64,000 bases of DNA, from assembly GCA_027491435.1 (NCBI GenBank), contig JAOZFG010000035.1, forward strand, positions 1 through 64,000, read 5' to 3'. This document shows, piece after piece, positions 1 through 64,000 of the stretch; positions within the stretch are counted from its first letter, which is position 1, and the number at the start of each line of letters is the position of its first letter. The position numbers and the translations under genes are program-made. The stretch comes from Thermoproteota archaeon (GTDB lineage Archaea > Korarchaeota > Korarchaeia > Korarchaeales > Korarchaeaceae). Below the pieces are notes generated by a model, which did not search any database, was not told where the DNA came from, and saw only the letters and a list, made by a program, of their open reading frames with translations.

Positions 1-1447
1 CTAGATGCTCTCCACTCGCCCCTTCCATTCCCCCTCTAAGGCCCCAGGGCCTGAGCTTGACCCTCTCACAGGCTATTGACAGGGTAGCCCTCTCCGACAA
101 GACCTTGAACTTTCTAGTTATGCCCAGACCTCCTCTGTATTGACCTGGACCCCCTGAGTCCTCCCTCAGGCTGTACTCCACGAAGAGTATGGGATACTCG
201 CGCTCTATTACCTCTATAGGGGTGTTCATCGTGTTTGTCATATGGGTGTGAACGCCGTCAACCCCATCCTTGCCTGGCCTGCCTCCCATTCCTCCACCTA
301 TTGTCTCGTAGAAGGCCCAGCCTGAGCCCTGGTGAACCCCTCCTACCATGACGTTGTTCATGCTACCGTGGCTGGCCGCAGGTATCCTGTCGGGAAGTGG
401 CACAGATAGAGCCTTCAGGACAGTCTCTGCTATCCTCTGAGAGGTCTCCACGTTGCCAGCCGCTACTGGAGCTGGCTTCTTCGGGTTTACAAGGGTCCCC
501 TCGGGAGCTGTTATGTTAACCACCTTGAAGAAGCCGTAGTTCATCGGAAGCTCCGGGTCCAAGGCCGCCTTTATGGCGTAGGAGGAGGAAGCCACAGTAA
601 CCCCGTAGACCGCATTTATCGGGACGTCCACCTGCTTATCAGTGCCAGTGAAGTCCACCTCCAGGCCTTCCCTCACCCTTAACGTGACCCTTATCCTTAT
701 CAGGCTGTCATCGGCTTCCATGTAATCCTCAGCCACGTACTCCCCTTCCGGAAGCTCACCTATCTTGTTCCTCATGTAGTTGGCGGTGTACTCTATCGAC
801 CTGTTCCACGACTCCAAGACAGTGTCCAGCCCGTACTTCTCCACCATCTCCATTATCCTCTTCTCCCCAACGTTTAAGGCCGCGATTTGAGCCTTTATGT
901 CGCCCCTAGTGTACTTAGGAACTCTCACGTTGTTGAGGAGGAGGTTCATCACCTCCTCGTCAAGCCTGCCCCCCTTCACTATCCTGATCGGGGGGATGAC
1001 CAGGCCCTCTTGTATTAACTCTCTAGCCTTACCGCTTATGCTACCTGGGACCATCCCTCCCACGTCTACGTGGTGGGCCTTGTTGGCCACGTATGCAAAT
1101 ACCTCATCGCCGTAAAAGAGGGGCTTTATCATAGTGACGTCGTTCAGGTGGGTCCCAGCTATGTAGGGGTCGTTGACCACCACAACGTCCCCTTTCCCCA
1201 GCTCTATTCCCTTCTGCCTCAGGTAGCTCACGGTGTTCTTCACTCCCACGGCCATGCTCCCCAAGTGGACGGGTATATGCTCTGCTTGAGCTACTAGCTC
1301 CCCTCCAGGCATGAGAATTGCACAGCTGTGGTCCATTCTATCCCTTATGTTCGGGGAGTAGGCTGCGTTCCTCAGGACTACCCCCATCTCCTCGGCTATG
1401 TAAGTGGAGGAGCTCCTGATCACCTCGACGGTGACGGGATCTACCAT
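1..1447 (-). CDS. hyuB: Hydantoinase B / 5-oxoprolinase subunit (runs off the window start)
   Basis: Not in the ORF track. Manual translation from the ATG at 1447 gives MVDPVTVEVIRSSSTYIAEEMGVVLRNAAYSPNIRDRMDHSCA, and later NDPYIAGTHLND and YETIGGGMG motifs. GGAGGTGA RBS; directly follows hyuA. Confidence 0.9.
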   Translation of the reverse strand, partial: MVDPVTVEVIRSSSTYIAEEMGVVLRNAAYSPNIRDRMDHSCAILMPGGELVAQAEHIPVHLGSMAVGVKNTVSYLRQKGIELGKGDVVVVNDPYIAGTHLNDVTMIKPLFYGDEVFAYVANKAHHVDVGGMVPGSISGKARELIQEGLVIPPIRIVKGGRLDEEVMNLLLNNVRVPKYTRGDIKAQIAALNVGEKRIMEMVEKYGLDTVLESWNRSIEYTANYMRNKIGELPEGEYVAEDYMEADDSLIRIRVTLRVREGLEVDFTGTDKQVDVPINAVYGVTVASSSYAIKAALDPELPMNYGFFKVVNITAPEGTLVNPKKPAPVAAGNVETSQRIAETVLKALSVPLPDRIPAASHGSMNNVMVGGVHQGSGWAFYETIGGGMGGRPGKDGVDGVHTHMTNTMNTPIEVIEREYPILFVEYSLREDSGGPGQYRGGLGITRKFKVLSERATLSIACERVKLRPWGLRGGMEGASGEHL

Positions 1448-1451
1448 AGGA

Positions 1452-3479
1452 TCACCTCCAGATTACCAGGTTGCCGAACCCGTCTACCTTGAACCAGTAG
1501 TCTGGGGGCACCAGGGTGGAGCTGTCGTACTCCTCAATTATTGCGGGGCCCTCCCGAGAGGCCCCGGGCCTCAGCTTCTCCCTTTTGAACAAGGGAACCT
1601 CCACCCACCCCAGGTCCTCGAAGTAAACCTTTCTGACCCCCTCCTTGAATGGTTTATGCTCCCTCTCCCGCTCCGCCTTTAGCTCCGGTTTGGGAAGGGT
1701 CCCTATCAAGGCCAGCCTCAGGTTCACCAGCTCTACAGGCTCATCTGGCGATGAATAGCCGTAGAGGGCCTCATGCTTCGCGTGGAAGGCTAATTGCGCC
1801 TCATTAATCGACCCAGTCCAGGGGACGTTTATTTCGTAGGCCTGTCCCTTATACCTGAGGTCCAGAGTCTTTATGGCCGTGACCCCGCTGACCTCAAGCT
1901 CTTTTTTAGCGTCCTCCTCCATCTCAGCAAAAACTGATTCTATTTCGCTTTCATCTACTTCCTCCAGCAGCTTTATCAACCCCTTTACCCTGTCCACCCT
2001 ATAATCTGTCAGCAGTAAGCCCATAGCAGAGAAGACGCCTGGGTGCTTCGGCACTAAGACCCTATAGACTTCCAGCTCCCTGGCCAAGTCTACCCCGTGA
2101 AGTGGACCTGCCCCTCCGAAGACGAACATGGTAAACTCCCTAGGATCATGCCCCCTCTCCACCGTCACTATCCTTAAGGCCTTGGCCATGACCGTGTTAG
2201 CTATCTTTATAATGCCCAAAGAGGTTTCCTCCACCGACAAGCCAACCTGATCAGCTATCTCCTTAACGGCCTTCGTGGCTAGCTCCTTGTGAAGCTTGAA
2301 CCCCCCGGCCAAGGTGTCTCCGAGCCTGCCCAGTAACAGGTTAGCGTCCGTTATAGTAGCTCTCTTTCCCCCCTTGTTGTAGCACGCCGGACCTGGGTCG
2401 GCTCCAGCGCTTATCGGTCCCACCCTTAAAGCGCCTCCCTCGTCCACCCAGGCTATGGTGCCTCCTCCGGCGCTGACCTCTGCCAGGTCTATGAAGGGGA
2501 ACCTGACTGGGTAGCCGGAGCCCTTCACCAGCCTGCCCGCGTGTATTTTACCGCCGACCTCGTACTCCGTAGTGACCGAAGGTTCGCCCCCAACTATCGT
2601 AGAGGCCTTGGCGGTGGTGCCCCCCATGTCAAACCCTATCACCTTCTCCAAGTTCAGAACCCTGGAGTAGTAGGCCACCGCCACCGCCCCGGCTGCTGGC
2701 CCCGATTCTATGAAGGCTGCAGGCCTTTCTACGGCGTTTTCCACCTTTGAGACCCCTCCGCTGCTCTGCATTATGAGGAGGTTTCCCTCGAACCCCTCCT
2801 CCCTTAACCTCCTCTGGAGTTTCCTCATGTATGTGGAGACGAGCTTCTTTAGGAACGCGTTGACGGCCGTAGTGCTGGTCCTCTCATACTCTTTATGCTC
2901 CGGGTTTACTTCAGAGGAAATGACCACGTCAATTCCTGGACATCTTTCCTTAATTATCTGCTTTATCCTCCTTTCATGAATGTCATTAACATAGCTGTTT
3001 ATAAGGGAGACCGCTATAACCTCATATCTTGAACACAGTTCATCTATTAGCTTAATAACTTCTCTCTCATCTAGAGGTTCAATTATTTCACCTTTCGGCC
3101 CAATTCTCTCGCTTACTTCGTACCTGTCCCTCCTCTTTATCAAGGGCGCGGGTTTTTCAAAGAATAAGTTATAGAGCTCCGGCCTCCTCTGCCTACCAAG
3201 CTCTAACACGTCCCTAAATCCCTTAGTCGTTATCAGAGCAACTTTTGGAGGGGTCAACCCCTCCTGGCCCAGGAACATGTTAGTTCCCAAGGTGGTGGCG
3301 TGGACTATCATGCTCATCTCATTTAGAGAGATCCCGGATTTCCTTATCCCGTTCATCACGCCTTCAGTTGGCTCCTTTGGAGTGGTGAGAACCTTCACTA
3401 CCTTAAGTTCACCGCTCTCCTCGTTCAGAAACACCAGGTCGGTGAACGTACCACCTATATCGATGCCCGCCCTCCACAT
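1452..3479 (-). CDS. hyuA: Hydantoinase A / oxoprolinase family ATP-dependent subunit
   Basis: GIDIGGTFTD, HATTLGTN, SGPAAG, DMGGTT, AGADPGPACY and FGGAGPLH motifs. Confidence 0.93.
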   Translation of the reverse strand: MWRAGIDIGGTFTDLVFLNEESGELKVVKVLTTPKEPTEGVMNGIRKSGISLNEMSMIVHATTLGTNMFLGQEGLTPPKVALITTKGFRDVLELGRQRRPELYNLFFEKPAPLIKRRDRYEVSERIGPKGEIIEPLDEREVIKLIDELCSRYEVIAVSLINSYVNDIHERRIKQIIKERCPGIDVVISSEVNPEHKEYERTSTTAVNAFLKKLVSTYMRKLQRRLREEGFEGNLLIMQSSGGVSKVENAVERPAAFIESGPAAGAVAVAYYSRVLNLEKVIGFDMGGTTAKASTIVGGEPSVTTEYEVGGKIHAGRLVKGSGYPVRFPFIDLAEVSAGGGTIAWVDEGGALRVGPISAGADPGPACYNKGGKRATITDANLLLGRLGDTLAGGFKLHKELATKAVKEIADQVGLSVEETSLGIIKIANTVMAKALRIVTVERGHDPREFTMFVFGGAGPLHGVDLARELEVYRVLVPKHPGVFSAMGLLLTDYRVDRVKGLIKLLEEVDESEIESVFAEMEEDAKKELEVSGVTAIKTLDLRYKGQAYEINVPWTGSINEAQLAFHAKHEALYGYSSPDEPVELVNLRLALIGTLPKPELKAEREREHKPFKEGVRKVYFEDLGWVEVPLFKREKLRPGASREGPAIIEEYDSSTLVPPDYWFKVDGFGNLVIWR

Positions 3480-3509
3480 CTAGCTACGTGACCTATGACA
3501 GCTTAAAAT

Positions 3510-3600
3510 TATTTACGTTGTATATAATTTTAACTCCATATTAGGTAGGGCTTTTTGACAAAAATTTTTACAGATCTATAGAAAGCTATATATCTAAGAC
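3510..3600. promoter_or_regulatory. Divergent promoter region between hyuA and the ABC operon
   Basis: AT-rich, with TATATA boxes near 3521 and 3587 and the inverted repeat TTTTTG-A-CAAAAA at 3552-3564. Confidence 0.5.
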
Positions 3601-3639
3601 CCCCCGTCTAACACACAGCCTAATTGCGGAGGTGTTAGT

Positions 3640-4932
3640 ATGAGATCTGGAATCAGTAAGACGCTCCTAGGAGCAATAGTGGTCATATTGATAATCATCA
3701 TAGCGGCAGCGGCCTTCATGATGATGAAGCCCAGCGGAGGGGAGGAGAAGGTAGTCAAGGTAGGGGTCATACTGCCGCTGTCGGGTAAGCTTGCGGAGAC
3801 CGGGGCAGACCTCAAGAGGGGAATTGAGTTTGCAGTTGAACAGATAAACGCTCAGGGAGGAATAAAAAGCCTTGGAGGGGCTAAGATAGTGCTCGTCTAC
3901 GGTGACAGCGCTGGAAAGCCCGAGACTGGAGCAGCAGAAGCTGAAAGGCTAATCACCGAGGAGAAGGTAGTGGCCATAATAGGCGCTTACCAGAGCGCCG
4001 TGTCGAAGACCGTTAGCGAGGTCTGCGAGAGGTATAAGGTGCCCATGCTCAACCCCGACTCCACCTCACCTACGTTAACGGCTAGAGGCTACAAGTGGTT
4101 CTTCAGGACAACTCCACACGATGAGACCTTCGCCAAGCAACACGTGGAGTTCGTGAAGTGGCTCAACAAGAAGTTCGGGAACCAGATAAAGACCGTAGCC
4201 ATAATACACGAGGACACCGAGTGGGGAACGGCTACCGCCAACGCCTGGAAGAAGTACTTCACCGAGGCCGGCTTTAAAGTGGTCAAGGTGGTCAGCTACC
4301 ACGCTGCCACGGTGACCTCACTGGATAGCGAGGTTGAGAGCCTTAAGGCCGCTAACCCAGACCTGTTACTGGCAGCTAGCTACGTATCTGACGCCATACT
4401 GTTGGTTCAGACGATGAAGCAGAAGGACTTTAACCCTAAGGCCGTGCTCGCCCAAGACGCTGGCTTCATAAACCCAAGCTACGTGAAGCAGGTTGGCAAG
4501 GACGGGTTCTACATATTCAGCAGAGAGGTGTTCAACTGGGACCTGATAGAGAAAATACCCAAGTTGAAGCAGGTAAACGACGCCTATAAGGCTAAATACG
4601 GAGTCGACCTGAACGGTAACTCGGCTAGAGACTACACTGGCGTGTGGGTGCTCTACTACGCTTTAGAGGAGGCTGGGAAGAAAGCTAAGCCCTCCGACCT
4701 GGAGGCCTTCAGGAAGGCGATAAGGGATGCCCTGGCCAACATAAACATACCAGGAAGCGAGCTCATAATGCCTTGGAAGGGAGTGAAGTTCGGACCAGAC
4801 GGTCAGAACATGTTGGGACAGGGAATAGTAGTGCAGATGATGGACGACGGCAAGTACCACACGGTTTATCCGGAGGACTTCGCCACTGCACAGCCCGTGT
4901 TCCCCATGCCCAAGTGGAGTGAGAGAGGCTAA
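3640..4932 (+). CDS. livK: Branched-chain amino acid-type ABC transporter substrate-binding protein
   Basis: N-terminal TM anchor; VKVGVILPLSG, IIGAYQS and FFRT motifs of the LivJ/K family. Confidence 0.88.
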   Translation: MRSGISKTLLGAIVVILIIIIAAAAFMMMKPSGGEEKVVKVGVILPLSGKLAETGADLKRGIEFAVEQINAQGGIKSLGGAKIVLVYGDSAGKPETGAAEAERLITEEKVVAIIGAYQSAVSKTVSEVCERYKVPMLNPDSTSPTLTARGYKWFFRTTPHDETFAKQHVEFVKWLNKKFGNQIKTVAIIHEDTEWGTATANAWKKYFTEAGFKVVKVVSYHAATVTSLDSEVESLKAANPDLLLAASYVSDAILLVQTMKQKDFNPKAVLAQDAGFINPSYVKQVGKDGFYIFSREVFNWDLIEKIPKLKQVNDAYKAKYGVDLNGNSARDYTGVWVLYYALEEAGKKAKPSDLEAFRKAIRDALANINIPGSELIMPWKGVKFGPDGQNMLGQGIVVQMMDDGKYHTVYPEDFATAQPVFPMPKWSERG

Positions 4933-4942
4933 CCCCCATCCC

Positions 4943-4949
4943 TTTTTTT
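4943..4949 (+). terminator. Oligo-T tract after the substrate-binding gene (probable partial terminator)
   Basis: T7 run 10 nt after the stop codon, as in archaeal U-tract terminators. Confidence 0.45.
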
Positions 4950-4952
4950 AGG

Positions 4953-5837
4953 GTGGTCCTTTTGCTGATAGGCGCTGAGAGCGTCCTGAGCGCTTTAGTG
5001 GACGGAGTTCTAATTGGCAGCATTTACTCCCTGATAGCCATGGGGCTAGCTCTCATATGGGGGATCATGGACGTAATAAACTTCGCACAGGGAGACTACA
5101 TGATGCTGGGGGCCTTTCTCACCTACTGGCTCTATGTATTGGCTGGGATAGACCCCCTGCTCAGCATACCACTGTCCTTCGCAACCGTGTTTGTTATGGG
5201 GGTAATCACCCAGAAGGCGGTGATAGACAGAATACTAGACGCCCCAATGGTGAGCCAGATCACCGCTACATTCGCAGTCCTCCTGATAATAAGGTACGGA
5301 GCTGAAGTGGTGTTCGGCCCCTACACCAGGAGGCTTACGGTTAGCTACCTCAGCGAGGTACTTCGGTTCGGCCCGATAGTGGTTCCTATGAACAGGCTGG
5401 TGGCCTTCTTGGTGTCCATAGTGGTAACCGCCGTCCTATTCCTGTTCCTGAAGATGACCTACACAGGAATTGCTCTGAGGGCCGTCTCCCAAAACAGGGA
5501 GGCCGCATATCTAATGGGGATAAACGTGAGCAGGATGTACTGGATAGCCTTCGGCATAGGGGTGGGCATCTCGGCTATAGGTGGAACCTTGCTCGCTACT
5601 TTCTACCCGATACACCCTGAAATGGCAGCATTCTTCACGCTATTGGCCTTCATAATAGTGGTTTTTGGTGGGTTTGGGAGCGTCTTCGGGGCTTACATAA
5701 GTGGGATAATTATAGGGGTCACCGAGTCTGTCAGCGCCCTCTTCATATCTCCCACGTTAAAAGACGTGGTCGCCTTCCTGCTTTTCATAATAGTGATACT
5801 GGTGAAGCCAACTGGCCTGTTCGGTAAGGAGCAGTGA
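4953..5837 (+). CDS. livH: ABC transporter permease, LivH type
   Basis: GLALIWGIMDVINFAQG, ALRAVSQNREAA and KPTGLFG motifs. Confidence 0.9.
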   Translation: MVLLLIGAESVLSALVDGVLIGSIYSLIAMGLALIWGIMDVINFAQGDYMMLGAFLTYWLYVLAGIDPLLSIPLSFATVFVMGVITQKAVIDRILDAPMVSQITATFAVLLIIRYGAEVVFGPYTRRLTVSYLSEVLRFGPIVVPMNRLVAFLVSIVVTAVLFLFLKMTYTGIALRAVSQNREAAYLMGINVSRMYWIAFGIGVGISAIGGTLLATFYPIHPEMAAFFTLLAFIIVVFGGFGSVFGAYISGIIIGVTESVSALFISPTLKDVVAFLLFIIVILVKPTGLFGKEQ

Positions 5838-5846
5838 GGTGATTCC

Positions 5847-6878
5847 ATGAACCTCCTGATTAACGCGATTAGGAAGAACTTGAACTACCTCATCCTGGTG
5901 AGCGTCATCCTCTTGATAGCCCCAGCGGCCTTCATGAAGCTGAACTTGCCGTTCCCTGCTAACGCCCTCTTCCTCTGCTTGATGTACGCAATTATGGCTA
6001 TGGCTTGGAACCTGCTGGCCGGTTACGGGGGTCAGCTCAGCATAGGACATGCGGTCTTCTTCGGAGTCGGCGCCTACACGACCATGATACTCATGCTCTA
6101 CTACCAGGTGACCCCATGGGTGGGCATATTCGTTGGGGGCTTCGTGGCTGCCATCACTGGGTTGGCTTTGGGGATCCCCCTTTTCAGGCTGAGGAGTCAC
6201 TGGTTCACCCTCGCTACCATAGCCGTCGGGGAGATATTCAAGCTGGTGTTCATCACCTGGGAGTGGGTGGGAGGTTCTAGAGGGCTGCAGCCTCCAATAG
6301 CCAAGAGCGATTGGGAGGCCCTTTACTTCATCCAGTACGCCGGGCCCTACGTTTACGTGTACATAGCCCTAGGAGTGCTGGCCCTTGAGCTCTTGGTCCT
6401 TTACTTGGTGGTTAACAGCAAGATCGGCTTCTACCTTCAGGCTATAAGGGAAGATGAAGATGCAGCCATGAGTTTGGGAGTTAACCCGTTTAACTACAAG
6501 ATGGTAGCCATGTTCATAAGCGCTTTCTTTACCGGAATGGGCGGTGGGCTCTACACGATAAGGTTCAGGTTCGTCGATCCATTTGCCGTGTTCGACCTAA
6601 TCACCATCTCTGTGTACATAACGGTGGCCGGGATCGTAGGTGGGATTTACTCGTTCATAGGGCCAGTGGTGGGATCTTTCGTGTTCGTGCCTGTGAGCGA
6701 GTACGTGAGGGCTCAGATAGTGTCTAGATTTCCCAGGTTCTACGGGCTCCACGTGTTCGTGTTAGGGGTGCTCTTACTCATAATATCGCTGATAGCCCCA
6801 GATGGCATAATGGGCTGGCTGGAGAAGAAAGGAGTTGTGAAGAGAAGGGTTGCCATACCTGTTGAGGAGGTGGAGTGA
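5847..6878 (+). CDS. livM: ABC transporter permease, LivM type
   Basis: NLLAGYGGQLSIGHAVFFG and AIREDEDAAMSLG motifs. Confidence 0.9.
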   Translation: MNLLINAIRKNLNYLILVSVILLIAPAAFMKLNLPFPANALFLCLMYAIMAMAWNLLAGYGGQLSIGHAVFFGVGAYTTMILMLYYQVTPWVGIFVGGFVAAITGLALGIPLFRLRSHWFTLATIAVGEIFKLVFITWEWVGGSRGLQPPIAKSDWEALYFIQYAGPYVYVYIALGVLALELLVLYLVVNSKIGFYLQAIREDEDAAMSLGVNPFNYKMVAMFISAFFTGMGGGLYTIRFRFVDPFAVFDLITISVYITVAGIVGGIYSFIGPVVGSFVFVPVSEYVRAQIVSRFPRFYGLHVFVLGVLLLIISLIAPDGIMGWLEKKGVVKRRVAIPVEEVE

Positions 6879-7594
6879 TGCTACTGGAAGTCAAGGGGGT
6901 TGTGAAGAGGTTTGGAGGGCTAGTCGCCGTGGACGACGTGAGCTTTGACGTCGATAAGGGTGAGATAGTCGGCCTGATAGGCCCCAACGGGGCCGGAAAG
7001 ACCACTCTATTCAACGTGATCTCCGGCTTCTACAAGCCCAACAAGGGTAAGGTGATCTTCAAGGGCATTGACGTGACGGGTAAGAGGCCCTATGAGATGG
7101 CCAGGCTCGGACTCGGGAGGACCTTCCAGATAGTAAAACCCCTTATGGGACTTACAGTCGCTGAGAACGTGGCTATAGGGGCTATGATAAAGTATCCTGA
7201 CGCGTCTGAAGCTTTGAGAAAGGCCCTTGAAGTTCTGGAGTTCACCGGACTTTATGACAAGAGGTTTGCTCTAGCTAGGACCCTCAATCTGGCTGAGAAG
7301 AAGAGGTTAGAGCTTTCCAGGGCCCTTGCCATGGAGCCAGACCTCATGCTGCTGGATGAGGTCATAGCCGGGTTGAACCCAACCGAGGTGGATATGGTGC
7401 TTGACCTGTTGAAGGAGGTGAACAGAAAAGGCATAACCATCCTGATGGTGGAACACGTGATGAGGGCCGTCATGAACATCTCACAGAGGATAGTAGTCCT
7501 TCACCACGGGCAGAAGATAGCTGAGGGAACCCCTGAAGAGGTGGCCAACGATCCCAAGGTCATAGAAGCCTACCTGGGGAGGGAGGAACTATGA
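6875..7594 (+). CDS. livG: ABC transporter ATPase, LivG type
   Basis: GPNGAGKTT, LLDE, VEHVM and IEAYLG motifs. Confidence 0.92.
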   Translation: MMLLEVKGVVKRFGGLVAVDDVSFDVDKGEIVGLIGPNGAGKTTLFNVISGFYKPNKGKVIFKGIDVTGKRPYEMARLGLGRTFQIVKPLMGLTVAENVAIGAMIKYPDASEALRKALEVLEFTGLYDKRFALARTLNLAEKKRLELSRALAMEPDLMLLDEVIAGLNPTEVDMVLDLLKEVNRKGITILMVEHVMRAVMNISQRIVVLHHGQKIAEGTPEEVANDPKVIEAYLGREEL

Positions 7595-8301
7595 GCCTCT
7601 TGGAGGTTAAGGGTATAGACGTCTTCTACGGCGAGATCCAGGCCCTTTGGGGAGTCACCTTCAGCGTTGAGAAGGGGACTATAACTTCGATACTTGGGGC
7701 CAATGGGGCGGGAAAGACCACGACTTTGAAAACCATATCGGGACTTCTCATACCGAGAAGGGGGACCATAAAACTGAACGGTGAGGACATAACCAAGGAA
7801 GAGCCCCACAAGAGGGTAGAAATGGGCATAGCCCACGTTCCGGAGGGGAGGGGCCTATTCCCCAGGTTGACCGTCCTGGAGAACCTAAAGGCAGCCGCTT
7901 ACACCAAGAGGGCCAGGGAGAAGTTTCACGATACCCTGGAAATAGTGTACAATCACTTCCCTATCCTTAAAGAGAGGAAAGACCAGTTGGCCGGAACCCT
8001 GAGCGGTGGAGAGCAACAGATGCTCGCCATTGCCAGGGGTTTGATACAGAGGCCGCTCCTCCTCATGCTAGACGAGCCAAGCCTGGGGTTAGCCCCCAAG
8101 CTCGTGATGGAAGTTTTCCTGTTAACCAAGAGGTTAAAGGAGGAAGGGTATACCATACTCCTGGTGGAACAGAACGTCTACCAAGCTTTGAGGCTATCGG
8201 ACATGGCTTACATACTCGAGATAGGCAGGATAGTTAGGAAGGGAACTGGTGAAGAACTCCTGGGCGATGAGGCCGTTAAAAGGGCTTATCTGGGGCTGTA
8301 G
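7591..8301 (+). CDS. livF: ABC transporter ATPase, LivF type
   Basis: GANGAGKTT, LSGGEQQM and LDEPSLGLAP motifs. Confidence 0.92.
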   Translation: MSLLEVKGIDVFYGEIQALWGVTFSVEKGTITSILGANGAGKTTTLKTISGLLIPRRGTIKLNGEDITKEEPHKRVEMGIAHVPEGRGLFPRLTVLENLKAAAYTKRAREKFHDTLEIVYNHFPILKERKDQLAGTLSGGEQQMLAIARGLIQRPLLLMLDEPSLGLAPKLVMEVFLLTKRLKEEGYTILLVEQNVYQALRLSDMAYILEIGRIVRKGTGEELLGDEAVKRAYLGL

Positions 8302-8309
8302 GTGGTACC

Positions 8310-9023
8310 ATGTACGGTTGGAGGGGTAGGGTGGGACTAATAGTCCCATCTTCCAACACGACCATGGAGGAGGAGTTCAGGGCTTGGCTGCCTGACGGCG
8401 TGTCCCTCCATGTTTCTAGGATAAGGCTGAGAAAGGTGAACGTGGAGGAGCTCAAGTCAATGAAGGAAGGGGTAAAGATGGCCTCCTCCCTACTCGCCGA
8501 CGCCGGCGTAGACGTCATAGTTTATGGATGTACCACCGGTAGCTTGGTGGGTGGAAAAGGTTACGATGAGGAGATAAGGGCTGAGATAGAAGGGGAAACG
8601 GGTGTGAAGGCCGTAGCCACGGCGACTGCTGTTCTAGAGGCGCTAAGGGAGTTAGGCGTGAAGAAGGTGGCTGTAGTCACGCCCTACATTGAGGAGGTCA
8701 ACGAGAAGGAGAGGGAGTTCCTAGAGGACAACGGATTTGAGGTTACTGCGATGAAGGGATTGGGAATAGAGGATAACTTGGAGATAGGGAGACAGCCACC
8801 TGAAGTGGCCTATAGGCTGGCTAGAGGGGTGAACCTCAGCAGGGCGGAGGCCCTCTTCATAAGCTGCACCAACTTTAGGACGTTTGAGGTCATAGATTCC
8901 TTAGAGCTTGACATGGGAGTTCCGGTTATATCTAGCAACTCGGCCACCTTATGGGCTACGTTGAGGGCCCTTAACGTGAGGGAGGACATATTGGGATTAG
9001 GTGAGCTTCTGTTAAGGCTGTAA
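8310..9023 (+). CDS. Asp/Glu racemase / maleate cis-trans isomerase family protein
   Basis: GLIVPSSNTTME, YGCTTGS, VTPY and ISCTNF motifs (two catalytic Cys). Confidence 0.85.
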   Translation: MYGWRGRVGLIVPSSNTTMEEEFRAWLPDGVSLHVSRIRLRKVNVEELKSMKEGVKMASSLLADAGVDVIVYGCTTGSLVGGKGYDEEIRAEIEGETGVKAVATATAVLEALRELGVKKVAVVTPYIEEVNEKEREFLEDNGFEVTAMKGLGIEDNLEIGRQPPEVAYRLARGVNLSRAEALFISCTNFRTFEVIDSLELDMGVPVISSNSATLWATLRALNVREDILGLGELLLRL

Positions 9024-9098
9024 CTCGCTTTCCCACTATTTTTATGCACTTAGCTGGAAAGCTTTTTCTAGGTATGTCAGGGTGTACCCAGGGATTAA

Positions 9099-9515
9099 AT
9101 GCTTGAGAGGATACTCAGGGCTGCCATGATAGGTTATATGTACGGAATTGAGAACGCCGTGGGATCTGCTTCTCAAGTGGCTTCCAACATAGCCGGAAGA
9201 GTCGTTGGGAAAGAAATCCTGAAGGTTTACAGGGAGACCGGCTTTAAAGGTGAGGTTGAGGAAGTGCCGGAGATGTTGTCAATTTTTGGAGAGTTAAGCC
9301 TGAATAGGAGAGAATTCGGCTGGCTAGCCGAGGTCTCCAACTGTAAAATATGTCCGAAACGCGTTGGCGGCTATCAGTTCGAGGGAACTGCCTGCCCTTG
9401 GCCCGGGATCCTGGTGGGGATGCTAGAGGAAATAACTAGGGAAAAGTTTAGCATAACAGCCAAGCTCACCCCGGGCGAGGTCTGCGTGATCAAGATAGAG
9501 AGGAAGACCGAATGA
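9099..9515 (+). CDS. Stand-alone V4R/HNOX-like ligand-binding domain protein
   Basis: Helical N-half, then CKIC...C-x3-GILVGML...C-x-I pattern typical of V4R-like domains. Confidence 0.55.
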   Translation: MLERILRAAMIGYMYGIENAVGSASQVASNIAGRVVGKEILKVYRETGFKGEVEEVPEMLSIFGELSLNRREFGWLAEVSNCKICPKRVGGYQFEGTACPWPGILVGMLEEITREKFSITAKLTPGEVCVIKIERKTE

Positions 9516-9881
9516 TCACACAACGCCCCTGAGCTCCTCAGCGGTCTTCATGGCCGCCAACATCAGGGCACCTAGCTTTGCCTGAGGGTCGGCCAGTATC
9601 ACCAGGAAGGCCCTCTCGCTCAAGGGGATCATGAAAACGGTCCCTTTATCTCCTTTTATGCTTATATGCTTGATTGGCTCTATACCAAGCTCCTGTGAAA
9701 CCTGTTGAGCTACGCTTATCACTATAACGGATCTGGCGGCGAAGAGATCCTCCTCATCTGTCTCAAGCCCGTCTGAAGCCACTATGAGCCCATCGCTGGT
9801 TATCACGCCCGAGGCCTTTATCCCGGGGGCGATAGCCTTCATCTGGTGAAGCTTGTTAACAATTTCAGTTTGGAGGGACAT
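9516..9881 (-). CDS. Roadblock/LC7 (MglB-like) protein
   Basis: 121 aa; GIKASGVITSDGLIVAS motif; C-terminal AKLGAL. Confidence 0.85.
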   Translation of the reverse strand: MSLQTEIVNKLHQMKAIAPGIKASGVITSDGLIVASDGLETDEEDLFAARSVIVISVAQQVSQELGIEPIKHISIKGDKGTVFMIPLSERAFLVILADPQAKLGALMLAAMKTAEELRGVV

Positions 9882-9996
9882 AACTACACCTCGTAAACGA
9901 TGGAATTTACTCTTAATAACCTTTATCCCCTGGGGGACAGGTGCCAGCTCCCGACAGGTCAGTTACCTTTTTCAAAGCGATAAGTGTTGAGGATCG

Positions 9997-10518
9997 ATGT
10001 ACAAACTGTTAATAGCGTTAATGCTGCTGCTCCCCGTGAACGCCGTCCAGCTCAGGTTGGACGTCCCCCAGAGGGTGATCCCTGGAAGTGATGTCAAGGT
10101 GAAGATATTCATCAGAAACCCGGGGGGAGAAGAGGTTTTTGTGGAGGAAATTAGGGCAGAGATCTACTCGGAGAGGGTGTTCTGCCTCCCCTTGAAGGTC
10201 CCCCTAGGCCGCTACATACTGCCCTTACAGGTTAGGGTGCCTCCTGGAGAGGAGAGGGTTATCGAGAAGGTCCTTGAAGTCCCATACGTGCCCCTGGCGG
10301 GCGACTTTGAGGCCGATGTCAGGGCCTATGGGAGAGGCGAGCTCGGCTCCTGCTCCGTGAGGTTCTCCCTAGACTACACACCCCTATCTTTGGTAGTGGC
10401 TTTGATCCTCACAGCCGCTTTAGCGGGTATCTTGCTGACCGTTTATCGGAAACTGTCAGAAATAAGGGAGGAGATTAAGGAGAGAAGGAGGATAAATTTA
10501 TCCGTTATCGTCTCCTGA
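9997..10518 (+). CDS. Secreted/membrane protein with an Ig-like beta domain and C-terminal TM
   Basis: Signal peptide, beta-rich middle, C-terminal hydrophobic helix. Confidence 0.65.
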   Translation: MYKLLIALMLLLPVNAVQLRLDVPQRVIPGSDVKVKIFIRNPGGEEVFVEEIRAEIYSERVFCLPLKVPLGRYILPLQVRVPPGEERVIEKVLEVPYVPLAGDFEADVRAYGRGELGSCSVRFSLDYTPLSLVVALILTAALAGILLTVYRKLSEIREEIKERRRINLSVIVS

Positions 10519-10525
10519 ATTCACG

Positions 10526-11086
10526 ATGAGGGTCTCTGTCATCCTGGCTATAGTCTCTTTGACAGCCCTGATTTTCCTGCTCATGTGGAGTCAGCAGCCA
10601 GCCCCTCAACGGCCGGCTGCTGGGGAGGTGAGCAAGTTGGAGTTGAGGTCCGTCTTCGGCTATGGGGAGAGGATACCTGTCAAGTACACCTGTGACGGGG
10701 AGGATGTATCTCCTCCCCTCGAGTGGGAGCCCCTAAAAGGGGTGAAGTCTTACGCCCTCATAGTTGAGGACCCGGACGCCCCCATGGGCACCTTCACCCA
10801 CTGGGTCCTATACGACATCCCGGGAGACGTGAGGTCCTTGCCGGAGGGAGTTCCTAAGGAGGGGGAGACCCGATACGGGAAACAGGGATTGAACGACTTC
10901 GGGAGGATAGGTTATGGAGGCCCCTGTCCCCCTCCAGGGAAACCCCACCGCTACTTCTTCAAATTATACGCCTTGGACACCGTCCTCAACCTTAAGCCCG
11001 GGTTGAAGAGGGGCGAGGTGCTGGCAGCCATCAAGGGGCACGTAATAGCCCAGGCAGAGCTCATGGGAACCTATGGGAGAGGCTAG
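10526..11086 (+). CDS. YbhB/YbcL (PEBP, Raf kinase inhibitor-like) protein
   Basis: DPDAP, FTHW, GYGGPCPP and HRYFF motifs. Confidence 0.93.
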   Translation: MRVSVILAIVSLTALIFLLMWSQQPAPQRPAAGEVSKLELRSVFGYGERIPVKYTCDGEDVSPPLEWEPLKGVKSYALIVEDPDAPMGTFTHWVLYDIPGDVRSLPEGVPKEGETRYGKQGLNDFGRIGYGGPCPPPGKPHRYFFKLYALDTVLNLKPGLKRGEVLAAIKGHVIAQAELMGTYGRG

Positions 11087-11918
11087 CCACCGCCTCCAGG
11101 AACATCTCCCTCATTTTTAGGGCGTCCCTCTCCAACAAAGGGGATTCAGATACGACGAGCCATTTAGGCCTTACTTCAGCCATTATCTCAGCTAGAGGCC
11201 TGAAGTCCGGCCCGTAGCCTGAGCCTATCTCGTGATGCATCCTCTCACCGAAGCCAGACTTGGTGGGCTCGACCTCTGTGAAGTGTATCACTAGGCCGTC
11301 TAGGGTTCCTAGACCATCCTCTAGCTCTTGTATTACCCTCTCGTAATCTGCCTTACCCCTCAACACGCCCCCGTCCCTGACGTGAATGTGAGCGAAGTCA
11401 ACGGTGGGCACTACTAGATCCACTTCCTGTGCCATTCTTATGACGTCCTCTAGGGAGCCTATCTGAGATCTCTTACCAGTAGTTTCCGGCCCCAAGTCTA
11501 CCTCCAACCCCAGATCTCCCACCTCCTTGGCCACCTCAGATAGCTCCTTTATGGCCACCTTTAACGCCTCTTCCCTGCCCATAGACCCGTAATATCCTGT
11601 ATGAAACGTGACGTGTTTAGCTCCCATCTTATGAGCCGCTTTTGCCGCTCTGATTAACCTAAGAACGCTGGCCTTCCTCTTCTCATCGCTCTCAGACGCC
11701 AAGTTTATGGCGTAGGGGGCGTGAAGTGACAGGGCTATGTCGTTTTTCGACGCTTCCCTCCTTATCCATAGGAGGGTGGACTCCCTCCTGGGGATTGAGC
11801 GGACCGCCTGATATTCCATGCCGTCCAACCCTATCTCCTTCAGATATGAGAAGGCCCTCTCCTTTGGGGAATCTATCGGATAGCCTGCAGGCCCGAACCT
11901 CAACCTGTCCAGCTTCAT
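11061..11918 (-). CDS. nfo: Endonuclease IV family AP endonuclease
   Basis: SLHAPYAINL, FHTGYY, PETTGK, DFAHIH and ESP motifs. Confidence 0.88.
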   Translation of the reverse strand: MKLDRLRFGPAGYPIDSPKERAFSYLKEIGLDGMEYQAVRSIPRRESTLLWIRREASKNDIALSLHAPYAINLASESDEKRKASVLRLIRAAKAAHKMGAKHVTFHTGYYGSMGREEALKVAIKELSEVAKEVGDLGLEVDLGPETTGKRSQIGSLEDVIRMAQEVDLVVPTVDFAHIHVRDGGVLRGKADYERVIQELEDGLGTLDGLVIHFTEVEPTKSGFGERMHHEIGSGYGPDFRPLAEIMAEVRPKWLVVSESPLLERDALKMREMFLEAVASLSHRFP

Positions 11919-12491
11919 CTAGACACCCTGCGGGCATATTCCCAGGACCATCGAGACCGCCTTCCACCTGAGTTCCTCTATGGAGCCCGCGTTAACCAGG
12001 AAGTCGTCGGCCATCGCAATCGCATCCCCTAAGTGGAACATCACTATCTCTTTGTAATCCTCTTCCTGGAGTTTTTCAGCGCTTGAGACGTCGAAGCCCC
12101 TTCTACCTCTCTTCAGCAGCCTCAACAGCCTTATCTTCTTTGGGGCTAGTACTCCCAAGACCATTACCTGCTCCCCGAACCTCTTTTTAAACTCCAATAT
12201 TTCCTCTACATTCCTTATACCATTTATCACGTAGCTTCTGCCGTCTTCCATCTTCTCGATCACCAGCTTAGCTATTGCAGCCGGTCCCATTCTCTCCCTG
12301 AGCTCTATCCCCAGCTTCCTCATGTTCTCCCTGTTGACCTCCACTCCTCTTCTCTCCAGCTCCTCTCTTAGCACGTCGCTCATTCCCAGAATTTCGTAAC
12401 CCAGTTCCTCGCTAAGAGCCCTGGCAATTTCATCCTTCCCACTGCCTGGCAGTCCTACCAAGAGAACAACCCTTTTACCTAGCCCCTTCAT
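11919..12491 (-). CDS. Dephospho-CoA-kinase-like P-loop kinase (UPF0200 type)
   Basis: GLPGSGKD, MSDVLRE, INGIR and ADDFLVN motifs. Confidence 0.75.
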   Translation of the reverse strand: MKGLGKRVVLLVGLPGSGKDEIARALSEELGYEILGMSDVLREELERRGVEVNRENMRKLGIELRERMGPAAIAKLVIEKMEDGRSYVINGIRNVEEILEFKKRFGEQVMVLGVLAPKKIRLLRLLKRGRRGFDVSSAEKLQEEDYKEIVMFHLGDAIAMADDFLVNAGSIEELRWKAVSMVLGICPQGV

Positions 12492-12556
12492 GCATTTACC
12501 CTTAGTAGGTGATCACCCTTTATTAAAAACGGGACCTCCTATCCCTGGGGAAAAAC

Positions 12557-13375
12557 ATGATAACTGTGATAGAGGTCAGCGCCGTAAGCGACAATGAAGG
12601 TATAATACCCTTCTCGGGTCCCCCCTTTAGGAAGGCCTTGGTGAGCTCCCTCTCGTCCCAGGACCCATTAGTGGCCAGAGTAGTCGAGATGCACTCTAAC
12701 AAGCTCATTGTGACCCCCCTTCTTAGAGATAAGGACTACGTGACCTGCGGCTACCAAGAGGAGATAGTCTATCCAGGGGTTACCTACAGGGGGAGGGTGG
12801 TTATACTCGGGGAGGAGCTCGTTAACCCAGTGAAGGGTTGGCTCTACAAGAAGCCAACCATAAAGATAGGGGAGGTCTCCTTTAGGGTATCCGGCTATTC
12901 AGTCACTCAGAAGGACGTCAGGGAGTTTATCCAGGAGAAGCCCTGCAAGAACTTCAGGATAAGGTTCAAGACCCCCACGTGTTTTAGGAGGGCTACTACA
13001 CCTTACTGCAGCCTCTACCCCAGAATGGGCCAGATAGTGGCATCCGCAATGAGGTCTTGGAATCAGGTGGCCCCTGACGACTTAAAAATAAGGGATTACA
13101 GGATCCTCACGGTGTGGTCTGACCTCAGCGTCGTCGAAACCGGCTACAACCTGTGTACAACGAAGCCTGTGGAGATAGGGGAGGGAAGGGGAATAGTGGG
13201 CTTCGTTGGGTGGGTTAACTACAAGGTTGTTGACCATCCGGAGTGGCACGCCGGGAGCCATGAGGAGATGACGACTTGGATGAACACCCTGCTGACCTTC
13301 GCCAGCTACATAGGTGTAGGCTACTTAAGGAGGGCTGGTTTTGGTGTAATATCGTACGAGGTTAAAAGAAGCTGA
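12557..13375 (+). CDS. cas6: CRISPR-associated endoribonuclease Cas6 (orphan)
   Basis: C-terminal G-rich loop GVGYLRRAGFG (GhGx5GhG), FKTPTCF and GFVGWVNY motifs, His at position 46, 272 aa. Confidence 0.85.
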   Translation: MITVIEVSAVSDNEGIIPFSGPPFRKALVSSLSSQDPLVARVVEMHSNKLIVTPLLRDKDYVTCGYQEEIVYPGVTYRGRVVILGEELVNPVKGWLYKKPTIKIGEVSFRVSGYSVTQKDVREFIQEKPCKNFRIRFKTPTCFRRATTPYCSLYPRMGQIVASAMRSWNQVAPDDLKIRDYRILTVWSDLSVVETGYNLCTTKPVEIGEGRGIVGFVGWVNYKVVDHPEWHAGSHEEMTTWMNTLLTFASYIGVGYLRRAGFGVISYEVKRS

Positions 13376-13774
13376 TTATGGGACCGTGAGGACGGCCCTC
13401 TCTGTGAGCAGGATGCCGCTCCTCAACTCCATGGCCTGATAATCCCTGGCCCTAAATATTTCCTTTAGCTCCCAGAAGACCTGCCAGGTGCTTTCGGGGT
13501 CCTTGCACGAGGATACCGTGACGGTTACCTTCCCCTGGTCTGGCCAAGTGTGCACGGCCACGTGCGACTCCCCTATAATGGCTATGCTCAGCACCCCTCC
13601 TTCATCCCTCTTCATAGTGAGCACTTCAAATAGGGTTAGCCCAGACCTTATCACGGAGGTTACCACCGCCTCCTGCACGAACTCCTGGTCGTTCAGCATG
13701 GCAGGGTCGACACCAACCATCTCACCGATCACGTGGAACTCGAAGGCCTCTACCATTTTCCACCGCACCTCCAC
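13376..13774 (-). CDS. speD: Pyruvoyl-dependent S-adenosylmethionine/arginine decarboxylase proenzyme (SpeD/SpeH family)
   Basis: GE|SHVAVHTWP autocleavage motif and a downstream Cys; real start may be the ATG at 13756. Confidence 0.75.
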   Translation of the reverse strand: MEVRWKMVEAFEFHVIGEMVGVDPAMLNDQEFVQEAVVTSVIRSGLTLFEVLTMKRDEGGVLSIAIIGESHVAVHTWPDQGKVTVTVSSCKDPESTWQVFWELKEIFRARDYQAMELRSGILLTERAVLTVP

Positions 13775-13850
13775 CTTCCTCCGGTTCTAAACATACAACT
13801 CCTCTTTAAAAACATTATGGGAAGCCAGCTCCTTCATTATCTCGCTTAGA

Positions 13851-14060
13851 TTAACTCTTAGAATATGATTCCAAGCTTCATGAAGTCCTCTAATAGGTTC
13901 TATATTAACTTAAACGGTAAAGATAATGGTTTCAGGCCTGTAAGCGGCTCTAATATGAGCTGAAGCCCAGTTAACGACTCAGAATATGAATTTCTTTAAT
14001 TAAACGTCTCTTATAAGGCTCTTTTTGCCGTAAAAGCAGTAGATTGTGCCCAGATTGTCA
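13851..14060. repeat. Degenerate tandem array, 7 x 30 bp, consensus about TWAACGNCTCWNATAWG followed by a variable 13 nt
   Basis: Gap-free alignment at 13851, 13881, 13911, 13941, 13971, 14001 and 14031: T1, A3 and A13 in 7/7; A4 and T14 in 6/7; C5, G6 and A15 in 5/7. Stops in all six frames. Confidence 0.7.
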
Positions 14061-14070
14061 AGTTGGATCA

Positions 14071-14138
14071 GGAGGGGGGTAGGGGGGGAGGGTGGGTTAA
14101 TATAGTCCCCCCCTGGGCCGGGAGGGGGGAGGAGGGGG
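14071..14138. other. G-tract/C-tract element around a TATA-like box
   Basis: Runs G6, G7, G3, G3, then TTAATATA, C7, G3, G3, G6, G5; AGGGGGGGA (14081-14089) is complementary to TCCCCCCCT (14106-14114). Confidence 0.75.
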
Positions 14139-14159
14139 TCATTAGAAAGTTCGGTCATA

Positions 14160-15239
14160 TCAGAAGTAACCCTCTAAGCTCCCGCTGACCCTAGAGTACT
14201 CCCCTCCCACACTCCTGATGAGCCTTTCAAGGAACCTGCTTTGTCTGTTAAGCTCCGGCTCCCCCCTAATAGCCAGCTCATTTGCCTTCATCCACCTTGA
14301 GATTATCTTGTTTACGCCATTGTAGGTCAGCTCTTTCCACTTAACTGGATCGTCGAGGGGCGCGGGCTCCTCGTCCAGGGAAATCCTGCCCATCTCTTGG
14401 TAGACTTCCCCCATGAAGGACTCGCCCGTCTGCCTCCTGTTTAGCAGGTAGGATATCCAGTCTAGGACTAGCTCAACCTTCACCTCAGCCTTCAAATTCC
14501 ATGGTGAGATTTGAAAGGTCTCCTCCCTGAGGGCCACGAACTCGTCCACCCTGACCAGCTCGTTGTACTTGTCGAACTCCTGCTGTGCCTGTTCCTCGAT
14601 AACCCTTATAGCCTCTAGGGGGAGGGAAAACTCCTTTGAAAAATCGCTAACGTTCCACCTTCCCAGAAACACGTTTATTCTGCCGCCAGCTTCCATCTCA
14701 ACGTCAGGAAGCAGCGGAGGAATCCTCCTAGCTAGCTTAAGTATCTCCTCAGGCCTCCTCTCCCCGACTACAGCCGAAGTTCCCCTCGACCCCTCGCTCC
14801 ACAGCCCATCCAGGTTTTCATAAGTCTCAAAGACGTCCTTGAACAGGTTAGAGTTGGCTATGACTTTTTTGGCCACGTCAAAGGAGGGGCCCGGCCTTAC
14901 CATTATCAGGGGATCCTGGCCGAAGGCCGCCGACGTGCCCCTGCCGGCTATCCTTCCGAGGAGCCAAATGGAGTCTATGACCCTCCACCCGTCTCCAAAC
15001 TCGATGGCCACAAACGGGTCCACCCTGCCGTATGTGCCCCCCCTCTCTAGAGAGGACTCTGTCCTTAAAAGCAGGCCTATCTTGACCTGATGACCTTTAA
15101 GCTTCAAATTCCTGAAAGCGTAAATGAAGAGGCCAGCTCCCAGGTCCAAAATCCAGGGAGATTTCTCATTGAGGGAATTTAGCAGATAGGTGGAATACTC
15201 GTGCCTCATCATTTCAATCTTCATTATTACCCGGGCCAC
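14160..15239 (-). CDS. Hypothetical soluble protein, 359 aa
   Basis: Long ORF with host-like codon use, GGGGAGG before the GTG, upstream TATA near 15270; no motif recognised. Confidence 0.75.
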   Translation of the reverse strand: MARVIMKIEMMRHEYSTYLLNSLNEKSPWILDLGAGLFIYAFRNLKLKGHQVKIGLLLRTESSLERGGTYGRVDPFVAIEFGDGWRVIDSIWLLGRIAGRGTSAAFGQDPLIMVRPGPSFDVAKKVIANSNLFKDVFETYENLDGLWSEGSRGTSAVVGERRPEEILKLARRIPPLLPDVEMEAGGRINVFLGRWNVSDFSKEFSLPLEAIRVIEEQAQQEFDKYNELVRVDEFVALREETFQISPWNLKAEVKVELVLDWISYLLNRRQTGESFMGEVYQEMGRISLDEEPAPLDDPVKWKELTYNGVNKIISRWMKANELAIRGEPELNRQSRFLERLIRSVGGEYSRVSGSLEGYF

Positions 15240-15406
15240 CTCCCCTCATCAATACGGAGGGCAATAGTATATAAGCAATCTCCCGGTTTAAATTGGACAC
15301 TTAGCTTAAAATCGATTAGGGATGCTCCCGAACTCCGGCCCGGCGCGGCCCGGCAGTTCCCTGGAAAAGGTTAAAGATTTCAAGTAGGATATCGGGCGGT
15401 GGTCCC

Positions 15407-16054
15407 ATGAAGATCGTCCTGCTTGGACGGCCTGGGGCGGGCAAGGGCACCCAAGGGAAGAGAATTAGTGAAACGTTTAACGTACCCCTTCTGGTAATGA
15501 GGGAGATCTTAGAAGCTGAGATCGAGAGAGGGGGTGATCTAGGGGAGAGGATAAGGGGGTACATGCTGGAAGGGAAGCTCGTGCCTGACGAAATAATATT
15601 TGAAGTGTTGAGGAGGGAGCTCTCTTCAAGAGATAGTTTCATCTTAGACGGCTTTCCTAGGACGATTAGACAGGCTGAATGGTTAGACAAAGTGCTCTCA
15701 AGTGATGGCGGGCTGACAGCTGCCCTCTACTTAGAGGTGGATGAGATAAACGTGTTGAGGAGGATCATGGGGAGGCTCAGGTGCAAGTGGTGCGGCCGGT
15801 ATTATAACGTCTTCTTCGACCCGCCCGAGGACATCAGGCGTTGTGAATGTGGCGGCCCGCTCTACCAGCGGGAGGACGACAGATATGAGGTGATAAAGAA
15901 GAGGTTGGACGTGTTTAACGAAGAAACCGCCCCGATCATAGAGTATTATGAGAGGCAGGGGAAGCTTGTTAGGGTAGATGCCAACGAGAACGACATAGAT
16001 GCCGTGTGGAGGAGGGTTAAGGAGGCCGTCGAGGCGCTGACCTCTCATCAGTAA
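15407..16054 (+). CDS. adk: Adenylate kinase (bacterial type, zinc lid)
   Basis: GRPGAGKGT, LVPDE, ILDGFPRT, CKWC...CEC and REDD motifs. Confidence 0.92.
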   Translation: MKIVLLGRPGAGKGTQGKRISETFNVPLLVMREILEAEIERGGDLGERIRGYMLEGKLVPDEIIFEVLRRELSSRDSFILDGFPRTIRQAEWLDKVLSSDGGLTAALYLEVDEINVLRRIMGRLRCKWCGRYYNVFFDPPEDIRRCECGGPLYQREDDRYEVIKKRLDVFNEETAPIIEYYERQGKLVRVDANENDIDAVWRRVKEAVEALTSHQ

Positions 16055-16084
16055 AATTTATTCCCCCTTTAGGTACTGACATAT

Positions 16085-17521
16085 ATGCCTTGGGATAAGC
16101 TGGCTAACGCCGATATAGCGTACACGTTTGGAGACGTGATACTGCTCCCCGGAAAGACCGAAATTGAGCCGTCTGAGGTGGATGTATCGACCCGGATCGG
16201 CCCTATGAGCTTTCACATACCCTTGATTTCATCCCCAATGGACACGGTGACTGAAACCGAGATGGCCATAGCGATGGCCAGGCTAGGGGGGCTAGGGATT
16301 GTACACAGGAACTGCTCAGTTGAGGAGCAAGTGGCCATGGTGAAGGCCGTAAAGAGGGCTGAATCCTTCATAATAAGGGACGTTGTGACGGTCAGCCCTG
16401 AGGACACGGTAGAGAGGGCTAAGACGATAATGAAGGAGATGAGGATTTCCGGACTTCCCGTAGTCGAGGACGGCAGGTTGAAGGGTATCTTAACCAGAAG
16501 GGACATATACTTCGCTGAAAACGGCAGGTACAAGGTTAAGGAGGTGATGACTAAAGACGTCATAACTGTGACGGAAGATATCACCCCAGAGGAGGCTAGG
16601 AAGATAATGGCCAAACACAAGATAGAGAAGCTGCCTGTAATAGACTCTGAGGGAAGGCTCATAGGGCTCATAACGGCCAAGGACGTGTTCGCCAGGGAGT
16701 CGTTCCCGTTTGCCTCCCGAGATAAGGAGGGAAGGTTGAGGGTAGGGGCTGCCATCTCCCCGTTCGACCTGGAGAGGGCAAAGGCCCTAGAGCCTTATGT
16801 GGACGTCTTGGTCACCGACGTCGCTCACTTTCATAACGAGAACGTGATAAGGGCTGCTAAGAGGGTGCAGGATGAGGTGTCGGTACCCCTTATAGTGGGC
16901 AACTTGGGGACTTACGAGGCCGCCGAAGAGGTCCTCACCAGGTTAGACCCCATAGGCCTCAGAGTAGGCATAGCCAGTGGGAGCATATGCACCACCGGCG
17001 AGGTTACAGGGGTCGCCGCTCCAACTCTCTATGCTGTAGCCAAAGTGTCAGACGCCGTCCTTAATTACGGAGCTGACGTAGCTGTAATAGCGGATGGAGG
17101 TATAAGAGGGCCTGCTGAGGCTGCCAAGGCCTTCGCCGTTGGAGCCGATGCTGTCATGCTTGGCTACGCTCTAGCCGGAACTAAGGAGTCTCCGGGATCC
17201 CCAATAATAGTCGGGGGCAAGATGTACAAGATGTACAGAGGTATGGGAAGTCCCTCAGCTAGGGCTAAGAGGTTCGCTTTGGACAGGTATAGCAAACCCG
17301 CCAAGGGGATACCTGAGGGGATAGAGGGGCTGGTTCCCTACAGGGGGGACGTGGCAACTGTAGTTAATGAGTTCGTCGCCGGTCTGAAGGCGGCCTTCGG
17401 TTACGTTGGAGCTGCCAACATAAAGGGGATGAAGGAGAAGGCCAGGCTTGCCATCGTTACCTCAATAGGTAAAAAAGAAATAGCCCCTCACGACGTTAAG
17501 CCCATGGAAACCAGGCCTTGA
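16085..17521 (+). CDS. guaB: IMP dehydrogenase with CBS pair
   Basis: SSPMDTVTE, GSICTT, IADGGI, YRGMGS and PEGIEG motifs. Confidence 0.95.
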   Translation: MPWDKLANADIAYTFGDVILLPGKTEIEPSEVDVSTRIGPMSFHIPLISSPMDTVTETEMAIAMARLGGLGIVHRNCSVEEQVAMVKAVKRAESFIIRDVVTVSPEDTVERAKTIMKEMRISGLPVVEDGRLKGILTRRDIYFAENGRYKVKEVMTKDVITVTEDITPEEARKIMAKHKIEKLPVIDSEGRLIGLITAKDVFARESFPFASRDKEGRLRVGAAISPFDLERAKALEPYVDVLVTDVAHFHNENVIRAAKRVQDEVSVPLIVGNLGTYEAAEEVLTRLDPIGLRVGIASGSICTTGEVTGVAAPTLYAVAKVSDAVLNYGADVAVIADGGIRGPAEAAKAFAVGADAVMLGYALAGTKESPGSPIIVGGKMYKMYRGMGSPSARAKRFALDRYSKPAKGIPEGIEGLVPYRGDVATVVNEFVAGLKAAFGYVGAANIKGMKEKARLAIVTSIGKKEIAPHDVKPMETRP

Positions 17522-17831
17522 GCTTCGAACCTTTAAGTATCCCCCGCGACTCCCTAATGCTCCCTCCCTTTCCTCAAAATTATTTAAATAGGTTACCCGA
17601 TTGACGCTTAAGCAATTAGTTAACCTCCGCCATCAGCCCTTATCATTATTAATTTTCCCCATGAAATCGACGGAAGAGGGGTTAGCGAGACGCACTCCGT
17701 TCCATTCCACGTATCGCTTAAGACGAGCTCTTAACGTTCCATGGGGCTTGAAGTTACATCAACGTTGCAGAGTAAGGTTCAGGGGGATGAAATCGAAAAG
17801 TTGATATATCCAGGAGCGGAATCCCGGTCTC

Positions 17832-18413
17832 ATGGCCGGGATAATGGGTGTGACCGGAGTAGAGCTGCTACCGCTGGGTAAGCTGGCAATCTCTGCGTCC
17901 CTGCTGCTGATTGGTTACCTAGTGGGAAAGCTCTCCAGCTCCTTCATCAAGGCGACAGTTGACCTCATGGGCCTTGACAAGTGGTTGAGGATGAAGGGGT
18001 TCGTCGAGGTTGAGGGGGTGACCGTATCCCGGCTCCTCTCCTTCCTGATGAGGTGGTTCTCCTACCTGCTGTTCCTGAACTTGGCCCTCTCCCTGTGGAT
18101 GGACCTGTCCCTAATGGATCTCTTCATGATCTACGGTAGGGTGTCCGCTCTTCTGGTCTCCCTATACCTATCCCTCTCTTTCATCTACTCTTTAAGGGAG
18201 AGGTTCAAGGAGGGGCCTCTCAGGGCCCTAATTTACAGCCTGTCCAACCTGTCCTCAGTTGCACTCGTCTGGGTGCTTGTCTCGGTGCTATTACTGGGAA
18301 TTGACACTGCAACAGTGCTTAACGTCACCTTCTACCTGATTGTGAGCTTTCTAATACCGTTCAGCGCCATATTTGGGGCGTATACTGCGATTAAGGTGTT
18401 CAGGAAGGGTTGA
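17832..18413 (+). CDS. Membrane protein (resembles CmpX/MscS TM-helix proteins)
   Basis: About 5 hydrophobic segments; GYLVGK and GLDKWL pattern. Confidence 0.55.
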   Translation: MAGIMGVTGVELLPLGKLAISASLLLIGYLVGKLSSSFIKATVDLMGLDKWLRMKGFVEVEGVTVSRLLSFLMRWFSYLLFLNLALSLWMDLSLMDLFMIYGRVSALLVSLYLSLSFIYSLRERFKEGPLRALIYSLSNLSSVALVWVLVSVLLLGIDTATVLNVTFYLIVSFLIPFSAIFGAYTAIKVFRKG

Positions 18414-19645
18414 AGTTGAACCGGTACGTGGTCTACTCAATACCCAGGGTCGTGGCCTCAATAACCTTGCAGCTCCTCCCACTCTATATAGCGAGCGAGG
18501 GTAGCCCTGAGCACCTCTCCATAGCTTTCGCCCTGATGTACCTAGGAAACATGATCTCCAGCGTCTACACAAGCTTACTTGATGGTAAGGAAGTTGTAGG
18601 AATTGTTTTGGGCCACGTAATGTTGACAGTTCCCCTGCTGCTGATGGTACAGGGGATAAACCAGGCCCTTATCGCCACCTTCATGGCCTCCGTGATAGCC
18701 TCACTAACCTATTTTTCGGGCATGCTTCACATGCACAGGTACGAGGGCGACCAAGCGGCTTGGAAGTTCGAGAGAATTAGCAGGTGGAACTGGCTCTTGG
18801 GCCTAATACTGGGCGCTTTAGGGGTGGGGACGTTAGGGGTTAAGGGCACGGCCATATCGCTGGCCGCCATTAATTTGGCCCTCACCTTCCCGTTAATAGC
18901 TTGGACAGATCTGAGGCCCAAGCTTAACAAGGCCTTCCATGAGATAAGGAAGGACGGTCTGTTACCGGCCATGGAGGAGGGGATAAACGCCTTGAGCCGA
19001 GCTGAGGAGAGGTCTTTAAGGAGCTTAACCGTAAAGCTCAAGGCACACAGCCCTCTATTCCCTAGGCCCACCTTCATCAGCTTGGGTAAGCCGAGCAAAC
19101 TGACTCTAAAGGCTTCCATAGCCTTCTTCGGAATGGGCCTTGTCTACTCACAGCTTGTAGGTTATGAGAAGTCATCTGGCGTTAGTGACTCCACGATCTT
19201 CCTGCTCTCAGCCCTCAGCTCCCTGATAACGCTCATCAGCTACAAGAAGGCCTCCGGTTACAGTAACTTGGACGTTCCCATACTGGGAAGGAGCCTCACC
19301 TTCATAATGCTGGCCTCAATGGCCCCAAGCCTTCACGTGTTTCTGATATTCCACGTGGTCGAAGGGATCACATGGGCGTTCTTGATAGTTCCCCTCTACG
19401 AGATAGCCCTCAAGAAGTCCACCAGGCAGTTAGGGTTCGTTAACTTCGTTAGATTCCTGTTCTGGATGTTGGGATCTTTAGTGAGCCCCTATATAGTCTC
19501 CTTAGGTTACAGGCCACTGTTCTTGACGTCTGCAGTTGTCTTACTGGCCTCGACTAACGTGAAAATAGGGGAGGGGAGGGGCTTAGTGAGGAGGTTAGTG
19601 TCTAGGGCCTCCTCTCTGGCCCCCTCTCCCCCTCCACCCTCCTGA
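18410..19645 (+). CDS. MFS-like transporter
   Basis: About 12 hydrophobic segments in two halves separated by a hydrophilic loop. Confidence 0.6.
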   Translation: MKLNRYVVYSIPRVVASITLQLLPLYIASEGSPEHLSIAFALMYLGNMISSVYTSLLDGKEVVGIVLGHVMLTVPLLLMVQGINQALIATFMASVIASLTYFSGMLHMHRYEGDQAAWKFERISRWNWLLGLILGALGVGTLGVKGTAISLAAINLALTFPLIAWTDLRPKLNKAFHEIRKDGLLPAMEEGINALSRAEERSLRSLTVKLKAHSPLFPRPTFISLGKPSKLTLKASIAFFGMGLVYSQLVGYEKSSGVSDSTIFLLSALSSLITLISYKKASGYSNLDVPILGRSLTFIMLASMAPSLHVFLIFHVVEGITWAFLIVPLYEIALKKSTRQLGFVNFVRFLFWMLGSLVSPYIVSLGYRPLFLTSAVVLLASTNVKIGEGRGLVRRLVSRASSLAPSPPPPS

Positions 19646-20293
19646 CTCCATTATCCTCTGATATTCCTCGGGAGTCAGCACCTGCGGCTGATAGTCGACC
19701 CCGTAGGACTTTAGCGTGGAGGTGAAGGCCCTCAAGTGGTTCTCGCTCCCGTGCATGAGGTTTTTGAACACCTGCTCCACGTCGAAGTTCACCACCTGGA
19801 GCCACTTCCTTATGTCCTTTATGTCGATCTCCTCAATTAGAGCGCCTACCTTCAAGGCTTCCTCAACGGAAGAGGACCCCCTTCTAACTAGTTCATTGTA
19901 GAGCCCCTGCAGTTCTTGATTTGTGAACTTCCCCCTTTCTAAGGCGGGGTCCTCCAGGCCGTACCTGTCTATTAGCGCCTTGACCATGTCCATATGCCTC
20001 TGCTCGCTCCTAGCTATGTTATTGAATATGGGCAACCCCCACCTCTCGTATAAAGCCAGGTAAACGTCCCTGGCCAGCTTCTCCTCCTCCCTCATGTAGA
20101 GTATGGCCACCTTTTCCTCCTCACTGAGCTCGCTTCTTGCGGCCGAGTAGGTTGGGGCACCTCCGGGCGGGGCGCCCTCCCCTACATACCCCTTTCTCTC
20201 AGGGGGGTTGCTAGCGTATAGCCCCTTCCCGTTGATCAGGTATGCGAACCCCGCTATTACGATTAGCAGGATCCCTAGCATGGCCTTATTCAT
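19595..20293 (-). CDS. DUF2202 ferritin-like protein with N-terminal anchor
   Basis: MREEEKLARDVY, SEQRH, IEEIDI and SENHLRAF motifs. Confidence 0.88.
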   Translation of the reverse strand: MNKAMLGILLIVIAGFAYLINGKGLYASNPPERKGYVGEGAPPGGAPTYSAARSELSEEEKVAILYMREEEKLARDVYLALYERWGLPIFNNIARSEQRHMDMVKALIDRYGLEDPALERGKFTNQELQGLYNELVRRGSSSVEEALKVGALIEEIDIKDIRKWLQVVNFDVEQVFKNLMHGSENHLRAFTSTLKSYGVDYQPQVLTPEEYQRIMESGGWRGRGGQRGGPRH

Positions 20294-20500
20294 GGTATCA
20301 CCAAATCAACAGAGCATAACGGCCTATATAAGTAATATAGACAAATTGTTCATCCATTTTTCTTCATATAAATTTAGACTTTATCAGTTTACCAAAAATT
20401 TTTTGTGTGATATAGGGGAGCCCCTCCTAAGGCTTCGCAGCTGAGGCCCGACCCAAACTTTTATCTTGACGCTTCACCTAGTCCCGACGAAGGTGAGTCC

Positions 20501-21577
20501 ATGGAACAGGGCTTCAGTGAGAGGCTATTGAACGACCTTAAGAGGAACAGGGAACTTGTTGATAGGCTTATAGAGGAGCTCTTCCCCAGGACCATTGACC
20601 ACGGTTACTTGGAGTGGTTGCTGGGGGAGGCCAAGTACAGGTACGACCCTGACACGATTAACGAGACCGTATTCAAACCCATGTGGGACCTCCTTGACAG
20701 AGGGGGGAAGAGGTGGCGTCCCTGGCTTTTCCTAACTCTTGCCAAATGCTTCAACGTAAAGGTGAAGGGTTACGAGTACTTGGCTACTGCCATTGAGCTC
20801 ATACACAACGGTTCCTTGATAGCCGACGACATCGAGGACGGGGCCGAGGTTAGGAGGGGGGATAAGGCTATACACATAAAGTTCGGCGAAGACGTGGCAA
20901 TTAACCTGTCCTCAGCGATGTACTTCATGCCTATGAGGGCCCTCTCCAAAGTTGAGCTTAACAAAGACACTTACAAGAGGCTGCTGAACGCCTACCTGGA
21001 CGACATGATAAGGATCCACTTTGGCCAGGCTACAGACATAGGGTGGCATAGGGGGGTTAAGGATCCCGAGCTCATAACTGAGGAGGAATACATGCAGATG
21101 TGCGCCAACAAGACGGGGGTGTTGGCAAGGTTAGCGGCCAAGTTCGCCGCCATACTTGCCAACCTAAGCGATGAAGAAGTTGACAGGATAGCCAGCTTCG
21201 CCGAGAACATAGGGGTCGCTTTCCAGATCCAGGATGACATATTGAACATAACTGAGGCAGAGGGGCTGGGAAAGGAGCTGGGGGAGGACATAACCGAGGG
21301 CAAGATAACCCTGATGGTCATACACACTTTGAAGAAGGCTACCCCAGGGGATAGGAGGAGGCTCAAGGAGATCTTGTCCATGAAGACCAGGGACAGGAAG
21401 CTCATAGCCGAGGCGATCGAGATAATGAGGAGGTATGGAGCAATAGAGTACGCTAAGGCCAGGGCTAGGGAGATAGTTGAGAAGTCCTGGAAGGAAGTCG
21501 AGCCCCTACTCCCAGAAGGCGAGTGTAAAGAGCTATTGAAGGAGTTCGCCTACTTCCTCATAAATAGAAGGGTATGA
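20501..21577 (+). CDS. Polyprenyl (geranylgeranyl) diphosphate synthase
   Basis: GGKRWRP, DDIED, RRG, GQ, KT and FQIQDD motifs. Confidence 0.93.
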   Translation: MEQGFSERLLNDLKRNRELVDRLIEELFPRTIDHGYLEWLLGEAKYRYDPDTINETVFKPMWDLLDRGGKRWRPWLFLTLAKCFNVKVKGYEYLATAIELIHNGSLIADDIEDGAEVRRGDKAIHIKFGEDVAINLSSAMYFMPMRALSKVELNKDTYKRLLNAYLDDMIRIHFGQATDIGWHRGVKDPELITEEEYMQMCANKTGVLARLAAKFAAILANLSDEEVDRIASFAENIGVAFQIQDDILNITEAEGLGKELGEDITEGKITLMVIHTLKKATPGDRRRLKEILSMKTRDRKLIAEAIEIMRRYGAIEYAKARAREIVEKSWKEVEPLLPEGECKELLKEFAYFLINRRV

Positions 21578-22741
21578 TCACTTTGGGAAGTAGAGCCAGT
21601 ACTTCTGAACGTTCTGTATCCCTAGGATCCTCAGGGGCTTTCCCTTATATTTCAACTTGTTAGCGTATTTCTTGCCCCTAAAGGCCGTGTTCAGGGCGTT
21701 GAACATCACTAGGTCGGGCTTCATGTGCCTGGCGTGCTCTAAGCAGGCCATGTCGGCCAGGTTTATGTAGTCAGGGAACTGACCCCCGGCCGTGCTCAAC
21801 GCGGAGAAGGAGGCGAAGTCCACCAGATCGAGGTTAAACCCGGTTAGCTTCACCGGCCCAGGGTTGTGGGTCCTAGGCTTGTAGTAGACCACTTGAACCT
21901 CTTTGAAGAGGGGGTACTCCTCAAGCCTCTTCTCTATCCCTTCCCTGTGTTTCTCCCTGTCCTTTATCCTCAAGCTGGAGAAGTAACCGGCTATGAAGCT
22001 GCTTCCATTGAACTCGTCTCCATACTTCTCCAGGAGTAAGTACTCGCCTGGTTCCAGGAGGACGTTGGCCAGCATTGAGTCAGAGAGGAGGTCCAAGGCG
22101 AACCTCCTTATTCTCGGATCCAAAGAGTCCAAGAACCCTTGAAAGTCGTCCATGAACCTGTAAGCGATGAGGGAGGTGCTTATCCTCTTGACCAGTCCAG
22201 CAACTCCCTTCCCAAGCTGTCGAACTATCTTCATGACCTCATGAGAGGCCTCTGCTAGCTTCTTCCTGCTTCTGGGGAATATCGTGTAAGTTGGAGGGAA
22301 GTCCCCGTCCCTAACTATGACGTCGAAGTGTTCGCTGTGCCTCTTGATAACCTGTTTCATCATCAACACTTCCCTGTACTTCACCTCGAAAGAGGGCGTA
22401 TACTCCTCGTCCTCAAACGTGTTTCTGACAGGGAAGAAGCTGAATATAGGCCTTCTAGGGTCTGGGTAGAACACGGCTGCCAGAAGTATGAAGTTGGCCT
22501 TGTAGCCCCTCAGAGCTAGGGCTGACGTGAAGGTAGAGTCCACCGCTGAGACCCTGTAATTAGGAGGCCTCTCCCTAAGGTTGCCCTTGACAGACGAGAG
22601 CTTTGATTCTACCTCCTCGTAGGCCGGTTTAACCAGCTCCCAGGCCTCCAGGAACTTGTCTAGTATCCTCTCAGCGGACTTCTTGGCTAAAACGTAGATG
22701 TCTGGGAAGAGAACCTCGTCTTCAGGCTCAGGCAGTTCCAA
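21578..22741 (-). CDS. nurA: NurA-family nuclease (divergent)
   Basis: SAVDST, VRDGD, GLVKR and C-terminal PDYINLAD motifs; co-oriented directly after herA. Confidence 0.7.
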   Translation of the reverse strand: MELPEPEDEVLFPDIYVLAKKSAERILDKFLEAWELVKPAYEEVESKLSSVKGNLRERPPNYRVSAVDSTFTSALALRGYKANFILLAAVFYPDPRRPIFSFFPVRNTFEDEEYTPSFEVKYREVLMMKQVIKRHSEHFDVIVRDGDFPPTYTIFPRSRKKLAEASHEVMKIVRQLGKGVAGLVKRISTSLIAYRFMDDFQGFLDSLDPRIRRFALDLLSDSMLANVLLEPGEYLLLEKYGDEFNGSSFIAGYFSSLRIKDREKHREGIEKRLEEYPLFKEVQVVYYKPRTHNPGPVKLTGFNLDLVDFASFSALSTAGGQFPDYINLADMACLEHARHMKPDLVMFNALNTAFRGKKYANKLKYKGKPLRILGIQNVQKYWLYFPK

Positions 22742-22745
22742 GGGA

Positions 22746-24194
22746 TCACCCGTAGGTATGCATCAATATGGGCCTCCTGAACGGGGACATGAGCCCTGTC
22801 ACGTAGAAGTCGCCCTGTCCCAGTACGTCGACGTCCACGTTGCTCACGTTCACTATCTTAGCTATTTCCTCCATGTCCGTGGAGGCCTGAAGGGAGCTGA
22901 AGAACACGCTATTTATGTTGGCCCTTATGCTCGGGTCTATATCGTAGACCCACCTCTGGCTCACAAGCACGAGCCCTACCCCCCATTTCCTGCCCCTTCT
23001 GGCCACGTCTGCCAGTACTGAGGCGGTTATCTGGCCCTTGGAGGCGTAGATCTGTGCCTCGTCTATAACTATGGCCAAGTTAAGCCTGGACTTCCTCCTC
23101 TCAGCCACCCTCATTATCTTTGAGATGACCCCCTTCATTACGCCGAACCTTATGGGGAGGGGCTCATTGCTTATGTCTAGAACCGTGAGGTTCCAGTCGT
23201 TGAGGATTAAGTCCACTAGCTCGTCTATCAGGTAGGACCTGTCGTTAAACGAGCTGAGGGAGATCCCAGAGTTGAGGAACCTTATGAAGGCCTTGGCCTT
23301 GGTGTGAGGCCTCCTCTTCACCTGGTCCATCACGTAATCCAGGACCTGGAGGAACTTGAGGTCGTCCCAAGTGATGTCCCTGGGATCGACGTCCTGCTGG
23401 TAGGCCTCCAGCCCCTGCCTAGTCCCGAAGAGTGAAGCCAAGTCCAGCTTTCCACCAAGTCCGAGGGTTTTCAGGTAGTTGATAGCCTTATTAACGTCCC
23501 CTCCTCCCTTGAGGTAAGCGTCCAGCGCTATCTCCACGTCATCTGCTATGTCCATCTCGAAAACCTCGTCGGCTAGCACCCTAGCCATTGACTGGATGTC
23601 CGGCATTATCTCCTGATCCCTGATTACGTTCACGCTAAAGTGGGGCGCGTAGTCCTCACCGGTATGGTCAAAGGCCAGCACCTTCACCCCCTTCTCCACT
23701 AACTCCTTTATTAGAAGCCTAACTAGGTGCGACTTCCCCGAGCCTGTAGAGCCTATCACGGCCACGTGGTAAAATACGGCCTTGGGGTTGATCGGTATAT
23801 GCCAGTAGGAGGTAGGGTGATAGCCCACGTTCATCGGGTCGTCCACCAAGTTTAGGCCGTCTAGGTCGCCCTGCTCTACCAGGTAAACGGGGGCTCCTGT
23901 CTTTATCGCGGCTACAACCCTGGGCTGAAATCCGTCTTCAGTTAAAGTGCCGTAAAGCTCCACATTGGCGTTTAGGTACTCGAAGGCCCTCACAGCATTT
24001 GTGTCGGAGGGCATGAAGGGCGAGTAGGGGGACATGGTGGGGTTTGAGTATGAGGTAGACCTGACTACGCCTAGGAGGTTGTTCCCTACCCTGACTAAGT
24101 CGTTTATGGAAACCTCCGATTCGACCTCCTTATCGAGCCTGACGGTCACCCACTTGGTGGAGGTCCTGCCCACTGTTATGCCTATCTGCTTCAT
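22746..24194 (-). CDS. herA: HerA/FtsK-family ATPase with an N-terminal HAS barrel
   Basis: HVAVIGSTGSGKS, FDHTGED, IVIDEAQ and RRGRKWGVGLVLVSQR motifs. Confidence 0.85.
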   Translation of the reverse strand: MKQIGITVGRTSTKWVTVRLDKEVESEVSINDLVRVGNNLLGVVRSTSYSNPTMSPYSPFMPSDTNAVRAFEYLNANVELYGTLTEDGFQPRVVAAIKTGAPVYLVEQGDLDGLNLVDDPMNVGYHPTSYWHIPINPKAVFYHVAVIGSTGSGKSHLVRLLIKELVEKGVKVLAFDHTGEDYAPHFSVNVIRDQEIMPDIQSMARVLADEVFEMDIADDVEIALDAYLKGGGDVNKAINYLKTLGLGGKLDLASLFGTRQGLEAYQQDVDPRDITWDDLKFLQVLDYVMDQVKRRPHTKAKAFIRFLNSGISLSSFNDRSYLIDELVDLILNDWNLTVLDISNEPLPIRFGVMKGVISKIMRVAERRKSRLNLAIVIDEAQIYASKGQITASVLADVARRGRKWGVGLVLVSQRWVYDIDPSIRANINSVFFSSLQASTDMEEIAKIVNVSNVDVDVLGQGDFYVTGLMSPFRRPILMHTYG

Positions 24195-24273
24195 CCCCCT
24201 AAGGTCTCCGGCAGGCGATAAAAAGGTTTGTAAGCTTAAGAGAATATCGCATAATATTCAATAAAAAGAGGGG

Positions 24274-25872
24274 TTAGAGAGGAGCGGCCTCCTTGGCCAA
24301 CTCCTTCTCCAGCTGATCTATCTCCTGGAAGAGCTCTGGATTCTCCTTCTCCAGTTTCTTAATCCTGAGCAGGTAGAGCTCTTCTGAGTTCTTTGTGAGC
24401 AGGTCCATTATGGAGACGCCGAGGGTCTTAGCTCCGAACTTAAGTGAGAATATCAGCAGACCCACCCAAAGCAGTATGTAGAGGGCCCATATCACTATCT
24501 GTCCTACACGGTCCAGCGTTATTAGGGCTGGCAGGAAGGTAGTAGGCGAGTAGGGGCAGCAGCCCATAAGCGGGTCCCAGAAGTTCCTAGCCAAGGTGTA
24601 GGGCAGGTATCCCAAGTAGAAGAATGGCCATATCAGTAGTCCAGTTATGTAAAGCATGCCAGTCCTTCCGTAGTTTCTGAACTCGCAGCCTAGCATGAAC
24701 ACCGTGCCCATTCCCAGCAGGAAGCCGCCGAATAGGTCCATGGGCAGGGTAGTCTGAGTCCTTATCGTCTTCTCGGAAAGGCCTACGCTGTGGAACTCTA
24801 GTCCGGTGGCCTTGGTAAAGGCCTCAGCAAACTCCTTAGTGGCCCAGTGGTGCCCTTCCATTATTCCAAAGGCGGCAAACCCTATGAAGAAGGCGGTGCT
24901 AGCCACTATTATGTGAACTGCCAACGCCGTGAAGGGTTGCATCGCCAGGAATATTGTCCTGATTGAGAAGGGCATCTTCCACTTCTTGGCAAAGTTTAGC
25001 TCGTCCTTAGATATTATTGGACCCATCTCGGCATTGAGAACAGCGCACTCTGTTCCTATCCCAGTCTTGGCCACTGCTATGCCTAGAAGGGCTCCTACTA
25101 TCATGAGCATTATTATGTTGGGCAAGTTGTGGGCGGTGAGCATGCTCTTCCATATCTTAGTCTTCTCTAGGCTCTCGGCCCATCCCATCTTGATGGCGTA
25201 GTCCACGCCGAACAGCGCGTTGGCTATGATGACTAGGGCGAAGATCACCCAGAAGGCATAGAGAGCCAGCCTCAGCCAGTCCTTCTTGGTGTCATAGCTG
25301 TTATCTAAAGTGAGCCCGTCAGCCCACCCCCTTTCCTTAGCCATCTCTACGTACCACTTGGTCTCCTGAGACTTAAAGTACTGGACTAGCCCAAACTTGC
25401 TCATTATCATTATGCCTATGCCCGCTGCTATAGTGGCTGTTATCATGACTACAAAGCTCTTGACGTTCATAGCCGCCCAGCCGCCAAGCAGATGGTGTAA
25501 CGTACATCCTCCTGCCACCCTAGTTCCCCACGCGAACATGAAGGCTCCCAGAGCTGTGAACACCAAGAAGCCCTTGGGATATCTGGCCCAGTCCCTTAGC
25601 TCCCCCTCGAGCCAAGATATTAGGAGGGCAGCTAGTAAGGCCCCGATTATGATCCACTGAATTGCTGGCTGGTAGTCGGGCTTAGTGGCTATTAAGCTGT
25701 GTCCAGTTAGCCTAGCTTCGAAGCCAGCTAGCATCCTAGCCATTCCTGAGGTGACTCCGATGAACTTATGTTTAGGGTGCCCTAACGGGATAAACCAGTA
25801 GTTTATGGCCTCAGCAAGTCCAGTAAGCAGGCCCGCAGTCCACCAAGGCCATTGCTTCTTCAGGAAGCTCAT
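24274..25872 (-). CDS. YeeE/YedE family sulfur-compound transporter
   Basis: Polytopic protein; WPWWTAG, GTRVAGGCT, GTEC and MLGCE Cys motifs. Confidence 0.75.
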   Translation of the reverse strand: MSFLKKQWPWWTAGLLTGLAEAINYWFIPLGHPKHKFIGVTSGMARMLAGFEARLTGHSLIATKPDYQPAIQWIIIGALLAALLISWLEGELRDWARYPKGFLVFTALGAFMFAWGTRVAGGCTLHHLLGGWAAMNVKSFVVMITATIAAGIGIMIMSKFGLVQYFKSQETKWYVEMAKERGWADGLTLDNSYDTKKDWLRLALYAFWVIFALVIIANALFGVDYAIKMGWAESLEKTKIWKSMLTAHNLPNIIMLMIVGALLGIAVAKTGIGTECAVLNAEMGPIISKDELNFAKKWKMPFSIRTIFLAMQPFTALAVHIIVASTAFFIGFAAFGIMEGHHWATKEFAEAFTKATGLEFHSVGLSEKTIRTQTTLPMDLFGGFLLGMGTVFMLGCEFRNYGRTGMLYITGLLIWPFFYLGYLPYTLARNFWDPLMGCCPYSPTTFLPALITLDRVGQIVIWALYILLWVGLLIFSLKFGAKTLGVSIMDLLTKNSEELYLLRIKKLEKENPELFQEIDQLEKELAKEAAPL

Positions 25873-26171
25873 AAAGACACCTGAGCTAAGCAGTTAGCGA
25901 GACCTAATAAGTTAGCATCTGTCTAAAATGCATTCGACACTAATTTATCTTATGCATGACTTGCAGGGAGACTCTACAGATGAACCATGTATAATATATA
26001 TAGATAAACTAGCCAGTTCCCCCGGATAAGGGAGCGTTTTCATCTGATACCCTCCGCGACCCCGTCAACATGACTATAAGAAATTCGCTCACTAGAGGAA
26101 TGAAAAACCTGTTAGCTTTTTTATAAGGCAAGGCCTTGCAACTCCCCTCAAGAAGGAAACATCGGAGTGAC

Positions 26172-26198
26172 AAAAAAGCCTTCTAGTGGTTAGAAGGC
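26172..26198 (-). terminator. Hairpin plus U6 terminator after comA
   Basis: Minus strand reads GCCTTCTA-ACCAC-TAGAAGGC-TTTTTT, 45 nt past the comA stop. Confidence 0.6.
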
Positions 26199-26243
26199 GT
26201 TGTAAAGCCACCTCTATTCTACATAATCTTCAGGATTAAATGT

Positions 26244-27215
26244 TCAAGTTATGAACCATATAGGCCTTTTATTAAACTCTTGTTTGTCAACTAGCCCTCT
26301 TTCCCTCAAAGACTTGAGGGCTTTGTATATGGTCCTAGGGGGCAGGCCCGTCTTTTCCCTTATGTCCGATAGAGTCATGGGGCCGAAGTGCTTCAAGACG
26401 TAGTAGACAAACTTCTCTGAAGGTGAGCCAGTTATTGCATGGACATTCCTCATAAGGAAGGTATCTCCCCTTAGACCCCTCCTTAAACTCTCCAGGGATA
26501 ACACATCTTCCATCTTAACGTTCCCCAGGTTGACGTTGGGCCCTATCCTCTTGATCAACTCTATCTGTTGTTTTACCAGAGGAGCTTCAAAGATTAGATC
26601 CTCTGGCGGCGCCACAGAGGTTATGGCCGCCAACCAGTCCTCCTTTATGTCCCCCTCGCCGTCGTAAATGCAGGAAGACACTCCGAATTCCCTGCCCTCT
26701 ATTACGACCTTCCACACGTGCTCCGAGCTGATGGCCCTGCTTATCTCCTCTAAGACAACTGGCTGAGTCAACCTCTTCATCGGGTTCTTCTTGCCAACTT
26801 CGAAGGTCACCTTAAATCCCATCTTTGCGGATAGCTCAGCTATTTCCAACCTCCTCTCTAAGCTTATGTCTACTATTCCAGCGCTAACCTCTATCACATC
26901 AATCCCTAGATTCCAGGCCTCCCTAAGCAGCTTTTCCAGCTTTCCTCTTAGTTCGAACATCTCCAGTACAGTTCCGCCTATCCCTACGTCGATATCGTAA
27001 TCGTGGTAGAGCTTTATCCTTTGAGACAACCTTTCCCTTTTCATTATGGTAGAGAGCCCCCAGCCTATCTTGACGTAGTCTACGTAATCGGCTATATCTT
27101 CTAAGATCAGGCACTCGTTAGGGGTCGATATCTTGTCTAGTACCATGGTTATGCCAGTTGACCTAGGCTTGACCGGCCTGCTGACTGGGCTTATCCCTTC
27201 AATGGGCAGCGACAT
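26244..27215 (-). CDS. comA: Phosphosulfolactate synthase (ComA) with a C-terminal winged HTH
   Basis: KPRSTGITMVLDK, KIGWG, FEVGKK, IEGRE, IFEAP, VNLGNV and LRRGLRGDT motifs; tail MTLSDIREKTGLPPRTIYKALKSLRERGLV. Confidence 0.88.
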   Translation of the reverse strand: MSLPIEGISPVSRPVKPRSTGITMVLDKISTPNECLILEDIADYVDYVKIGWGLSTIMKRERLSQRIKLYHDYDIDVGIGGTVLEMFELRGKLEKLLREAWNLGIDVIEVSAGIVDISLERRLEIAELSAKMGFKVTFEVGKKNPMKRLTQPVVLEEISRAISSEHVWKVVIEGREFGVSSCIYDGEGDIKEDWLAAITSVAPPEDLIFEAPLVKQQIELIKRIGPNVNLGNVKMEDVLSLESLRRGLRGDTFLMRNVHAITGSPSEKFVYYVLKHFGPMTLSDIREKTGLPPRTIYKALKSLRERGLVDKQEFNKRPIWFIT

Positions 27216-27287
27216 CCTCGACTACCTCATGGTTCACAAATAAAAAGTTTCGAAGGGCGTAACACAAATTTAAAAAGGAGGGAGGGG

Positions 27288-28145
27288 CTACTGCCCCTTC
27301 TTAGGAAGGGAAGCTGGGGCTAGCTCAGCCGGTTTATGGGGCTTTCCTCCAAAAGACGTCTTGAGTATAAGCCCTTTAAGCAGCTGTATGCCCTGAGCTG
27401 GATCTACGGCCCTGGGACATACGTCTGAACAAGCAGCCGCGAAGTGACATCTCCAGCACCCGTGGGCCGTGTCCACCACGACTACCCTCTCCTTGAACCC
27501 CTCATCCCTAGTGTCGACCATGTACCTGTAAGCCTGAGCTAGCGCCTGAGGCCCTAAGTACTCCGTGTCAGTGGCAGTCACCGGACAGGCCGCATAGCAG
27601 GCCCCGCACTTGATGCAGTCCACGAACTGTGAGTACTTATGATACTCGTCCGGGGATTGTAAGTACTGACCGGTTGGATTTTCCAGCTCTTCAACGTCCT
27701 TCCTTATTATCCAAGGCTTTATCTTCTTATGTTTCTCGAAGAAGGATGTGAAATCTGCCGCTAGATCCCTCTCAACGGGGAAGTTGTCCAGGGGCCTAAC
27801 CTCTATCACGTCGCTGTCTAACTCCATAACCCTAGTTTGGCACGCTAAAGCCGGCCTTCCATTTATCATCATAGCACATGATCCGCATAGCCCCATCCTA
27901 CAGGAGTACCTCATTGAAAGCGTTTGATCCAGTTCCCCCTTTATGTAAAGCAAGGCGTCCAAGACCGTCATTCCTTTGGAAACCTCCACCTCGTACTCAT
28001 CCCAGTGAGGGGCGTAGTCCTGCTTGGGGTTGTACCTATAAACCCTGAACTTTACCTTCTTCACGGGTTTCCAAAGCTCCTCAGCTGCCTTCTTGGCAGC
28101 CTCTAGCAGGTGAGGATCTATCTTATAGACTTCCTGATCAGACAT
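27288..28145 (-). CDS. sdhB: Succinate dehydrogenase/fumarate reductase Fe-S subunit
   Basis: SCRMGLCGSC, CIKCGACYAACP and CHFAAACSDVCP motifs. Confidence 0.95.
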   Translation of the reverse strand: MSDQEVYKIDPHLLEAAKKAAEELWKPVKKVKFRVYRYNPKQDYAPHWDEYEVEVSKGMTVLDALLYIKGELDQTLSMRYSCRMGLCGSCAMMINGRPALACQTRVMELDSDVIEVRPLDNFPVERDLAADFTSFFEKHKKIKPWIIRKDVEELENPTGQYLQSPDEYHKYSQFVDCIKCGACYAACPVTATDTEYLGPQALAQAYRYMVDTRDEGFKERVVVVDTAHGCWRCHFAAACSDVCPRAVDPAQGIQLLKGLILKTSFGGKPHKPAELAPASLPKKGQ

Positions 28146-28157
28146 TCATACACCCCC

Positions 28158-28478
28158 TCATATAAGCCCAACAGAAAGCAAGATCGTCTGCATTCCAGCT
28201 AAGAAGGTTAAGATCCCTATTAGGAGCACTGCCCAGCCTATCAGCTTAGTCCAGCACTTGTTAGGGATTAGCTCTATTAACACCACCCTTACCCCGTTAA
28301 ATCCGTGGAACAGCACGGATGCTAGGAACACGGCCATGTTAGCCACATAAAAGTAGACATTCCCCTTTATCATTGGTCCTATGACTGGATCGTTGTTGGC
28401 GAACAAGTGTATAAGGCCAGTTATCACGATCAGCACGGCGGTAATGTAATGAATTAGCATTATTTTGGACTCCCTCAT
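28158..28478 (-). CDS. sdhD: Succinate dehydrogenase membrane anchor (SdhD-like)
   Basis: 3 TM; HYITA and HGFNGVR motifs; position in the operon. Confidence 0.8.
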   Translation of the reverse strand: MRESKIMLIHYITAVLIVITGLIHLFANNDPVIGPMIKGNVYFYVANMAVFLASVLFHGFNGVRVVLIELIPNKCWTKLIGWAVLLIGILTFLAGMQTILLSVGLI

Positions 28479-28482
28479 GACA

Positions 28483-28893
28483 TCACCCCACTACCACCAG
28501 GGCATAATAAGCCCAAATCAGCAGAGTCACGAAGAATAGCAGTAAGGCGAACATTAACAGGTATTTTTGAGGTCCGATTATGGATATTGGCCTTTGAGAG
28601 GGCTTCTTTACTGCCAGGGGCTTACCTACAGCTAGACCAAGCTCCACCAGTATTAGCCTGATTCCGTTGGCCACGTGGAAAGTGACCAAGATTCCCAATA
28701 TCACGTCCCCCCATGATCCAGGATGCCAGCCCACGTTGAAGAAGTGAGCTAGTAGGAAGGCCACTATGCCGAGCCCAGTTATCCTGTGAAGTATATACAG
28801 GGTCCTCTCCAGGGAGTACTCCTTCACCTTAAACCAGCCAGTGATTCCAGCCCTATTAAGGGCATAATACTCCTTATACTCCTGCTCCTCCAT
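28483..28893 (-). CDS. sdhC: Succinate dehydrogenase cytochrome b subunit (SdhC-like)
   Basis: LHRITG and FHVANGIR motifs; 3 TM. Confidence 0.85.
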   Translation of the reverse strand: MEEQEYKEYYALNRAGITGWFKVKEYSLERTLYILHRITGLGIVAFLLAHFFNVGWHPGSWGDVILGILVTFHVANGIRLILVELGLAVGKPLAVKKPSQRPISIIGPQKYLLMFALLLFFVTLLIWAYYALVVVG

Positions 28894-28905
28894 AACGACA
28901 CCCTC

Positions 28906-30624
28906 CTAATACTTCCTCTCCTGAGGTGGCCACTTGGTTATCACCACGGGTAGGTAGTCAAACTTAGGCTCTCCATCGGCTCCCCTGTAGATCATCGTAT
29001 GCTTTAACCAGTTTTCATCATCTCTCTTTGGATAGTCAGTTCTAGTGTGGGCTCCCCTAGTCTCCGTCCTGTTAAGGGCTGCCATAGCTGTCACATAAGC
29101 TATTTCGAGCATTGCGTCAAGCTCCAACACGTGCACCAAGTTTATGTTGTACTCCCTACTCTTATCGGCCACATGACCTTCGCCGAACCTCTCCCTAAGT
29201 TCTTTAAGCTTCTTTATGGCCGTTTTCAAACCTTCCTCATTCCTAAAGACGTACACGTAGTCTCCCATTGTCCTTTGCATCTCAGTCCTTATGTGGTAGG
29301 GGTTTTCGCCAGTTGAGCCTTTAAGCATCCTGTCAAATATCCTCTTCTCCTCAGCCTCCACTCTTTCCATGGGAACGTCTTTTAGACTGGTGTTTAGGGC
29401 GTAGTCAGCGGCCTGTCTACCGGTTAGCATTCCGTAGACTAAGCAGTCAGAGCTGGAATTCGTTCCCAACCTATTAGCCCCGTGAAGGCTAACACAGGCC
29501 ACTTCTCCGGCGGCCCAGAGCCCTTTAGCTGGAGTTGCCCCGTACTTGTTCGTGTGTACCCCTCCCATGGAGTAGTGAGCTACGGGCCTCACCGGTATCG
29601 GCTCCTCTACAGGGTCCACTCCAGCAAACCTTATGGCTAGCTCCCTGATATGGGGTAGCCTCTCATCAATTCTGTCCTCCCCTAGATGTCTCAAGTCTAG
29701 TAACACGTAATCTAGCCCTCCAGGTCCCTTGAACCCCCTTCCTTCAAGGATCTCAGTCATCTCGGCCTTGGAAACTACGTCTCTGGGAGCTAGCTCCATC
29801 CTCTCTGGGGCGTACTTCTTCATGAACCTTTCTCCCTCTTTGTTTATCAGATAGCCGCCCTCTCCTCTAGCGGCCTCTGATATGAGGATTCCAGATGGGA
29901 CTAAACCTGTTGGGTGGAACTGGAAGAACTCCATATCTTTCAGAGGAAGTCCTGCCCTGTAGGCCATGGCCATGCCGTCTGCAGTCGAGGAGTGCGAGTA
30001 CGTGGTGAACGGGTAGAGCCTGCCGGCACCTCCAGTAGCCAAAATCCCGGCCTTGCCTTTGAACACGTAGAAGTTGCCTGTCTTTAACTCTATGGCGGTC
30101 AATCCCCTGAACTCGTTGTTTTCTAGCAAGATGGACGTCACGAAGTACTCGTGATAGAACTTTATGTTGTCGTACTTCAAGGCCGTGTCGTAGAGAGTCT
30201 GCATGGCGTATAACCCAGTTTTATCGGCGGCGAAACAGGCTCTAGGGAATGAGTGACCCCCAAATTTTCTCTGGGCTATCTTTCCGTCGGGCCTCCTGCT
30301 CCAGGGCATGCCCCAGTGCTCTAGCTGCATAACCTCCTGGGGGGCAAGTCTGACGAAGAGCTCTACGGCATCCTGGTCGGCCAACCACGCAGCTCCCTTA
30401 ACCGTATCCCATGCGTGTAAGTCGTAACTATCGCCCTCATCCAAGTAGAGGGCGGCGCCGGTGCCTCCTGCGTAGGCCACAGAGTGGGACCTCATGGCAT
30501 GTACCTTCGTTAGGACGGCTATCTCAAGCTTCCCCTTGCTCCTTCTAGCCGCTTCAATGGCTGCCCTTAGCCCCGCTAGACCGGAGCCCACAATAAGCAC
30601 ATCCGCACTAATAAGCTCTACCAA
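28906..30624 (-). CDS. sdhA: Succinate dehydrogenase/fumarate reductase flavoprotein
   Basis: GSGLAG, RSHS (FAD-binding His), QFHPTG, HYSMGG and HGANRLG motifs. TTG at 30624 after GGGAGGG preferred over the ORF-track start at 30663. Confidence 0.95.
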   Translation of the reverse strand: MVELISADVLIVGSGLAGLRAAIEAARRSKGKLEIAVLTKVHAMRSHSVAYAGGTGAALYLDEGDSYDLHAWDTVKGAAWLADQDAVELFVRLAPQEVMQLEHWGMPWSRRPDGKIAQRKFGGHSFPRACFAADKTGLYAMQTLYDTALKYDNIKFYHEYFVTSILLENNEFRGLTAIELKTGNFYVFKGKAGILATGGAGRLYPFTTYSHSSTADGMAMAYRAGLPLKDMEFFQFHPTGLVPSGILISEAARGEGGYLINKEGERFMKKYAPERMELAPRDVVSKAEMTEILEGRGFKGPGGLDYVLLDLRHLGEDRIDERLPHIRELAIRFAGVDPVEEPIPVRPVAHYSMGGVHTNKYGATPAKGLWAAGEVACVSLHGANRLGTNSSSDCLVYGMLTGRQAADYALNTSLKDVPMERVEAEEKRIFDRMLKGSTGENPYHIRTEMQRTMGDYVYVFRNEEGLKTAIKKLKELRERFGEGHVADKSREYNINLVHVLELDAMLEIAYVTAMAALNRTETRGAHTRTDYPKRDDENWLKHTMIYRGADGEPKFDYLPVVITKWPPQERKY

Positions 30625-31071
30625 AGTTTTTCCCTCCCAGAGCTGGCTATGGTCACATGGCATAGTGAATAAGATAAACGTTACATGGCGACCACTAGTT
30701 TTTCCTAATTCGCCTGTTATATCGTTTGAGGAGGTAAACCCCTAGATTGCTTGGAACGCCCTGATGGTCTCTATTAATCCCGTGTTGAGGCCATAGTTCG
30801 TCCTTCCATCGTCTTAGAAGCCATCGAGGCCTTATTCACCCATCTGATTTAATTTATATACTTGCATTCCTGGAAATTCTATCCCTCTTCCCTGAGGGGA
30901 AGCCAAGGTGTTCTCAAGTCACCCAAGTAATCATTCCAATGAGTCATTTAACTGATCGAGGCCCTTAGATCCCCTCACGTTGCGAGATGAGCCTTCGTCG
31001 ATGATGGTTAACTATTTAAAGTACTGTCGAAGTTTAATCCTTAACCGAAGAGGGGGAAGGGGTGTTTCGAT

Positions 31072-31261
31072 CATGTTGATGTTAAGTCAGTTAGGGAACG
31101 TCATGAAAAATGTTTTTGCAGCGACGTCAGCGTCGTTCAACACGATGACTATGTGGACGCTGGTGGGAGTAATCGGCATGTTCATCTTGGGCACGATAAT
31201 CTACACCTGCTACTCTAGGTACTTGGGATTCCCGGATGAGGAAGGTGATTCGAATGAGTGA
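31072..31261 (+). CDS. Small single-TM protein upstream of the Rieske gene (start approximate)
   Basis: One hydrophobic helix (WTLVGVIGMFILGTIIY); its end overlaps the Rieske start. Confidence 0.5.
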
Positions 31262-31772
31262 TGATGGAAATGTGGTGAGCAGGAGGGATTTCATTAAAGG
31301 GGGCTTCGCAGCCTCGGTGGCCCTAGCGGCCGCCGCTGTAGGGGCTCCCCTAGTTCAATACATCCAATCGGAGAAGGTGGTAGTGGGTAAGGTATCTGGC
31401 GAGCAGAAAAACAAGTTACCGATGAAGATAGCTAACGTCAAGGATCTAGAGCCTAACTCGCAGGTACAGTTCGTGATGCCAGTGAACCCGGACGGCAGCA
31501 AGGGCAGACATCCCTGCATTTTGATAAGGCTTAAGCCTGACCTAGCAAGTAAGGCTGGAACCGAGTTTAAAGCCTTCAGCGCCATATGCACCCACCTAGG
31601 TTGTATAGTTCACCTGGATCCTGAGAGCTCTACCATCTACTGCCCGTGCCACGCCGGCTACTTCGACCCTGTAACTGGAGGGGTAATCAGCGGTCCTCCT
31701 CCAAAGCCCTTGCCTGAGGTCAAGCTTAGGATTGATGAGAATGGAGACATATGGGCTGAAGGGTGGGCTTGA
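31236..31772 (+). CDS. Rieske 2Fe-2S protein with a Tat signal
   Basis: SRRDFIK, CTHLGC, CPCH and GPPPKPL motifs; probable start is the ATG at 31254. Confidence 0.93.
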   Translation: MRKVIRMSDDGNVVSRRDFIKGGFAASVALAAAAVGAPLVQYIQSEKVVVGKVSGEQKNKLPMKIANVKDLEPNSQVQFVMPVNPDGSKGRHPCILIRLKPDLASKAGTEFKAFSAICTHLGCIVHLDPESSTIYCPCHAGYFDPVTGGVISGPPPKPLPEVKLRIDENGDIWAEGWA

Positions 31773-33178
31773 TGGGTAGAGAGGAAAAGGGGTGTATCTC
31801 CTACTTCGTTGACTGGATAATAGATAGAATGGGGGCGAGGGAGTTCACAGAATCGATAGTGTCAAGACACGCCCTACACCCCATGTACAGCTTGGGAGGC
31901 CTAACGACCACCATGTTCATACTCCAGGCTATAACAGGCGTCCTATTGCTGATTTTCTACGTGCCCCTTTTCGGGGAGACCAACATAGCCTACGACAGCA
32001 TAGTTAGAATTAACGAGGAAGTGGCTTACGGTTACGTTATAAGGAATTTGCACTCGCTAGGGGCTAACTTGATGATCTTCCTGGCCATGTTGCACTTCAT
32101 AAGGGTTTACCTGACCGGCAGCTACAAGAGGCCCCATGAGATAACGTACATAGTGGGCATACTCACTGGAGTGCTGGCCATCCTAGCAGGAGTGACGGGT
32201 TACTCGCTTAGAATGGACCACATAGCGGCTGAGGCCATAAACATAGGGAGAAACCTCGTATCTCACCTGCCTGGCGGCAATATACTGTCTTCCCTGGTTT
32301 ACGGGACCGGTTCTCCCGACGAGATAGTTGGAAGATACCTGGCCTACCACATACTGGTGGCTGGTCTGATTCTAATACTAATGCTTGTGCACTTCTTCTC
32401 AATACATCAGCACCACATATCACCGCCTTACGACGACTCTGAGCCCGAGCCGGCCGTGCCATTCTTCCCTAACCACTTGTTAACGGAGGTCTCCGCCATC
32501 TTCGTGGCTCTAGGGGCCTTAATATTGTTGGCAGCGGTCTTGCCCCCGGAGATTGGGGAGAAGTTCCTGCCCACCAAGGAGCTGCCTGTAGGACAACCTG
32601 AGTGGTACCTGATGACCGTTTACGCGATAATAAAGACGGGCATTGACCCGGTCCTGGCGGGCGTGGTAATACCTGGCATAGGGATGCTCATCTTTGTGCT
32701 GATGCCTTGGATAGACCCCGCCTACTCTAGACACCCCAAGAACAGGAGAATAGCCACCACTTACTTCGCTATTTTCATCTCAGAGTTCATAGTCTTCTTC
32801 ATCTACGGCACCGTGACTCCGGGACAGCAGATACCTCTGATTAACGCCATAGCAGTGGCCCTCGTGGTGGCTTTGGTTTCTGGTGCACTGGCCCTCAAGT
32901 ACACCTCAAAGCCCAGGCCTCCGACCGAAAAGCCTAGGGTGAGAAGGGTTAGGATTTACCCGCAGATACTGAAGTGGCTCCCCTACATATTCTGGGTGCT
33001 GGTTATACTGCAGGCGGTAACCCTGGGTTACGCTGTGAGCTATCACTTAAACGAGATGTACGACATGGCAGCTGCCCTATTTGGCCTCTCAATAGTTCTG
33101 TTCGGCTGGGCTTTCTTCACTGCCAAAGTATACCTGCTCGATTACAAGTATATCACCAAGCCCGTGCCGGCCGAGTAA
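31763..33178 (+). CDS. Cytochrome b of a Rieske/cytb complex with extra C-terminal TMs
   Basis: IRNLHSLGAN, LHFIR, YH..HF heme ligands, PFFP and PEWY Qo motif. Confidence 0.92.
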   Translation: MGLMGREEKGCISYFVDWIIDRMGAREFTESIVSRHALHPMYSLGGLTTTMFILQAITGVLLLIFYVPLFGETNIAYDSIVRINEEVAYGYVIRNLHSLGANLMIFLAMLHFIRVYLTGSYKRPHEITYIVGILTGVLAILAGVTGYSLRMDHIAAEAINIGRNLVSHLPGGNILSSLVYGTGSPDEIVGRYLAYHILVAGLILILMLVHFFSIHQHHISPPYDDSEPEPAVPFFPNHLLTEVSAIFVALGALILLAAVLPPEIGEKFLPTKELPVGQPEWYLMTVYAIIKTGIDPVLAGVVIPGIGMLIFVLMPWIDPAYSRHPKNRRIATTYFAIFISEFIVFFIYGTVTPGQQIPLINAIAVALVVALVSGALALKYTSKPRPPTEKPRVRRVRIYPQILKWLPYIFWVLVILQAVTLGYAVSYHLNEMYDMAAALFGLSIVLFGWAFFTAKVYLLDYKYITKPVPAE

Positions 33179-33254
33179 CCTCCCTTAATTTTTTGGCTTT
33201 GAAGGGAACGACTAGCAGGGGCTAAAGTATTTAAGTCGTTGGGGCCGGGCCCAC

Positions 33255-34067
33255 TTGAAGGTGTGGGCCTTGAACAAAGATATGCTCGTAGTTCTGGGCG
33301 TCATCGTGATCATCGTAGGCGTTCTGGGCTACTTCTACTACAACGTATCCAAGGGAGTTGCCCCAGGCCTTTTAAAGGAGGAAGCTCAAACCAGTCAAGC
33401 ACAAGCTGAGGGAGGCGCTAAAGGCACTAAAACCACCACGAAGGCTGGACAATCTCCTGTCTCGGGCTCCTCTGGGAGCCCGCCGGACTTCGCGTCCCTG
33501 TTTTTGAAGACCAAGGAGTTCAAGGCCACCTATGACTACTACGTGAAGAAGGTCAAGAAGGGCCAGATCACTTACTACATGAAGGGAGATAAGAGGAGGA
33601 TGGACATCTCCACCGATAAGGGCAAAATCATAAGCATATACTCGAAGGACAAAACGATATTCTGTATGAAACAGAGCGAGAGCAGCCAGTGGGTCTGCTA
33701 TTCCCTTAAAGCCGGGCAGAAGCCCCCGCAGCAGCAGGAGCAGAGTGGAAGCTCCGCTGAGGATCCAGTGGAGGTCTCTCAGAAGAAGTTCACTAAGCCG
33801 GTTTACAACGGCACCAGGAAGATAGCAGGCAAGACTTGCCACTGCTATTACGTCAAGACCACTGAAACTCAGCAGGGGAAGAATTACAAGGTCACCTACG
33901 AGATTTGTGTAACTACCGACGGGATATTCGCTTACTTCTACTATAAGGCGGTGATAGGCAATCAGGCTAGCGTCTACTGGATGGTCCTGAAGTCATACAG
34001 CACGAAGGTATCGGATATAGCCTTTAACCCGCCAGTCCAGCCTCAGGAGCTTCCAACGTCGTCCTAG
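33255..34067 (+). CDS. Membrane-anchored extracellular protein, beta-rich (LolA/DUF4412-like appearance)
   Basis: N-terminal TM, S/T/Q linker, beta-strand pattern, KIAGKTC and FNPP end. Confidence 0.65.
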   Translation: MKVWALNKDMLVVLGVIVIIVGVLGYFYYNVSKGVAPGLLKEEAQTSQAQAEGGAKGTKTTTKAGQSPVSGSSGSPPDFASLFLKTKEFKATYDYYVKKVKKGQITYYMKGDKRRMDISTDKGKIISIYSKDKTIFCMKQSESSQWVCYSLKAGQKPPQQQEQSGSSAEDPVEVSQKKFTKPVYNGTRKIAGKTCHCYYVKTTETQQGKNYKVTYEICVTTDGIFAYFYYKAVIGNQASVYWMVLKSYSTKVSDIAFNPPVQPQELPTSS

Positions 34068-34657
34068 CCCCCGGAGTCGAGTACCTTCACTCACGGCTCC
34101 TTCCCCAAAATTTCATGATGTCCTGCAAGCTAGCCTAAGTCCACGCCCTCAAGCTCCTGCAAAGTCAACTTCCGGCGAGGAATGGGTTCAACTCTCTCCC
34201 AAGGGGTTTATTGTCCCCTAACACCCTTCAGGTAGGGGTTAAATGACCCCTTCTATATACTCCACCGCCTCCCTCAACGTAGTTCCTTCTTACCTACTAA
34301 TTCAATTCCCCCCAAAGTCTCCGGCCCCGCTGAGTAGGATGATCGTCAAGCGTCCTTCCATCCTTATGGCCTGAGTTTTGAACCTACACGAAGCTACCCA
34401 CAATTCTTCGCGTGAAGCGTTTACGTGAGCTACGTGGGCGCTGTTTCTCCTAAGATAACGCCTCAAGCAAGGGGTAGACCAGGAATGTACACCTTTCCCT
34501 AAATGGATTAAAATATATCAATATTTTATGACAGAGTGGTGAATTGATTTTAAGTAAAAGTTTATAGTCTAGACCCGTCTCAAAGTTCGATATGATATAG
34601 TTATATAACAAGAATTTTGACTTATAAGTGAGGCCTCCCTAATTATAGGGGGGTGAG

Positions 34658-34915
34658 ATGTTGATAGTGACCGAGCTGGAGTACGGATACAACGCCGTCA
34701 TGATGGAGCTCAGGTCCTACCTGATGGGCGATGACTCCAAGTTTGAGGAGGTGATCAGCGTCATCAGGATGCTCCCAAAGGAGGTCAGGTCTGAGCTCTT
34801 GAGGGTAGCTGAGAGCAACCTGAGGACTTGGTATAACATGGGCGTCCTCGACGATAGGGGGTACGAGGAGGCCAGAAGAAGGCTTAACAGGCTTATCTCT
34901 TCGCTAGAGGACTGA
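34658..34915 (+). CDS. Hypothetical protein, 85 aa
   Basis: GGGGGTGAG RBS, upstream TTATAA box, host-like codons. Confidence 0.65.
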   Translation: MLIVTELEYGYNAVMMELRSYLMGDDSKFEEVISVIRMLPKEVRSELLRVAESNLRTWYNMGVLDDRGYEEARRRLNRLISSLED

Positions 34916-34965
34916 AGGGGAAATCCCCCATCAAACTTTATTAGGGTCCTTGAACCCTGATTTAC

Positions 34966-36591
34966 GTGCCAACCAAGCTGGTAATCATAACAGGAGGGGT
35001 CATCAGCGGCCTTGGAAAGGGAGTAATATCAGCCTCCGTGGGCAAGCTGCTTCAGTCTATGGGCCTTTCAGTCTCAATGATCAAGATAGATCCTTACCTC
35101 AACCCGGATCCCGGCACCTTAAATCCTGTGGAGCACGGGGAGGTATTCATAACCGAGGAGGTGTGGAACTTCAGCCCTGGAGGCGGCGTATCATTTAAGA
35201 TAGCTGAGATAGACGAGGACTTTGGACATTATGAGAGGTTTCTGGACGTATACATGCACCCCTCTAACAACATAACCAGCGGCCAGGTGATGTTGAGCGT
35301 CATATTGGGGGAGAGGAAGGGCGAGTACCTAGGCAGGACAATCAGGCTCATACCTCACGTCACGGACAAGATCAAGGAGAGGGTCAAAGAGGTTATAGAT
35401 AGGGAGAGGCCCGACGTCGTCATAGTTGAGTTAGGAGGCACGGTAGGAGACTACGAGGCCATGCCCTTCGTTGAGGCCTTGAGGCAGTTGAAGCTTGAGT
35501 TCGGCAACGGCAACTCCATGCACATACACGTAACCTACGTTCCCTACGTTCGGACGGTGGGTGAGTTCAAGACCAAGCCGGCTCAGCTCTTCTTCAGGGA
35601 GGTGTTAGCTGCCGGCCTTCCGCCTGACGTGGTCATAGCAAGGGTGGAGGGCGGCCTCCCTCCTGATGTTAGAGACAAGTTGGCCCTCTACGCTAGCGTG
35701 CCTCCAGATGCAGTCTTCGAGGACCCTGACTTGGACACCGTTTATGAGCTCCCCCTATACCTTGAGGAGAAGGGCTTCAGCAGGATACTTAAGAAGAAGC
35801 TTCGCATAGATGGCGAAGTTAACTTGGCCGAGTGGAAGGCCATAGTGGACTCCTTCAAGAGCTGTGACAGGGAGCTCAAGGTGGCCATGGTGGGAAAGTA
35901 TTGGAGGATGTCCGACGTTTACATCTCAATAGTGGAGGCTTTGAAGCACGCGGGTGCCTACAGAGGGGCTCACGTAAACATAGTGCCAGTAGACTCAGAG
36001 GAGCTTGAGAGGGGGAACGACTGGAATCTCTTGGAGGGGGCCGATGGTGTTCTCCTGACTCCTGGATTTGGGTCCAGAGGAACTGAGGGTATGATAAAGG
36101 CTGCTGAATGGGGGCTCGACTCGGACAAGCCCTTGCTGGGAATATGTTTTGGAGCCCAGCTGTCTACGGTGGCCTTCGCCAGGAAGGTGATGGGGTGGCG
36201 GGAGGCTAACTCCACTGAGATAGATCCAAGCACCCCCTATCCAGTGATAGACTTGTTGCCGGAGCAGAAGAGCGTGGAACTCATCGGGGGGACGATGAGG
36301 CTTGGAGGACATGAGGTTAAGCTGCTAGGCGGCAAGTTGAGGGAAGTTTACAGCAGGGAGGTGGTGGTGGAGAGATTCAGACACAGGTACCACATAATGA
36401 ACGATTACGCTTACAGGATGGAGGATAAGGGGTATAGGGTAGTGGCCACCGACTTGAGCGGTGAGATAATAAACGCCTTTGAGGTGGAGTGGCACCCCTT
36501 CTTCCTAGGGGTTCAGTTTCACCCGGAGTTCAAGTCTAGGCCCGGCAAGCCGAGCCCCACATACCTGGCCTTCGTGGAGGCGATGCTATGA
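34966..36591 (+). CDS. pyrG: CTP synthase
   Basis: GGVISGLGKG, KIDPYLN, GHYERF, GICFG and QFHPE motifs. Confidence 0.95.
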   Translation: MPTKLVIITGGVISGLGKGVISASVGKLLQSMGLSVSMIKIDPYLNPDPGTLNPVEHGEVFITEEVWNFSPGGGVSFKIAEIDEDFGHYERFLDVYMHPSNNITSGQVMLSVILGERKGEYLGRTIRLIPHVTDKIKERVKEVIDRERPDVVIVELGGTVGDYEAMPFVEALRQLKLEFGNGNSMHIHVTYVPYVRTVGEFKTKPAQLFFREVLAAGLPPDVVIARVEGGLPPDVRDKLALYASVPPDAVFEDPDLDTVYELPLYLEEKGFSRILKKKLRIDGEVNLAEWKAIVDSFKSCDRELKVAMVGKYWRMSDVYISIVEALKHAGAYRGAHVNIVPVDSEELERGNDWNLLEGADGVLLTPGFGSRGTEGMIKAAEWGLDSDKPLLGICFGAQLSTVAFARKVMGWREANSTEIDPSTPYPVIDLLPEQKSVELIGGTMRLGGHEVKLLGGKLREVYSREVVVERFRHRYHIMNDYAYRMEDKGYRVVATDLSGEIINAFEVEWHPFFLGVQFHPEFKSRPGKPSPTYLAFVEAML

Positions 36592-37241
36592 GGTGCCTAA
36601 TTTTCGACATGTGGGGAACCCTAATACACCCCGTGGACGACGACGCCTATTACAGGCTCCGGGTTAGAGAGCTCCTCAACTTGGTTGACGAGCCAGTCGA
36701 CGAGGAAGTGGCCCTGAAGGTGTACCTTAAGGTTAGGGATGAGTTAGACGCTTACAGGAGGTACACTCTTAACGAAATACCCGCTATTACAGAGATTAGG
36801 ATGCTCTTCAAATCCTTGGGCATAAGAGAGAATGTGAGCGACGAGGAGCTCCTTAAGGCTTACTCCACACCATTCATAGAGCTAACTAGGTTCTCTGGAG
36901 ACGTGATCAGGGAGGTCAGCGGTATGAGGTTGGGCGTCCTGTCCAACTCCCCCTACCACAGGATGGTGGTGGATAAACTCAGGGTTGAGGGCGTGCTCCA
37001 TCTGATCGACGCTGTGGTGACTTCTGAGAACTTGGGGAGGAGGAAGCCCTCCCCAGAGCCTTTTAAGGCGATCCTCGAGTCTTTAGGCTGTCAATCATGG
37101 GAATCCTTAATGGTGGGCGACTCTGACGATGACTCCTGCGGCGCCTGGGGAGTTGGGATGAGGTCTGTCAGGCTGGGACAGGGGAGGTGCGGTGATTACT
37201 TTATCAAGTCGCTCGATGAGCTTTTGAGGGTGATAACTTGA
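36588..37241 (+). CDS. HAD-superfamily hydrolase
   Basis: FDMWGT, LSN, RKP and VGD motifs. Confidence 0.88.
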   Translation: MRCLIFDMWGTLIHPVDDDAYYRLRVRELLNLVDEPVDEEVALKVYLKVRDELDAYRRYTLNEIPAITEIRMLFKSLGIRENVSDEELLKAYSTPFIELTRFSGDVIREVSGMRLGVLSNSPYHRMVVDKLRVEGVLHLIDAVVTSENLGRRKPSPEPFKAILESLGCQSWESLMVGDSDDDSCGAWGVGMRSVRLGQGRCGDYFIKSLDELLRVIT

Positions 37242-37522
37242 GGAGGAGACTTCTGGACTTCTTAGCCTGTCCCAACTGCAAACACTTTCCGCTCAAGCTT
37301 GAAGTTTTCCATGAAGAGGTGGTTGATGAGTTTATAGAGAGGCCTGAGAAGCCGCTTTGTGAGAGATGGTGCGCCTACACACAGAGTAAGCCCTCCAACC
37401 CAGACCTTTGTGTCGAATGCATGAGGTTAGAGGTCATGTCGGGCGAGCTTATCTGCGAGAAGTGCGGGGCTAAGTACAAGATAGAGGCCGGAGTTCCCAG
37501 GATGGTGAAGCCCGGGGAGTGA
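37238..37522 (+). CDS. Trm112 family methyltransferase activator
   Basis: LLDFLACPNCK...GELICEKC...YKIEAGVPRM. Confidence 0.85.
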   Translation: MRRRLLDFLACPNCKHFPLKLEVFHEEVVDEFIERPEKPLCERWCAYTQSKPSNPDLCVECMRLEVMSGELICEKCGAKYKIEAGVPRMVKPGE

Positions 37523-37523
37523 G

Positions 37524-38153
37524 ATGACTGAGGAAGTCGAGGCCTTGATAAACAAGAGGAAGAGGACTGTCAAGTTAATAATGATAGCAGTCGTGGCCTC
37601 CGGCCTAGTCATCTTCCTAATACTGTTACACCTCTACTTTTCCCTGGGAGTAAGCGAGCTCCTTATACCGGCTTTCTTCATACTTGCTACCCTCCCAGTG
37701 GACGTGGCCCTTGTCTACCACTTGATGAAATCGGCGGTTAGGAGGGAGAGGGAACTCCTAGAGTGCGTTATTCGCTTACTCGGTAGGCCCGGCATAAGAG
37801 ATTACTGGGGAGGGGTCATATTCACCTCCAGGGTGAGTGGAGGCTACCTGGCCATCAAGATCTCGGGAAACACTGTTGAAGTCGTCAGAGTGACTGGTGG
37901 ATGGGCTGAACCCACCTCTAGCTTCAGGTACAAGCTTGTCCCCTTCTGGGGCGCCACCTCAGCTGGATACCTTGGAGGGTGCTACTGGAAGAGGTTTGAA
38001 GGTAGCTGGGAAGTCAGGATACCTACCCCCGTCGGAGGGGGCGCCATCAGAATAAGTGGCGGATCTTGCGTCGCCATCAGGGCTAGATGTAGGAGAGGAA
38101 TTAGCTGCCCTGACTTGAAGGAGTTTCTGGAGATGGTGAGCGGCCAGGCGTAG
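37524..38153 (+). CDS. Hypothetical membrane protein (2 TM)
   Basis: Two N-terminal hydrophobic helices; translationally coupled to the upstream gene. Confidence 0.6.
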   Translation: MTEEVEALINKRKRTVKLIMIAVVASGLVIFLILLHLYFSLGVSELLIPAFFILATLPVDVALVYHLMKSAVRRERELLECVIRLLGRPGIRDYWGGVIFTSRVSGGYLAIKISGNTVEVVRVTGGWAEPTSSFRYKLVPFWGATSAGYLGGCYWKRFEGSWEVRIPTPVGGGAIRISGGSCVAIRARCRRGISCPDLKEFLEMVSGQA

Positions 38154-38225
38154 CCCCCGCCCTTCGACAGTGTGGCTCGGGTTAGGGGTTAAATTAATAT
38201 ATTGGTCAGGGTGAGATCAAGACGG

Positions 38226-38346
38226 CGGGGCGTAGCTCAGCCTGGCAGAGCGGCCGGCTGTAGTGGGCGCGGTGCTCCGTGCTCCGGCAGCGGCCGCCCT
38301 GACAGATACCGGCAGGTCGGGGGTTCAAGTCCCCCCGCCCCGACCA
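38226..38346 (+). tRNA. tRNA-Tyr(GTA) with a 44-nt intron at 37/38 (38264-38307) and encoded CCA
   Basis: Acceptor CGGGGCG/CGCCCCG (C1-G72, the archaeal Tyr identity pair), D arm GCTC/GAGC, anticodon stem GCCGG/CCGGC, GTA at 38260-38262, GGTTCAAGT T loop, ACCA end; upstream TTAAAT/TTAATA box. Confidence 0.93.
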
Positions 38347-38687
38347 CCCAGCTTCCTCATTATGTAGGAGCCTAGCGGCGTCCTCTCCAAGTTGGAGGCT
38401 ACGATCTCGTTTACGTAATCCTCAAGCTCCACGTACATCATGTCAGCCACTCTGTAGGCTATTTCCCTTATGGAGTCGTGCTCGTAGGTGAGCAGGAAGA
38501 GGTCCTCGTCCACTTCCCTTATGCCCATAGCTATCAGCTTTACCAGGCAGTCCTTCATCTCCAGGGCCAGGGGAAAGAGCTCATCGAACCTCGACCTGAA
38601 CTCCTCCCAGAAGCTCAACACCTCCTCCTTGCTCAACCTCTCGGAGCAGGCCTTCCTCAGTAGCTCTAAGGCCCTGTCCTGCATCAC
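38325..38687 (-). CDS. Hypothetical protein, 120 aa
   Basis: Acidic helical ORF with host-like codons; 3' end overlaps the tRNA. Confidence 0.65.
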   Translation of the reverse strand: MMQDRALELLRKACSERLSKEEVLSFWEEFRSRFDELFPLALEMKDCLVKLIAMGIREVDEDLFLLTYEHDSIREIAYRVADMMYVELEDYVNEIVASNLERTPLGSYIMRKLGGRGGGT

Positions 38688-38715
38688 CTTTTTATGAACT
38701 TTCCACTTTTAAGCA

Positions 38716-38780
38716 GGGGGGATGAAAGACGGCCGGCTTACCTGACGCAATGAAGAGGTGGTCCTCCTTTCCTGACCCCC
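38716..38780 (+). ncRNA. Box C/D guide sRNA
   Basis: Box C-like GGGATGA (38719), D' CTGA (38742), C' ATGAAGA (38750), D CTGA (38772), G-run/C-run termini; intergenic. Confidence 0.8.
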
Positions 38781-38794
38781 GTTAGGGTGTTCTT

Positions 38795-39430
38795 ATGACA
38801 TCGGAGATTCTCAGGAAAGTGATTCATATAGTTTTCGCTTTCCTTCTGCTCATCCCCCAACTTTTGAGTGAGCTACTGGACCCCATGATAAGCTACGGGC
38901 TGCTGCTAATGATAGCGGGTTGGATCTACTCAATCCAAGTCAAGGGACCCCCTGAGTGGCTGCACACCTTCCCCCAATGGATTAAGCAGCCCCAGCTGAA
39001 GGGGGTGGACTTTCTCCTAGAGCAGTTCTACAAGTACATAAGCATGGTGGAGAGGGATTACGAGAAGAGAGCGGGCTGGTTGGGGGTCTTAGCTGGCGTT
39101 ATAGGGGTTGTCTCATCTTACGCATTATTCTTGCAGGCCTCCTTCTTCGGAATAACGGCCCTGGCTCTAGTAGATGGAGTTAGTTCCATAGCGGGCAGGC
39201 TAGTTGGTAGGACCAAAATACCTCTGTCCGATGGAACTCTAGAGGGAGCTCTGGCAGGTGCACTCTCATACCTGGCCTTCTTGATGGCCTTAGGGTTTAA
39301 CCCCTTAGACTCTTTGGTCGTGTCAGTTGCTGCCTCTTTGGCCGAGCTCTACGGGGGTGAGGATAACGTCTCAGTGCCTATACTGGCCTCCGCTGTCGCT
39401 AGCCTGCTTCATCTAGCTTCTCCCATATAA
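38795..39430 (+). CDS. Dolichol/phytol kinase family membrane protein
   Basis: EILRKVIH, DGVSSIAGR..G, GTLEG and AE..EDN motifs. Confidence 0.8.
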   Translation: MTSEILRKVIHIVFAFLLLIPQLLSELLDPMISYGLLLMIAGWIYSIQVKGPPEWLHTFPQWIKQPQLKGVDFLLEQFYKYISMVERDYEKRAGWLGVLAGVIGVVSSYALFLQASFFGITALALVDGVSSIAGRLVGRTKIPLSDGTLEGALAGALSYLAFLMALGFNPLDSLVVSVAASLAELYGGEDNVSVPILASAVASLLHLASPI

Positions 39431-42179
39431 CTCCACCGTCTGCCACTAACACCCTTATGCGGGACTCCCCCATCCTAATGACTCCCTCACCGCTGTTTAT
39501 CAGCACGCTCTTGGCCACTATTTCAGGGGTCCTCATCATTATGAGGGCCCTCTTAGCCACCTTGTTCCCCTGATAGTAGACCCCATTTCTCAGGCTTAGT
39601 AAAACGTAGAAGCCGGTGCCCCCTACCACCCTGACGGAGCCAGCCTCTATCACAACTTCAGTCCCTGGAGCGGGGCCTCCAAGCCACCCCCTGATCAACC
39701 GGCCCCTCACCGAAGCGATCAGGAAGTCCATGCCGAGGGAGGCGTTATACCTCCTTTCAAGGTCGGAAGGAACGCCTGAGAACTTTAGGAAATCACATCC
39801 CTCGCCCAACAATATCTTGGGCATACATGAGGTGAGATTTATCACGTTATCCCCTGAAAGCACCCCGTGGACGTCCAGAAAGGTGTGACCCTTCAGCCTT
39901 TCCAGGGGCCAGCTATTCACCAGGTGATAACCGCTCACCATTCCGTTCACTTTGAAAGTGGCGTCCCCCCACCCGCTTATCCCGAGCAACCCTCCCTTCA
40001 CCCCTTCAACCTTCCTCTCGAAGTTGGCGTACCTTAGCCTCACCCCAGACTTGGACACCTCCACCTCCAGCTTAGCACATGCCCTCTCTAGCTTGGTCTC
40101 TACTGAGTAGGAGTCCACCATAACCCCGTTCACGTAGTTCCTGTAGAAGAGGTAGGGCCTCTCATCAACGACGGCTAAACCAAACTCCCTGTAGTTGTAC
40201 TCGTTCTTCCAGCCGAAGATTAGGCTGAACCCCCCATTTCTTAAGGGCTTCTCGGGGCAGAACCTGGCCCAATAGCTTCCGGAGTCTATTTCCCTGTAGA
40301 GGATAGCCAAAGCTTTACCCTTTCCTTCCCTCCTGAGCCCATCTGACCAATTACCCTTGATCATTACCCATCTCAGGTCGTCAGGGGATGTAGGCAAGGG
40401 CTCCCTGACGGTTATGTTCTTGGCCCCTGGCCCTATCACCAGGGCCCTTTTAATCACTTCAACCTTAGGATCGTTCGAGTAGAGGATAGTGTGTCGAGGT
40501 AGACTGCCCATGATGCTCATGTAAACGGCCAGGGCTAAAACCCTCTCAGAGTAGTCCCATGGAAGTATTACAGCGTAATTTGAATCCGGATCGAGAGAGG
40601 GGGCCCTGTACTGTATGAACCTCCCCCTAGTAAACCTGTACAGGAACTTATCGGTCATGTTTCCGTTCATAAGGGCTTTCAAGTCTCTATCAGCCAAGTA
40701 GGGCGTGAAATTCCCGGACAACATGATTAGGGGCTCAGGACCGGAGGAATTCCACAGGACGACGTGGTTAAGGACTCTCTTAGGCCTCATCAGCAGGGAG
40801 TAGAAGGTTGAAACGTCGCTCACCGTCACTAGGTCCCCCTCCACCCTGACCCTTGATAGGAAGGAGAGCTCCCTCCAATCTACTTTAACTTCTCCTCTAG
40901 AGAATCGCAAGCCGACGTAGGCGGAGAAGGGGATTAAAGCGAACACGAGAAGGGCAGCCATGGCCTTCCTCGAGAGGGAACCGAAGGAGGGGGCAAGGGA
41001 CGCCTGGGCCAACAGGTTAGAGTGTTCTGACAGGGGAGTTAAGGCTCCCAGGAGGGAGAGTCCAGACTTCCTTTTGGAGAAGAAGAACGCAAGCAAGCTG
41101 GCCCCGGCAGCCAGCAGGGACGCCCCTGTGATTAACGAGTAAAGGGTGGAAAGGAGCATTACAGGGACTATTCTAGACCTCACGTCAGTTCTCTTCATTA
41201 AAGATGAGAGGGGGATGAGCAGCATTGGAGATGGGCCGGCCAACAATGAGATGGCAGCTATAACCAGGCCCTCCTTCAGCCCCAAGGAGCCAGTTAATAT
41301 TAGGTAGATTGGGAATAGCAGGGTGAACGGCGGGCCGTACAGGGCCCCCACAAAGGAGCCCACTAACAGGCCCGCTAACCTCAGCTTCCCCTCGTCGTTG
41401 AGAAAGTAGATGGTTACCAAGGTTATGACGGAGCTTATCGCCCAGGGTTCACCCAGATCAAGTATTCCCGGCGGAAATAAACCTGTTATCCAAGCTCCTG
41501 TGAAGAAGAGGGCTGCTAGAATTGATTCTGGGTATCCCAACCACTTCCTGAGGGCCAGCGCTGCGAAGGGCACCAGAGCCAAGTTGAGCATGCCAGCAGC
41601 AATTGAAGCGTCTACAGCCCCTCCAAGGTAAAGTGACCTGACTAGGCAAGTGAAGGGCTCATTCACGCAAAGGTAGGGGGTTGGATTGACGGACCAAGCT
41701 CTCCACTGAAGGATAACCAGCTTGCTTCCCATAGAGAGGGCGTTTCTGTAAAGGTAAGCCGAGAAAATCGCCGTGTAAACCGTGAAGGTGGTGGCAAGGT
41801 AAATCAGCTCATCTTTACCGAACCTCTCGCCCTCGTAAGGAGGGAGCAGAAGCAGAACCCCACCAACTAACAGGAGCGCCCTGGAGTCTAGCCCTACACA
41901 GGGGAGGAAGGTGGAAAGGAGGATTGACACCGGAAGGGAAAGGAGGATTGACTCCCTGAGCCTCCCCGTAAGCCTGTGAACGGGGCCTAATGCTGAGAAG
42001 GTAATGGCAATAGGAGATAGGAGGGGGAAGGCCAGGGAAAGAAGTAATATGGCCGATAGGGCGGCCTTGACCAATAGAACGTTTAGAGTTATCGCCTCCC
42101 TCTCCAGAGTTATTAGGGTTACGGATGCGAGCAAAGTCAGGGCGTACCAGAAGGCCACGTGCACCAACGCTGACGTCAT
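39399..42179 (-). CDS. Large polytopic membrane protein with a soluble beta-rich C-terminal region
   Basis: About 420 aa of hydrophobic segments followed by about 500 aa soluble; no family recognised. Confidence 0.65.
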   Translation of the reverse strand: MTSALVHVAFWYALTLLASVTLITLEREAITLNVLLVKAALSAILLLSLAFPLLSPIAITFSALGPVHRLTGRLRESILLSLPVSILLSTFLPCVGLDSRALLLVGGVLLLLPPYEGERFGKDELIYLATTFTVYTAIFSAYLYRNALSMGSKLVILQWRAWSVNPTPYLCVNEPFTCLVRSLYLGGAVDASIAAGMLNLALVPFAALALRKWLGYPESILAALFFTGAWITGLFPPGILDLGEPWAISSVITLVTIYFLNDEGKLRLAGLLVGSFVGALYGPPFTLLFPIYLILTGSLGLKEGLVIAAISLLAGPSPMLLIPLSSLMKRTDVRSRIVPVMLLSTLYSLITGASLLAAGASLLAFFFSKRKSGLSLLGALTPLSEHSNLLAQASLAPSFGSLSRKAMAALLVFALIPFSAYVGLRFSRGEVKVDWRELSFLSRVRVEGDLVTVSDVSTFYSLLMRPKRVLNHVVLWNSSGPEPLIMLSGNFTPYLADRDLKALMNGNMTDKFLYRFTRGRFIQYRAPSLDPDSNYAVILPWDYSERVLALAVYMSIMGSLPRHTILYSNDPKVEVIKRALVIGPGAKNITVREPLPTSPDDLRWVMIKGNWSDGLRREGKGKALAILYREIDSGSYWARFCPEKPLRNGGFSLIFGWKNEYNYREFGLAVVDERPYLFYRNYVNGVMVDSYSVETKLERACAKLEVEVSKSGVRLRYANFERKVEGVKGGLLGISGWGDATFKVNGMVSGYHLVNSWPLERLKGHTFLDVHGVLSGDNVINLTSCMPKILLGEGCDFLKFSGVPSDLERRYNASLGMDFLIASVRGRLIRGWLGGPAPGTEVVIEAGSVRVVGGTGFYVLLSLRNGVYYQGNKVAKRALIMMRTPEIVAKSVLINSGEGVIRMGESRIRVLVADGGVIWEKLDEAG

Positions 42180-43324
42180 TTCCCTCTCCTGCTTAGGACT
42201 AGAAGCTTAGCTTCAATTCCTCCCATCGTGACCCTCTTGACAATTAAAATGTTCATTACCCTGGCAGCCTCCATGAACTTCTTGATGGCCGGACCCCCAA
42301 CGACGACTGACATCTTGAGCTCCAGCTTCTCTGAGAGGTGTTTCATCATCTCTCTGAAAGTCTTGCCCAGTTTCCTAGACGGCCCAAGCCTCAACTCGTA
42401 GGGCGGGTTCATGGAGACAGCGCCTATCCTCTTGAGCCTCAGGCCCAGCTCTGAAGCGTCTGCTACTGAGAACCTCAGCCTTACCCCAGCGCTGATTGAG
42501 TTTGTTATCGCCCCGACCAGGTACTTAGGGCTTATGTCCATGCAGTATACTTCAGGGTTCATCTCCCTTATCTGCTGATCTATTGACCTGAACAGCTCCT
42601 CCTGAGAGATTCCCGAGAACTGTTTGACGTGATCTACTGGGTACTTCCTCCTCCAAAATCCAGGAGGTACGTTTTTAGCGGCCAGAGCGGCCTCTATAGC
42701 AATAGTACCACCTCCACACATAGGATCTACGAAGTTATGGTCTTTAAAGGCCCTTAGCCAGCCTGTGGCCCTGACTAGGGCTGAGGCCAAGCAGGGGTTG
42801 AGGGGGGCCCTGTGCATGAACTTCCTGTAGCCCCTCATGTGCAGGCTTTTACCCGTCGTGTCTATGCCCAGCAAGAACAAGTTTTCAGAAACGTATCCCC
42901 TTATTATGACGTCTGGTTCCCTGAGGTTGGCCCTTATTCTGCTGCCTTGAGCCATGAAGTGATCAACTACTGCTTTTCCCACAGTAGCGGCTACTTCAAC
43001 GCTGGTGAAGTCGTGTTTCCCGTGTCTGTCCACCCTGACGGCGAACGTCGAGTTTGGGTCAAAGTAATCCGACCAGGACACCTCTGATGAGACCCTGTAA
43101 ACCTCTTCCAGGGTGAGCCTCTCAGACTCCCACTTTGCAAGGAGGAGAAGAAACCTGTGGGCTATCCTTGACCTGTAGTTCAGGGACAGCAGGGTCTCTG
43201 GGTCTGTTGAGAACTTCAACTTGCCCGGAAGTACTATCTCAGAGTTTATCCCGTGAAGCTCCATGAGCTCCTCTGCCAGGAAGTCCTCTATCCCCGGTAC
43301 TGTCACGGCCAGGGCTTCGTACAT
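42176..43324 (-). CDS. THUMP-domain tRNA guanine N2-methyltransferase (Trm14-like)
   Basis: THUMP region; DTTGKSLHMRGYR, DPMCGGGTIAIE and NPPY motifs. Confidence 0.85.
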   Translation of the reverse strand: MYEALAVTVPGIEDFLAEELMELHGINSEIVLPGKLKFSTDPETLLSLNYRSRIAHRFLLLLAKWESERLTLEEVYRVSSEVSWSDYFDPNSTFAVRVDRHGKHDFTSVEVAATVGKAVVDHFMAQGSRIRANLREPDVIIRGYVSENLFLLGIDTTGKSLHMRGYRKFMHRAPLNPCLASALVRATGWLRAFKDHNFVDPMCGGGTIAIEAALAAKNVPPGFWRRKYPVDHVKQFSGISQEELFRSIDQQIREMNPEVYCMDISPKYLVGAITNSISAGVRLRFSVADASELGLRLKRIGAVSMNPPYELRLGPSRKLGKTFREMMKHLSEKLELKMSVVVGGPAIKKFMEAARVMNILIVKRVTMGGIEAKLLVLSRRGK

Positions 43325-43369
43325 CGCCGGTATGGGAAAGGGTATAATATAGGTGAGTGCCTATCCGAG

Positions 43370-44506
43370 ATGTCCATGATACCCATAGCCAGACCCTGTC
43401 TCGGAGATGAAGAGATCCTGAAGGTTTCTGAAGTTCTCAGATCTGGAATGCTAGCCCAGGGATCTTTAGTGAGGGAGTTTGAGGAGAGGTTCGCCGAGTA
43501 CGTCGGGGTTAAGTACGCTGTGGCCGTATCCAACGGCACAGCGGCGCTACACGTCGCCCTCCTCGCCATGGGAGTGGGCCCTGGGGACGAGGTCATTGTG
43601 CCCAGCTACACGTTTTACGCTACGGCCTCCACGGTGATACTCTCAGGGGCCAAACCGGTGTTCGTGGATGTCACCGATAACGGGACCATGGACCCCGAGG
43701 ACCTCAGGGGTAAGATAAATGATAGGACGGTGGCCGTGATACCCGTCCACATACACGGTCACCCAGCTGACCTGGACTCGATAAGAGACGCTATAGGCGA
43801 TAGGGAGGTTCAGGTCCTAGAGGACTCGGCGCAGGCACATGGGGCCCTGTACAAGGGCAGGAAGGTGGGCTCCCTGGGCGAGGCCGGAGCCTTCAGCTTC
43901 TACCCAACTAAAAACATGACGACGGGTGAGGGGGGAATCATAACCACTGACGATGAAGAGCTCGCTGAGAGGGCAAGGGCCATAAGGGATCAGGGCCAGA
44001 CTGCAAAGTACTTGCACGAGTACGTGGGGTTCAACTACAGGATGACTGAAATCAACGCAGCCATTGGGTTGGTCCAGCTCTCCAAGCTAGACGAGTTCAA
44101 TAGGAGGAGGAAGGAGATAGCCAGTAGGTACACTGAGGAGCTATCGGGGGTGGTTCAGCCCCTCCCAGTGGCGGAGTGGGCAGATCCCGTCTGGCACCTC
44201 TATCCCGTTAGGGTGCCCCCGGAGAGGAGGGACAGGTTCGTTAACGCCCTTAGGGAGAGAGGAGTTCTAGCCAGGCCTAGCTACCCAATGCCCTTGTACA
44301 GGCAACCGGTGATGGGTAGGATCTCGGACAGGAGGTACAACTACCTCAGCGTCCTCTTCGAGGGCGTTAGTTATGAGGGCGTTGAGACCCCCAACGCTGA
44401 AAGGTTGATAAGAGAGCTGGTCTACCTCCCGATATACCATTGCATGAAGGACGAGGAGGTCGATCAAGTCATATCTGCAGTTAGAGAGGCATCGAAGGAG
44501 GTGTAG
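43370..44506 (+). CDS. DegT/DnrJ/EryC1/StrS sugar aminotransferase
   Basis: SNGTAALH, EDSAQAHG, SFYPTKNMTTGEGG and GFNYRM motifs; start at the ATG at 43370 rather than 43253. Confidence 0.92.
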   Translation: MSMIPIARPCLGDEEILKVSEVLRSGMLAQGSLVREFEERFAEYVGVKYAVAVSNGTAALHVALLAMGVGPGDEVIVPSYTFYATASTVILSGAKPVFVDVTDNGTMDPEDLRGKINDRTVAVIPVHIHGHPADLDSIRDAIGDREVQVLEDSAQAHGALYKGRKVGSLGEAGAFSFYPTKNMTTGEGGIITTDDEELAERARAIRDQGQTAKYLHEYVGFNYRMTEINAAIGLVQLSKLDEFNRRRKEIASRYTEELSGVVQPLPVAEWADPVWHLYPVRVPPERRDRFVNALRERGVLARPSYPMPLYRQPVMGRISDRRYNYLSVLFEGVSYEGVETPNAERLIRELVYLPIYHCMKDEEVDQVISAVREASKEV

Positions 44507-44508
44507 CC

Positions 44509-44760
44509 ATGGAGAAGGTGCCTTACAAGTACGAGGTGCCGGTAAAACAGGCTAAGAGGGCTTTAAGAGTGCCTAAGGAGCTGAAGGAGCAACTAAAGGA
44601 GCTCTACGGTAAGAAGGTAGTGTCCAAGTTCTCCAAGGATTACGTCGAGTGTCCAGTGAGGAAGAAGGAGGTTAGCTTTCTCATCTGCCTCAGCTGTCCT
44701 AACTACGTTAGGAGGTTCAAGGGAGTCGTTCACTGTAAGGGAGAACCACTAGAAGGGTGA
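44509..44760 (+). CDS. Small basic Cys4 (zinc-binding) protein
   Basis: CP..CLSC..C pattern; GGAGGTG RBS. Confidence 0.65.
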   Translation: MEKVPYKYEVPVKQAKRALRVPKELKEQLKELYGKKVVSKFSKDYVECPVRKKEVSFLICLSCPNYVRRFKGVVHCKGEPLEG

Positions 44761-45352
44761 TTACCCCCGCCAGCAGGGAGGCCAATAGCACTAAGAGCGG
44801 AGTCACATGAGGCCTTTCCGGAACCCTTTCAGGGATCCAGGTGGTCCTTCCGCTCTCCTTCACCGGGGAGGTGGGATACACGTGAGGCCTCTCGCCCAGC
44901 AGCAGCGTCGGAACCGCTAGAACCATCCCTATTAATAGTGATACGAGGAGGGTTTTCGCTAGGGCCTTCTTCAGGTTCACCGCTTTCTCCATCAAGGATT
45001 TGAAGAACTCCCCCTTCTCCTCTGAGGACGTTGGGACTATAACTATGGCCGGGACCTTTAAGGCGTACAGGGTCTTCCTGCCCCTCTTGCCCGGGGCCTT
45101 ACCTATGGGCTCTATGAGCCCGGCCTTGGTGAGCCTGTCTATGTGAAAAACTATGGTGGTTAGCGGGACGTTCAGCTCTTTAGACAGATCGTTGGGGCTC
45201 TTGGGGAACTCCCTTAATGATCTAAGTATTTTCCTGCTCACCTCATTGGCTAGCTCCATTCCGAGGAGCTCCAACTCCTCGTCATCCATACCTAGGAGCT
45301 TCCAGTTCATCAAGTTACTTGATCCCTCTTCAATATATTTGTGGCGAGCCAC
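44717..45352 (-). CDS. ArsR-like wHTH regulator with two C-terminal TMs
   Basis: LANEVSRKIL..SPNDLSKEL..TIVFHIDRL..AGLI, followed by hydrophobic helices. Confidence 0.75.
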   Translation of the reverse strand: MARHKYIEEGSSNLMNWKLLGMDDEELELLGMELANEVSRKILRSLREFPKSPNDLSKELNVPLTTIVFHIDRLTKAGLIEPIGKAPGKRGRKTLYALKVPAIVIVPTSSEEKGEFFKSLMEKAVNLKKALAKTLLVSLLIGMVLAVPTLLLGERPHVYPTSPVKESGRTTWIPERVPERPHVTPLLVLLASLLAGVITLLVVLPYSERLP

Positions 45353-45975
45353 TTCATCAGGGCCCTCCTCACCTGACTGTAGTCCCGGGCCACTAAATCG
45401 GCCAGCTCCTCTATCTCCCGGTTTCTGGGCCTGAAGGCGACCTTCAACCCTATGTTAGACCTGAACACGTGAATATCGCTGAAATCATCGCCTACGAAGG
45501 CCACCCTGCTCAAGGGCACACTTAACCTCTCAGCCAAGCCCACCAAGATCTTGAACTTGTCCTTCGGTGAGATCGTGGACTCTATTCCCTTTATCACCCC
45601 TCCCTCAACCTTAAGCCTGCCCGAGGCCCAGAAGTCCAAGTCAAGCTTCTCAGCCACTTTCCTGGCTATGACGTCCAGCCCTGAACTTATCATCCCAGTT
45701 ATCACGCCCAAAGACTTAAGTTCGGAGATGAGCTCTGGCACTCCCTCGTGGGGTTCGAACTCAACGCCGTCTAGGGCTTCATCTACCCTTCTGCCTACCC
45801 AGAGCGACACGTCCAGCCTGGCCCATTCCTCATAGCTTATCTTGCCCTGAAAGAAGAGGTCCATGTGCTTTCTGGTAACCTCGTAGGTGCCAAACCTCCT
45901 GTGGAGAAGCTCCCAGGAGCTCCCCAAGGGTATGAGGGTGCCGTCCATGTCGAAGGCAACTATTGCCGGAGCAAC
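45310..45975 (-). CDS. serB: Phosphoserine phosphatase-like HAD hydrolase (start uncertain)
   Basis: FDMDGT, SSW, ISSG, K and VGDD..D motifs. Confidence 0.75.
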   Translation of the reverse strand, partial: VAPAIVAFDMDGTLIPLGSSWELLHRRFGTYEVTRKHMDLFFQGKISYEEWARLDVSLWVGRRVDEALDGVEFEPHEGVPELISELKSLGVITGMISSGLDVIARKVAEKLDLDFWASGRLKVEGGVIKGIESTISPKDKFKILVGLAERLSVPLSRVAFVGDDFSDIHVFRSNIGLKVAFRPRNREIEELADLVARDYSQVRRALMKWLATNILKRDQVT

Positions 45976-46199
45976 TCCCTTATCAGCTCCACCGGCACCA
46001 AGACGTAGCCGTCCTCGTACTTGCAGCCCCTCCACTGGAATCCCTCCACCCTGTCCATAAGCTTGCCCCTTCCCTTGAAGTACCTGAACAGGGCCCTAAC
46101 CTCTATCTTAACTACCTCCTGTCCCTCTGGCAGGTTGGCCAAGATCCTACGCCCATGAACTTTCAGGTAACTTATCAGGGTCTCCTTGACGTCCTCCAA
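45960..46199 (-). CDS. Hypothetical protein, 79 aa
   Basis: AGGTGA RBS before a TTG start; host-like codons. Confidence 0.6.
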   Translation of the reverse strand: MEDVKETLISYLKVHGRRILANLPEGQEVVKIEVRALFRYFKGRGKLMDRVEGFQWRGCKYEDGYVLVPVELIRELLRQ

Positions 46200-46236
46200 G
46201 GTATCACCTTATATTTTACGCCGGGCCTTCCGATGG

Positions 46237-47211
46237 ATGAGCCTATTAAAGGATGAGGTCGTTGACTTCACCCTGTACCCGGGAATGAGGGTCTCCGAGA
46301 TAGTCGAGCAAATGGGTAGGGCTGGGGGATTCACCGCAAGGTTCATCAACGAAGCTGTCGAGGTTCTGGAGGTCATGATCAGAGATGAGTCTTCAGTAAA
46401 CTTCTTGGCCTTTCCAGCGGCCATCGTGTCCACTGGAGTGAGGGGGATACTTAGGGACATGTTGGACAGGCAGCTTTTCGACGTGGTGATAACTACGGGA
46501 GGCACAATTGACCATGACGTAGCCAGGTGTTACGCCAAGTACTACAAAGGTTACTTCGAGGCTGACGACGAGCAGCTCTATGAGAGGGGCATCCACAGGT
46601 TGGGCAACGTTTTCATTCCCCTGGACTCATACGGGCCGCTTATAGAAAGTAAAACTAGAGAATGGGTTAGAGAGGCTGTGTCCACTCTTGGCGAGAGATT
46701 CTCGCCTTCAGAGCTTCTAAACTTCATAGGAGGCAAGATGTGCGAAGGGTCCATACTCAGGGCTGCCCACAAGAGGGGGATTCCGATCTTCTCCCCTGGA
46801 CTGCTTGACTCCTCCTTCGGCACCGCCGTATCCTTCCTCAGGGAGGAGATTAATTTCCACCTGGACTTCATCAAGGACATGTTGAAGCTAGCGGACCTAT
46901 CATTTACCATGGAAAAGAGCGGGGCTCTCATATTGGGGGGTGGGATCTCCAAACATCACACGATCTGGTGGAATCAATTCAAGGGAGGGCTTGACTACGT
47001 CGTTTACGTGACCACCGCAGTTGAATGGGACGGCAGTTTAAGCGGGGCTAGGGAGAGGGAAGCTATAAGCTGGGGTAAGGTTTCTAAGACAGCTAAGAGG
47101 GCCTTTGTGCCCGGGGAGGTAACGGCCCTCCTTCCCTTTATGTACGTGGCCCTTCTGGAGAGGATTTCCGGGTTCAGCAGAAGGGGCAAGTCCCTAACAA
47201 ATTTAAAATAA
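46237..47211 (+). CDS. dys: Deoxyhypusine synthase
   Basis: TTGGTIDHD, HRLGNV, GGGISKHH, DGSLSGA and EAISWGK motifs; ATG at 46237 preferred. Confidence 0.93.
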   Translation: MSLLKDEVVDFTLYPGMRVSEIVEQMGRAGGFTARFINEAVEVLEVMIRDESSVNFLAFPAAIVSTGVRGILRDMLDRQLFDVVITTGGTIDHDVARCYAKYYKGYFEADDEQLYERGIHRLGNVFIPLDSYGPLIESKTREWVREAVSTLGERFSPSELLNFIGGKMCEGSILRAAHKRGIPIFSPGLLDSSFGTAVSFLREEINFHLDFIKDMLKLADLSFTMEKSGALILGGGISKHHTIWWNQFKGGLDYVVYVTTAVEWDGSLSGAREREAISWGKVSKTAKRAFVPGEVTALLPFMYVALLERISGFSRRGKSLTNLK

Positions 47212-47222
47212 GTTTGTCGTGA

Positions 47223-48377
47223 GTGGTCCTGAAGGTGGTAGCGGAATTGATCCAGATGATCCTGATGCAAGCCAACAATCAAAGCGACTGGCTCTCCTGG
47301 ATCTACTTCATAATCTTCATCATGATAATGCAGTTTTACGCTAACAAGATACAGGTCCAGATCTGGATGGGTGAGATAAGCAAGGCCCTGAACAAGTTAG
47401 AGAGATACGCCAACGACGCCACTAACAAGTTCGTAGAGGAGGCCTCTAAGTATGGAAGGAGTAAGGAAGATGTCAAGAAGATGGTTGAGAGGATAAAAGG
47501 GTTCTTCTTGATAGGCCCTGTTACCTTGGACCCCGCGGGGGCTATAAAGAGGCTGGAACACCTCCTGGATGAGTACAGGGACTACATGAACAAGTATATG
47601 GATGAGCTGTCCCCTAAGGCCTCTGGATGGAAGAAGAGCAACCTGAGGGATCAGCTCGCCGGTGTGCTTGCCCTCGACACGATATTCAGGATAGTCAGGC
47701 ACTACTTCATCTTGGGCAAGAGAACCCAGAACTTGATATACATAGCCCAGATCCAGATGCTGTTGCCTGAGATCCTTAGAATAGCCAGGGCCTACTGGAG
47801 AGCTAGCGAGGCCTTCAGGAGAGGGGTTCCCATAGGGGACAGCATAGGCCCGCTAGTGGCCCTCAAGCTCATAGGCGATAAGGAGACCTTTGAGCTGGCC
47901 GAAAACATAATAGGGGCCTGGACCGACGTCGAGGGGAGGAAAGTACTGGTGATAAAGGCTAAAGGTCCAGGTTCTGAAGTGGGTAAGCCTGGATTGGCCA
48001 TAGAGAAGGCCATAGAGGATAGGAATGGTGACTTCGCCAGGGTGATAATGATCGATGCCGCCTCCAAGTTGGAGGGGGAGAAGACTGCTGAGATAGCTGA
48101 AGGCGTTGGCGCGGCCATTGGAGATCCAGGCCCGGAGAAGTACAGGATAGAGGAGGTCACCACCAAATACGGGATACCTTTGGATGCCATAGTGATCAAA
48201 GAGGACCCCCTAGACGCCATAACAGCAATGAGGGAGGAGATAGCCAAGGCCGCCGACGAAGTCATAGAGAGGGTAAGGCTCCTGATAAGGACTAGGACCG
48301 ATCCGGGCGACTACGTGATAGTCGCTGGCATAGGCAACACTATAGGGGTTGGAAACAGATTGGAGGTGGTTTCTTGA
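47223..48377 (+). CDS. DUF1512 family protein
   Basis: N-terminal TM; PIGDSIGPLV, KAKGPG, IDAASKLEGE and GIGNTIGV motifs. Confidence 0.8.
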   Translation: MVLKVVAELIQMILMQANNQSDWLSWIYFIIFIMIMQFYANKIQVQIWMGEISKALNKLERYANDATNKFVEEASKYGRSKEDVKKMVERIKGFFLIGPVTLDPAGAIKRLEHLLDEYRDYMNKYMDELSPKASGWKKSNLRDQLAGVLALDTIFRIVRHYFILGKRTQNLIYIAQIQMLLPEILRIARAYWRASEAFRRGVPIGDSIGPLVALKLIGDKETFELAENIIGAWTDVEGRKVLVIKAKGPGSEVGKPGLAIEKAIEDRNGDFARVIMIDAASKLEGEKTAEIAEGVGAAIGDPGPEKYRIEEVTTKYGIPLDAIVIKEDPLDAITAMREEIAKAADEVIERVRLLIRTRTDPGDYVIVAGIGNTIGVGNRLEVVS

Positions 48378-48778
48378 GCGTTGAAGAGAAGCAGCTATTA
48401 GGCGCTTATCTCCTCTGGGCGCTAATACTGGTTGTAATCTCGTTAATATCACTGGCCTTCATCTACCTGGGATGGGACAGCATGCTTAACCAGGAGGACT
48501 ACGTGAACGGCCCCTTTTACCTGCTGATGGGGATTGCTGGCCTGGGGATAGCAGGTAAGATAGCCTATGACATGAGTAAAATGAGGGCCCAGAAGGAGGA
48601 GAGGGAGCAGAAAATCTTCACCCACCTGGAGTGCGTCAACTGCGGTTGGAAGCTTGAGAGGGAGTTCAGAGAAGGGGATTACGTGGGCAGGGTGTCGCCT
48701 AACGACAAGTGCCCCAAGTGCGGGTCGTCCATGAGGGTGATGGCCATCTACACCAGGGTTAAGGAAAAGAGGGCATGA
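48374..48778 (+). CDS. Two-TM protein with a C-terminal zinc ribbon
   Basis: CVNC...REFREGDYV...CPKC. Confidence 0.75.
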   Translation: MSVEEKQLLGAYLLWALILVVISLISLAFIYLGWDSMLNQEDYVNGPFYLLMGIAGLGIAGKIAYDMSKMRAQKEEREQKIFTHLECVNCGWKLEREFREGDYVGRVSPNDKCPKCGSSMRVMAIYTRVKEKRA

Positions 48779-48779
48779 C

Positions 48780-49235
48780 ATGAGCGGGAAGAGGATAAAG
48801 ATACATGTGGTCCCATGCTTGGCCATCTTTAACAGAGAGGGCAAGATCCTACTGATGAAGAGGGCTCACAGCAAGAGGAATGGCGGAAAGTGGGAGATAC
48901 CTGGAGGGAGCCTGAGGTTCGGGGAATCTCCGAGGAGGGGGGCTTTGAGGGAGGTTAGGGAGGAGACAGGATTCAGGTTGGACCCGTTAAGCGTGATACC
49001 AGTGGACACCTTCGGCATAGTATACCCGGAGCTCAAGGTAGAGTTCGTCATACCCTTGTACGCCACCGTTGTTAACGGCGGAGAGCCTGTGTTAAGGCCT
49101 GAGGAGCACGAGGACTGGGGGTGGTTCTCCCTCAAGCAGATAAGGGACATGGAGTTTAGGGAGGAGGCCATGAAGGGCATTTACACCATGGTAACGGCGG
49201 CGATGAAGGCTCTGAAGGAGAGGGGCCTCCTTTGA
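48780..49235 (+). CDS. NUDIX hydrolase
   Basis: Nudix box PGGSLRFGESPRRGALREVREETG. Confidence 0.92.
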   Translation: MSGKRIKIHVVPCLAIFNREGKILLMKRAHSKRNGGKWEIPGGSLRFGESPRRGALREVREETGFRLDPLSVIPVDTFGIVYPELKVEFVIPLYATVVNGGEPVLRPEEHEDWGWFSLKQIRDMEFREEAMKGIYTMVTAAMKALKERGLL

Positions 49236-49969
49236 ACTGGGGCTTGCTAGCGTTGAGCGTCGCCCAGGGAATTTTAGAGTGGCTTCCGGTGAGTAGTGAG
49301 GGTCAACTCTTTCTGATAGGAAGGATCGTAGGCTTTAAGGCGGTAGAGGCCCTTAAAATAGCTTTGTTTCTTCACCTAGGGACTTCCTTGGCCGCCTTCA
49401 TCTACTACAGGAGGGAGTACTTGAGGGCCTTGAGGAAGGGGGAGGGCCTGGACTTTTTAGTGGTGGGCACCGCCTCCTCACTAGTCACCGCCGCCCCCAT
49501 AGCCCTATTCCTGGAAGAGGTCGCCAACAGTTACGAGAATTTGCTCTCCATCAGCGTGGGCCTCTTCTTGATAGGCGTAGGGCTCCTGCTGAGGAAGGCT
49601 GAGTTGAACGTTAAGAGCAAGGAGAGGCCTGACCTTAAGGACGCCCTTTTGACGGGGCTGGTCCAGGGACTGGCCCTAATGCCGGGGGTCAGCAGGTCTG
49701 CCGTGACGATATCTACCCTGATGTTGAGGGGGTTCGACCTGCGCTCTTCCTTCAAGTACTCGTTCATGTTAGGGGGTGTAGCCACGTTCATGGCTGGCCT
49801 GTCCAAGTCTGGGGATCCCGAACTCTGGTGGGTTATCCTGCCAACTTTGATCACGGGCCTCTTGACCCTTACCGCGTTGGACAGGGTTTCAAGCAGAATT
49901 AGGATGTCCACCTTCGCCATATCTTTTGGGGTCCTTTCCTTGATCCTAGCGGCCGTAAAAATTGGTTAG
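49232..49969 (+). CDS. uppP: UppP/BacA-family polyprenyl-diphosphate phosphatase
   Basis: QGILEWLPVSSEGQ, HLGT and PGVSRS motifs. Confidence 0.88.
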   Translation: MNWGLLALSVAQGILEWLPVSSEGQLFLIGRIVGFKAVEALKIALFLHLGTSLAAFIYYRREYLRALRKGEGLDFLVVGTASSLVTAAPIALFLEEVANSYENLLSISVGLFLIGVGLLLRKAELNVKSKERPDLKDALLTGLVQGLALMPGVSRSAVTISTLMLRGFDLRSSFKYSFMLGGVATFMAGLSKSGDPELWWVILPTLITGLLTLTALDRVSSRIRMSTFAISFGVLSLILAAVKIG

Positions 49970-51141
49970 GAGGGCTCTATACCCAACCTGGTGATGGGCT
50001 GCCTCCTCATCATGGTCAGGAGGACGTCTATGCTCTTCCACTTCACGTCGTCCTTGGAGACTGCGCTAAAGCCCAAGACCCTCTTCGTCTTCTTGTCGTA
50101 AACTATGTAGGCCTTATCGCCCCACCCGTTGCCTGAGACCTCCACCCTGTCGGCGTCGAACCCTTCCTTCTGGGCCTCCACGCTTGTCAGCCCCACGGAG
50201 GTCATGTGTATCCCGCCGAAGAACACATCTTTCTGGTATCTAGGGACTCTCATAGCTGCCTTGTGGCCTGCGATGGCTCTGGCGGCGTTCAGCGACATTA
50301 TAGATGCCGCTGTGCCTATTCCCAGGTACATTGGCTTGCCTGTGAGGAAGTCGTGAACTATAGCGTTATCCCCTACGGCGAATATGTTGGGATCTGAGGT
50401 CCTCCCATGCTGATCAGCGTTTATCACCCACCCCTCGTAGAGGTCTAAGCCTATCTGCTTGGCCAGCGCTATGTTAGGGTCAACTCCAGTGGCTATGTAT
50501 ATCAGATCCGCCTTGACCTCCCTCCCGTCGTCTAGCACGACCGCTCCGTCCTTGACCTCCTTAGGAGTCCCCTTGACGAATTCAACTCCCTTCTCAGCTA
50601 ACCTGTTCTGAATTTCCTCGGAGAGCTCGGGCTCTAAGGCCTTTCTCATAACCCTAGACCTAACTATGACGTAAGGCTTGGCCCCGATCCCCCTAGCGGC
50701 GTCAGCCACGTGTAAGGCTACGAAGCTTGCCCCTATTATAGCTACTTCCGAAGGTGACTCATCAATGAGTTTTTGAACGTCTTCCAGCCTCCTGAAGCCC
50801 AAGGCCTTATCAGACCCCTTTATCCTCTTACTCCTAGAGGGATGGGATCCCGTCGCCAATATGAGGTAATCGTAGGGTATTGTCTCCCCGTTCTCCAACA
50901 CTACCTCCTTCTGCTCCCTCTTCACCTTGGTGACCCTGCCCTGTATTATTTCCACCTCAGACTCTATGTGCGACGTCCTTACTTTGATGTCAATACCTTG
51001 AGTTACCAGCCTCAACTTGTGTCTCACGTAAGGTAGCTCATCACCTATTAAGGTGATCTTAGCGTCAGGGACGAACTTGAGTGACTTGAAAGCAGCGCCA
51101 AGGCCGCCAATACCCATGCCTACGATGACTATCTTAGGCAC
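49966..51141 (-). CDS. FAD-dependent pyridine nucleotide-disulfide oxidoreductase family protein
   Basis: GMGIGG, YDYLILATGS, ATG and IFAVGD motifs. Confidence 0.82.
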   Translation of the reverse strand: MPKIVIVGMGIGGLGAAFKSLKFVPDAKITLIGDELPYVRHKLRLVTQGIDIKVRTSHIESEVEIIQGRVTKVKREQKEVVLENGETIPYDYLILATGSHPSRSKRIKGSDKALGFRRLEDVQKLIDESPSEVAIIGASFVALHVADAARGIGAKPYVIVRSRVMRKALEPELSEEIQNRLAEKGVEFVKGTPKEVKDGAVVLDDGREVKADLIYIATGVDPNIALAKQIGLDLYEGWVINADQHGRTSDPNIFAVGDNAIVHDFLTGKPMYLGIGTAASIMSLNAARAIAGHKAAMRVPRYQKDVFFGGIHMTSVGLTSVEAQKEGFDADRVEVSGNGWGDKAYIVYDKKTKRVLGFSAVSKDDVKWKSIDVLLTMMRRQPITRLGIEPS

Positions 51142-51195
51142 GCTATCACCGATCAGCGGGGTATAGGAAATTGATAAAACTATCCACTTTTCTCA

Positions 51196-52485
51196 CTAGC
51201 CGAAGACCAAGGACTCCCTGTCGAACATCTTAGAGCTTAACACCAGGAATACGGCTAAGTACAGTAGAGTAAAGGCTAGAGAGGTGAGCACGTTTGTCCA
51301 ATTGGGGTTCACTATCAAATCCCTGGCTAACATAGCTAGCGAGGCTATTGGCAGTAACCTCATGAGCCAGTAGAGTGATTGAGGAACGTATGGAACAGCT
51401 ATCATCGGGACCATCAGGATCATCACCAGGAAGCCCACGTACTGCTGGGCCTCCTTGAAGCTCTTCGCCAGGGAGGCGGCCATAACCATTATGGCATTGC
51501 CGGTAAGACCTCCCAGCACCACCGTTAGAAGCACCCCAGATATGAACAGGGGAAGCCTGCTGGGCTCTATTATCTGGGTGGCCATGGCGGCGGTCTGGTT
51601 ATCGTAGGGCACTGCCATGGGGGAGACCATCAGTGAGACGCCCACTAGTGAGGAAACTATCGTGGAAACTCCACTGAGGAAGGAGAGCAGTGTTAGGGTG
51701 GTGAACTTGCCTAGAAGTATCTCTATCCTCTTAACTGGAGCCGTTAGGAGGGCCTCTATGGTTTTCCTCTCCCTCTCCCCAGCTATCATGTCTATGGCAA
51801 AGGTTCCCGCCCCCGTTATGGCTATGATCCCAACCATCAAGGGGATTATCATGGCGGCCATTATCTCGCCAGGACTGACCTGCTCCCCCTCGGCGGTCAC
51901 CTGCACGCTTATGGATTGAACCGGCGATATGTACTCTTCGGTAAGGTTGACCGCTTCCAGCCTCCGCTTGAGCACCTTCTCCGAGTAGTCGTTGATGGCC
52001 TCCTGTACCAAGGACATGGCCAAGGTGGACCTCATCTGGTAGGGATCGTAATAATAGTAGATGACCCCACTCCCCCCAGAGGAGACGTTCGAGTAGAAGC
52101 CTTGGGGCACCTCCACCACTAAGTCGTAGCCCTGGTTTATTATCAGGTCTGTCACGTTAACTGGCTCCACCTTTATGGTCAGGTTGACGTCTTTCAGCTC
52201 CCTGAAGTAGTTCGCTATTTCTATGGCCTCCGGGTCCTGGATGCTCACCATGATCCTAGGAGGGACGGTCTTTGGGCTCATTATCATCATGGGCAGCGCT
52301 ATGAAAATGGGCATCATTATGGCTGGCAGCAATATGACGTTTACTATGGTCCTCCTGTCCCTTAAAGCTTCAACTAGTTCCTTCCAGGCAACTACCAGCC
52401 AAGGTTTATCGGGTAAAGAGTAACCAAGCTGTCCCAGCCCCCTAGTAACCCTGACCACGCCCGAGCTTCCCTTAAACAGCCTCAC
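51196..52485 (-). CDS. NatB-like ABC exporter permease
   Basis: KELVEALRDRR, AGERERKTIEALL and AKSFKEAQ motifs. Confidence 0.85.
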   Translation of the reverse strand: MRLFKGSSGVVRVTRGLGQLGYSLPDKPWLVVAWKELVEALRDRRTIVNVILLPAIMMPIFIALPMMIMSPKTVPPRIMVSIQDPEAIEIANYFRELKDVNLTIKVEPVNVTDLIINQGYDLVVEVPQGFYSNVSSGGSGVIYYYYDPYQMRSTLAMSLVQEAINDYSEKVLKRRLEAVNLTEEYISPVQSISVQVTAEGEQVSPGEIMAAMIIPLMVGIIAITGAGTFAIDMIAGERERKTIEALLTAPVKRIEILLGKFTTLTLLSFLSGVSTIVSSLVGVSLMVSPMAVPYDNQTAAMATQIIEPSRLPLFISGVLLTVVLGGLTGNAIMVMAASLAKSFKEAQQYVGFLVMILMVPMIAVPYVPQSLYWLMRLLPIASLAMLARDLIVNPNWTNVLTSLAFTLLYLAVFLVLSSKMFDRESLVFG

Positions 52486-53212
52486 CTACCTCACCCTTAA
52501 CCAGCTTGACGAAGACCTCCTCAAACTCCTTGCTCTCAGATAGCCTCTTCAACTCTTCCACGCTTCCCAGGTGCTGCAACTTCCCCCTATTTATTATCGC
52601 CACGGTCTTGCAGAGCCTCTCCACTTCCCACATGTTGTGGGAGGAGAATATGATAGTACTGCCTTCTTGGGCGTATTGCCTTATCAGAGACCTTATCTCC
52701 CTGGCGCTCATGACGTCCACCCCAGAAGTGGGTTCATCAAGTATTAGAAGGGGCGGCTTATTCAGAACAGCCCTGGCGAAGGCCAACTTTCTTTTCTGAC
52801 CCTTCGACAGCTTATCGGCTATAACGTACCTCTTCTCCTCTAGGTCCAGTGCCTCTAGCAGCTCCTTAACCCTCCTCCTCAGCTCGGCCTCATCCATGCC
52901 TTTAAGCTTGCCGAAGTAGATCAGGTTCTCCTCGGCCGTTAACCTGGGGTAAACGCTGCTCTCTTCCGGGAGCACTCCCATGTAAGACCTGGCCTTCACG
53001 GGATCCCTGACTACGTCGACGCCCATCACTCTGACCGTCCCTCTGGTCGGCCTTAGCACCCCGTATATCATCCTAAGGGTGGTTGTCTTGCCGGCCCCGT
53101 TAGGCCCTAAAAGACCGAAGATGTCGCCCTTATCAACGTGGAAGGTTAACCCGTCCACGGCCACTAGCTCCCCGAACCTCTTGGTAAGTTCTACGACTTC
53201 TAAAACCTTCAT
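52472..53212 (-). CDS. NatA-like ABC exporter ATPase
   Basis: GPNGAGKTT, LSKGQ, LDEPTSG and SSH motifs. Confidence 0.9.
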   Translation of the reverse strand: MKVLEVVELTKRFGELVAVDGLTFHVDKGDIFGLLGPNGAGKTTTLRMIYGVLRPTRGTVRVMGVDVVRDPVKARSYMGVLPEESSVYPRLTAEENLIYFGKLKGMDEAELRRRVKELLEALDLEEKRYVIADKLSKGQKRKLAFARAVLNKPPLLILDEPTSGVDVMSAREIRSLIRQYAQEGSTIIFSSHNMWEVERLCKTVAIINRGKLQHLGSVEELKRLSESKEFEEVFVKLVKGEVGEAV

Positions 53213-53272
53213 CGTTGTTTACTGAACCTACAGCCTTTTAACTTTTTATTTGAGTTCCGTGGGCTTCAAGGG

Positions 53273-54541
53273 ATGAGGTCTACCCTGCTGTTGGCGGTCA
53301 TGCTGCTACTTTCAACTACAGTACTGGAGGCTAAGGGACAAAACGTTTACGTTGCGACCTCCGCAGATGAAACTCTGGCCGGTCAGCCAATAGCCCTCAC
53401 CCTGAGGTTCGAGAAGGGGCATAGGGGAAAAATAGTGGGCTTCCACCTGGAAGTGCTTGTCCCAAAGGACTGGAAGAGGGAGCTAATAGAGCTAGAGGTC
53501 ATAAATCCTGAGGGGGAGTACCTGAGCAAGGACGTCAAGGTGATAAATGAGACTATCTTCGAGTACCGTGGGGAGGAGGTCTCCGCCGGGCATATGACGA
53601 TAAAGCTAACCCCTCCTGTTTACTCGCCGACCAAGACCTACAAGTTCGAGGTCATGGGCTACCTGGAGCTGGACACCCCCTTAGGAATTCAGAGAGCTTA
53701 CGTTACTGGGGAAGCCAAGGTTCTGGTGAGGCACTGGGAGCCCTTCGTCCTGATGAACCTCTCGAAGGGCGTGGCGATACCCCCTGATATAGTGGTGGTC
53801 CACGTGAAGGTGGCCTCAAGCCCCCCCTTGCCTAAGGCCGACATGAAGGACGTGAACGTCCTCATAACCTCGTCGGTCACCGGGGTAGTCTTCAACAAGA
53901 CCATACTCTACTGGCCTTACGGACATCCTGCTGCGATCTGGAGGATCCCCATAAAGGTGCAGCCTGATACTAAGCCTGGAGAGCACCTGATAAAGGTTAA
54001 GGTGAGCTACACCCTTGGGAAGAACAGGTATTCGACTGAGGTAAATGGTAGCTTCATCGTGGAGAAGCCCTCAGTCGTCAGGGCTGAGGAGGTGAGTTAC
54101 ACGAAAGAGATCGAGCCAGGTAAGCCTGCTTGGGTTAACTTAACCTTGGTGAATCCCTCGCCCTTTCCAGCATACGACGTAGAGGTTCACGTCAGGCTTG
54201 GCAAGAAGCACGTTGTCAAGACCATTAAAAAGCTCGAGGCCGCTCAGTTCAAAGAAATAAGCTTCAAGTTCAGGACAGATGCTTTAAAAGAGGGAAATCT
54301 ATCCCTCCAAGCCTGGCTGGTGTGGAAGAGCGAGTACCCGAGGGAGACGAGGGAAAAACCCTTCCTGAACGCCACCATCAGGATAGCTCCCGGAGGGGGC
54401 GTCGACTATAATATTGTTGCCCTAGCCGTCCTGGCGGTGCTTGGAGTTGCGGCAGTTAAGTACGTGGTTAAGAGGAGAGGAGATAAAAAGGTTAAGGGAA
54501 CTGGGCCTGAAGAGGGGATACCTGAGGCCAACCAAGTCTGA
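53273..54541 (+). CDS. Surface protein with Ig/CARDB-like beta domains and a C-terminal TM
   Basis: Signal peptide, beta-strand patterns, TM followed by KRR. Confidence 0.7.
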   Translation: MRSTLLLAVMLLLSTTVLEAKGQNVYVATSADETLAGQPIALTLRFEKGHRGKIVGFHLEVLVPKDWKRELIELEVINPEGEYLSKDVKVINETIFEYRGEEVSAGHMTIKLTPPVYSPTKTYKFEVMGYLELDTPLGIQRAYVTGEAKVLVRHWEPFVLMNLSKGVAIPPDIVVVHVKVASSPPLPKADMKDVNVLITSSVTGVVFNKTILYWPYGHPAAIWRIPIKVQPDTKPGEHLIKVKVSYTLGKNRYSTEVNGSFIVEKPSVVRAEEVSYTKEIEPGKPAWVNLTLVNPSPFPAYDVEVHVRLGKKHVVKTIKKLEAAQFKEISFKFRTDALKEGNLSLQAWLVWKSEYPRETREKPFLNATIRIAPGGGVDYNIVALAVLAVLGVAAVKYVVKRRGDKKVKGTGPEEGIPEANQV

Positions 54542-55145
54542 GTGGGAGTTATTTCGGTTGGAATCCCCTGAAGGGAAGGCCATAGTTTACAAGAGCGGCA
54601 AGGTCGTCTTTCACGAGCCCCTTAGGGGCTTAATCCTCTCCTCTTTGATGGAAGAACCTGGCGTAGAGGTCGGGTCCGATGAGGCAGGCAAGGGAGAGAG
54701 CGAGGGCGCAATAGTAGTGGCAGCGGTCGCCCTGGATGATAAAGCTAGAAAGGAGCTCAGGTCGTTGGGCCTCCTAGAAAGTAAGTCAATACCTAAGGCT
54801 AGGATTCCGGAAATCTTCAGGGAGATAAGTGCTAGAGCCTTGTACGTATCGGCTAAGGTCGTGACCCCCGAGGAGTTCAGGTCCCTTTGGAGAGAGGGTA
54901 ACCTGAACGATCTGCTGGCGAGCTGGCATAAACAGGTCGTCACGGACTGCCTCACCCACGTCAAGGTTGACAGGGTCATTATCGACTCTTTTGACAGAAA
55001 GAGGCTTGAGAGGGCCTTTTCGGGCCTGGGAATCCCCGTAACCCTTGAGGCCGGCGCCGACAAGAAGTACGTGAGCGTGGCGGCCGCCAGCCTAGTGGCC
55101 AGGTACTTGAGGGACCTCAATTCAAAGGGGAAAAAGTGGTCATAG
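54441..55145 (+). CDS. Type 2 RNase H, HIII-like, with a short C-terminus
   Basis: [12 protein letters not shown]-domain; [17 protein letters not shown] and VAAASLVAR motifs. Confidence 0.75.
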
Positions 55146-55640
55146 GGGATGCTTGTAACCTATCTTCCTGAGGAACTCCACCCTCTCCTTCACGTCCTCC
55201 TCCTTCTCAACCCCGGTCGGGGTGCCCCCGTCTATCACCCCCAGGATCCCCCTGCCGTCACCTACGTCCGCTACCACTACCTTAAGCGGGTTAGCAGTGG
55301 CGGCATGAATTGTGACTATCTCCGGTACGGTCCTAAGCCTGGGCAACACGTTGATAGGCCACGCGTCCTTCATTATTATAATTAGGCAGTGGCCTGCTGC
55401 CACCTTCTGAGCCCTCTTAACGGCTTCCTCTACCAGCTGAGGATCGTTTCCCCCTTTCCTTATCAGCCTTGGACCAGACGACTCGCAAAAAGCGAAGCCG
55501 AACTTTATGGTGGGGGCTGAGTCAGCTAACGCTTCATAAACGTCCTCTACGGTCTTTATGAAGTGAGAGGTGGCCAATATTATGTTAGTCCCCTCGGGAG
55601 GAGAGATGTCCACAACCTCCAGCTTGAGGTCCATACTCAC
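55140..55640 (-). CDS. Adenosine-specific kinase family (DUF355-like) protein
   Basis: [31 protein letters not shown] and IGYK motifs. Confidence 0.85.
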
Positions 55641-56023
55641 TCCTCCCCAACTATTTCTATCATCTTCTTCAACATTTCCACGAGTTTATCCTTCCTCAAA
55701 CTGTAGATCCTGAACTTGCCCTTAACCTTACCCTTAACTATACCTGCAGCCTTAAGGTCGGATAGGTGATGGGAGATCAAGGACTGGTCCTTCTCCAGGA
55801 GGTTCGAGAGAATGCACACCGGGAAATCGCTGGCAGCTAACAAAAACACTATCTCGAGTTTGGTCTGATTGGAAAGGGCTTTGAAAACTTGGGCCATCTC
55901 CTCAGTATCCTTGACCTCTTCCAGCTTCTCCAACGCTTCCTCTATTCCAGGTAGAAATTCTGAAGCGTTTTCGGCGCATCTCTCCTGAATTTTCTTTAAA
56001 ACCTCGCTAACCTGTTCGGCCAT
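55637..56023 (-). CDS. ArsR/SmtB family transcriptional regulator
   Basis: [27 protein letters not shown]; start at MAEQ after AGGTGGT. Confidence 0.85.
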
Positions 56024-56300
56024 ACATACCACCTGAACATATGTATCTCTGTTAGGCAACAGTTCTATTAATTAAGTTTTACCTTACCCACCGAGACAAG
56101 CGCTTATATGTCGATTGGAAACTGGTTCACACATCATATTATTTATTCTTTACGGCCCTAAAAATTCAGGAAAATACCTATCATGTACGGGCCCCACCCT
56201 CAGTCACCCGTTACTGGTGAGGAGAAGTAAAAAGTAATTATTTAACTTTACGTAATCCGTAAGAAGCAGGGTTATATTAGATGTTGGGGGCGATGACCAG

Positions 56301-57395
56301 ATGTGGGACGTAGCTGTCGTCGGAGCAGGGCCTGCTGGGTCTGTCTCAGCTTACCTACTGTCAAAAAAGGGGTTTAAAGTTCTGCTCCTGGACAGGCAAT
56401 CGTTTCCCAGGGACAAGCCTTGCGGAGGAGGCATAACCTTCAGGACGCATAAGGTGCTCAGGGAGGTTGGGCTGGAAGATTACCCTGTGGAGAGGCCCCA
56501 CTCAGAGGTGTTGATAAAGGGCTTCGGTTTTGAGGTCAGAGTCGAGCATAGACCGTTCGCAATAAACCTGGTTAAAAGGGAGAGTTTTGACCACTTTCTA
56601 ATGGAGAGGGCGGTCGAGGAGGGGACCACCTTCAAGAGGGGAAACGTGACAGCCGTGAAAAGCGAACCCGAAGGGGTTAAGCTGCTGGGCGTAAACGAAT
56701 ATGCTTCTTACGTTGTAGGTGCTGACGGGGCCAACTCATTAGTGGCCAGGTCTTCAGGGCTAAGGAATGGCTGGGGTAAAGAGGAGACAATATACGCTTT
56801 GGAGGGATCGGCCCCCCTGAGCGAGGTGCTCACCTTCATAGTAGACGCCGCCCCCATGGGATACGGGTGGATATTCCCCAGGGCTTCAGATTCCAACGCA
56901 GGCGTCGGGGGATTGGCCACTAAGGCTGTGGAGATTAAGAGGGCCTTCCAGGAGTTCTCCAAGAGGCACGGGATTAGGGACGTGAAGGCAGCTATAATAC
57001 CAATTGGGGGGATTGACTTGCCCTCCTCCGCTCACAGGATCTTCTTGGTAGGGGATTCCGCCGGGATGGTAGATCCGCTGACCGGTGAGGGCATTTACTA
57101 CGCCGTGAAGGAGGCTACTCTCCTTTCCAAAGCCTTCGAAGCTGATGATCCGGTGAGCAGGTATGAGGAGCTCCTTTTAGAGGTTAGGGAGGAATTAAGG
57201 CTCAAGAGGAAAGCGTTCAGGATAATAGTCCCTAGAATAGGCTTTTTCTTCAAGATATTCGCCGCCTACCCTGAGATAGCCAGGAGGTACATGCTAACCT
57301 CTATAGGAGAGATACCGTTTAAGGACTTCTGGGGGTGGGCCGTCAAGAGGATACCTAGGGCCTCCTTTAGCCTTCTGTTCCACAGGTTCAAGTAA
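56301..57395 (+). CDS. Geranylgeranyl reductase family flavoprotein
   Basis: GAGPAG, DKPCGGG, GADG, GYGWIFP, GDSAG and GEGI motifs. Confidence 0.9.
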   Translation: MWDVAVVGAGPAGSVSAYLLSKKGFKVLLLDRQSFPRDKPCGGGITFRTHKVLREVGLEDYPVERPHSEVLIKGFGFEVRVEHRPFAINLVKRESFDHFLMERAVEEGTTFKRGNVTAVKSEPEGVKLLGVNEYASYVVGADGANSLVARSSGLRNGWGKEETIYALEGSAPLSEVLTFIVDAAPMGYGWIFPRASDSNAGVGGLATKAVEIKRAFQEFSKRHGIRDVKAAIIPIGGIDLPSSAHRIFLVGDSAGMVDPLTGEGIYYAVKEATLLSKAFEADDPVSRYEELLLEVREELRLKRKAFRIIVPRIGFFFKIFAAYPEIARRYMLTSIGEIPFKDFWGWAVKRIPRASFSLLFHRFK

Positions 57396-57854
57396 GCCGT
57401 GCGTCAGCCTCTGTTCCCTCCTTACGCCTAACCATATATCTATCGCCTCCTTCACCGTCTCCTCCACCCTTAGATTCGCCTTTCCCCTCTTAACCCCGGG
57501 GCATCTGGCGTCGAAGTAGACGTAGAAGGATCCCCTGTAGTTTATGTAAGCTTCCTCAGCGTGTCCGTGAACCGGCCTCTCGTAAACGTAAATGGGCCAG
57601 AGCTTACAGGCCACTGGCTTAATCCCCATTAGGTCCAGAGAGCAGAGCTCCTTGCCGCCAGCCCTAAAGAGAAAGGGGCATTGGGTGCCTGGCTCCTTAC
57701 CTATGTAGACTTTGCCGGCGATAGTCTTCAAAGGGGCTCCCAAGGAGGCCAAGATTTTGGCCTCTATGGGCTTCAGGGGGACCATAAAATGGTAACAGCA
57801 CAGGCCACACTGGTAGCAGGTGAAGGATGACACCCTCCTCCACGGAAGGTGCAT
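57294..57854 (-). CDS. YkgJ-family CxxCxxCC protein
   Basis: FTCYQCGLCC, CPFL and KPVACKLWP motifs. Confidence 0.85.
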   Translation of the reverse strand: MHLPWRRVSSFTCYQCGLCCYHFMVPLKPIEAKILASLGAPLKTIAGKVYIGKEPGTQCPFLFRAGGKELCSLDLMGIKPVACKLWPIYVYERPVHGHAEEAYINYRGSFYVYFDARCPGVKRGKANLRVEETVKEAIDIWLGVRREQRLTHGLLEPVEQKAKGGPRYPLDGPPPEVLKRYLSYRG

Positions 57855-57898
57855 CTGCAGTATGAGTTGACCACCCCCTTTATTACGATTATCCGTAG

Positions 57899-59152
57899 GT
57901 GGCCGAGATGAGGGTCAGACCTTCCGTGATCACGGGGAGCGTTAAAGCTCCTCCCTCAAAGAGTTACACTCACCGAGCCCTGACAGTTGGTCTTATAGCT
58001 TCTGGACGTTCTAGGATATGGAATCCCTCGTTAGGCAGGGACGTCAAGGCCACTTTAAGGGCCTTGGAGCTCTTCGGAGCCACGATCAGCGGATCTAACC
58101 CCTTGGTGGTGGAGCCCCCAGAGAGGCCCCAGGTGCCGGATGATGTGGTAAACTGTCAGGGATCTGGAACCACCATCAGGTTCATGACGTCAATAGCCTC
58201 CCTCACCCCTAAGGGGTACACCGTGCTCACGGGGAATGAAAGCCTCAGGAGGAGGCCCATGGGCCCCTTAATTAGATCTCTGGAGGACTTGGGAGTGAAG
58301 GCCTTTAGCACCAGGTTGAACGGCTTACCTCCGGTGGTGGTCAGGGGAGGAGGGCTTAGAGGCGGGAGTACCGAGATGCCCGGCCAGATAAGCTCGCAGT
58401 TCTTCTCGTCCCTCATGATAGCAGGAACCAGCTCGGAGATTGGCGTTAAGGTGAGGCCTCTGGGGGAGCTGGTCTCTAGGCCCTACCTTGAGATGACCTC
58501 TGCTGTGCTCTCCACGGCTGGTGTGAAGGTTGAATTGGGTGAGGAGATAATCGTGCCACCTGAGAGGCCCCAGGGGTTTGACTTCAAGGTGCCCGGGGAT
58601 TTGGGCCTTGCAGCTCCCTTAATGGTGGCCGCCTCAGTGACGGGGGGCAGCCTCAGGGTGGAGGTTGACCTCTCCCTCCCACAGGCGGACAACGCCGTCC
58701 TGCAGTTGCTTAGGGAGTTTGGAGTTCACGTTGAGGTCGGCGATGGGTACGTCTTGGTTGAGGGGAGGCCCAGAAGGGGAGCCAGGGTGGACCTGAGGGA
58801 TTTCCCTGACTTGCTCCCCTCAATGGCTGTTCTGGCCGCTTACAGCCCTGGCAGAAGCTTGATAACGGGAGTAAGACATGCCAGGTACAAGGAGAGCGAC
58901 AGGCTGTCAGTCATGGCCAGAGAGCTCAGGAAGGCAGGAGTTAATGTGGAGGAGCTGGAGGACGGGCTGGTAATTGAGGGCGGTAACGTTAGGGCGTCTA
59001 GGTTCAACGCTGAGGGGGATCACAGGGTCTTCATGGCCCTGATGGCCTTGGCCCTTGGGGCGGATGGTGAAAGCGAAATTGAGGGTGAAACCTACGTCTC
59101 GGACTCCTACCCCGAGTTCTTCGAGGACCTCAATAAGTTAAGGGGGGCTTAG
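57899..59152 (+). CDS. aroA: EPSP synthase
   Basis: PPSKSYTHR, SGTT, RRPM, SSQF, KESDR, DHR and SYP motifs. Confidence 0.92.
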   Translation: MAEMRVRPSVITGSVKAPPSKSYTHRALTVGLIASGRSRIWNPSLGRDVKATLRALELFGATISGSNPLVVEPPERPQVPDDVVNCQGSGTTIRFMTSIASLTPKGYTVLTGNESLRRRPMGPLIRSLEDLGVKAFSTRLNGLPPVVVRGGGLRGGSTEMPGQISSQFFSSLMIAGTSSEIGVKVRPLGELVSRPYLEMTSAVLSTAGVKVELGEEIIVPPERPQGFDFKVPGDLGLAAPLMVAASVTGGSLRVEVDLSLPQADNAVLQLLREFGVHVEVGDGYVLVEGRPRRGARVDLRDFPDLLPSMAVLAAYSPGRSLITGVRHARYKESDRLSVMARELRKAGVNVEELEDGLVIEGGNVRASRFNAEGDHRVFMALMALALGADGESEIEGETYVSDSYPEFFEDLNKLRGA

Positions 59153-59271
59153 CAGCTTCCGCGTTTCCCGAGCCCTTGCGGAGCTCAGTACTCCGCGGAA
59201 CGTGGCCGGGCTTAACTTCCGGGTTCGGAATGGGTCCGGGTGTGTCCCCGGCCACTATGGCCGCTCGCCCC
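59144..59271 (-). rRNA. rrf: 5S rRNA (stand-alone; ends approximate)
   Basis: Minus strand reads GCGGCCATAG...CACCCGGACCCATTCCGAACCCGGAAGTTAAGC...AGTACT...GGGAAA...GCTGC; termini pair; TTTATAAA box about 25 nt upstream. Confidence 0.95.
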
Positions 59272-59339
59272 TCTCATGGGAGAGGGGCTTCAATTTATAA
59301 ACTTTAGGGGGGTCGTCCAGGTTGAGAGGGTGAAGTGCC

Positions 59340-62263
<2,924 letters not shown>

Positions 62264-62282
<19 letters not shown>

Positions 62283-63538
62283 GAGTTCACGGTTGGGTTA
62301 GCGAGATCAGGGAGTTGGGCAAGATCAGGTTCATCGTGCTGAGGAATTGGGAGCAGAAGGCACAGCTCACCTTAAAGAAAGGCGTGGTCCCAGATGAGCT
62401 TTTCAAGATAACGGACGAGCTAACCCAGGAGTCTGTTATAGAGGCTGAAGGCGAGCTAGTTAAGGAGAAAAAGGCCAAGGCAGTGGACGTTGAGGTTATC
62501 CCCCATAAAATAGTGGTGCACTCAATCTCAAGGCCCCAACTGCCCCTAGACCCCAACTGGAAGGTTCAAGCCCTCACCCCAACCAGGTTCGATAACAGGC
62601 CCCTAGACCTGAGGAGGCCTGAGATTCAGTCTATATTCAAGATAGAGCACACCCTAATAAAGGGAATGGAGGACTGGCTCAGGGAGAACGGTTTCTTAAG
62701 GGTATTCACCCCTGCGATAATAGGGGCCGCTAGCGAGAGTGGAGCTGAGGTCTTTGAGGTGAAGTACTTTGACAGGAAGGCTTACCTTAGGCAGGATCCA
62801 CAGCTCCACAGGCAGCTGACCATAATAGGTGGATTTGAGAGGATATACGATTTGGGAGTCAACTGGAGGGCGGAGTTGAGCCACACGCCCAGGCACCTAA
62901 GCGAGTTCAGGTCCATCGCTGTGGAGATGGCCTTCATAAGGGATGAGACCGACGTCATGAGAGTTGAGGAGGAGCTCGTGAAGGCTGGAATAAAGGCGGT
63001 GGTGGAGGAGAGACAGAAGGAGCTTGAACTTCTGGGAGTTAACCTGGAGGTCCCCAAAACCCCGTTCCCCGAGCTCAGGTTCCCCAAGGTCTACGACATA
63101 CTTGAAGAGATGGGCAAGCACGTGGAGTACGGCGAGGATTATGACACGGAGTCCGAGAGGCTCCTGTGGAAGTACGTGAAGGAGGAGTACGGCTCTGACT
63201 TCTTCTTCGTGAACAGATTCCCGTTCGCAGCCAAGCCCTTCTACGTTATGAAGGCCGAACCTCCCTGGGCCAGGAGCGTGGATCTCCTATACAAGGGGCT
63301 TGAGCTGAGCTCTGGTGGGCAGAGGGAGCACAGATACGAGGTGCTCATGGAGCAGATAAGGGAGAAGGGGCTCAGCCCCAAGAGCCTGGAGTGGTTTACC
63401 AAGTTCTTCGCCTACGGAGCGCCACCTCACGGAGGCTTTGCCATAGGCATAGAGAGGCTCATGATGAAGATGTTGAACCTTCAAAGCGTTAAGGAAGCCG
63501 CTCTCTTCCCGAGAGATCCAGAGAGGGTTCTGCCATAA
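62264..63538 (+). CDS. aspS: Aspartyl-tRNA synthetase, archaeal type
   Basis: OB-fold GWV, LDLR, RAELSHTPRHLSEF, SSGGQREH and PPHGGFAIGIER motifs; ATG at 62264 preferred. Confidence 0.92.
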
Positions 63539-63610
63539 AGGGGAAAGGTCCTCATTCGACGTTAGACGTTCAAACGTAAAATAGGGTGCTGCGGGGAAAA
63601 GGTTGAAGAA

Positions 63611-64000
63611 ATGAGGGCCGCCATACTGCTAACACTCCTGCTGCTGTCTCCTGTCGGAGCAGCGCTAGCTAGCGACGTCGTGTACTACTATGGGGAAGTA
63701 GTGCTGTTTGGGAGGGGGATCTCAGCACCTCCAACGGCCCACATTGGTTCAGCTGTAGTTTATGAGGTGGAGGTCCTCGCCGTCGGTCAGGGCGAAGAGC
63801 TGTCAATTTCCATCCCCCACTATAACAAGGTCAGGGTGAGCGGGCCCAACCTAACCTTCCTGTTTTCTGGAGAAGAGGAAGCCTACCAGGGTTTTCACAG
63901 GATAAAGCCGGTGATGGTGAAGGTCAGCCAAGAGATTGAAGGTGTATACGTGGAGAAGGGTAGAGAAGTTGTGAGCACGGTGGCGGCTGAGGTAGGAGGC
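63611..64000 (+). CDS. Secreted protein (runs off the window end)
   Basis: Manual translation MRAAILLTLLLLSPVGAALASDVVYYYGEV shows a signal peptide. Confidence 0.65.
   Translation, partial: MRAAILLTLLLLSPVGAALASDVVYYYGEVVLFGRGISAPPTAHIGSAVVYEVEVLAVGQGEELSISIPHYNKVRVSGPNLTFLFSGEEEAYQGFHRIKPVMVKVSQEIEGVYVEKGREVVSTVAAEVGG

Follow-up and report, generated by a model that had tools for sequence, protein, structure and literature searches.

The window, the whole stretch of 64,000 nucleotides that was analysed, is part of a 158 kb contig (C16) from a genome of an archaeal (Thermoproteota) family. It carries a cas6 gene, with a UPF0200-type P-loop gene as its divergent neighbour, followed by speD, a long intergenic region and a gene for a protein of 359 aa (Table 1). 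Two TATA-type boxes and a G-tract element had been placed in the intergenic region by a preliminary description of the locus; the boxes are found where they had been reported, and G tracts are present at 14074-14096 and 14114-14138. The same description proposed that the 30-nt units are an array forming part of a non-CRISPR repeat-RNA system: transcription would start from the minus-strand TATATTAA, and this Cas6, partnered by the 359-aa protein, would process the transcript.

Table 1. Features of the cas6 locus and its surroundings, with positions in the window.
Feature	Position	Strand	Remarks
Xylose-isomerase-like TIM-barrel / AP endonuclease 2 family gene	11061-11918	-	PF01261, 5.7e-30; outer member of the block
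UPF0200-type P-loop (adenylate-kinase-related) gene	11919-12491	-	AAA_17, 5.3e-19
cas6	12557-13375	+	272 aa; family-wide single-copy speD-linked Cas6 orthologue, by profiles and fold
speD (S-adenosylmethionine decarboxylase, pyruvoyl type)	13376-13774	-	PF02675, TIGR03330
speD TATA-like box	13805-13812	-	TTTAAAAA on the plus strand
Six degenerate 30-nt units	13857-14036		Autocorrelation; in-register comparison
G/C block, 23 nt	14074-14096		G6-TA-G7-A-G3-T-G3
AT box abutting the G/C block	14097-14104		TTAATATA on the plus strand, TATATTAA on the minus strand
Variable stretch, AT box to stop of the 359-aa gene	14105-14159		C7 run and second G-rich tract (14114-14138)
359-aa gene	14160-15239	-	Lineage-restricted; open frame, conserved

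The cas6 product is matched by PF10040 at 57.4 bits (cut-off 25), by TIGR01877 at 61.4 bits (cut-off 58.65) and by the PADLOC Cas6 model at 2.9e-24. Its AF2 model (pLDDT 82.3, pTM 0.83) has 65 PDB matches at E<=1e-3 in Foldseek, with Cas6 structures on top (TM 0.61–0.70). The top match is S. solfataricus Cas6 4ILM (E 2e-14, TM 0.65), and the P. furiosus structures 3I4H and 3PKM are also fold relatives (E 1e-9 to 4e-8). Both the tandem ferredoxin/RRM fold and the C-terminal glycine-rich loop are present in the model and alignment. By its Pfam and TIGRFAM matches and its fold match to Sulfolobus Cas6, the product is a genuine Cas6, as had been claimed, and is predicted to cleave RNA. The hallmark activity of Cas6 is to cleave the repeat RNA at a point 8 nt upstream of each spacer.

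The best match in both sequence and fold is to the S. solfataricus enzymes Sso1437 and Sso2004 (4ILL, 4ILM, 3ZFV), with which the protein has in common the two-RRM fold, the glycine-rich loop and, where helix 1 begins, a basic residue (R25). An alignment of 11 orthologues has 43 invariant columns. The glycines of the GVGxxRxxGFG loop are invariant among these, with G253, G255, R258, G261 and G263 retained. R25 and the loop arginine R258 are retained across five genera, and K223 is retained alongside them. According to passages of PMC3652601, the important residues of SsoCas6 are helix-1 lysines and loop arginines, and crenarchaeal Cas6 proteins lack the canonical histidine and have a Lys/Arg network in which no single residue is essential; the active site of P. 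furiosus Cas6 is given there as a Tyr-His-Lys triad. Compared with these passages, the equivalent of SsoCas6 Lys51 is retained within the genus only. Identity to the S. solfataricus proteins is only 16–19% over the fold alignment, and the orthologues described here carry an extra insertion of their own with the invariant histidines H227 and H235. There are invariant cysteines too.

The match of speD to PF02675 (1.5e-24, 86.8 bits, cut-off 25) bears out the earlier assignment, although that to TIGR03330, at 75.7 bits, is barely above its cut-off of 75.65. Its true start is likely the ATG at 13756, after GGAGGTG, as judged from the alignment of relatives, where the reverse complements of GGCCTTCACCAT and CACCTCC are conserved. 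The TATA-like box lies about 50 nt upstream of this ATG, is invariant in 13 of 13 genus loci and probably serves as a speD promoter element.

The frame of the 359-aa gene is open and without an assignable family, as the preliminary description stated: there is no Pfam, NCBIfam or PADLOC match to its product, and only 8 matches were found among 1.84 billion representatives. Translation likely begins at the ATG at 15224, giving 354 aa. The AF2 model (pLDDT 81.8) has no Foldseek match at E<=1e-3 (best E 3e-3, TM 0.14). The best VIA fold search score is Z 5.2 over 93 residues, which is no clear match, the ESM Atlas has no usable match, and Pfam searches with 13 members of the alignment gave single-member matches only, at E>=0.02. 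Intact orthologues have 37–40% identity in 15 genomes of the genus and 21–25% in three other genera. In one genus the gene was not found in any of five genomes, four of which keep Cas6. The 359-aa protein is therefore no obligate partner of Cas6; it is tied to Cas6 by synteny only, and a functional tie is probably lacking.

Each 30-nt unit consists of a core, roughly TAAACG-n-CTCTAATATG, and about 12 variable bases after it. Autocorrelation of 13840-14045 has z-scores of 4.66 (lag 30) and 4.93 (lag 60), values reached in 0 of 500 dinucleotide shuffles. Like CRISPR arrays, mini-arrays and solitary repeats, the site has a short core, regular spacing, variable sequence between the cores and an adjacent cas gene. 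A CRISPR array was taken to have at least three near-identical direct repeats of 23–50 nt with unique spacers of similar length, and on this basis the site is not one. Its period is 30 nt rather than about 60–65 nt, its core of about 18 nt is degenerate, and the pairwise identity of its six in-register units has a mean of 43.6% (range 20–57%). TRF (minimum score 30) reported nothing at 13850-14040, and a k-mer array finder that flags contigs C4, C15, C22, C33 and C43 of the source genome does not flag the site. The units have no likeness to the CRISPR repeats of the source genome, and no solitary CRISPR repeat was found near them. The 30-bp array of the preliminary description is weaker than had been claimed.

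An equally high periodicity score is found in 256 of 54,346 windows sampled genome-wide (0.47%). None of the 12 genus relatives that keep cas6, speD and the 359-aa gene shows a significant periodicity. Although the periodicity exceeds all 500 shuffles, a TATA-like box lies at the array edge and the genes are linked in relatives, the lack of significant periodicity in those relatives, the share of genome windows that score as high, the low identity of units on which TRF is silent, their dissimilarity from the CRISPR repeats of the genome and a Cas6-keeping genus in which the 359-aa gene was not found make the proposed repeat-RNA system highly improbable. The locus is not a local Cas6-plus-array system, and the units are unlikely to be a target of this Cas6. 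They would instead be a genome-specific degenerate tandem duplication inside the long upstream region of speD. A regulon reading of the unit motif was rejected, as its exact core occurs only three times in the genome. C/D-box sRNAs were considered because the 30/60-nt period suits their box spacing, and were dropped when inspection by eye showed no RUGAUGA or CUGA boxes on either strand.

Of the 28 sites in the genome with a double G run, only the G/C block has at least 6 G in both runs. A block of 23–24 nt is present in all 13 genus loci, at a constant 260–261 nt from the speD TATA-like box and with the AT box immediately after it, and a single G/C run is retained between the 359-aa gene and speD in the other genera. 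The distance from the block to the stop of the 359-aa gene (the 8-nt AT box plus the variable stretch) is not fixed, at 64–82 nt across 12 measured loci, and the sequence there is not conserved. The AT box would be a promoter-like element that might face either way. On the minus strand of clades B and C a T-rich part of it precedes an A-rich one; in clade A the direction is ambiguous. Together the G/C block and AT box would be a cis element of the speD/359-aa strand, probably a regulatory site or distal promoter, with the G/C block itself having a putative promoter function.

Such a promoter might drive a non-coding RNA that crosses the 260-nt spacer on the speD strand as a C-rich leader or small RNA. 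Cas6, the 359-aa protein or both would then have this RNA, rather than the 30-nt units, as their local partner. The fixed distance of block and AT box, the G/C run in other genera, the AT-box direction in clades B and C, and T4–T5 runs seen by eye within the spacer on the speD strand are consistent with this. Improbable as a whole, however, it is weakened by the ambiguous AT box of clade A and by a spacer identity of only 35–46% between clades. RNAalifold, applied to 10 sequences in four column ranges on both strands, found no consensus structure (energy 0 to -0.7), and its energies were no better than those of column shuffles in 7 of 8 tests. Rfam has no match at E<=10 on 13700-14300; at the gathering threshold the whole window has a tRNA and a 5S rRNA only. 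With neither a conserved fold nor an Rfam family, a structured ncRNA gene in 13775-14160 was rejected, which also bears on the proposed role of the units as a Cas6 substrate. No small ORFs in the intergenic region are common to the clades.

Archaeal replication origins have an AT-rich unwinding region and inverted origin-recognition boxes with G-strings, usually beside orc1/cdc6. At this locus the G-rich block is on one side only, with no inverted partner seen, GC skew tracks gene strand only, and Orc1/Cdc6 is not among the scanned neighbours within 10–18 kb. With the G-box partner missing and the skew uninformative, an origin is not the favoured reading.

The preliminary description suggested looking for linkage of the elements in related genomes, and would have been refuted by its absence; for the genes and the G/C element the outcome is in favour of the description. 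Together, cas6, speD and the 359-aa gene are present in 14 of the 18 loci first compared, the other four being truncated by contig or locus ends, and in 11 of 12 loci of a wider set from five genera; the G/C block is retained as well. In all 12 wider loci the UPF0200-type gene, whose nearest solved structures are 3LW7 and 3H0K (UPF0200 protein SSO1041, ~4e-22), adjoins the cas6 orthologue and a TIM-barrel homologue flanks the block, each time on the same side. A LigT gene is within the block in 4 of 4 loci of other genera, but is not linked within the genus. In one genome (G022) speD and the 359-aa gene are absent from the block and Cas6 stays. The synteny persists down to 37% identity of Cas6 and 21–25% identity of the 359-aa protein. 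As the flanks of the block rearrange even inside the genus, its long survival may reflect a functional tie.

The speD-linked Cas6 is single-copy in 31 of 35 genomes of the family, with all four misses in genomes at most 82% complete, and no orthologue was found in two genomes of a sister family. Typically, cas genes are accessory and horizontally mobile. A core-like Cas6 over five genera stands out against the patchy adaptation and effector genes of this family: among 24 family genomes scanned, Cas1 is present in 11, RAMP in 11 and DevR (Cas7) in 12. Extra PF10040 copies follow the cas cassettes, and the speD-linked copy is constant. Four genomes that are 90–96% complete and have an intact Cas6 orthologue gave no match to Cas1, Cas2, RAMP or DevR, no Cas3 match over the cut-off, and no copy of the source-genome repeat. 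One of these, the near-closed G023 (1.117 Mb, 4 contigs), has no array of at least three copies and no convincing two-copy repeat. A PF09704 (Cas5) search gave no match even in G012, the positive-control genome, and its result is therefore uninformative.

This distribution is an argument for an exapted Cas6, a CRISPR-independent sequence-specific endonuclease or chaperone for host RNA, and such a job would explain why Cas6 is a core gene. Cas6 products carry a 2',3'-cyclic phosphate and a 5'-OH, the ends on which 2H phosphoesterases and kinases act. The UPF0200 protein, the LigT 2H phosphoesterase (four genera) and perhaps the 359-aa protein may share an RNA-processing theme with Cas6, and the constant UPF0200 neighbour, the LigT gene in the blocks of other genera, and the insertion with H227 and H235 and the invariant cysteines are in keeping with exaptation. 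However, CRISPR islands are often lost from MAGs, the four genomes apparently without other cas genes are 90–96% complete, and neither a solitary repeat nor a conserved structure that would mark a candidate host RNA was found beside the gene. The UPF0200 protein is nucleotide-kinase-like, without evidence for RNA kinase activity, LigT is unlinked within the genus, and blocks of unrelated housekeeping genes are commonly conserved among relatives. Exaptation is rather unlikely, but is the main rival of the preferred reading given below. More doubtful again is its fuller form, a family-wide domesticated Cas6 that acts as a CRISPR-independent RNA endonuclease or RNA-binding protein, kept with UPF0200, speD, the 359-aa gene and, ancestrally, LigT, and whose host RNA may come from the G/C-block promoter.

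Published exaptations resemble this case in part. The Streptomyces cas5-8 genes with a STAND NTPase, as described in the review PMC8730458, are I-E-derived and exapted, and like the present gene they are cas-family genes retained with no adaptation module or array; theirs is a multi-gene effector derivative linked to defence genes, whereas here there is one Cas6 among housekeeping genes, for which CRISPR independence is only a candidate. The passages of that review on CRISPR exaptations mention no solo-Cas6 case, which is in keeping with the exaptation reading as a new one, and full-text literature searches and passages of the papers cited here likewise yielded no account of a core solo Cas6.

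In the source genome, contigs C4 and C15 bear CRISPR arrays. C15 also bears a type I cassette that includes a Cas6 of its own, and more cas genes are found on C43, C25, C6 and C4. The contig of the window lacks matches to Cas1, RAMP and DevR, a second PF10040 Cas6 and any k-mer array, in agreement with the earlier statement that no other cas gene or array is in the window. The gene is therefore an orphan locally, as had been said, but not in its genome, where other contigs hold arrays and cassettes with their own Cas6. The CRISPR repeats of the genome presumably resemble the Sulfolobus type and end in a ATTGAAAG tag on the transcribed strand. A repeat with at most three mismatches to them is found in 9 of 24 family genomes, all of the same genus. 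One of these nine genomes, G017, has three copies of this type of repeat and the core Cas6 as its only Cas6.

A core, trans-acting Cas6 is tentatively preferred, at somewhat less than an even chance. The gene would be the vertically inherited, single-copy core Cas6 of the family, fixed amid housekeeping genes (TIM-barrel, UPF0200 P-loop, speD, 359-aa and, in other genera, LigT). It would be a stand-alone enzyme that, like the crenarchaeal Cas6 proteins it resembles, binds and cleaves RNA of CRISPR repeats transcribed elsewhere in the genome, with the genus-wide CTTTCAA(C/T)..CGGGATTC repeat as a plausible substrate. Effector cassettes with their own Cas6 would be gained and lost around it. This reading is preferred because the nearest solved relatives are the stand-alone Cas6 enzymes of S. 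solfataricus, because R25 and R258 are retained across five genera, because the intergenic region yielded neither a conserved RNA structure nor an Rfam match or shared small ORF, because arrays and cas cassettes exist on other contigs of the genome, because Cas6 is conserved and the 30-nt units are not, because its neighbours change (G022, LigT) while it stays, and because G017 combines repeat copies with the core Cas6 only. A stand-alone Cas6 serving in trans is also established in P. furiosus, where, according to passages of PMC3150331, it acts alone rather than as a subunit of a Cascade-type complex and serves several effector systems.

Against the core trans-acting Cas6, the orthologue is intact in the four genomes without another cas marker, the long-lived synteny may point to a functional tie, and the fixed 260–261-nt spacing is left unexplained. 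Unlike the situation in P. furiosus, the cassettes here additionally carry their own Cas6. This is so in every cassette examined (C15 and C43 of the source genome, and position 474932 in G012), and an additional crRNA nuclease therefore looks redundant. The gene also differs from its S. solfataricus relatives in being a family-wide core gene far from any array.

What is new here is the distribution of this Cas6, which is core to the family regardless of whether further CRISPR genes were detected. If it serves arrays in trans, crRNA maturation would be a fixed part of the core genome even as effector modules are swapped, and this would account for the stability of one repeat type throughout the genus. 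Should it be CRISPR-independent, it would offer a clean natural example of recruitment of a Cas6 into host RNA metabolism, and a way into two protein families that are uncharacterised, UPF0200 and that of the 359-aa protein. The rigid spacing of 260–261 nt between the G/C block and the speD promoter is a separate small puzzle of archaeal gene regulation.

The product of the cas6 gene that abuts speD has an AlphaFold model (pLDDT 82.3, pTM 0.83) that resembles solved Cas6 structures, the closest of which are the S. solfataricus enzymes (E 2e-14, TM 0.65). Compared with S. solfataricus Cas6, the speD-linked protein has an extra segment at about residues 225–238 (DHPEWH..SHEEM), with H227 and H235 invariant. 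Several cysteines are also invariant (C64, C151, and C200). When 35 other genomes of the family were searched with a profile of this Cas6, 31 gave exactly one copy each, and the four without it are 70–82% complete; two sister-family genomes gave zero matches. Other markers were sought in 24 family genomes, and Cas1 was detected in 11, RAMPs also in 11, DevR in 12, and a repeat no more than 3 mismatches from that of the window's genome in 9. Additional PF10040 copies co-occur with cassettes, for example beside the cas island at position 474932 of the single contig of a relative, G012. A large array of a different repeat (G012:C1:444085-449955, ~93 k-mer copies) also lies beside this island, and a remote 3-copy array (G012:C1:1332075-1332222) carries the genus-wide ..CGGGATTC repeat.

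Features of the window, with the genes and non-coding elements around cas6
Feature	Position	Strand	Remarks
TIM-barrel/AP-endonuclease-2 family gene	11061-11918	-	PF01261 at 5.7e-30
UPF0200-type P-loop gene	11919-12491	-	best solved relatives 3LW7 and 3H0K, ~4e-22
cas6	12557-13375	+	over curated cut-offs of PF10040 and TIGR01877
speD	13376-13774	-	abuts cas6 stop; PF02675 passed, TIGR03330 passed narrowly
Non-coding stretch			385 nt, between speD and the 359-aa frame
G/C block	14074-14096		23 nt
AT box	14097-14104		TTAATATA; abuts the G/C block
359-aa frame	14160-15239	-
tRNA match	38226-38343		118 nt span, probably intron-containing
5S rRNA gene	59147-59268

The preliminary description had grouped cas6, a 30-bp array, a G-tract element, and the 359-aa protein into one candidate system. 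Linkage in relatives is found for the genes. Of 18 loci retrieved, 14 have cas6, speD, and the 359-aa gene grouped with order and orientation unchanged, and the remaining four are interrupted by a contig or locus end. In a wider comparison of 12 loci, which span five genera, the UPF0200 gene adjoins cas6 and the TIM-barrel gene is on the same side of the block in every case, while speD and the 359-aa gene are each present in 11. The outer flanks of the block vary even inside the genus. The one locus with neither speD nor the 359-aa gene in the block is that of G022, a relative in which a LigT 2H phosphoesterase gene (PF02834 at 2.4e-29) directly follows cas6. LigT is within the block in all four loci from other genera of the family (L033, L034, L035, and L036) and on a different contig in the window's genome (G000:C5:92724-93272).

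Searches of Pfam, NCBIfam, and PADLOC assign the 359-aa protein to no family. Its structural model is fair (pLDDT 81.8, pTM 0.79), containing two long antiparallel sheets and helices. Foldseek returns no matches to it at E<=1e-3, and a VIA comparison against 48,161 chains gives no clear match, the best Z being 5.2 over 93 residues. The first search recovered intact orthologues from 15 of the 20 genomes of the genus and weak ones from three of four genomes of other genera; a profile of 13 orthologues, run against 1.84 billion representatives, retrieves only 8 proteins. This profile finds nothing in five genomes of one genus, four of which have the speD-linked Cas6. The 359-aa protein is therefore not an obligate partner of Cas6. 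Its C-terminal tail, SGSLEGF (14160-14185), is kept in all 11 aligned genus sequences, also at the DNA level, and is absent from two sequences from other genera.

In 13 of 13 genus loci, a G/C block of 23–24 nt is followed immediately by an AT box, so that the linkage extends to the G/C element. The block takes the form G7-A-G7-A-G7 or C7-N4-G6-A-G5/6, and in the 1.64-Mb genome of the window it is the sole site, out of 28 with double G runs, at which both runs have at least 6 G. Measured from where the invariant TATA box of speD ends, the first base of the block is 260 or 261 nt away in each of these 13 loci. The spacer between the two has a between-clade identity of only 35–46%, yet gaps in just 4 of 264 alignment columns. 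On its other side, the block is separated from the stop of the 359-aa gene by a stretch of variable length (64–82 nt). In other genera, the region separating speD from the 359-aa gene retains a single G/C run. The intergenic region yielded no conserved RNA fold, no small ORF common to relatives, and no Rfam match at E<=10. The G/C block is read as a putative promoter-like or regulatory cis element, for which we infer both strand and function. Contigs of three relatives (L012, L013, and L015) stop at the block, 67–96 nt beyond the 359-aa gene; the homopolymer probably breaks short-read assemblies. The window's genome has a second G-run-plus-TATA site at G000:C20:41700-41930, a GC-rich, structured-looking intergenic stretch followed by GGGGGCTAGGGGG and TATATAA.

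The period of the proposed 30-bp array was borne out, though the array is weaker than proposed. Autocorrelation of 13840-14045 gives a period of exactly 30 (z 4.66 for lag 30, z 4.93 for lag 60, lags 29 and 31 unremarkable), a signal matched by none of 500 dinucleotide shuffles. Six units in register from 13857 each combine a common core, roughly TAAACG-n-CTCTAATATG, with ~12 variable bases. Their mean pairwise identity is 43.6% (range 20–57%), TRF at its lowest threshold makes no call at the site, and a repeat search finds a two-copy 12-mer only. In a crude genome-wide scan, a score this high or higher is reached by 256 of 54,346 windows (0.47%). In 12 relatives from the genus, the homologous spacer has no significant period by the same autocorrelation test (z at lag 30 of 0.37 to 1.97, lowest shuffle fraction 0.08). 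The repeat is genuine, and for these reasons weak and peculiar to the window's genome. Cas6, speD, the neighbouring UPF0200 and 359-aa genes, and the G/C block are conserved, and the array is not. That the 30-nt units are a substrate of this Cas6, with the 359-aa protein as partner, is highly improbable given an array that is not conserved and a partner that is not obligate.

The cas6 gene had also been called an orphan, which is correct locally and incorrect for the genome as a whole (99.5% complete, 43 contigs). CRISPR arrays of two repeat types are present at the end of contig C4 and the start of C15. C15 also carries a type I cassette that encodes a Cas6 of its own together with a Csa3-like protein, Cas3, Cas5, and Cas7. 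Cas1 is found on C43 and C4, RAMP genes on C43 and C25, DevR/Cas7 on C43, C6, and C15, and a third PF10040 match on C43. Solitary copies of either repeat were not found in this genome at <=5 mismatches. At a contig end (G000:C22:11675-11898), an 18-mer occurs three times at 45–100-nt spacing and could represent either a further array or a repeat within coding sequence.

In four relatives (G009, G014, G022, and G023; 90–96% complete), the speD-linked copy is the sole Cas6, with no match to Cas1, Cas2, RAMP, or DevR, no Cas3 over the cut-off, and no copy of the window genome's repeat at <=3 mismatches. All of these markers were detected in G012 as a positive control. The whole of G023 (1.117 Mb, 4 contigs) contains neither an array of at least 3 copies nor a convincing 2-copy repeat, and its contig ends are free of repeats; a k=12 finder that recovers the arrays of the window's genome gives one hit, in GC-rich low-complexity sequence. 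MAGs often lack CRISPR islands, and each of the four genomes is 4–10% incomplete. An intact gene in genomes lacking any other cas marker, its redundancy with cassette-borne Cas6 elsewhere, and the depth of synteny all count against a Cas6 that acts in trans on CRISPR transcripts and favour a role independent of CRISPR. Such a role is nonetheless rather unlikely. The pattern in another relative, G017, agrees instead with action in trans, because three copies of the genus-wide repeat are present there with the speD-linked Cas6 as its only Cas6.

Stand-alone Cas6 is as such already known, and its action in trans on CRISPR transcripts is described for Pyrococcus (PMC3150331) and crenarchaeal Cas6 (PMC3652601). 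What appears to be new, having no description in the portions of the literature covered by a full-text search, is that five genera share one Cas6 orthologue as a fixed core gene, single-copy and syntenic, whose presence does not depend on the patchy cassettes. The most economical account is that the speD-linked protein is the core, stand-alone Cas6 of the family, which would be encoded at speD within a conserved housekeeping block and would cut CRISPR transcripts in trans.

What the first reader, a model, noticed from the sequence alone, without database searches (positions are those of the whole stretch)
13851..14060. Cryptic non-coding array with an exact 30-bp period (7 units) near an orphan cas6
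Seen: windows at 13851+30n align without gaps as TTAACTCTTAGAATATG, TGAAGTCCTCTAATAGG, TAAACGGTAAAGATAAT, TAAGCGGCTCTAATATG, TTAACGACTCAGAATAT, TAAACGTCTCTTATAAG and TAAAAGCAGTAGATTGT. T1, A3 and A13 are invariant; A4 and T14 are 6/7; C5, G6 and A15 are 5/7; CTC at 8-10 is 4/7. The last 13 nt of each unit vary. All six frames contain stops, so it is not a 10-aa protein repeat. Established: CRISPR units are about 60-75 nt with near-identical repeats, TIGR units are about 36 nt, and an archaeal histone dimer covers about 30 bp. Inference: fixed spacing with drifting sequence points to selection on geometry. Options are phased protein-binding sites (iteron, origin or partition type), a histone-positioning array, or a precursor cut into 30-nt RNAs.
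Basis: partly seen in the sequence, partly recalled or inferred. Interest (0 to 1): 0.8.

Follow-up and report, generated by a model that had tools for sequence, protein, structure and literature searches.

The report
Phased DNA-wrapping spacer upstream of speD
A 261-bp non-coding stretch in front of a polyamine-synthesis gene of a hot-vent archaeon keeps its exact length and a 10-bp/30-bp sequence rhythm across its genus, which looks like DNA built to be wrapped by chromatin protein, not an RNA or CRISPR-like array.

Summary

The array is part of a larger module. It runs from the speD TATA box (13805-13812) through a 261-bp AT-rich spacer to a 23-nt G-tract and a second A/T box. The spacer is 260-261 bp in all 13 same-genus loci that hold both ends, although sequence identity to the window falls to 30-44%.

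- The 30-bp phase, anchored on the TATA box, is kept in 12 of 13 relatives.
- Period 10.0 bp is the strongest tested in 5 of 8 lineage representatives. AA/TA/AT/TT peak about 5 bp away from GG/GC/CG/CC, which matches the published archaeal nucleosome-positioning code.
- It is not coding, has no consensus RNA fold, and is unrelated to the genome's CRISPR repeat.

Best reading (0.4): a fixed-register scaffold wrapped in 30-bp steps, most likely by archaeal histone, which all 21 genomes of the genus encode. It would set the architecture of the speD promoter. No binding or expression data exist.

The parts
13376..13774 (-). speD, S-adenosylmethionine decarboxylase. This is the gene whose promoter the array abuts.
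   Evidence: Pfam PF02675, E 1.5e-24. NCBIfam TIGR03330, 75.7 bits against a cut-off of 75.65. Orthologues of 61-74% identity in the genus.
13805..13812 (-). TATA box of speD (TTTAAAAA). It is invariant in the genus and is the anchor of both periodicities.
   Evidence: Columns 1-8 are invariant in the 14-sequence alignment. It lies 31 bp upstream of the listed GTG start. Its promoter role is inferred from position and conservation and has not been shown.
13813..14073 (.). 261-bp AT-rich phased spacer (GC 0.38), with a 10.0-bp A/T versus G/C rhythm and a 30-bp super-period.
   Evidence: Length is 260-261 bp in 13 of 13 complete loci. Period-10 power z 5.1. Phase conserved. At least 3 stops in every frame.
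13851..14030 (+). Six head-to-tail 30-bp units with a 17-nt core (about TWAACGNCTCWRATATG).
   Evidence: This is the only place in the genome with 5 or more PWM hits in 240 nt, and the hits are spaced exactly 30 bp apart. The PWM was built from these units.
14031..14060 (+). It is in phase but does not match the core motif.
   Evidence: Leave-one-out score -1.9 bits.
14074..14096 (+). 23-nt G-tract (G6 TA G7 A G3 T G3) that closes the spacer.
   Evidence: It is the only cluster of two runs of 6 or more G (or C) within 4 nt in the 1.64-Mb genome. A 23-24-nt G or C/G tract sits at the same place in 13 of 13 loci. A looser pattern is not unique in 5 relatives.
14097..14104 (.). Second A/T box (TTAATATA), TATA-like.
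   Evidence: An A/T box starts 291-293 bp after the start of the speD TATA box in 13 of 13 loci. This was counted from the strings printed. Its function is not known.
14107..14138 (+). A C7 run followed by a second G-rich stretch. C7 can pair with the G7 at 14082-14088.
   Evidence: Relatives carry C7-N4-G6 or G7-A-C6 palindromes at this end.
14160..15239 (-). ORF359, a conserved protein of unknown function whose stop faces the module.
   Evidence: No Pfam, NCBIfam, PHROG or PDB-sequence match. Found in 16 of 21 genomes of the genus. Distant homologues lie upstream of speD in other Korarchaeia.
12557..13375 (+). cas6, convergent with speD. It is not part of the module by any evidence found here.
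   Evidence: PF10040 E 2.5e-15. TIGR01877, 61.4 bits against a cut-off of 58.65. The CRISPR repeat elsewhere in the genome is unrelated to the unit.

Best explanation
The array is the core of a fixed-length DNA scaffold: 261 bp between the speD TATA box and a G/C tract. Its sequence is written in the rhythm of wrapped DNA. A/T-rich dinucleotides recur every 10.0 bp, with G/C-rich dinucleotides half a turn away, and three such turns make one 30-bp step.

I read it as a rotationally and translationally fixed track on which a chromatin protein assembles in 30-bp steps. The most likely protein is the archaeal histone, whose dimer covers 30 bp. That would give a stack of about 8-9 dimers (a hypernucleosome) ending at the speD TATA box on one side and at the stiff G/C tract on the other.

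By occupying or releasing this track, the complex would set access of TBP/TFB to the speD promoter, and so polyamine synthesis.

Shown: the periodicities, their phase conservation, the length conservation, the non-coding nature, and the presence of histone genes.

Inferred: that a protein binds, that it is histone, that TTTAAAAA is the speD promoter, and that speD expression is the output.
For: Geometry:
- The spacer is 260-261 bp in 13 of 13 complete same-genus loci.
- MAFFT aligns 14 spacers almost without gaps, although ungapped identity to the window is only 0.41-0.44 in group A and 0.30-0.36 in group B.

30-bp step:
- Lag-30 z is 5.06.
- A PWM of the window's units, with the positionally matching unit left out, scores best at exactly the window's phase out of 30 in 12 of 13 relatives. 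It also beats the +10 and +20 phases there.

10.0-bp rhythm:
- Period-10 z values are 5.1, 8.5, 6.5, 2.6, 1.8, 3.7, 1.1 and 1.3 in the 8 lineage representatives. Period 10.5 is flat.
- The A/T peak falls at positions 1.1-2.8 mod 10 in 8 of 8.
- Pooled dinucleotides: AA, TA, AT and TT peak at 1.6, 1.2, 2.7 and 10.5. GG, GC, CG and CC peak at 6.3, 6.4, 6.0 and 7.2.
- 30 bp per histone dimer comes from the abstract of PMC10516927 as shown in the listing.

Genome context:
- In 261-nt windows this locus is the 4th strongest period-10 locus, and the only one of the top 8 with no long open frame.
- A histone gene is present in this genome and in 21 of 21 genomes of the genus.

Constraint:
- Spacer divergence is 0.057-0.096 against 0.158-0.275 at speD third positions in 6 group-A pairs.
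- Group A variable columns number 42 of 149 in the 17-nt cores against 52 of 112 in the linkers, Fisher p 0.0028.
- In group A the units resemble each other little (lag-30 z 0.45-1.39) yet keep the phase. That fits shape read-out better than a sequence-specific site.

Other Korarchaeia: the same intergenic region is also helically periodic. Group C (GC about 0.6) has period 30 z 3.0, 3.5 and 2.2 and period 10 z 2.7, 1.6 and 4.5. Methanodesulfokora has period 10.5 z 5.8 and 7.2.
Against: - No binding, MNase or expression data exist for this organism. No RNA run was listed.
- The spacer is AT-rich (GC 0.28-0.44 against 0.53 for the genome). A/T-only runs of 5 or more cover 13-34% of it and are not depleted against shuffles. 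The published code says such runs are excluded from archaeal nucleosomes, and that regions just upstream of genes are depleted of them (PMC3691661).
- The 30-bp unit shows no significant two-fold symmetry. The best axis is at position 12 with P 0.17. A histone homodimer would suggest symmetry.
- In this genome the units share a specific 17-nt core, which looks more like a sequence-specific site.
- The W/S-only period-10 signal is strong but not exceptional: window rank 94 of 162,945, not among the top 10 loci. The genome as a whole has raised period-10 power, mean 2.3.
- In 150-nt windows the locus is 4th of 251 non-coding segments.
- Group B1 shows no core/linker difference in variability (p 0.41).
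- The closest group-A pair has equal spacer and third-position divergence, 0.05 and 0.05.
- Relatives share ancestry, so a kept phase follows partly from the absence of indels alone.
Confidence: 0.4

Rival explanations
1. An operator array for a non-histone, sequence-specific regulator. Monomers or asymmetric units bind the core (consensus across lineages about WAARCGS, longer in this genome) every three helical turns on one face. They oligomerise along 8-9 sites, like iterons or Lrp-type phased boxes, and activate or repress speD.
For: - The units are head to tail with a shared 17-nt core. Leave-one-out scores are 7.6-12.7 bits for 5 of 7 units.
- There is no dyad symmetry.
- The phase is locked to the TATA box in 12 of 13 relatives.
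- The cores are less variable than the linkers in group A, p 0.0028.
- Other Korarchaeia carry GGYCAAAW boxes spaced 10, 20 or 30 bp upstream of the same TATA box.
Against: - The cross-lineage consensus holds only about 2.5 bits over positions 1-7, and units within group A genomes are poorly alike.
- No other cluster of the motif exists in the genome, so the regulator would serve one locus.
- No regulator gene is conserved next to the array. ORF359 has no DNA-binding family match or recognisable fold.
- The W/S rhythm runs through the linkers as well.
Confidence: 0.25
2. Intrinsic DNA shape with no dedicated protein. The phased A/T steps make a curved or anisotropically flexible upstream arm. 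Its shape changes with temperature, supercoiling or polyamine level, and this tunes the speD promoter directly.
For: - There is a strict 10.0-bp rhythm with a conserved phase relative to the TATA box.
- Length is conserved.
- The regulated gene makes polyamines, which condense and stabilise DNA. This last point is established knowledge and was not tested here.
Against: - Curvature alone does not explain a 30-bp super-period or a conserved core motif.
- A-tract bends weaken at high temperature (recalled), and the relatives' records come from hydrothermal samples.
- No curvature calculation was run.
Confidence: 0.1
3. The spacer is transcribed. The second A/T box (14097-14104), read on the minus strand, would act as a TATA box. 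It would place a start about 26 bp downstream, at the G-tract/spacer border. That would give either a non-coding RNA of about 265 nt ending at the T5 run inside the speD TATA box, or a long speD leader. The 30-nt units would be protein-binding or processing sites, as in the reader's RNA option.
For: - The A/T box lies at a fixed 291-293 bp from the speD TATA box in 13 of 13 loci (counted).
- The 23-24-nt G/C tract exactly fills the usual TATA-to-start distance. This follows from geometry. The distance of about 26 bp is recalled knowledge.
- A T5 run lies at the far end on the minus strand.
Against: - RNAalifold finds no consensus structure on either strand in 13 of the 14 aligned rows. The energy is 0.0 and shuffles are no worse. 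The truncated L008 row was dropped.
- No Rfam family matches in 12000-16000 apart from one chance-level match inside speD, E 9.7.
- An offset WW/SS 10-bp code has no known meaning in RNA.
- A run of 23 G:C pairs across the region to be melted would make a poor promoter (inference).
- No RNA run is available.
Confidence: 0.1
4. A replication origin or partition site. The iteron-like repeats, AT-rich DNA and G-strings would be bound by an initiator or centromere-binding protein, perhaps ORF359.
For: - The strict G-tract cluster is unique in the genome.
- The repeats are direct and lie in AT-rich DNA.
- A lineage-restricted gene of unknown function is always adjacent.
Against: - Both orc1/cdc6 genes lie on other contigs.
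- One of them has ORB-like inverted repeats with a G-string in its AT-rich upstream region, the usual origin layout.
- GC skew on the contig shows nothing at 14 kb.
- A looser G-tract pattern is not unique in 5 relatives.
- The phase is locked to a promoter element.
- The ORF359 model has no recognisable DNA-binding fold.
Confidence: 0.07
5. A neutral relic of an old tandem duplication, with no present function.
For: The units are only about 40-60% alike, and TRF does not call the array.
Against: - Length is conserved in 13 of 13 loci.
- Phase is conserved in lineages whose sequence identity to the window is near random.
- Divergence is lower than at third codon positions in most pairs.
Confidence: 0.03

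Closest known systems
Archaeal nucleosome-positioning sequences and hypernucleosomes (HMf/HTk-type histones)
   Same: AA/AT/TA/TT recur every 10 bp, offset by about 5 bp from GG/GC/CG/CC (against PMC3691661, passages). The 30-bp step equals the stated footprint of one histone dimer (PMC10516927, abstract as listed). Histone genes are present.
   Different: The known positioning signals are statistical, genome-wide and GC-favouring, or were selected in vitro. Here there is one natural, promoter-adjacent track of fixed length (260-261 bp). It is AT-rich, has directional units, is bounded by a G/C tract, and is conserved across a genus. No occupancy data exist.
Regularly spaced operator boxes of Lrp/AsnC-type regulators (Ss-LrpB, FL11; E. 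coli Lrp at ilvIH and pap). Recalled, not checked in a paper here.
   Same: There are several sites about three helical turns apart on one face. Binding is cooperative and wraps the DNA upstream of a promoter.
   Different: Those boxes are dyad-symmetric, usually number 3-6, and often lie next to the regulator's own gene. Here no symmetry was found (P 0.17), there are 8-9 steps, and no regulator gene is adjacent.
Plasmid iterons (for example seven 22-bp repeats in R6K-type origins). Recalled.
   Same: Directional head-to-tail repeats at a spacing of whole helical turns, with drifting sequence around a core.
   Different: Iterons sit in origins beside a rep gene. Here the phase is tied to a promoter, and origin-like ORB elements are elsewhere.
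CRISPR and TIGR guide arrays
   Same: A short conserved part alternates with a variable part at a fixed period. A cas6 gene is nearby.
   Different: Units are about 40-60% alike, not near-identical. The units are positionally orthologous between species rather than turning over. The genome's real CRISPR repeat is unrelated.
Curved upstream DNA acting with nucleoid proteins at bacterial promoters (for example H-NS-bound bends as thermosensors). Recalled.
   Same: Helically phased A/T steps lie upstream of a promoter, and DNA geometry is the conserved feature.
   Different: Here the period is 10.0 bp, not 10.5-11 bp. There is a 30-bp super-period, and the promoter is archaeal TBP/TFB-type.

Membership tests
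Archaeal histone-positioning (nucleosome code) DNA | 10-bp repeats of AA/AT/TA/TT offset by about 5 bp from GG/GC/CG/CC | tested here: met
   Peaks fall at 1.2-2.7 (and 10.5 for TT) against 6.0-7.2, pooled over 8 lineage representatives. Period-10 z reaches up to 8.5.
Archaeal histone-positioning (nucleosome code) DNA | Histone encoded by the organism | tested here: met
   PF00808 match of 65.6 bits in this genome. Present in 21 of 21 genomes of the genus.
Archaeal histone-positioning (nucleosome code) DNA | Depletion of A/T-only oligomers and a GC-rich centre | tested here: not met
   A/T-only runs of 5 or more cover 13-34% of the spacers and are not below shuffles. GC is 0.28-0.44.
Archaeal histone-positioning (nucleosome code) DNA | Protection in 30-bp steps, or histone occupancy in vivo or in vitro | not testable with these tools
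   No MNase, ChIP or reconstitution data exist. No RNA or chromatin runs were listed.
CRISPR array | Near-identical repeats of about 24-37 nt separated by unique spacers of similar length | tested here: not met
   The period is 30 nt with lag-30 identity of 0.43. TRF gives no call. The true arrays, on contigs C4 and C15, have an unrelated repeat at 59-64-nt spacing.
   The period is 30 nt. Neither flanking gene matches such a family: speD matches only AdoMet_dc and ORF359 matches no Pfam family at E up to 0.01. Genes further away were not examined for this.
Structured non-coding RNA, riboswitch or leader | Conserved secondary structure with covariation, or an Rfam match | tested here: not met
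   RNAalifold energy is 0.0 on both strands for 13 of the 14 aligned rows. No Rfam match falls in the spacer at E up to 10.
Lrp-type phased operator | Dyad-symmetric boxes | tested here: not met
   The best symmetry axis does not beat permuted units, P 0.17.
Archaeal oriC | ORB or mini-ORB repeats flanking an AT-rich stretch, usually beside orc1/cdc6 | tested here: not met
   There is no orc1/cdc6 on this contig. ORB-like inverted repeats occur instead upstream of the orc1/cdc6 gene on contig C28. The ORB motif is recalled.
Protein-coding repeat (10-aa period), live or decayed | An open frame, or codon-position bias in substitutions | tested here: not met
   There are 3-13 stops in every frame of all 14 spacers. 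Group A variable columns number 29, 30 and 35 by position mod 3.

The most novel reading that the evidence does not exclude
This is a natural, evolutionarily fixed hypernucleosome-positioning element. A 261-bp track seats a stack of 8-9 histone dimers in one register between a G/C-tract stop and the speD TATA box. It works as a chromatin switch that senses polyamine level or temperature through DNA wrapping, and so feeds back on polyamine synthesis. A helically phased version of the spacer between the ORF359-family gene and speD would then be an ancient trait of Korarchaeia.
Probability: 0.2. Interest if true: 0.85.

Novelty: new variant of a known kind. Interest (0 to 1): 0.62.

Why it matters
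Archaeal chromatin work relies on selected or synthetic positioning DNA and on genome-wide averages. A single natural locus would be different. Here an exact length, a 10.0-bp rotational code and a 30-bp translational step have been held across a whole genus while the letters drifted. That would give a ready-made test object for two questions: how histone stacks or another wrapping protein are placed, and how they control an archaeal promoter.

It also ties a DNA-geometry element to the gene that makes polyamines, which themselves change DNA geometry. This suggests a feedback loop that can be tested.

I found no description in print. The four literature searches on archaeal origins, histone periodicity, Korarchaeum chromatin and speD upstream regions listed nothing of the kind.

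Tried and rejected
- Tandem Repeats Finder at minimum score 30 does not report the array.
- Rfam at E up to 10 gives only a chance-level sR1 match inside speD.
- The search for related loci with the single speD protein returned 4 irrelevant bacterial loci. The alignment query worked.
- The script stopped at L009 with a division by zero, so its lag table covers 7 of 12 sequences.
- In one search the coding comparisons involving L031 and L008 were out of register and were dropped. 6 of 15 pairs were used.
- GC skew along contig C16 follows gene orientation and shows nothing at 14 kb.
- AT-richness alone is unremarkable: 237 stretches in the genome have GC below 0.40.
- The PWM finds no second cluster and no regulon.
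- Sequencing runs: no RNA holder was listed.
- ORF359 gave nothing usable:
  - No Pfam, NCBIfam or PHROG match.
  - Best PDB sequence match E 0.36.
  - Atlas scores of 0.87 or below with a homologue.
  - A profile search of 1.84 billion representatives gave 8 hits, none with a Pfam family among the 5 tested.
  - The model is good (pLDDT 79.7, pTM 0.78). However, Foldseek gave no match at E up to 0.001 (TldD/E rows with TM about 0.14). VIA-align wide gave a best Z of 5.8, below its stated noise level.
- Dyad symmetry of the unit is not significant.
- The other strong period-10 non-coding segments (C9:6180, C20:29950, C12:25477) show no lag-30 repeat.
- Earlier notes of this scan hold nothing on this genome or sequence. 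One note on a DPANN phased operator is only an analogy.
- A wedge-model curvature calculation was considered but not run, because I could not vouch for the parameter table from memory.

Full report
**Where it lies**

The finding sits in the 385-bp gap between two minus-strand genes.
- speD (13376-13774) is S-adenosylmethionine decarboxylase: PF02675 at E 1.5e-24, and TIGR03330 just over its cut-off.
- ORF359 (14160-15239) is a 359-aa protein with no family match.
- A cas6 gene (12557-13375, plus strand) is convergent with speD, so speD lies between cas6 and the array.

Record titles of the nearest relatives read 'Thermoproteota/Crenarchaeota archaeon' MAGs, several from hydrothermal samples. 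The next nearest are Candidatus Methanodesulfokora, so I place the organism in Korarchaeia. This is an inference from titles.

**Checking the observation**

- Five columns are 6/7 or better, all in positions 1-17. Shuffles give 0.29 on average, and 0 of 5000 reach five.
- Lag-30 identity is 0.428 (z 5.06) and lag 60 gives z 5.03. No dinucleotide shuffle out of 2000 reaches this at any lag from 3 to 79. Lag 90 gives z 4.2.

Qualifications:
- Leave-one-out scoring supports five units well, unit 2 weakly, and unit 7 not at all.
- TRF does not call the array.
- Genome-wide it is one of the 12 best lag-30 loci of 163,173 windows.

**The larger module**

In the same genus the gene order ORF359-like, gap, speD, cas6-like is kept. 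The gap has a fixed plan:
- the octamer TTTAAAAA about 31 bp upstream of speD (here 13805-13812);
- an AT-rich spacer;
- a 23-24-nt G tract, or in some lineages a C7-N4-G-rich tract;
- a second A/T box.

The spacer is 261 bp in 7 loci and 260 bp in 6, which is all 13 loci that hold both ends. Three further loci are cut by contig ends. Counting the printed strings, the second A/T box starts 291-293 bp after the first in all 13.

MAFFT aligns 14 spacers with almost no gaps. Yet ungapped identity to the window is 0.41-0.44 for group A and 0.30-0.36 for group B.

In this genome the strict G-tract cluster is unique. A looser pattern is not unique in five relatives.

**The rhythm is conserved, not just the length**

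I scored each relative's spacer with a PWM of the window's units, leaving out the unit at the same position.
- The mean score is highest at exactly the window's phase out of 30 in 12 of 13 relatives. L010 ranks 6th.
- That phase also beats the phases shifted by 10 and 20 bp.
- Across lineages only about WAARCGS at positions 1-7, A13, T23 and T25 survive as consensus.

Fourier analysis shows period 10.0 bp to be the strongest tested in 5 of 8 lineage representatives.
- z values are 5.1, 8.5, 6.5, 2.6, 1.8, 3.7, 1.1 and 1.3 in the 8 lineage representatives. There is nothing at 10.5 bp.
- The A/T maximum falls at positions 1.1-2.8 mod 10 in all 8.
- Pooled, AA, TA, AT and TT peak together and GG, GC, CG and CC peak about 5 bp away.

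Genome-wide comparisons:
- In 261-nt windows the locus is the 4th strongest for period 10, and the only one of the top 8 without a long open frame.
- With a W/S-only filter it ranks 94th of 162,945 windows.
- In 150-nt windows it is 4th of 251 non-coding segments.
- So the 10-bp rhythm is strong but not unique. What is unusual is its combination with the 30-bp step, the fixed length and the kept phase.

**Constraint**

- In six group-A pairs the spacer differs at 0.057-0.096 of sites, against 0.158-0.275 at speD third positions. Rows with L031 and L008 were out of register and dropped.
- Against ORF359 third positions the spacer is 2.4-4 times slower in the more distant pairs, but equal (0.05 and 0.05) in the closest pair.
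Group B1 shows no such difference, p 0.41.

**What it is not**

- It is not coding. Every frame has at least 3 stops in all 14 spacers, and substitutions show no codon bias.
- It is not a structured RNA. RNAalifold gives no consensus structure on either strand and Rfam finds nothing.
- It is not CRISPR-like. The genome's arrays, on contigs C4 and C15, have an unrelated repeat.
- It is probably not the origin. Both orc1/cdc6 genes are on other contigs, and one has ORB-like inverted repeats upstream.
- It is not a regulon motif. No second cluster exists in the genome.

**Beyond the genus**

Distant homologues of ORF359 (22-27% identity) lie upstream of speD in a GC-rich sister group (L036-38) and in Methanodesulfokora (L039-40).

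Their intergenic DNA is also helically periodic:
- Sister group: period 30 z 3.0, 3.5 and 2.2; period 10 z 2.7, 1.6 and 4.5.
- Methanodesulfokora: period 10.5 z 5.8 and 7.2.

It carries GGYCAAAW boxes spaced by multiples of 10 bp. Over the first 100 bp, the A/T phase relative to the TATA box falls at 4.6-7.1 mod 10 in 13 of 13 sequences, with modest amplitudes.

**How it most likely works**

A code with exactly 10.0 bp per turn, with WW and SS half a turn apart and grouped in threes, is what DNA wrapped on a protein surface in 30-bp steps should look like. The abstract of PMC10516927, as shown in the listing, states that one archaeal histone dimer wraps 30 bp. The genome and all 21 genomes of the genus encode histones.

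I therefore favour (0.4) a fixed-register stack of about 8-9 histone dimers between the G/C tract and the speD TATA box, acting on promoter access.

Against this reading:
- The spacer is AT-rich, with undepleted A/T runs.
- The units are directional, with no dyad symmetry.
- This genome's units share a specific core.

Those points feed the main rival, a sequence-specific oligomerising regulator (0.25). The other rivals are:
- intrinsic curvature (0.1);
- a transcript started from the second A/T box (0.1);
- an origin or partition site (0.07);
- a neutral relic (0.03).

No expression or binding data could be had.

**ORF359**

Its model is confident (pLDDT 79.7) but matches no solved fold above noise. 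It gives no hint of DNA binding.

Noticed in passing
window 14160-15239 (-); L036-L040 about 720-1750: The ORF359 family is a small family with no known domain: 11 clusters by word search and 8 representatives by a full profile search. A member lies directly upstream of speD, on the same strand, in three Korarchaeia groups. The model is confident but matches no solved fold above noise. It may be an unrecognised partner of polyamine synthesis.
   Followed up: partly
window 12557-13375 (+); L002 1906-2721, L010 and L014 1912-2727: A cas6 gene of about 271 aa sits convergent with speD in every genus locus looked at. The CRISPR arrays of this genome lie on other contigs (C4 about 10203-10516, and the start of C15).
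   Followed up: partly
L106 338-440 (contig C28, upstream of an orc1/cdc6 gene): There are inverted 13-17-nt repeats, one followed by a G-string, in an AT-rich stretch just upstream of orc1/cdc6. This is the usual layout of an archaeal origin.
   Followed up: no
L004, L008, L114, L115, L117 (contig ends): In several relatives' assemblies the contig ends inside or next to the G/C tract. speD and the ORF359 homologue then fall on different contigs. The tract seems to break short-read assembly.
   Followed up: no
L036-L040, first 130 nt upstream of the speD TATA box: Boxes of the form GGYCAAAW recur at 10-, 20- or 30-bp spacing in other Korarchaeia. This is a different word from the one in this genus, but in the same helical register.
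   Followed up: partly
whole genome G000: Mean normalised period-10 power of the WW/SS signal is about 2.3. I expect about 1 for a sequence with no periodicity (my assumption, not computed here). This suggests a genome-wide 10-bp rhythm, as reported for histone-bearing archaea.
   Followed up: no
window 14082-14113: G7 and C7 runs flank the second A/T box and could form a hairpin or cruciform. Relatives carry tighter palindromes there (C7-N4-G6, G7-A-C6).
   Followed up: no
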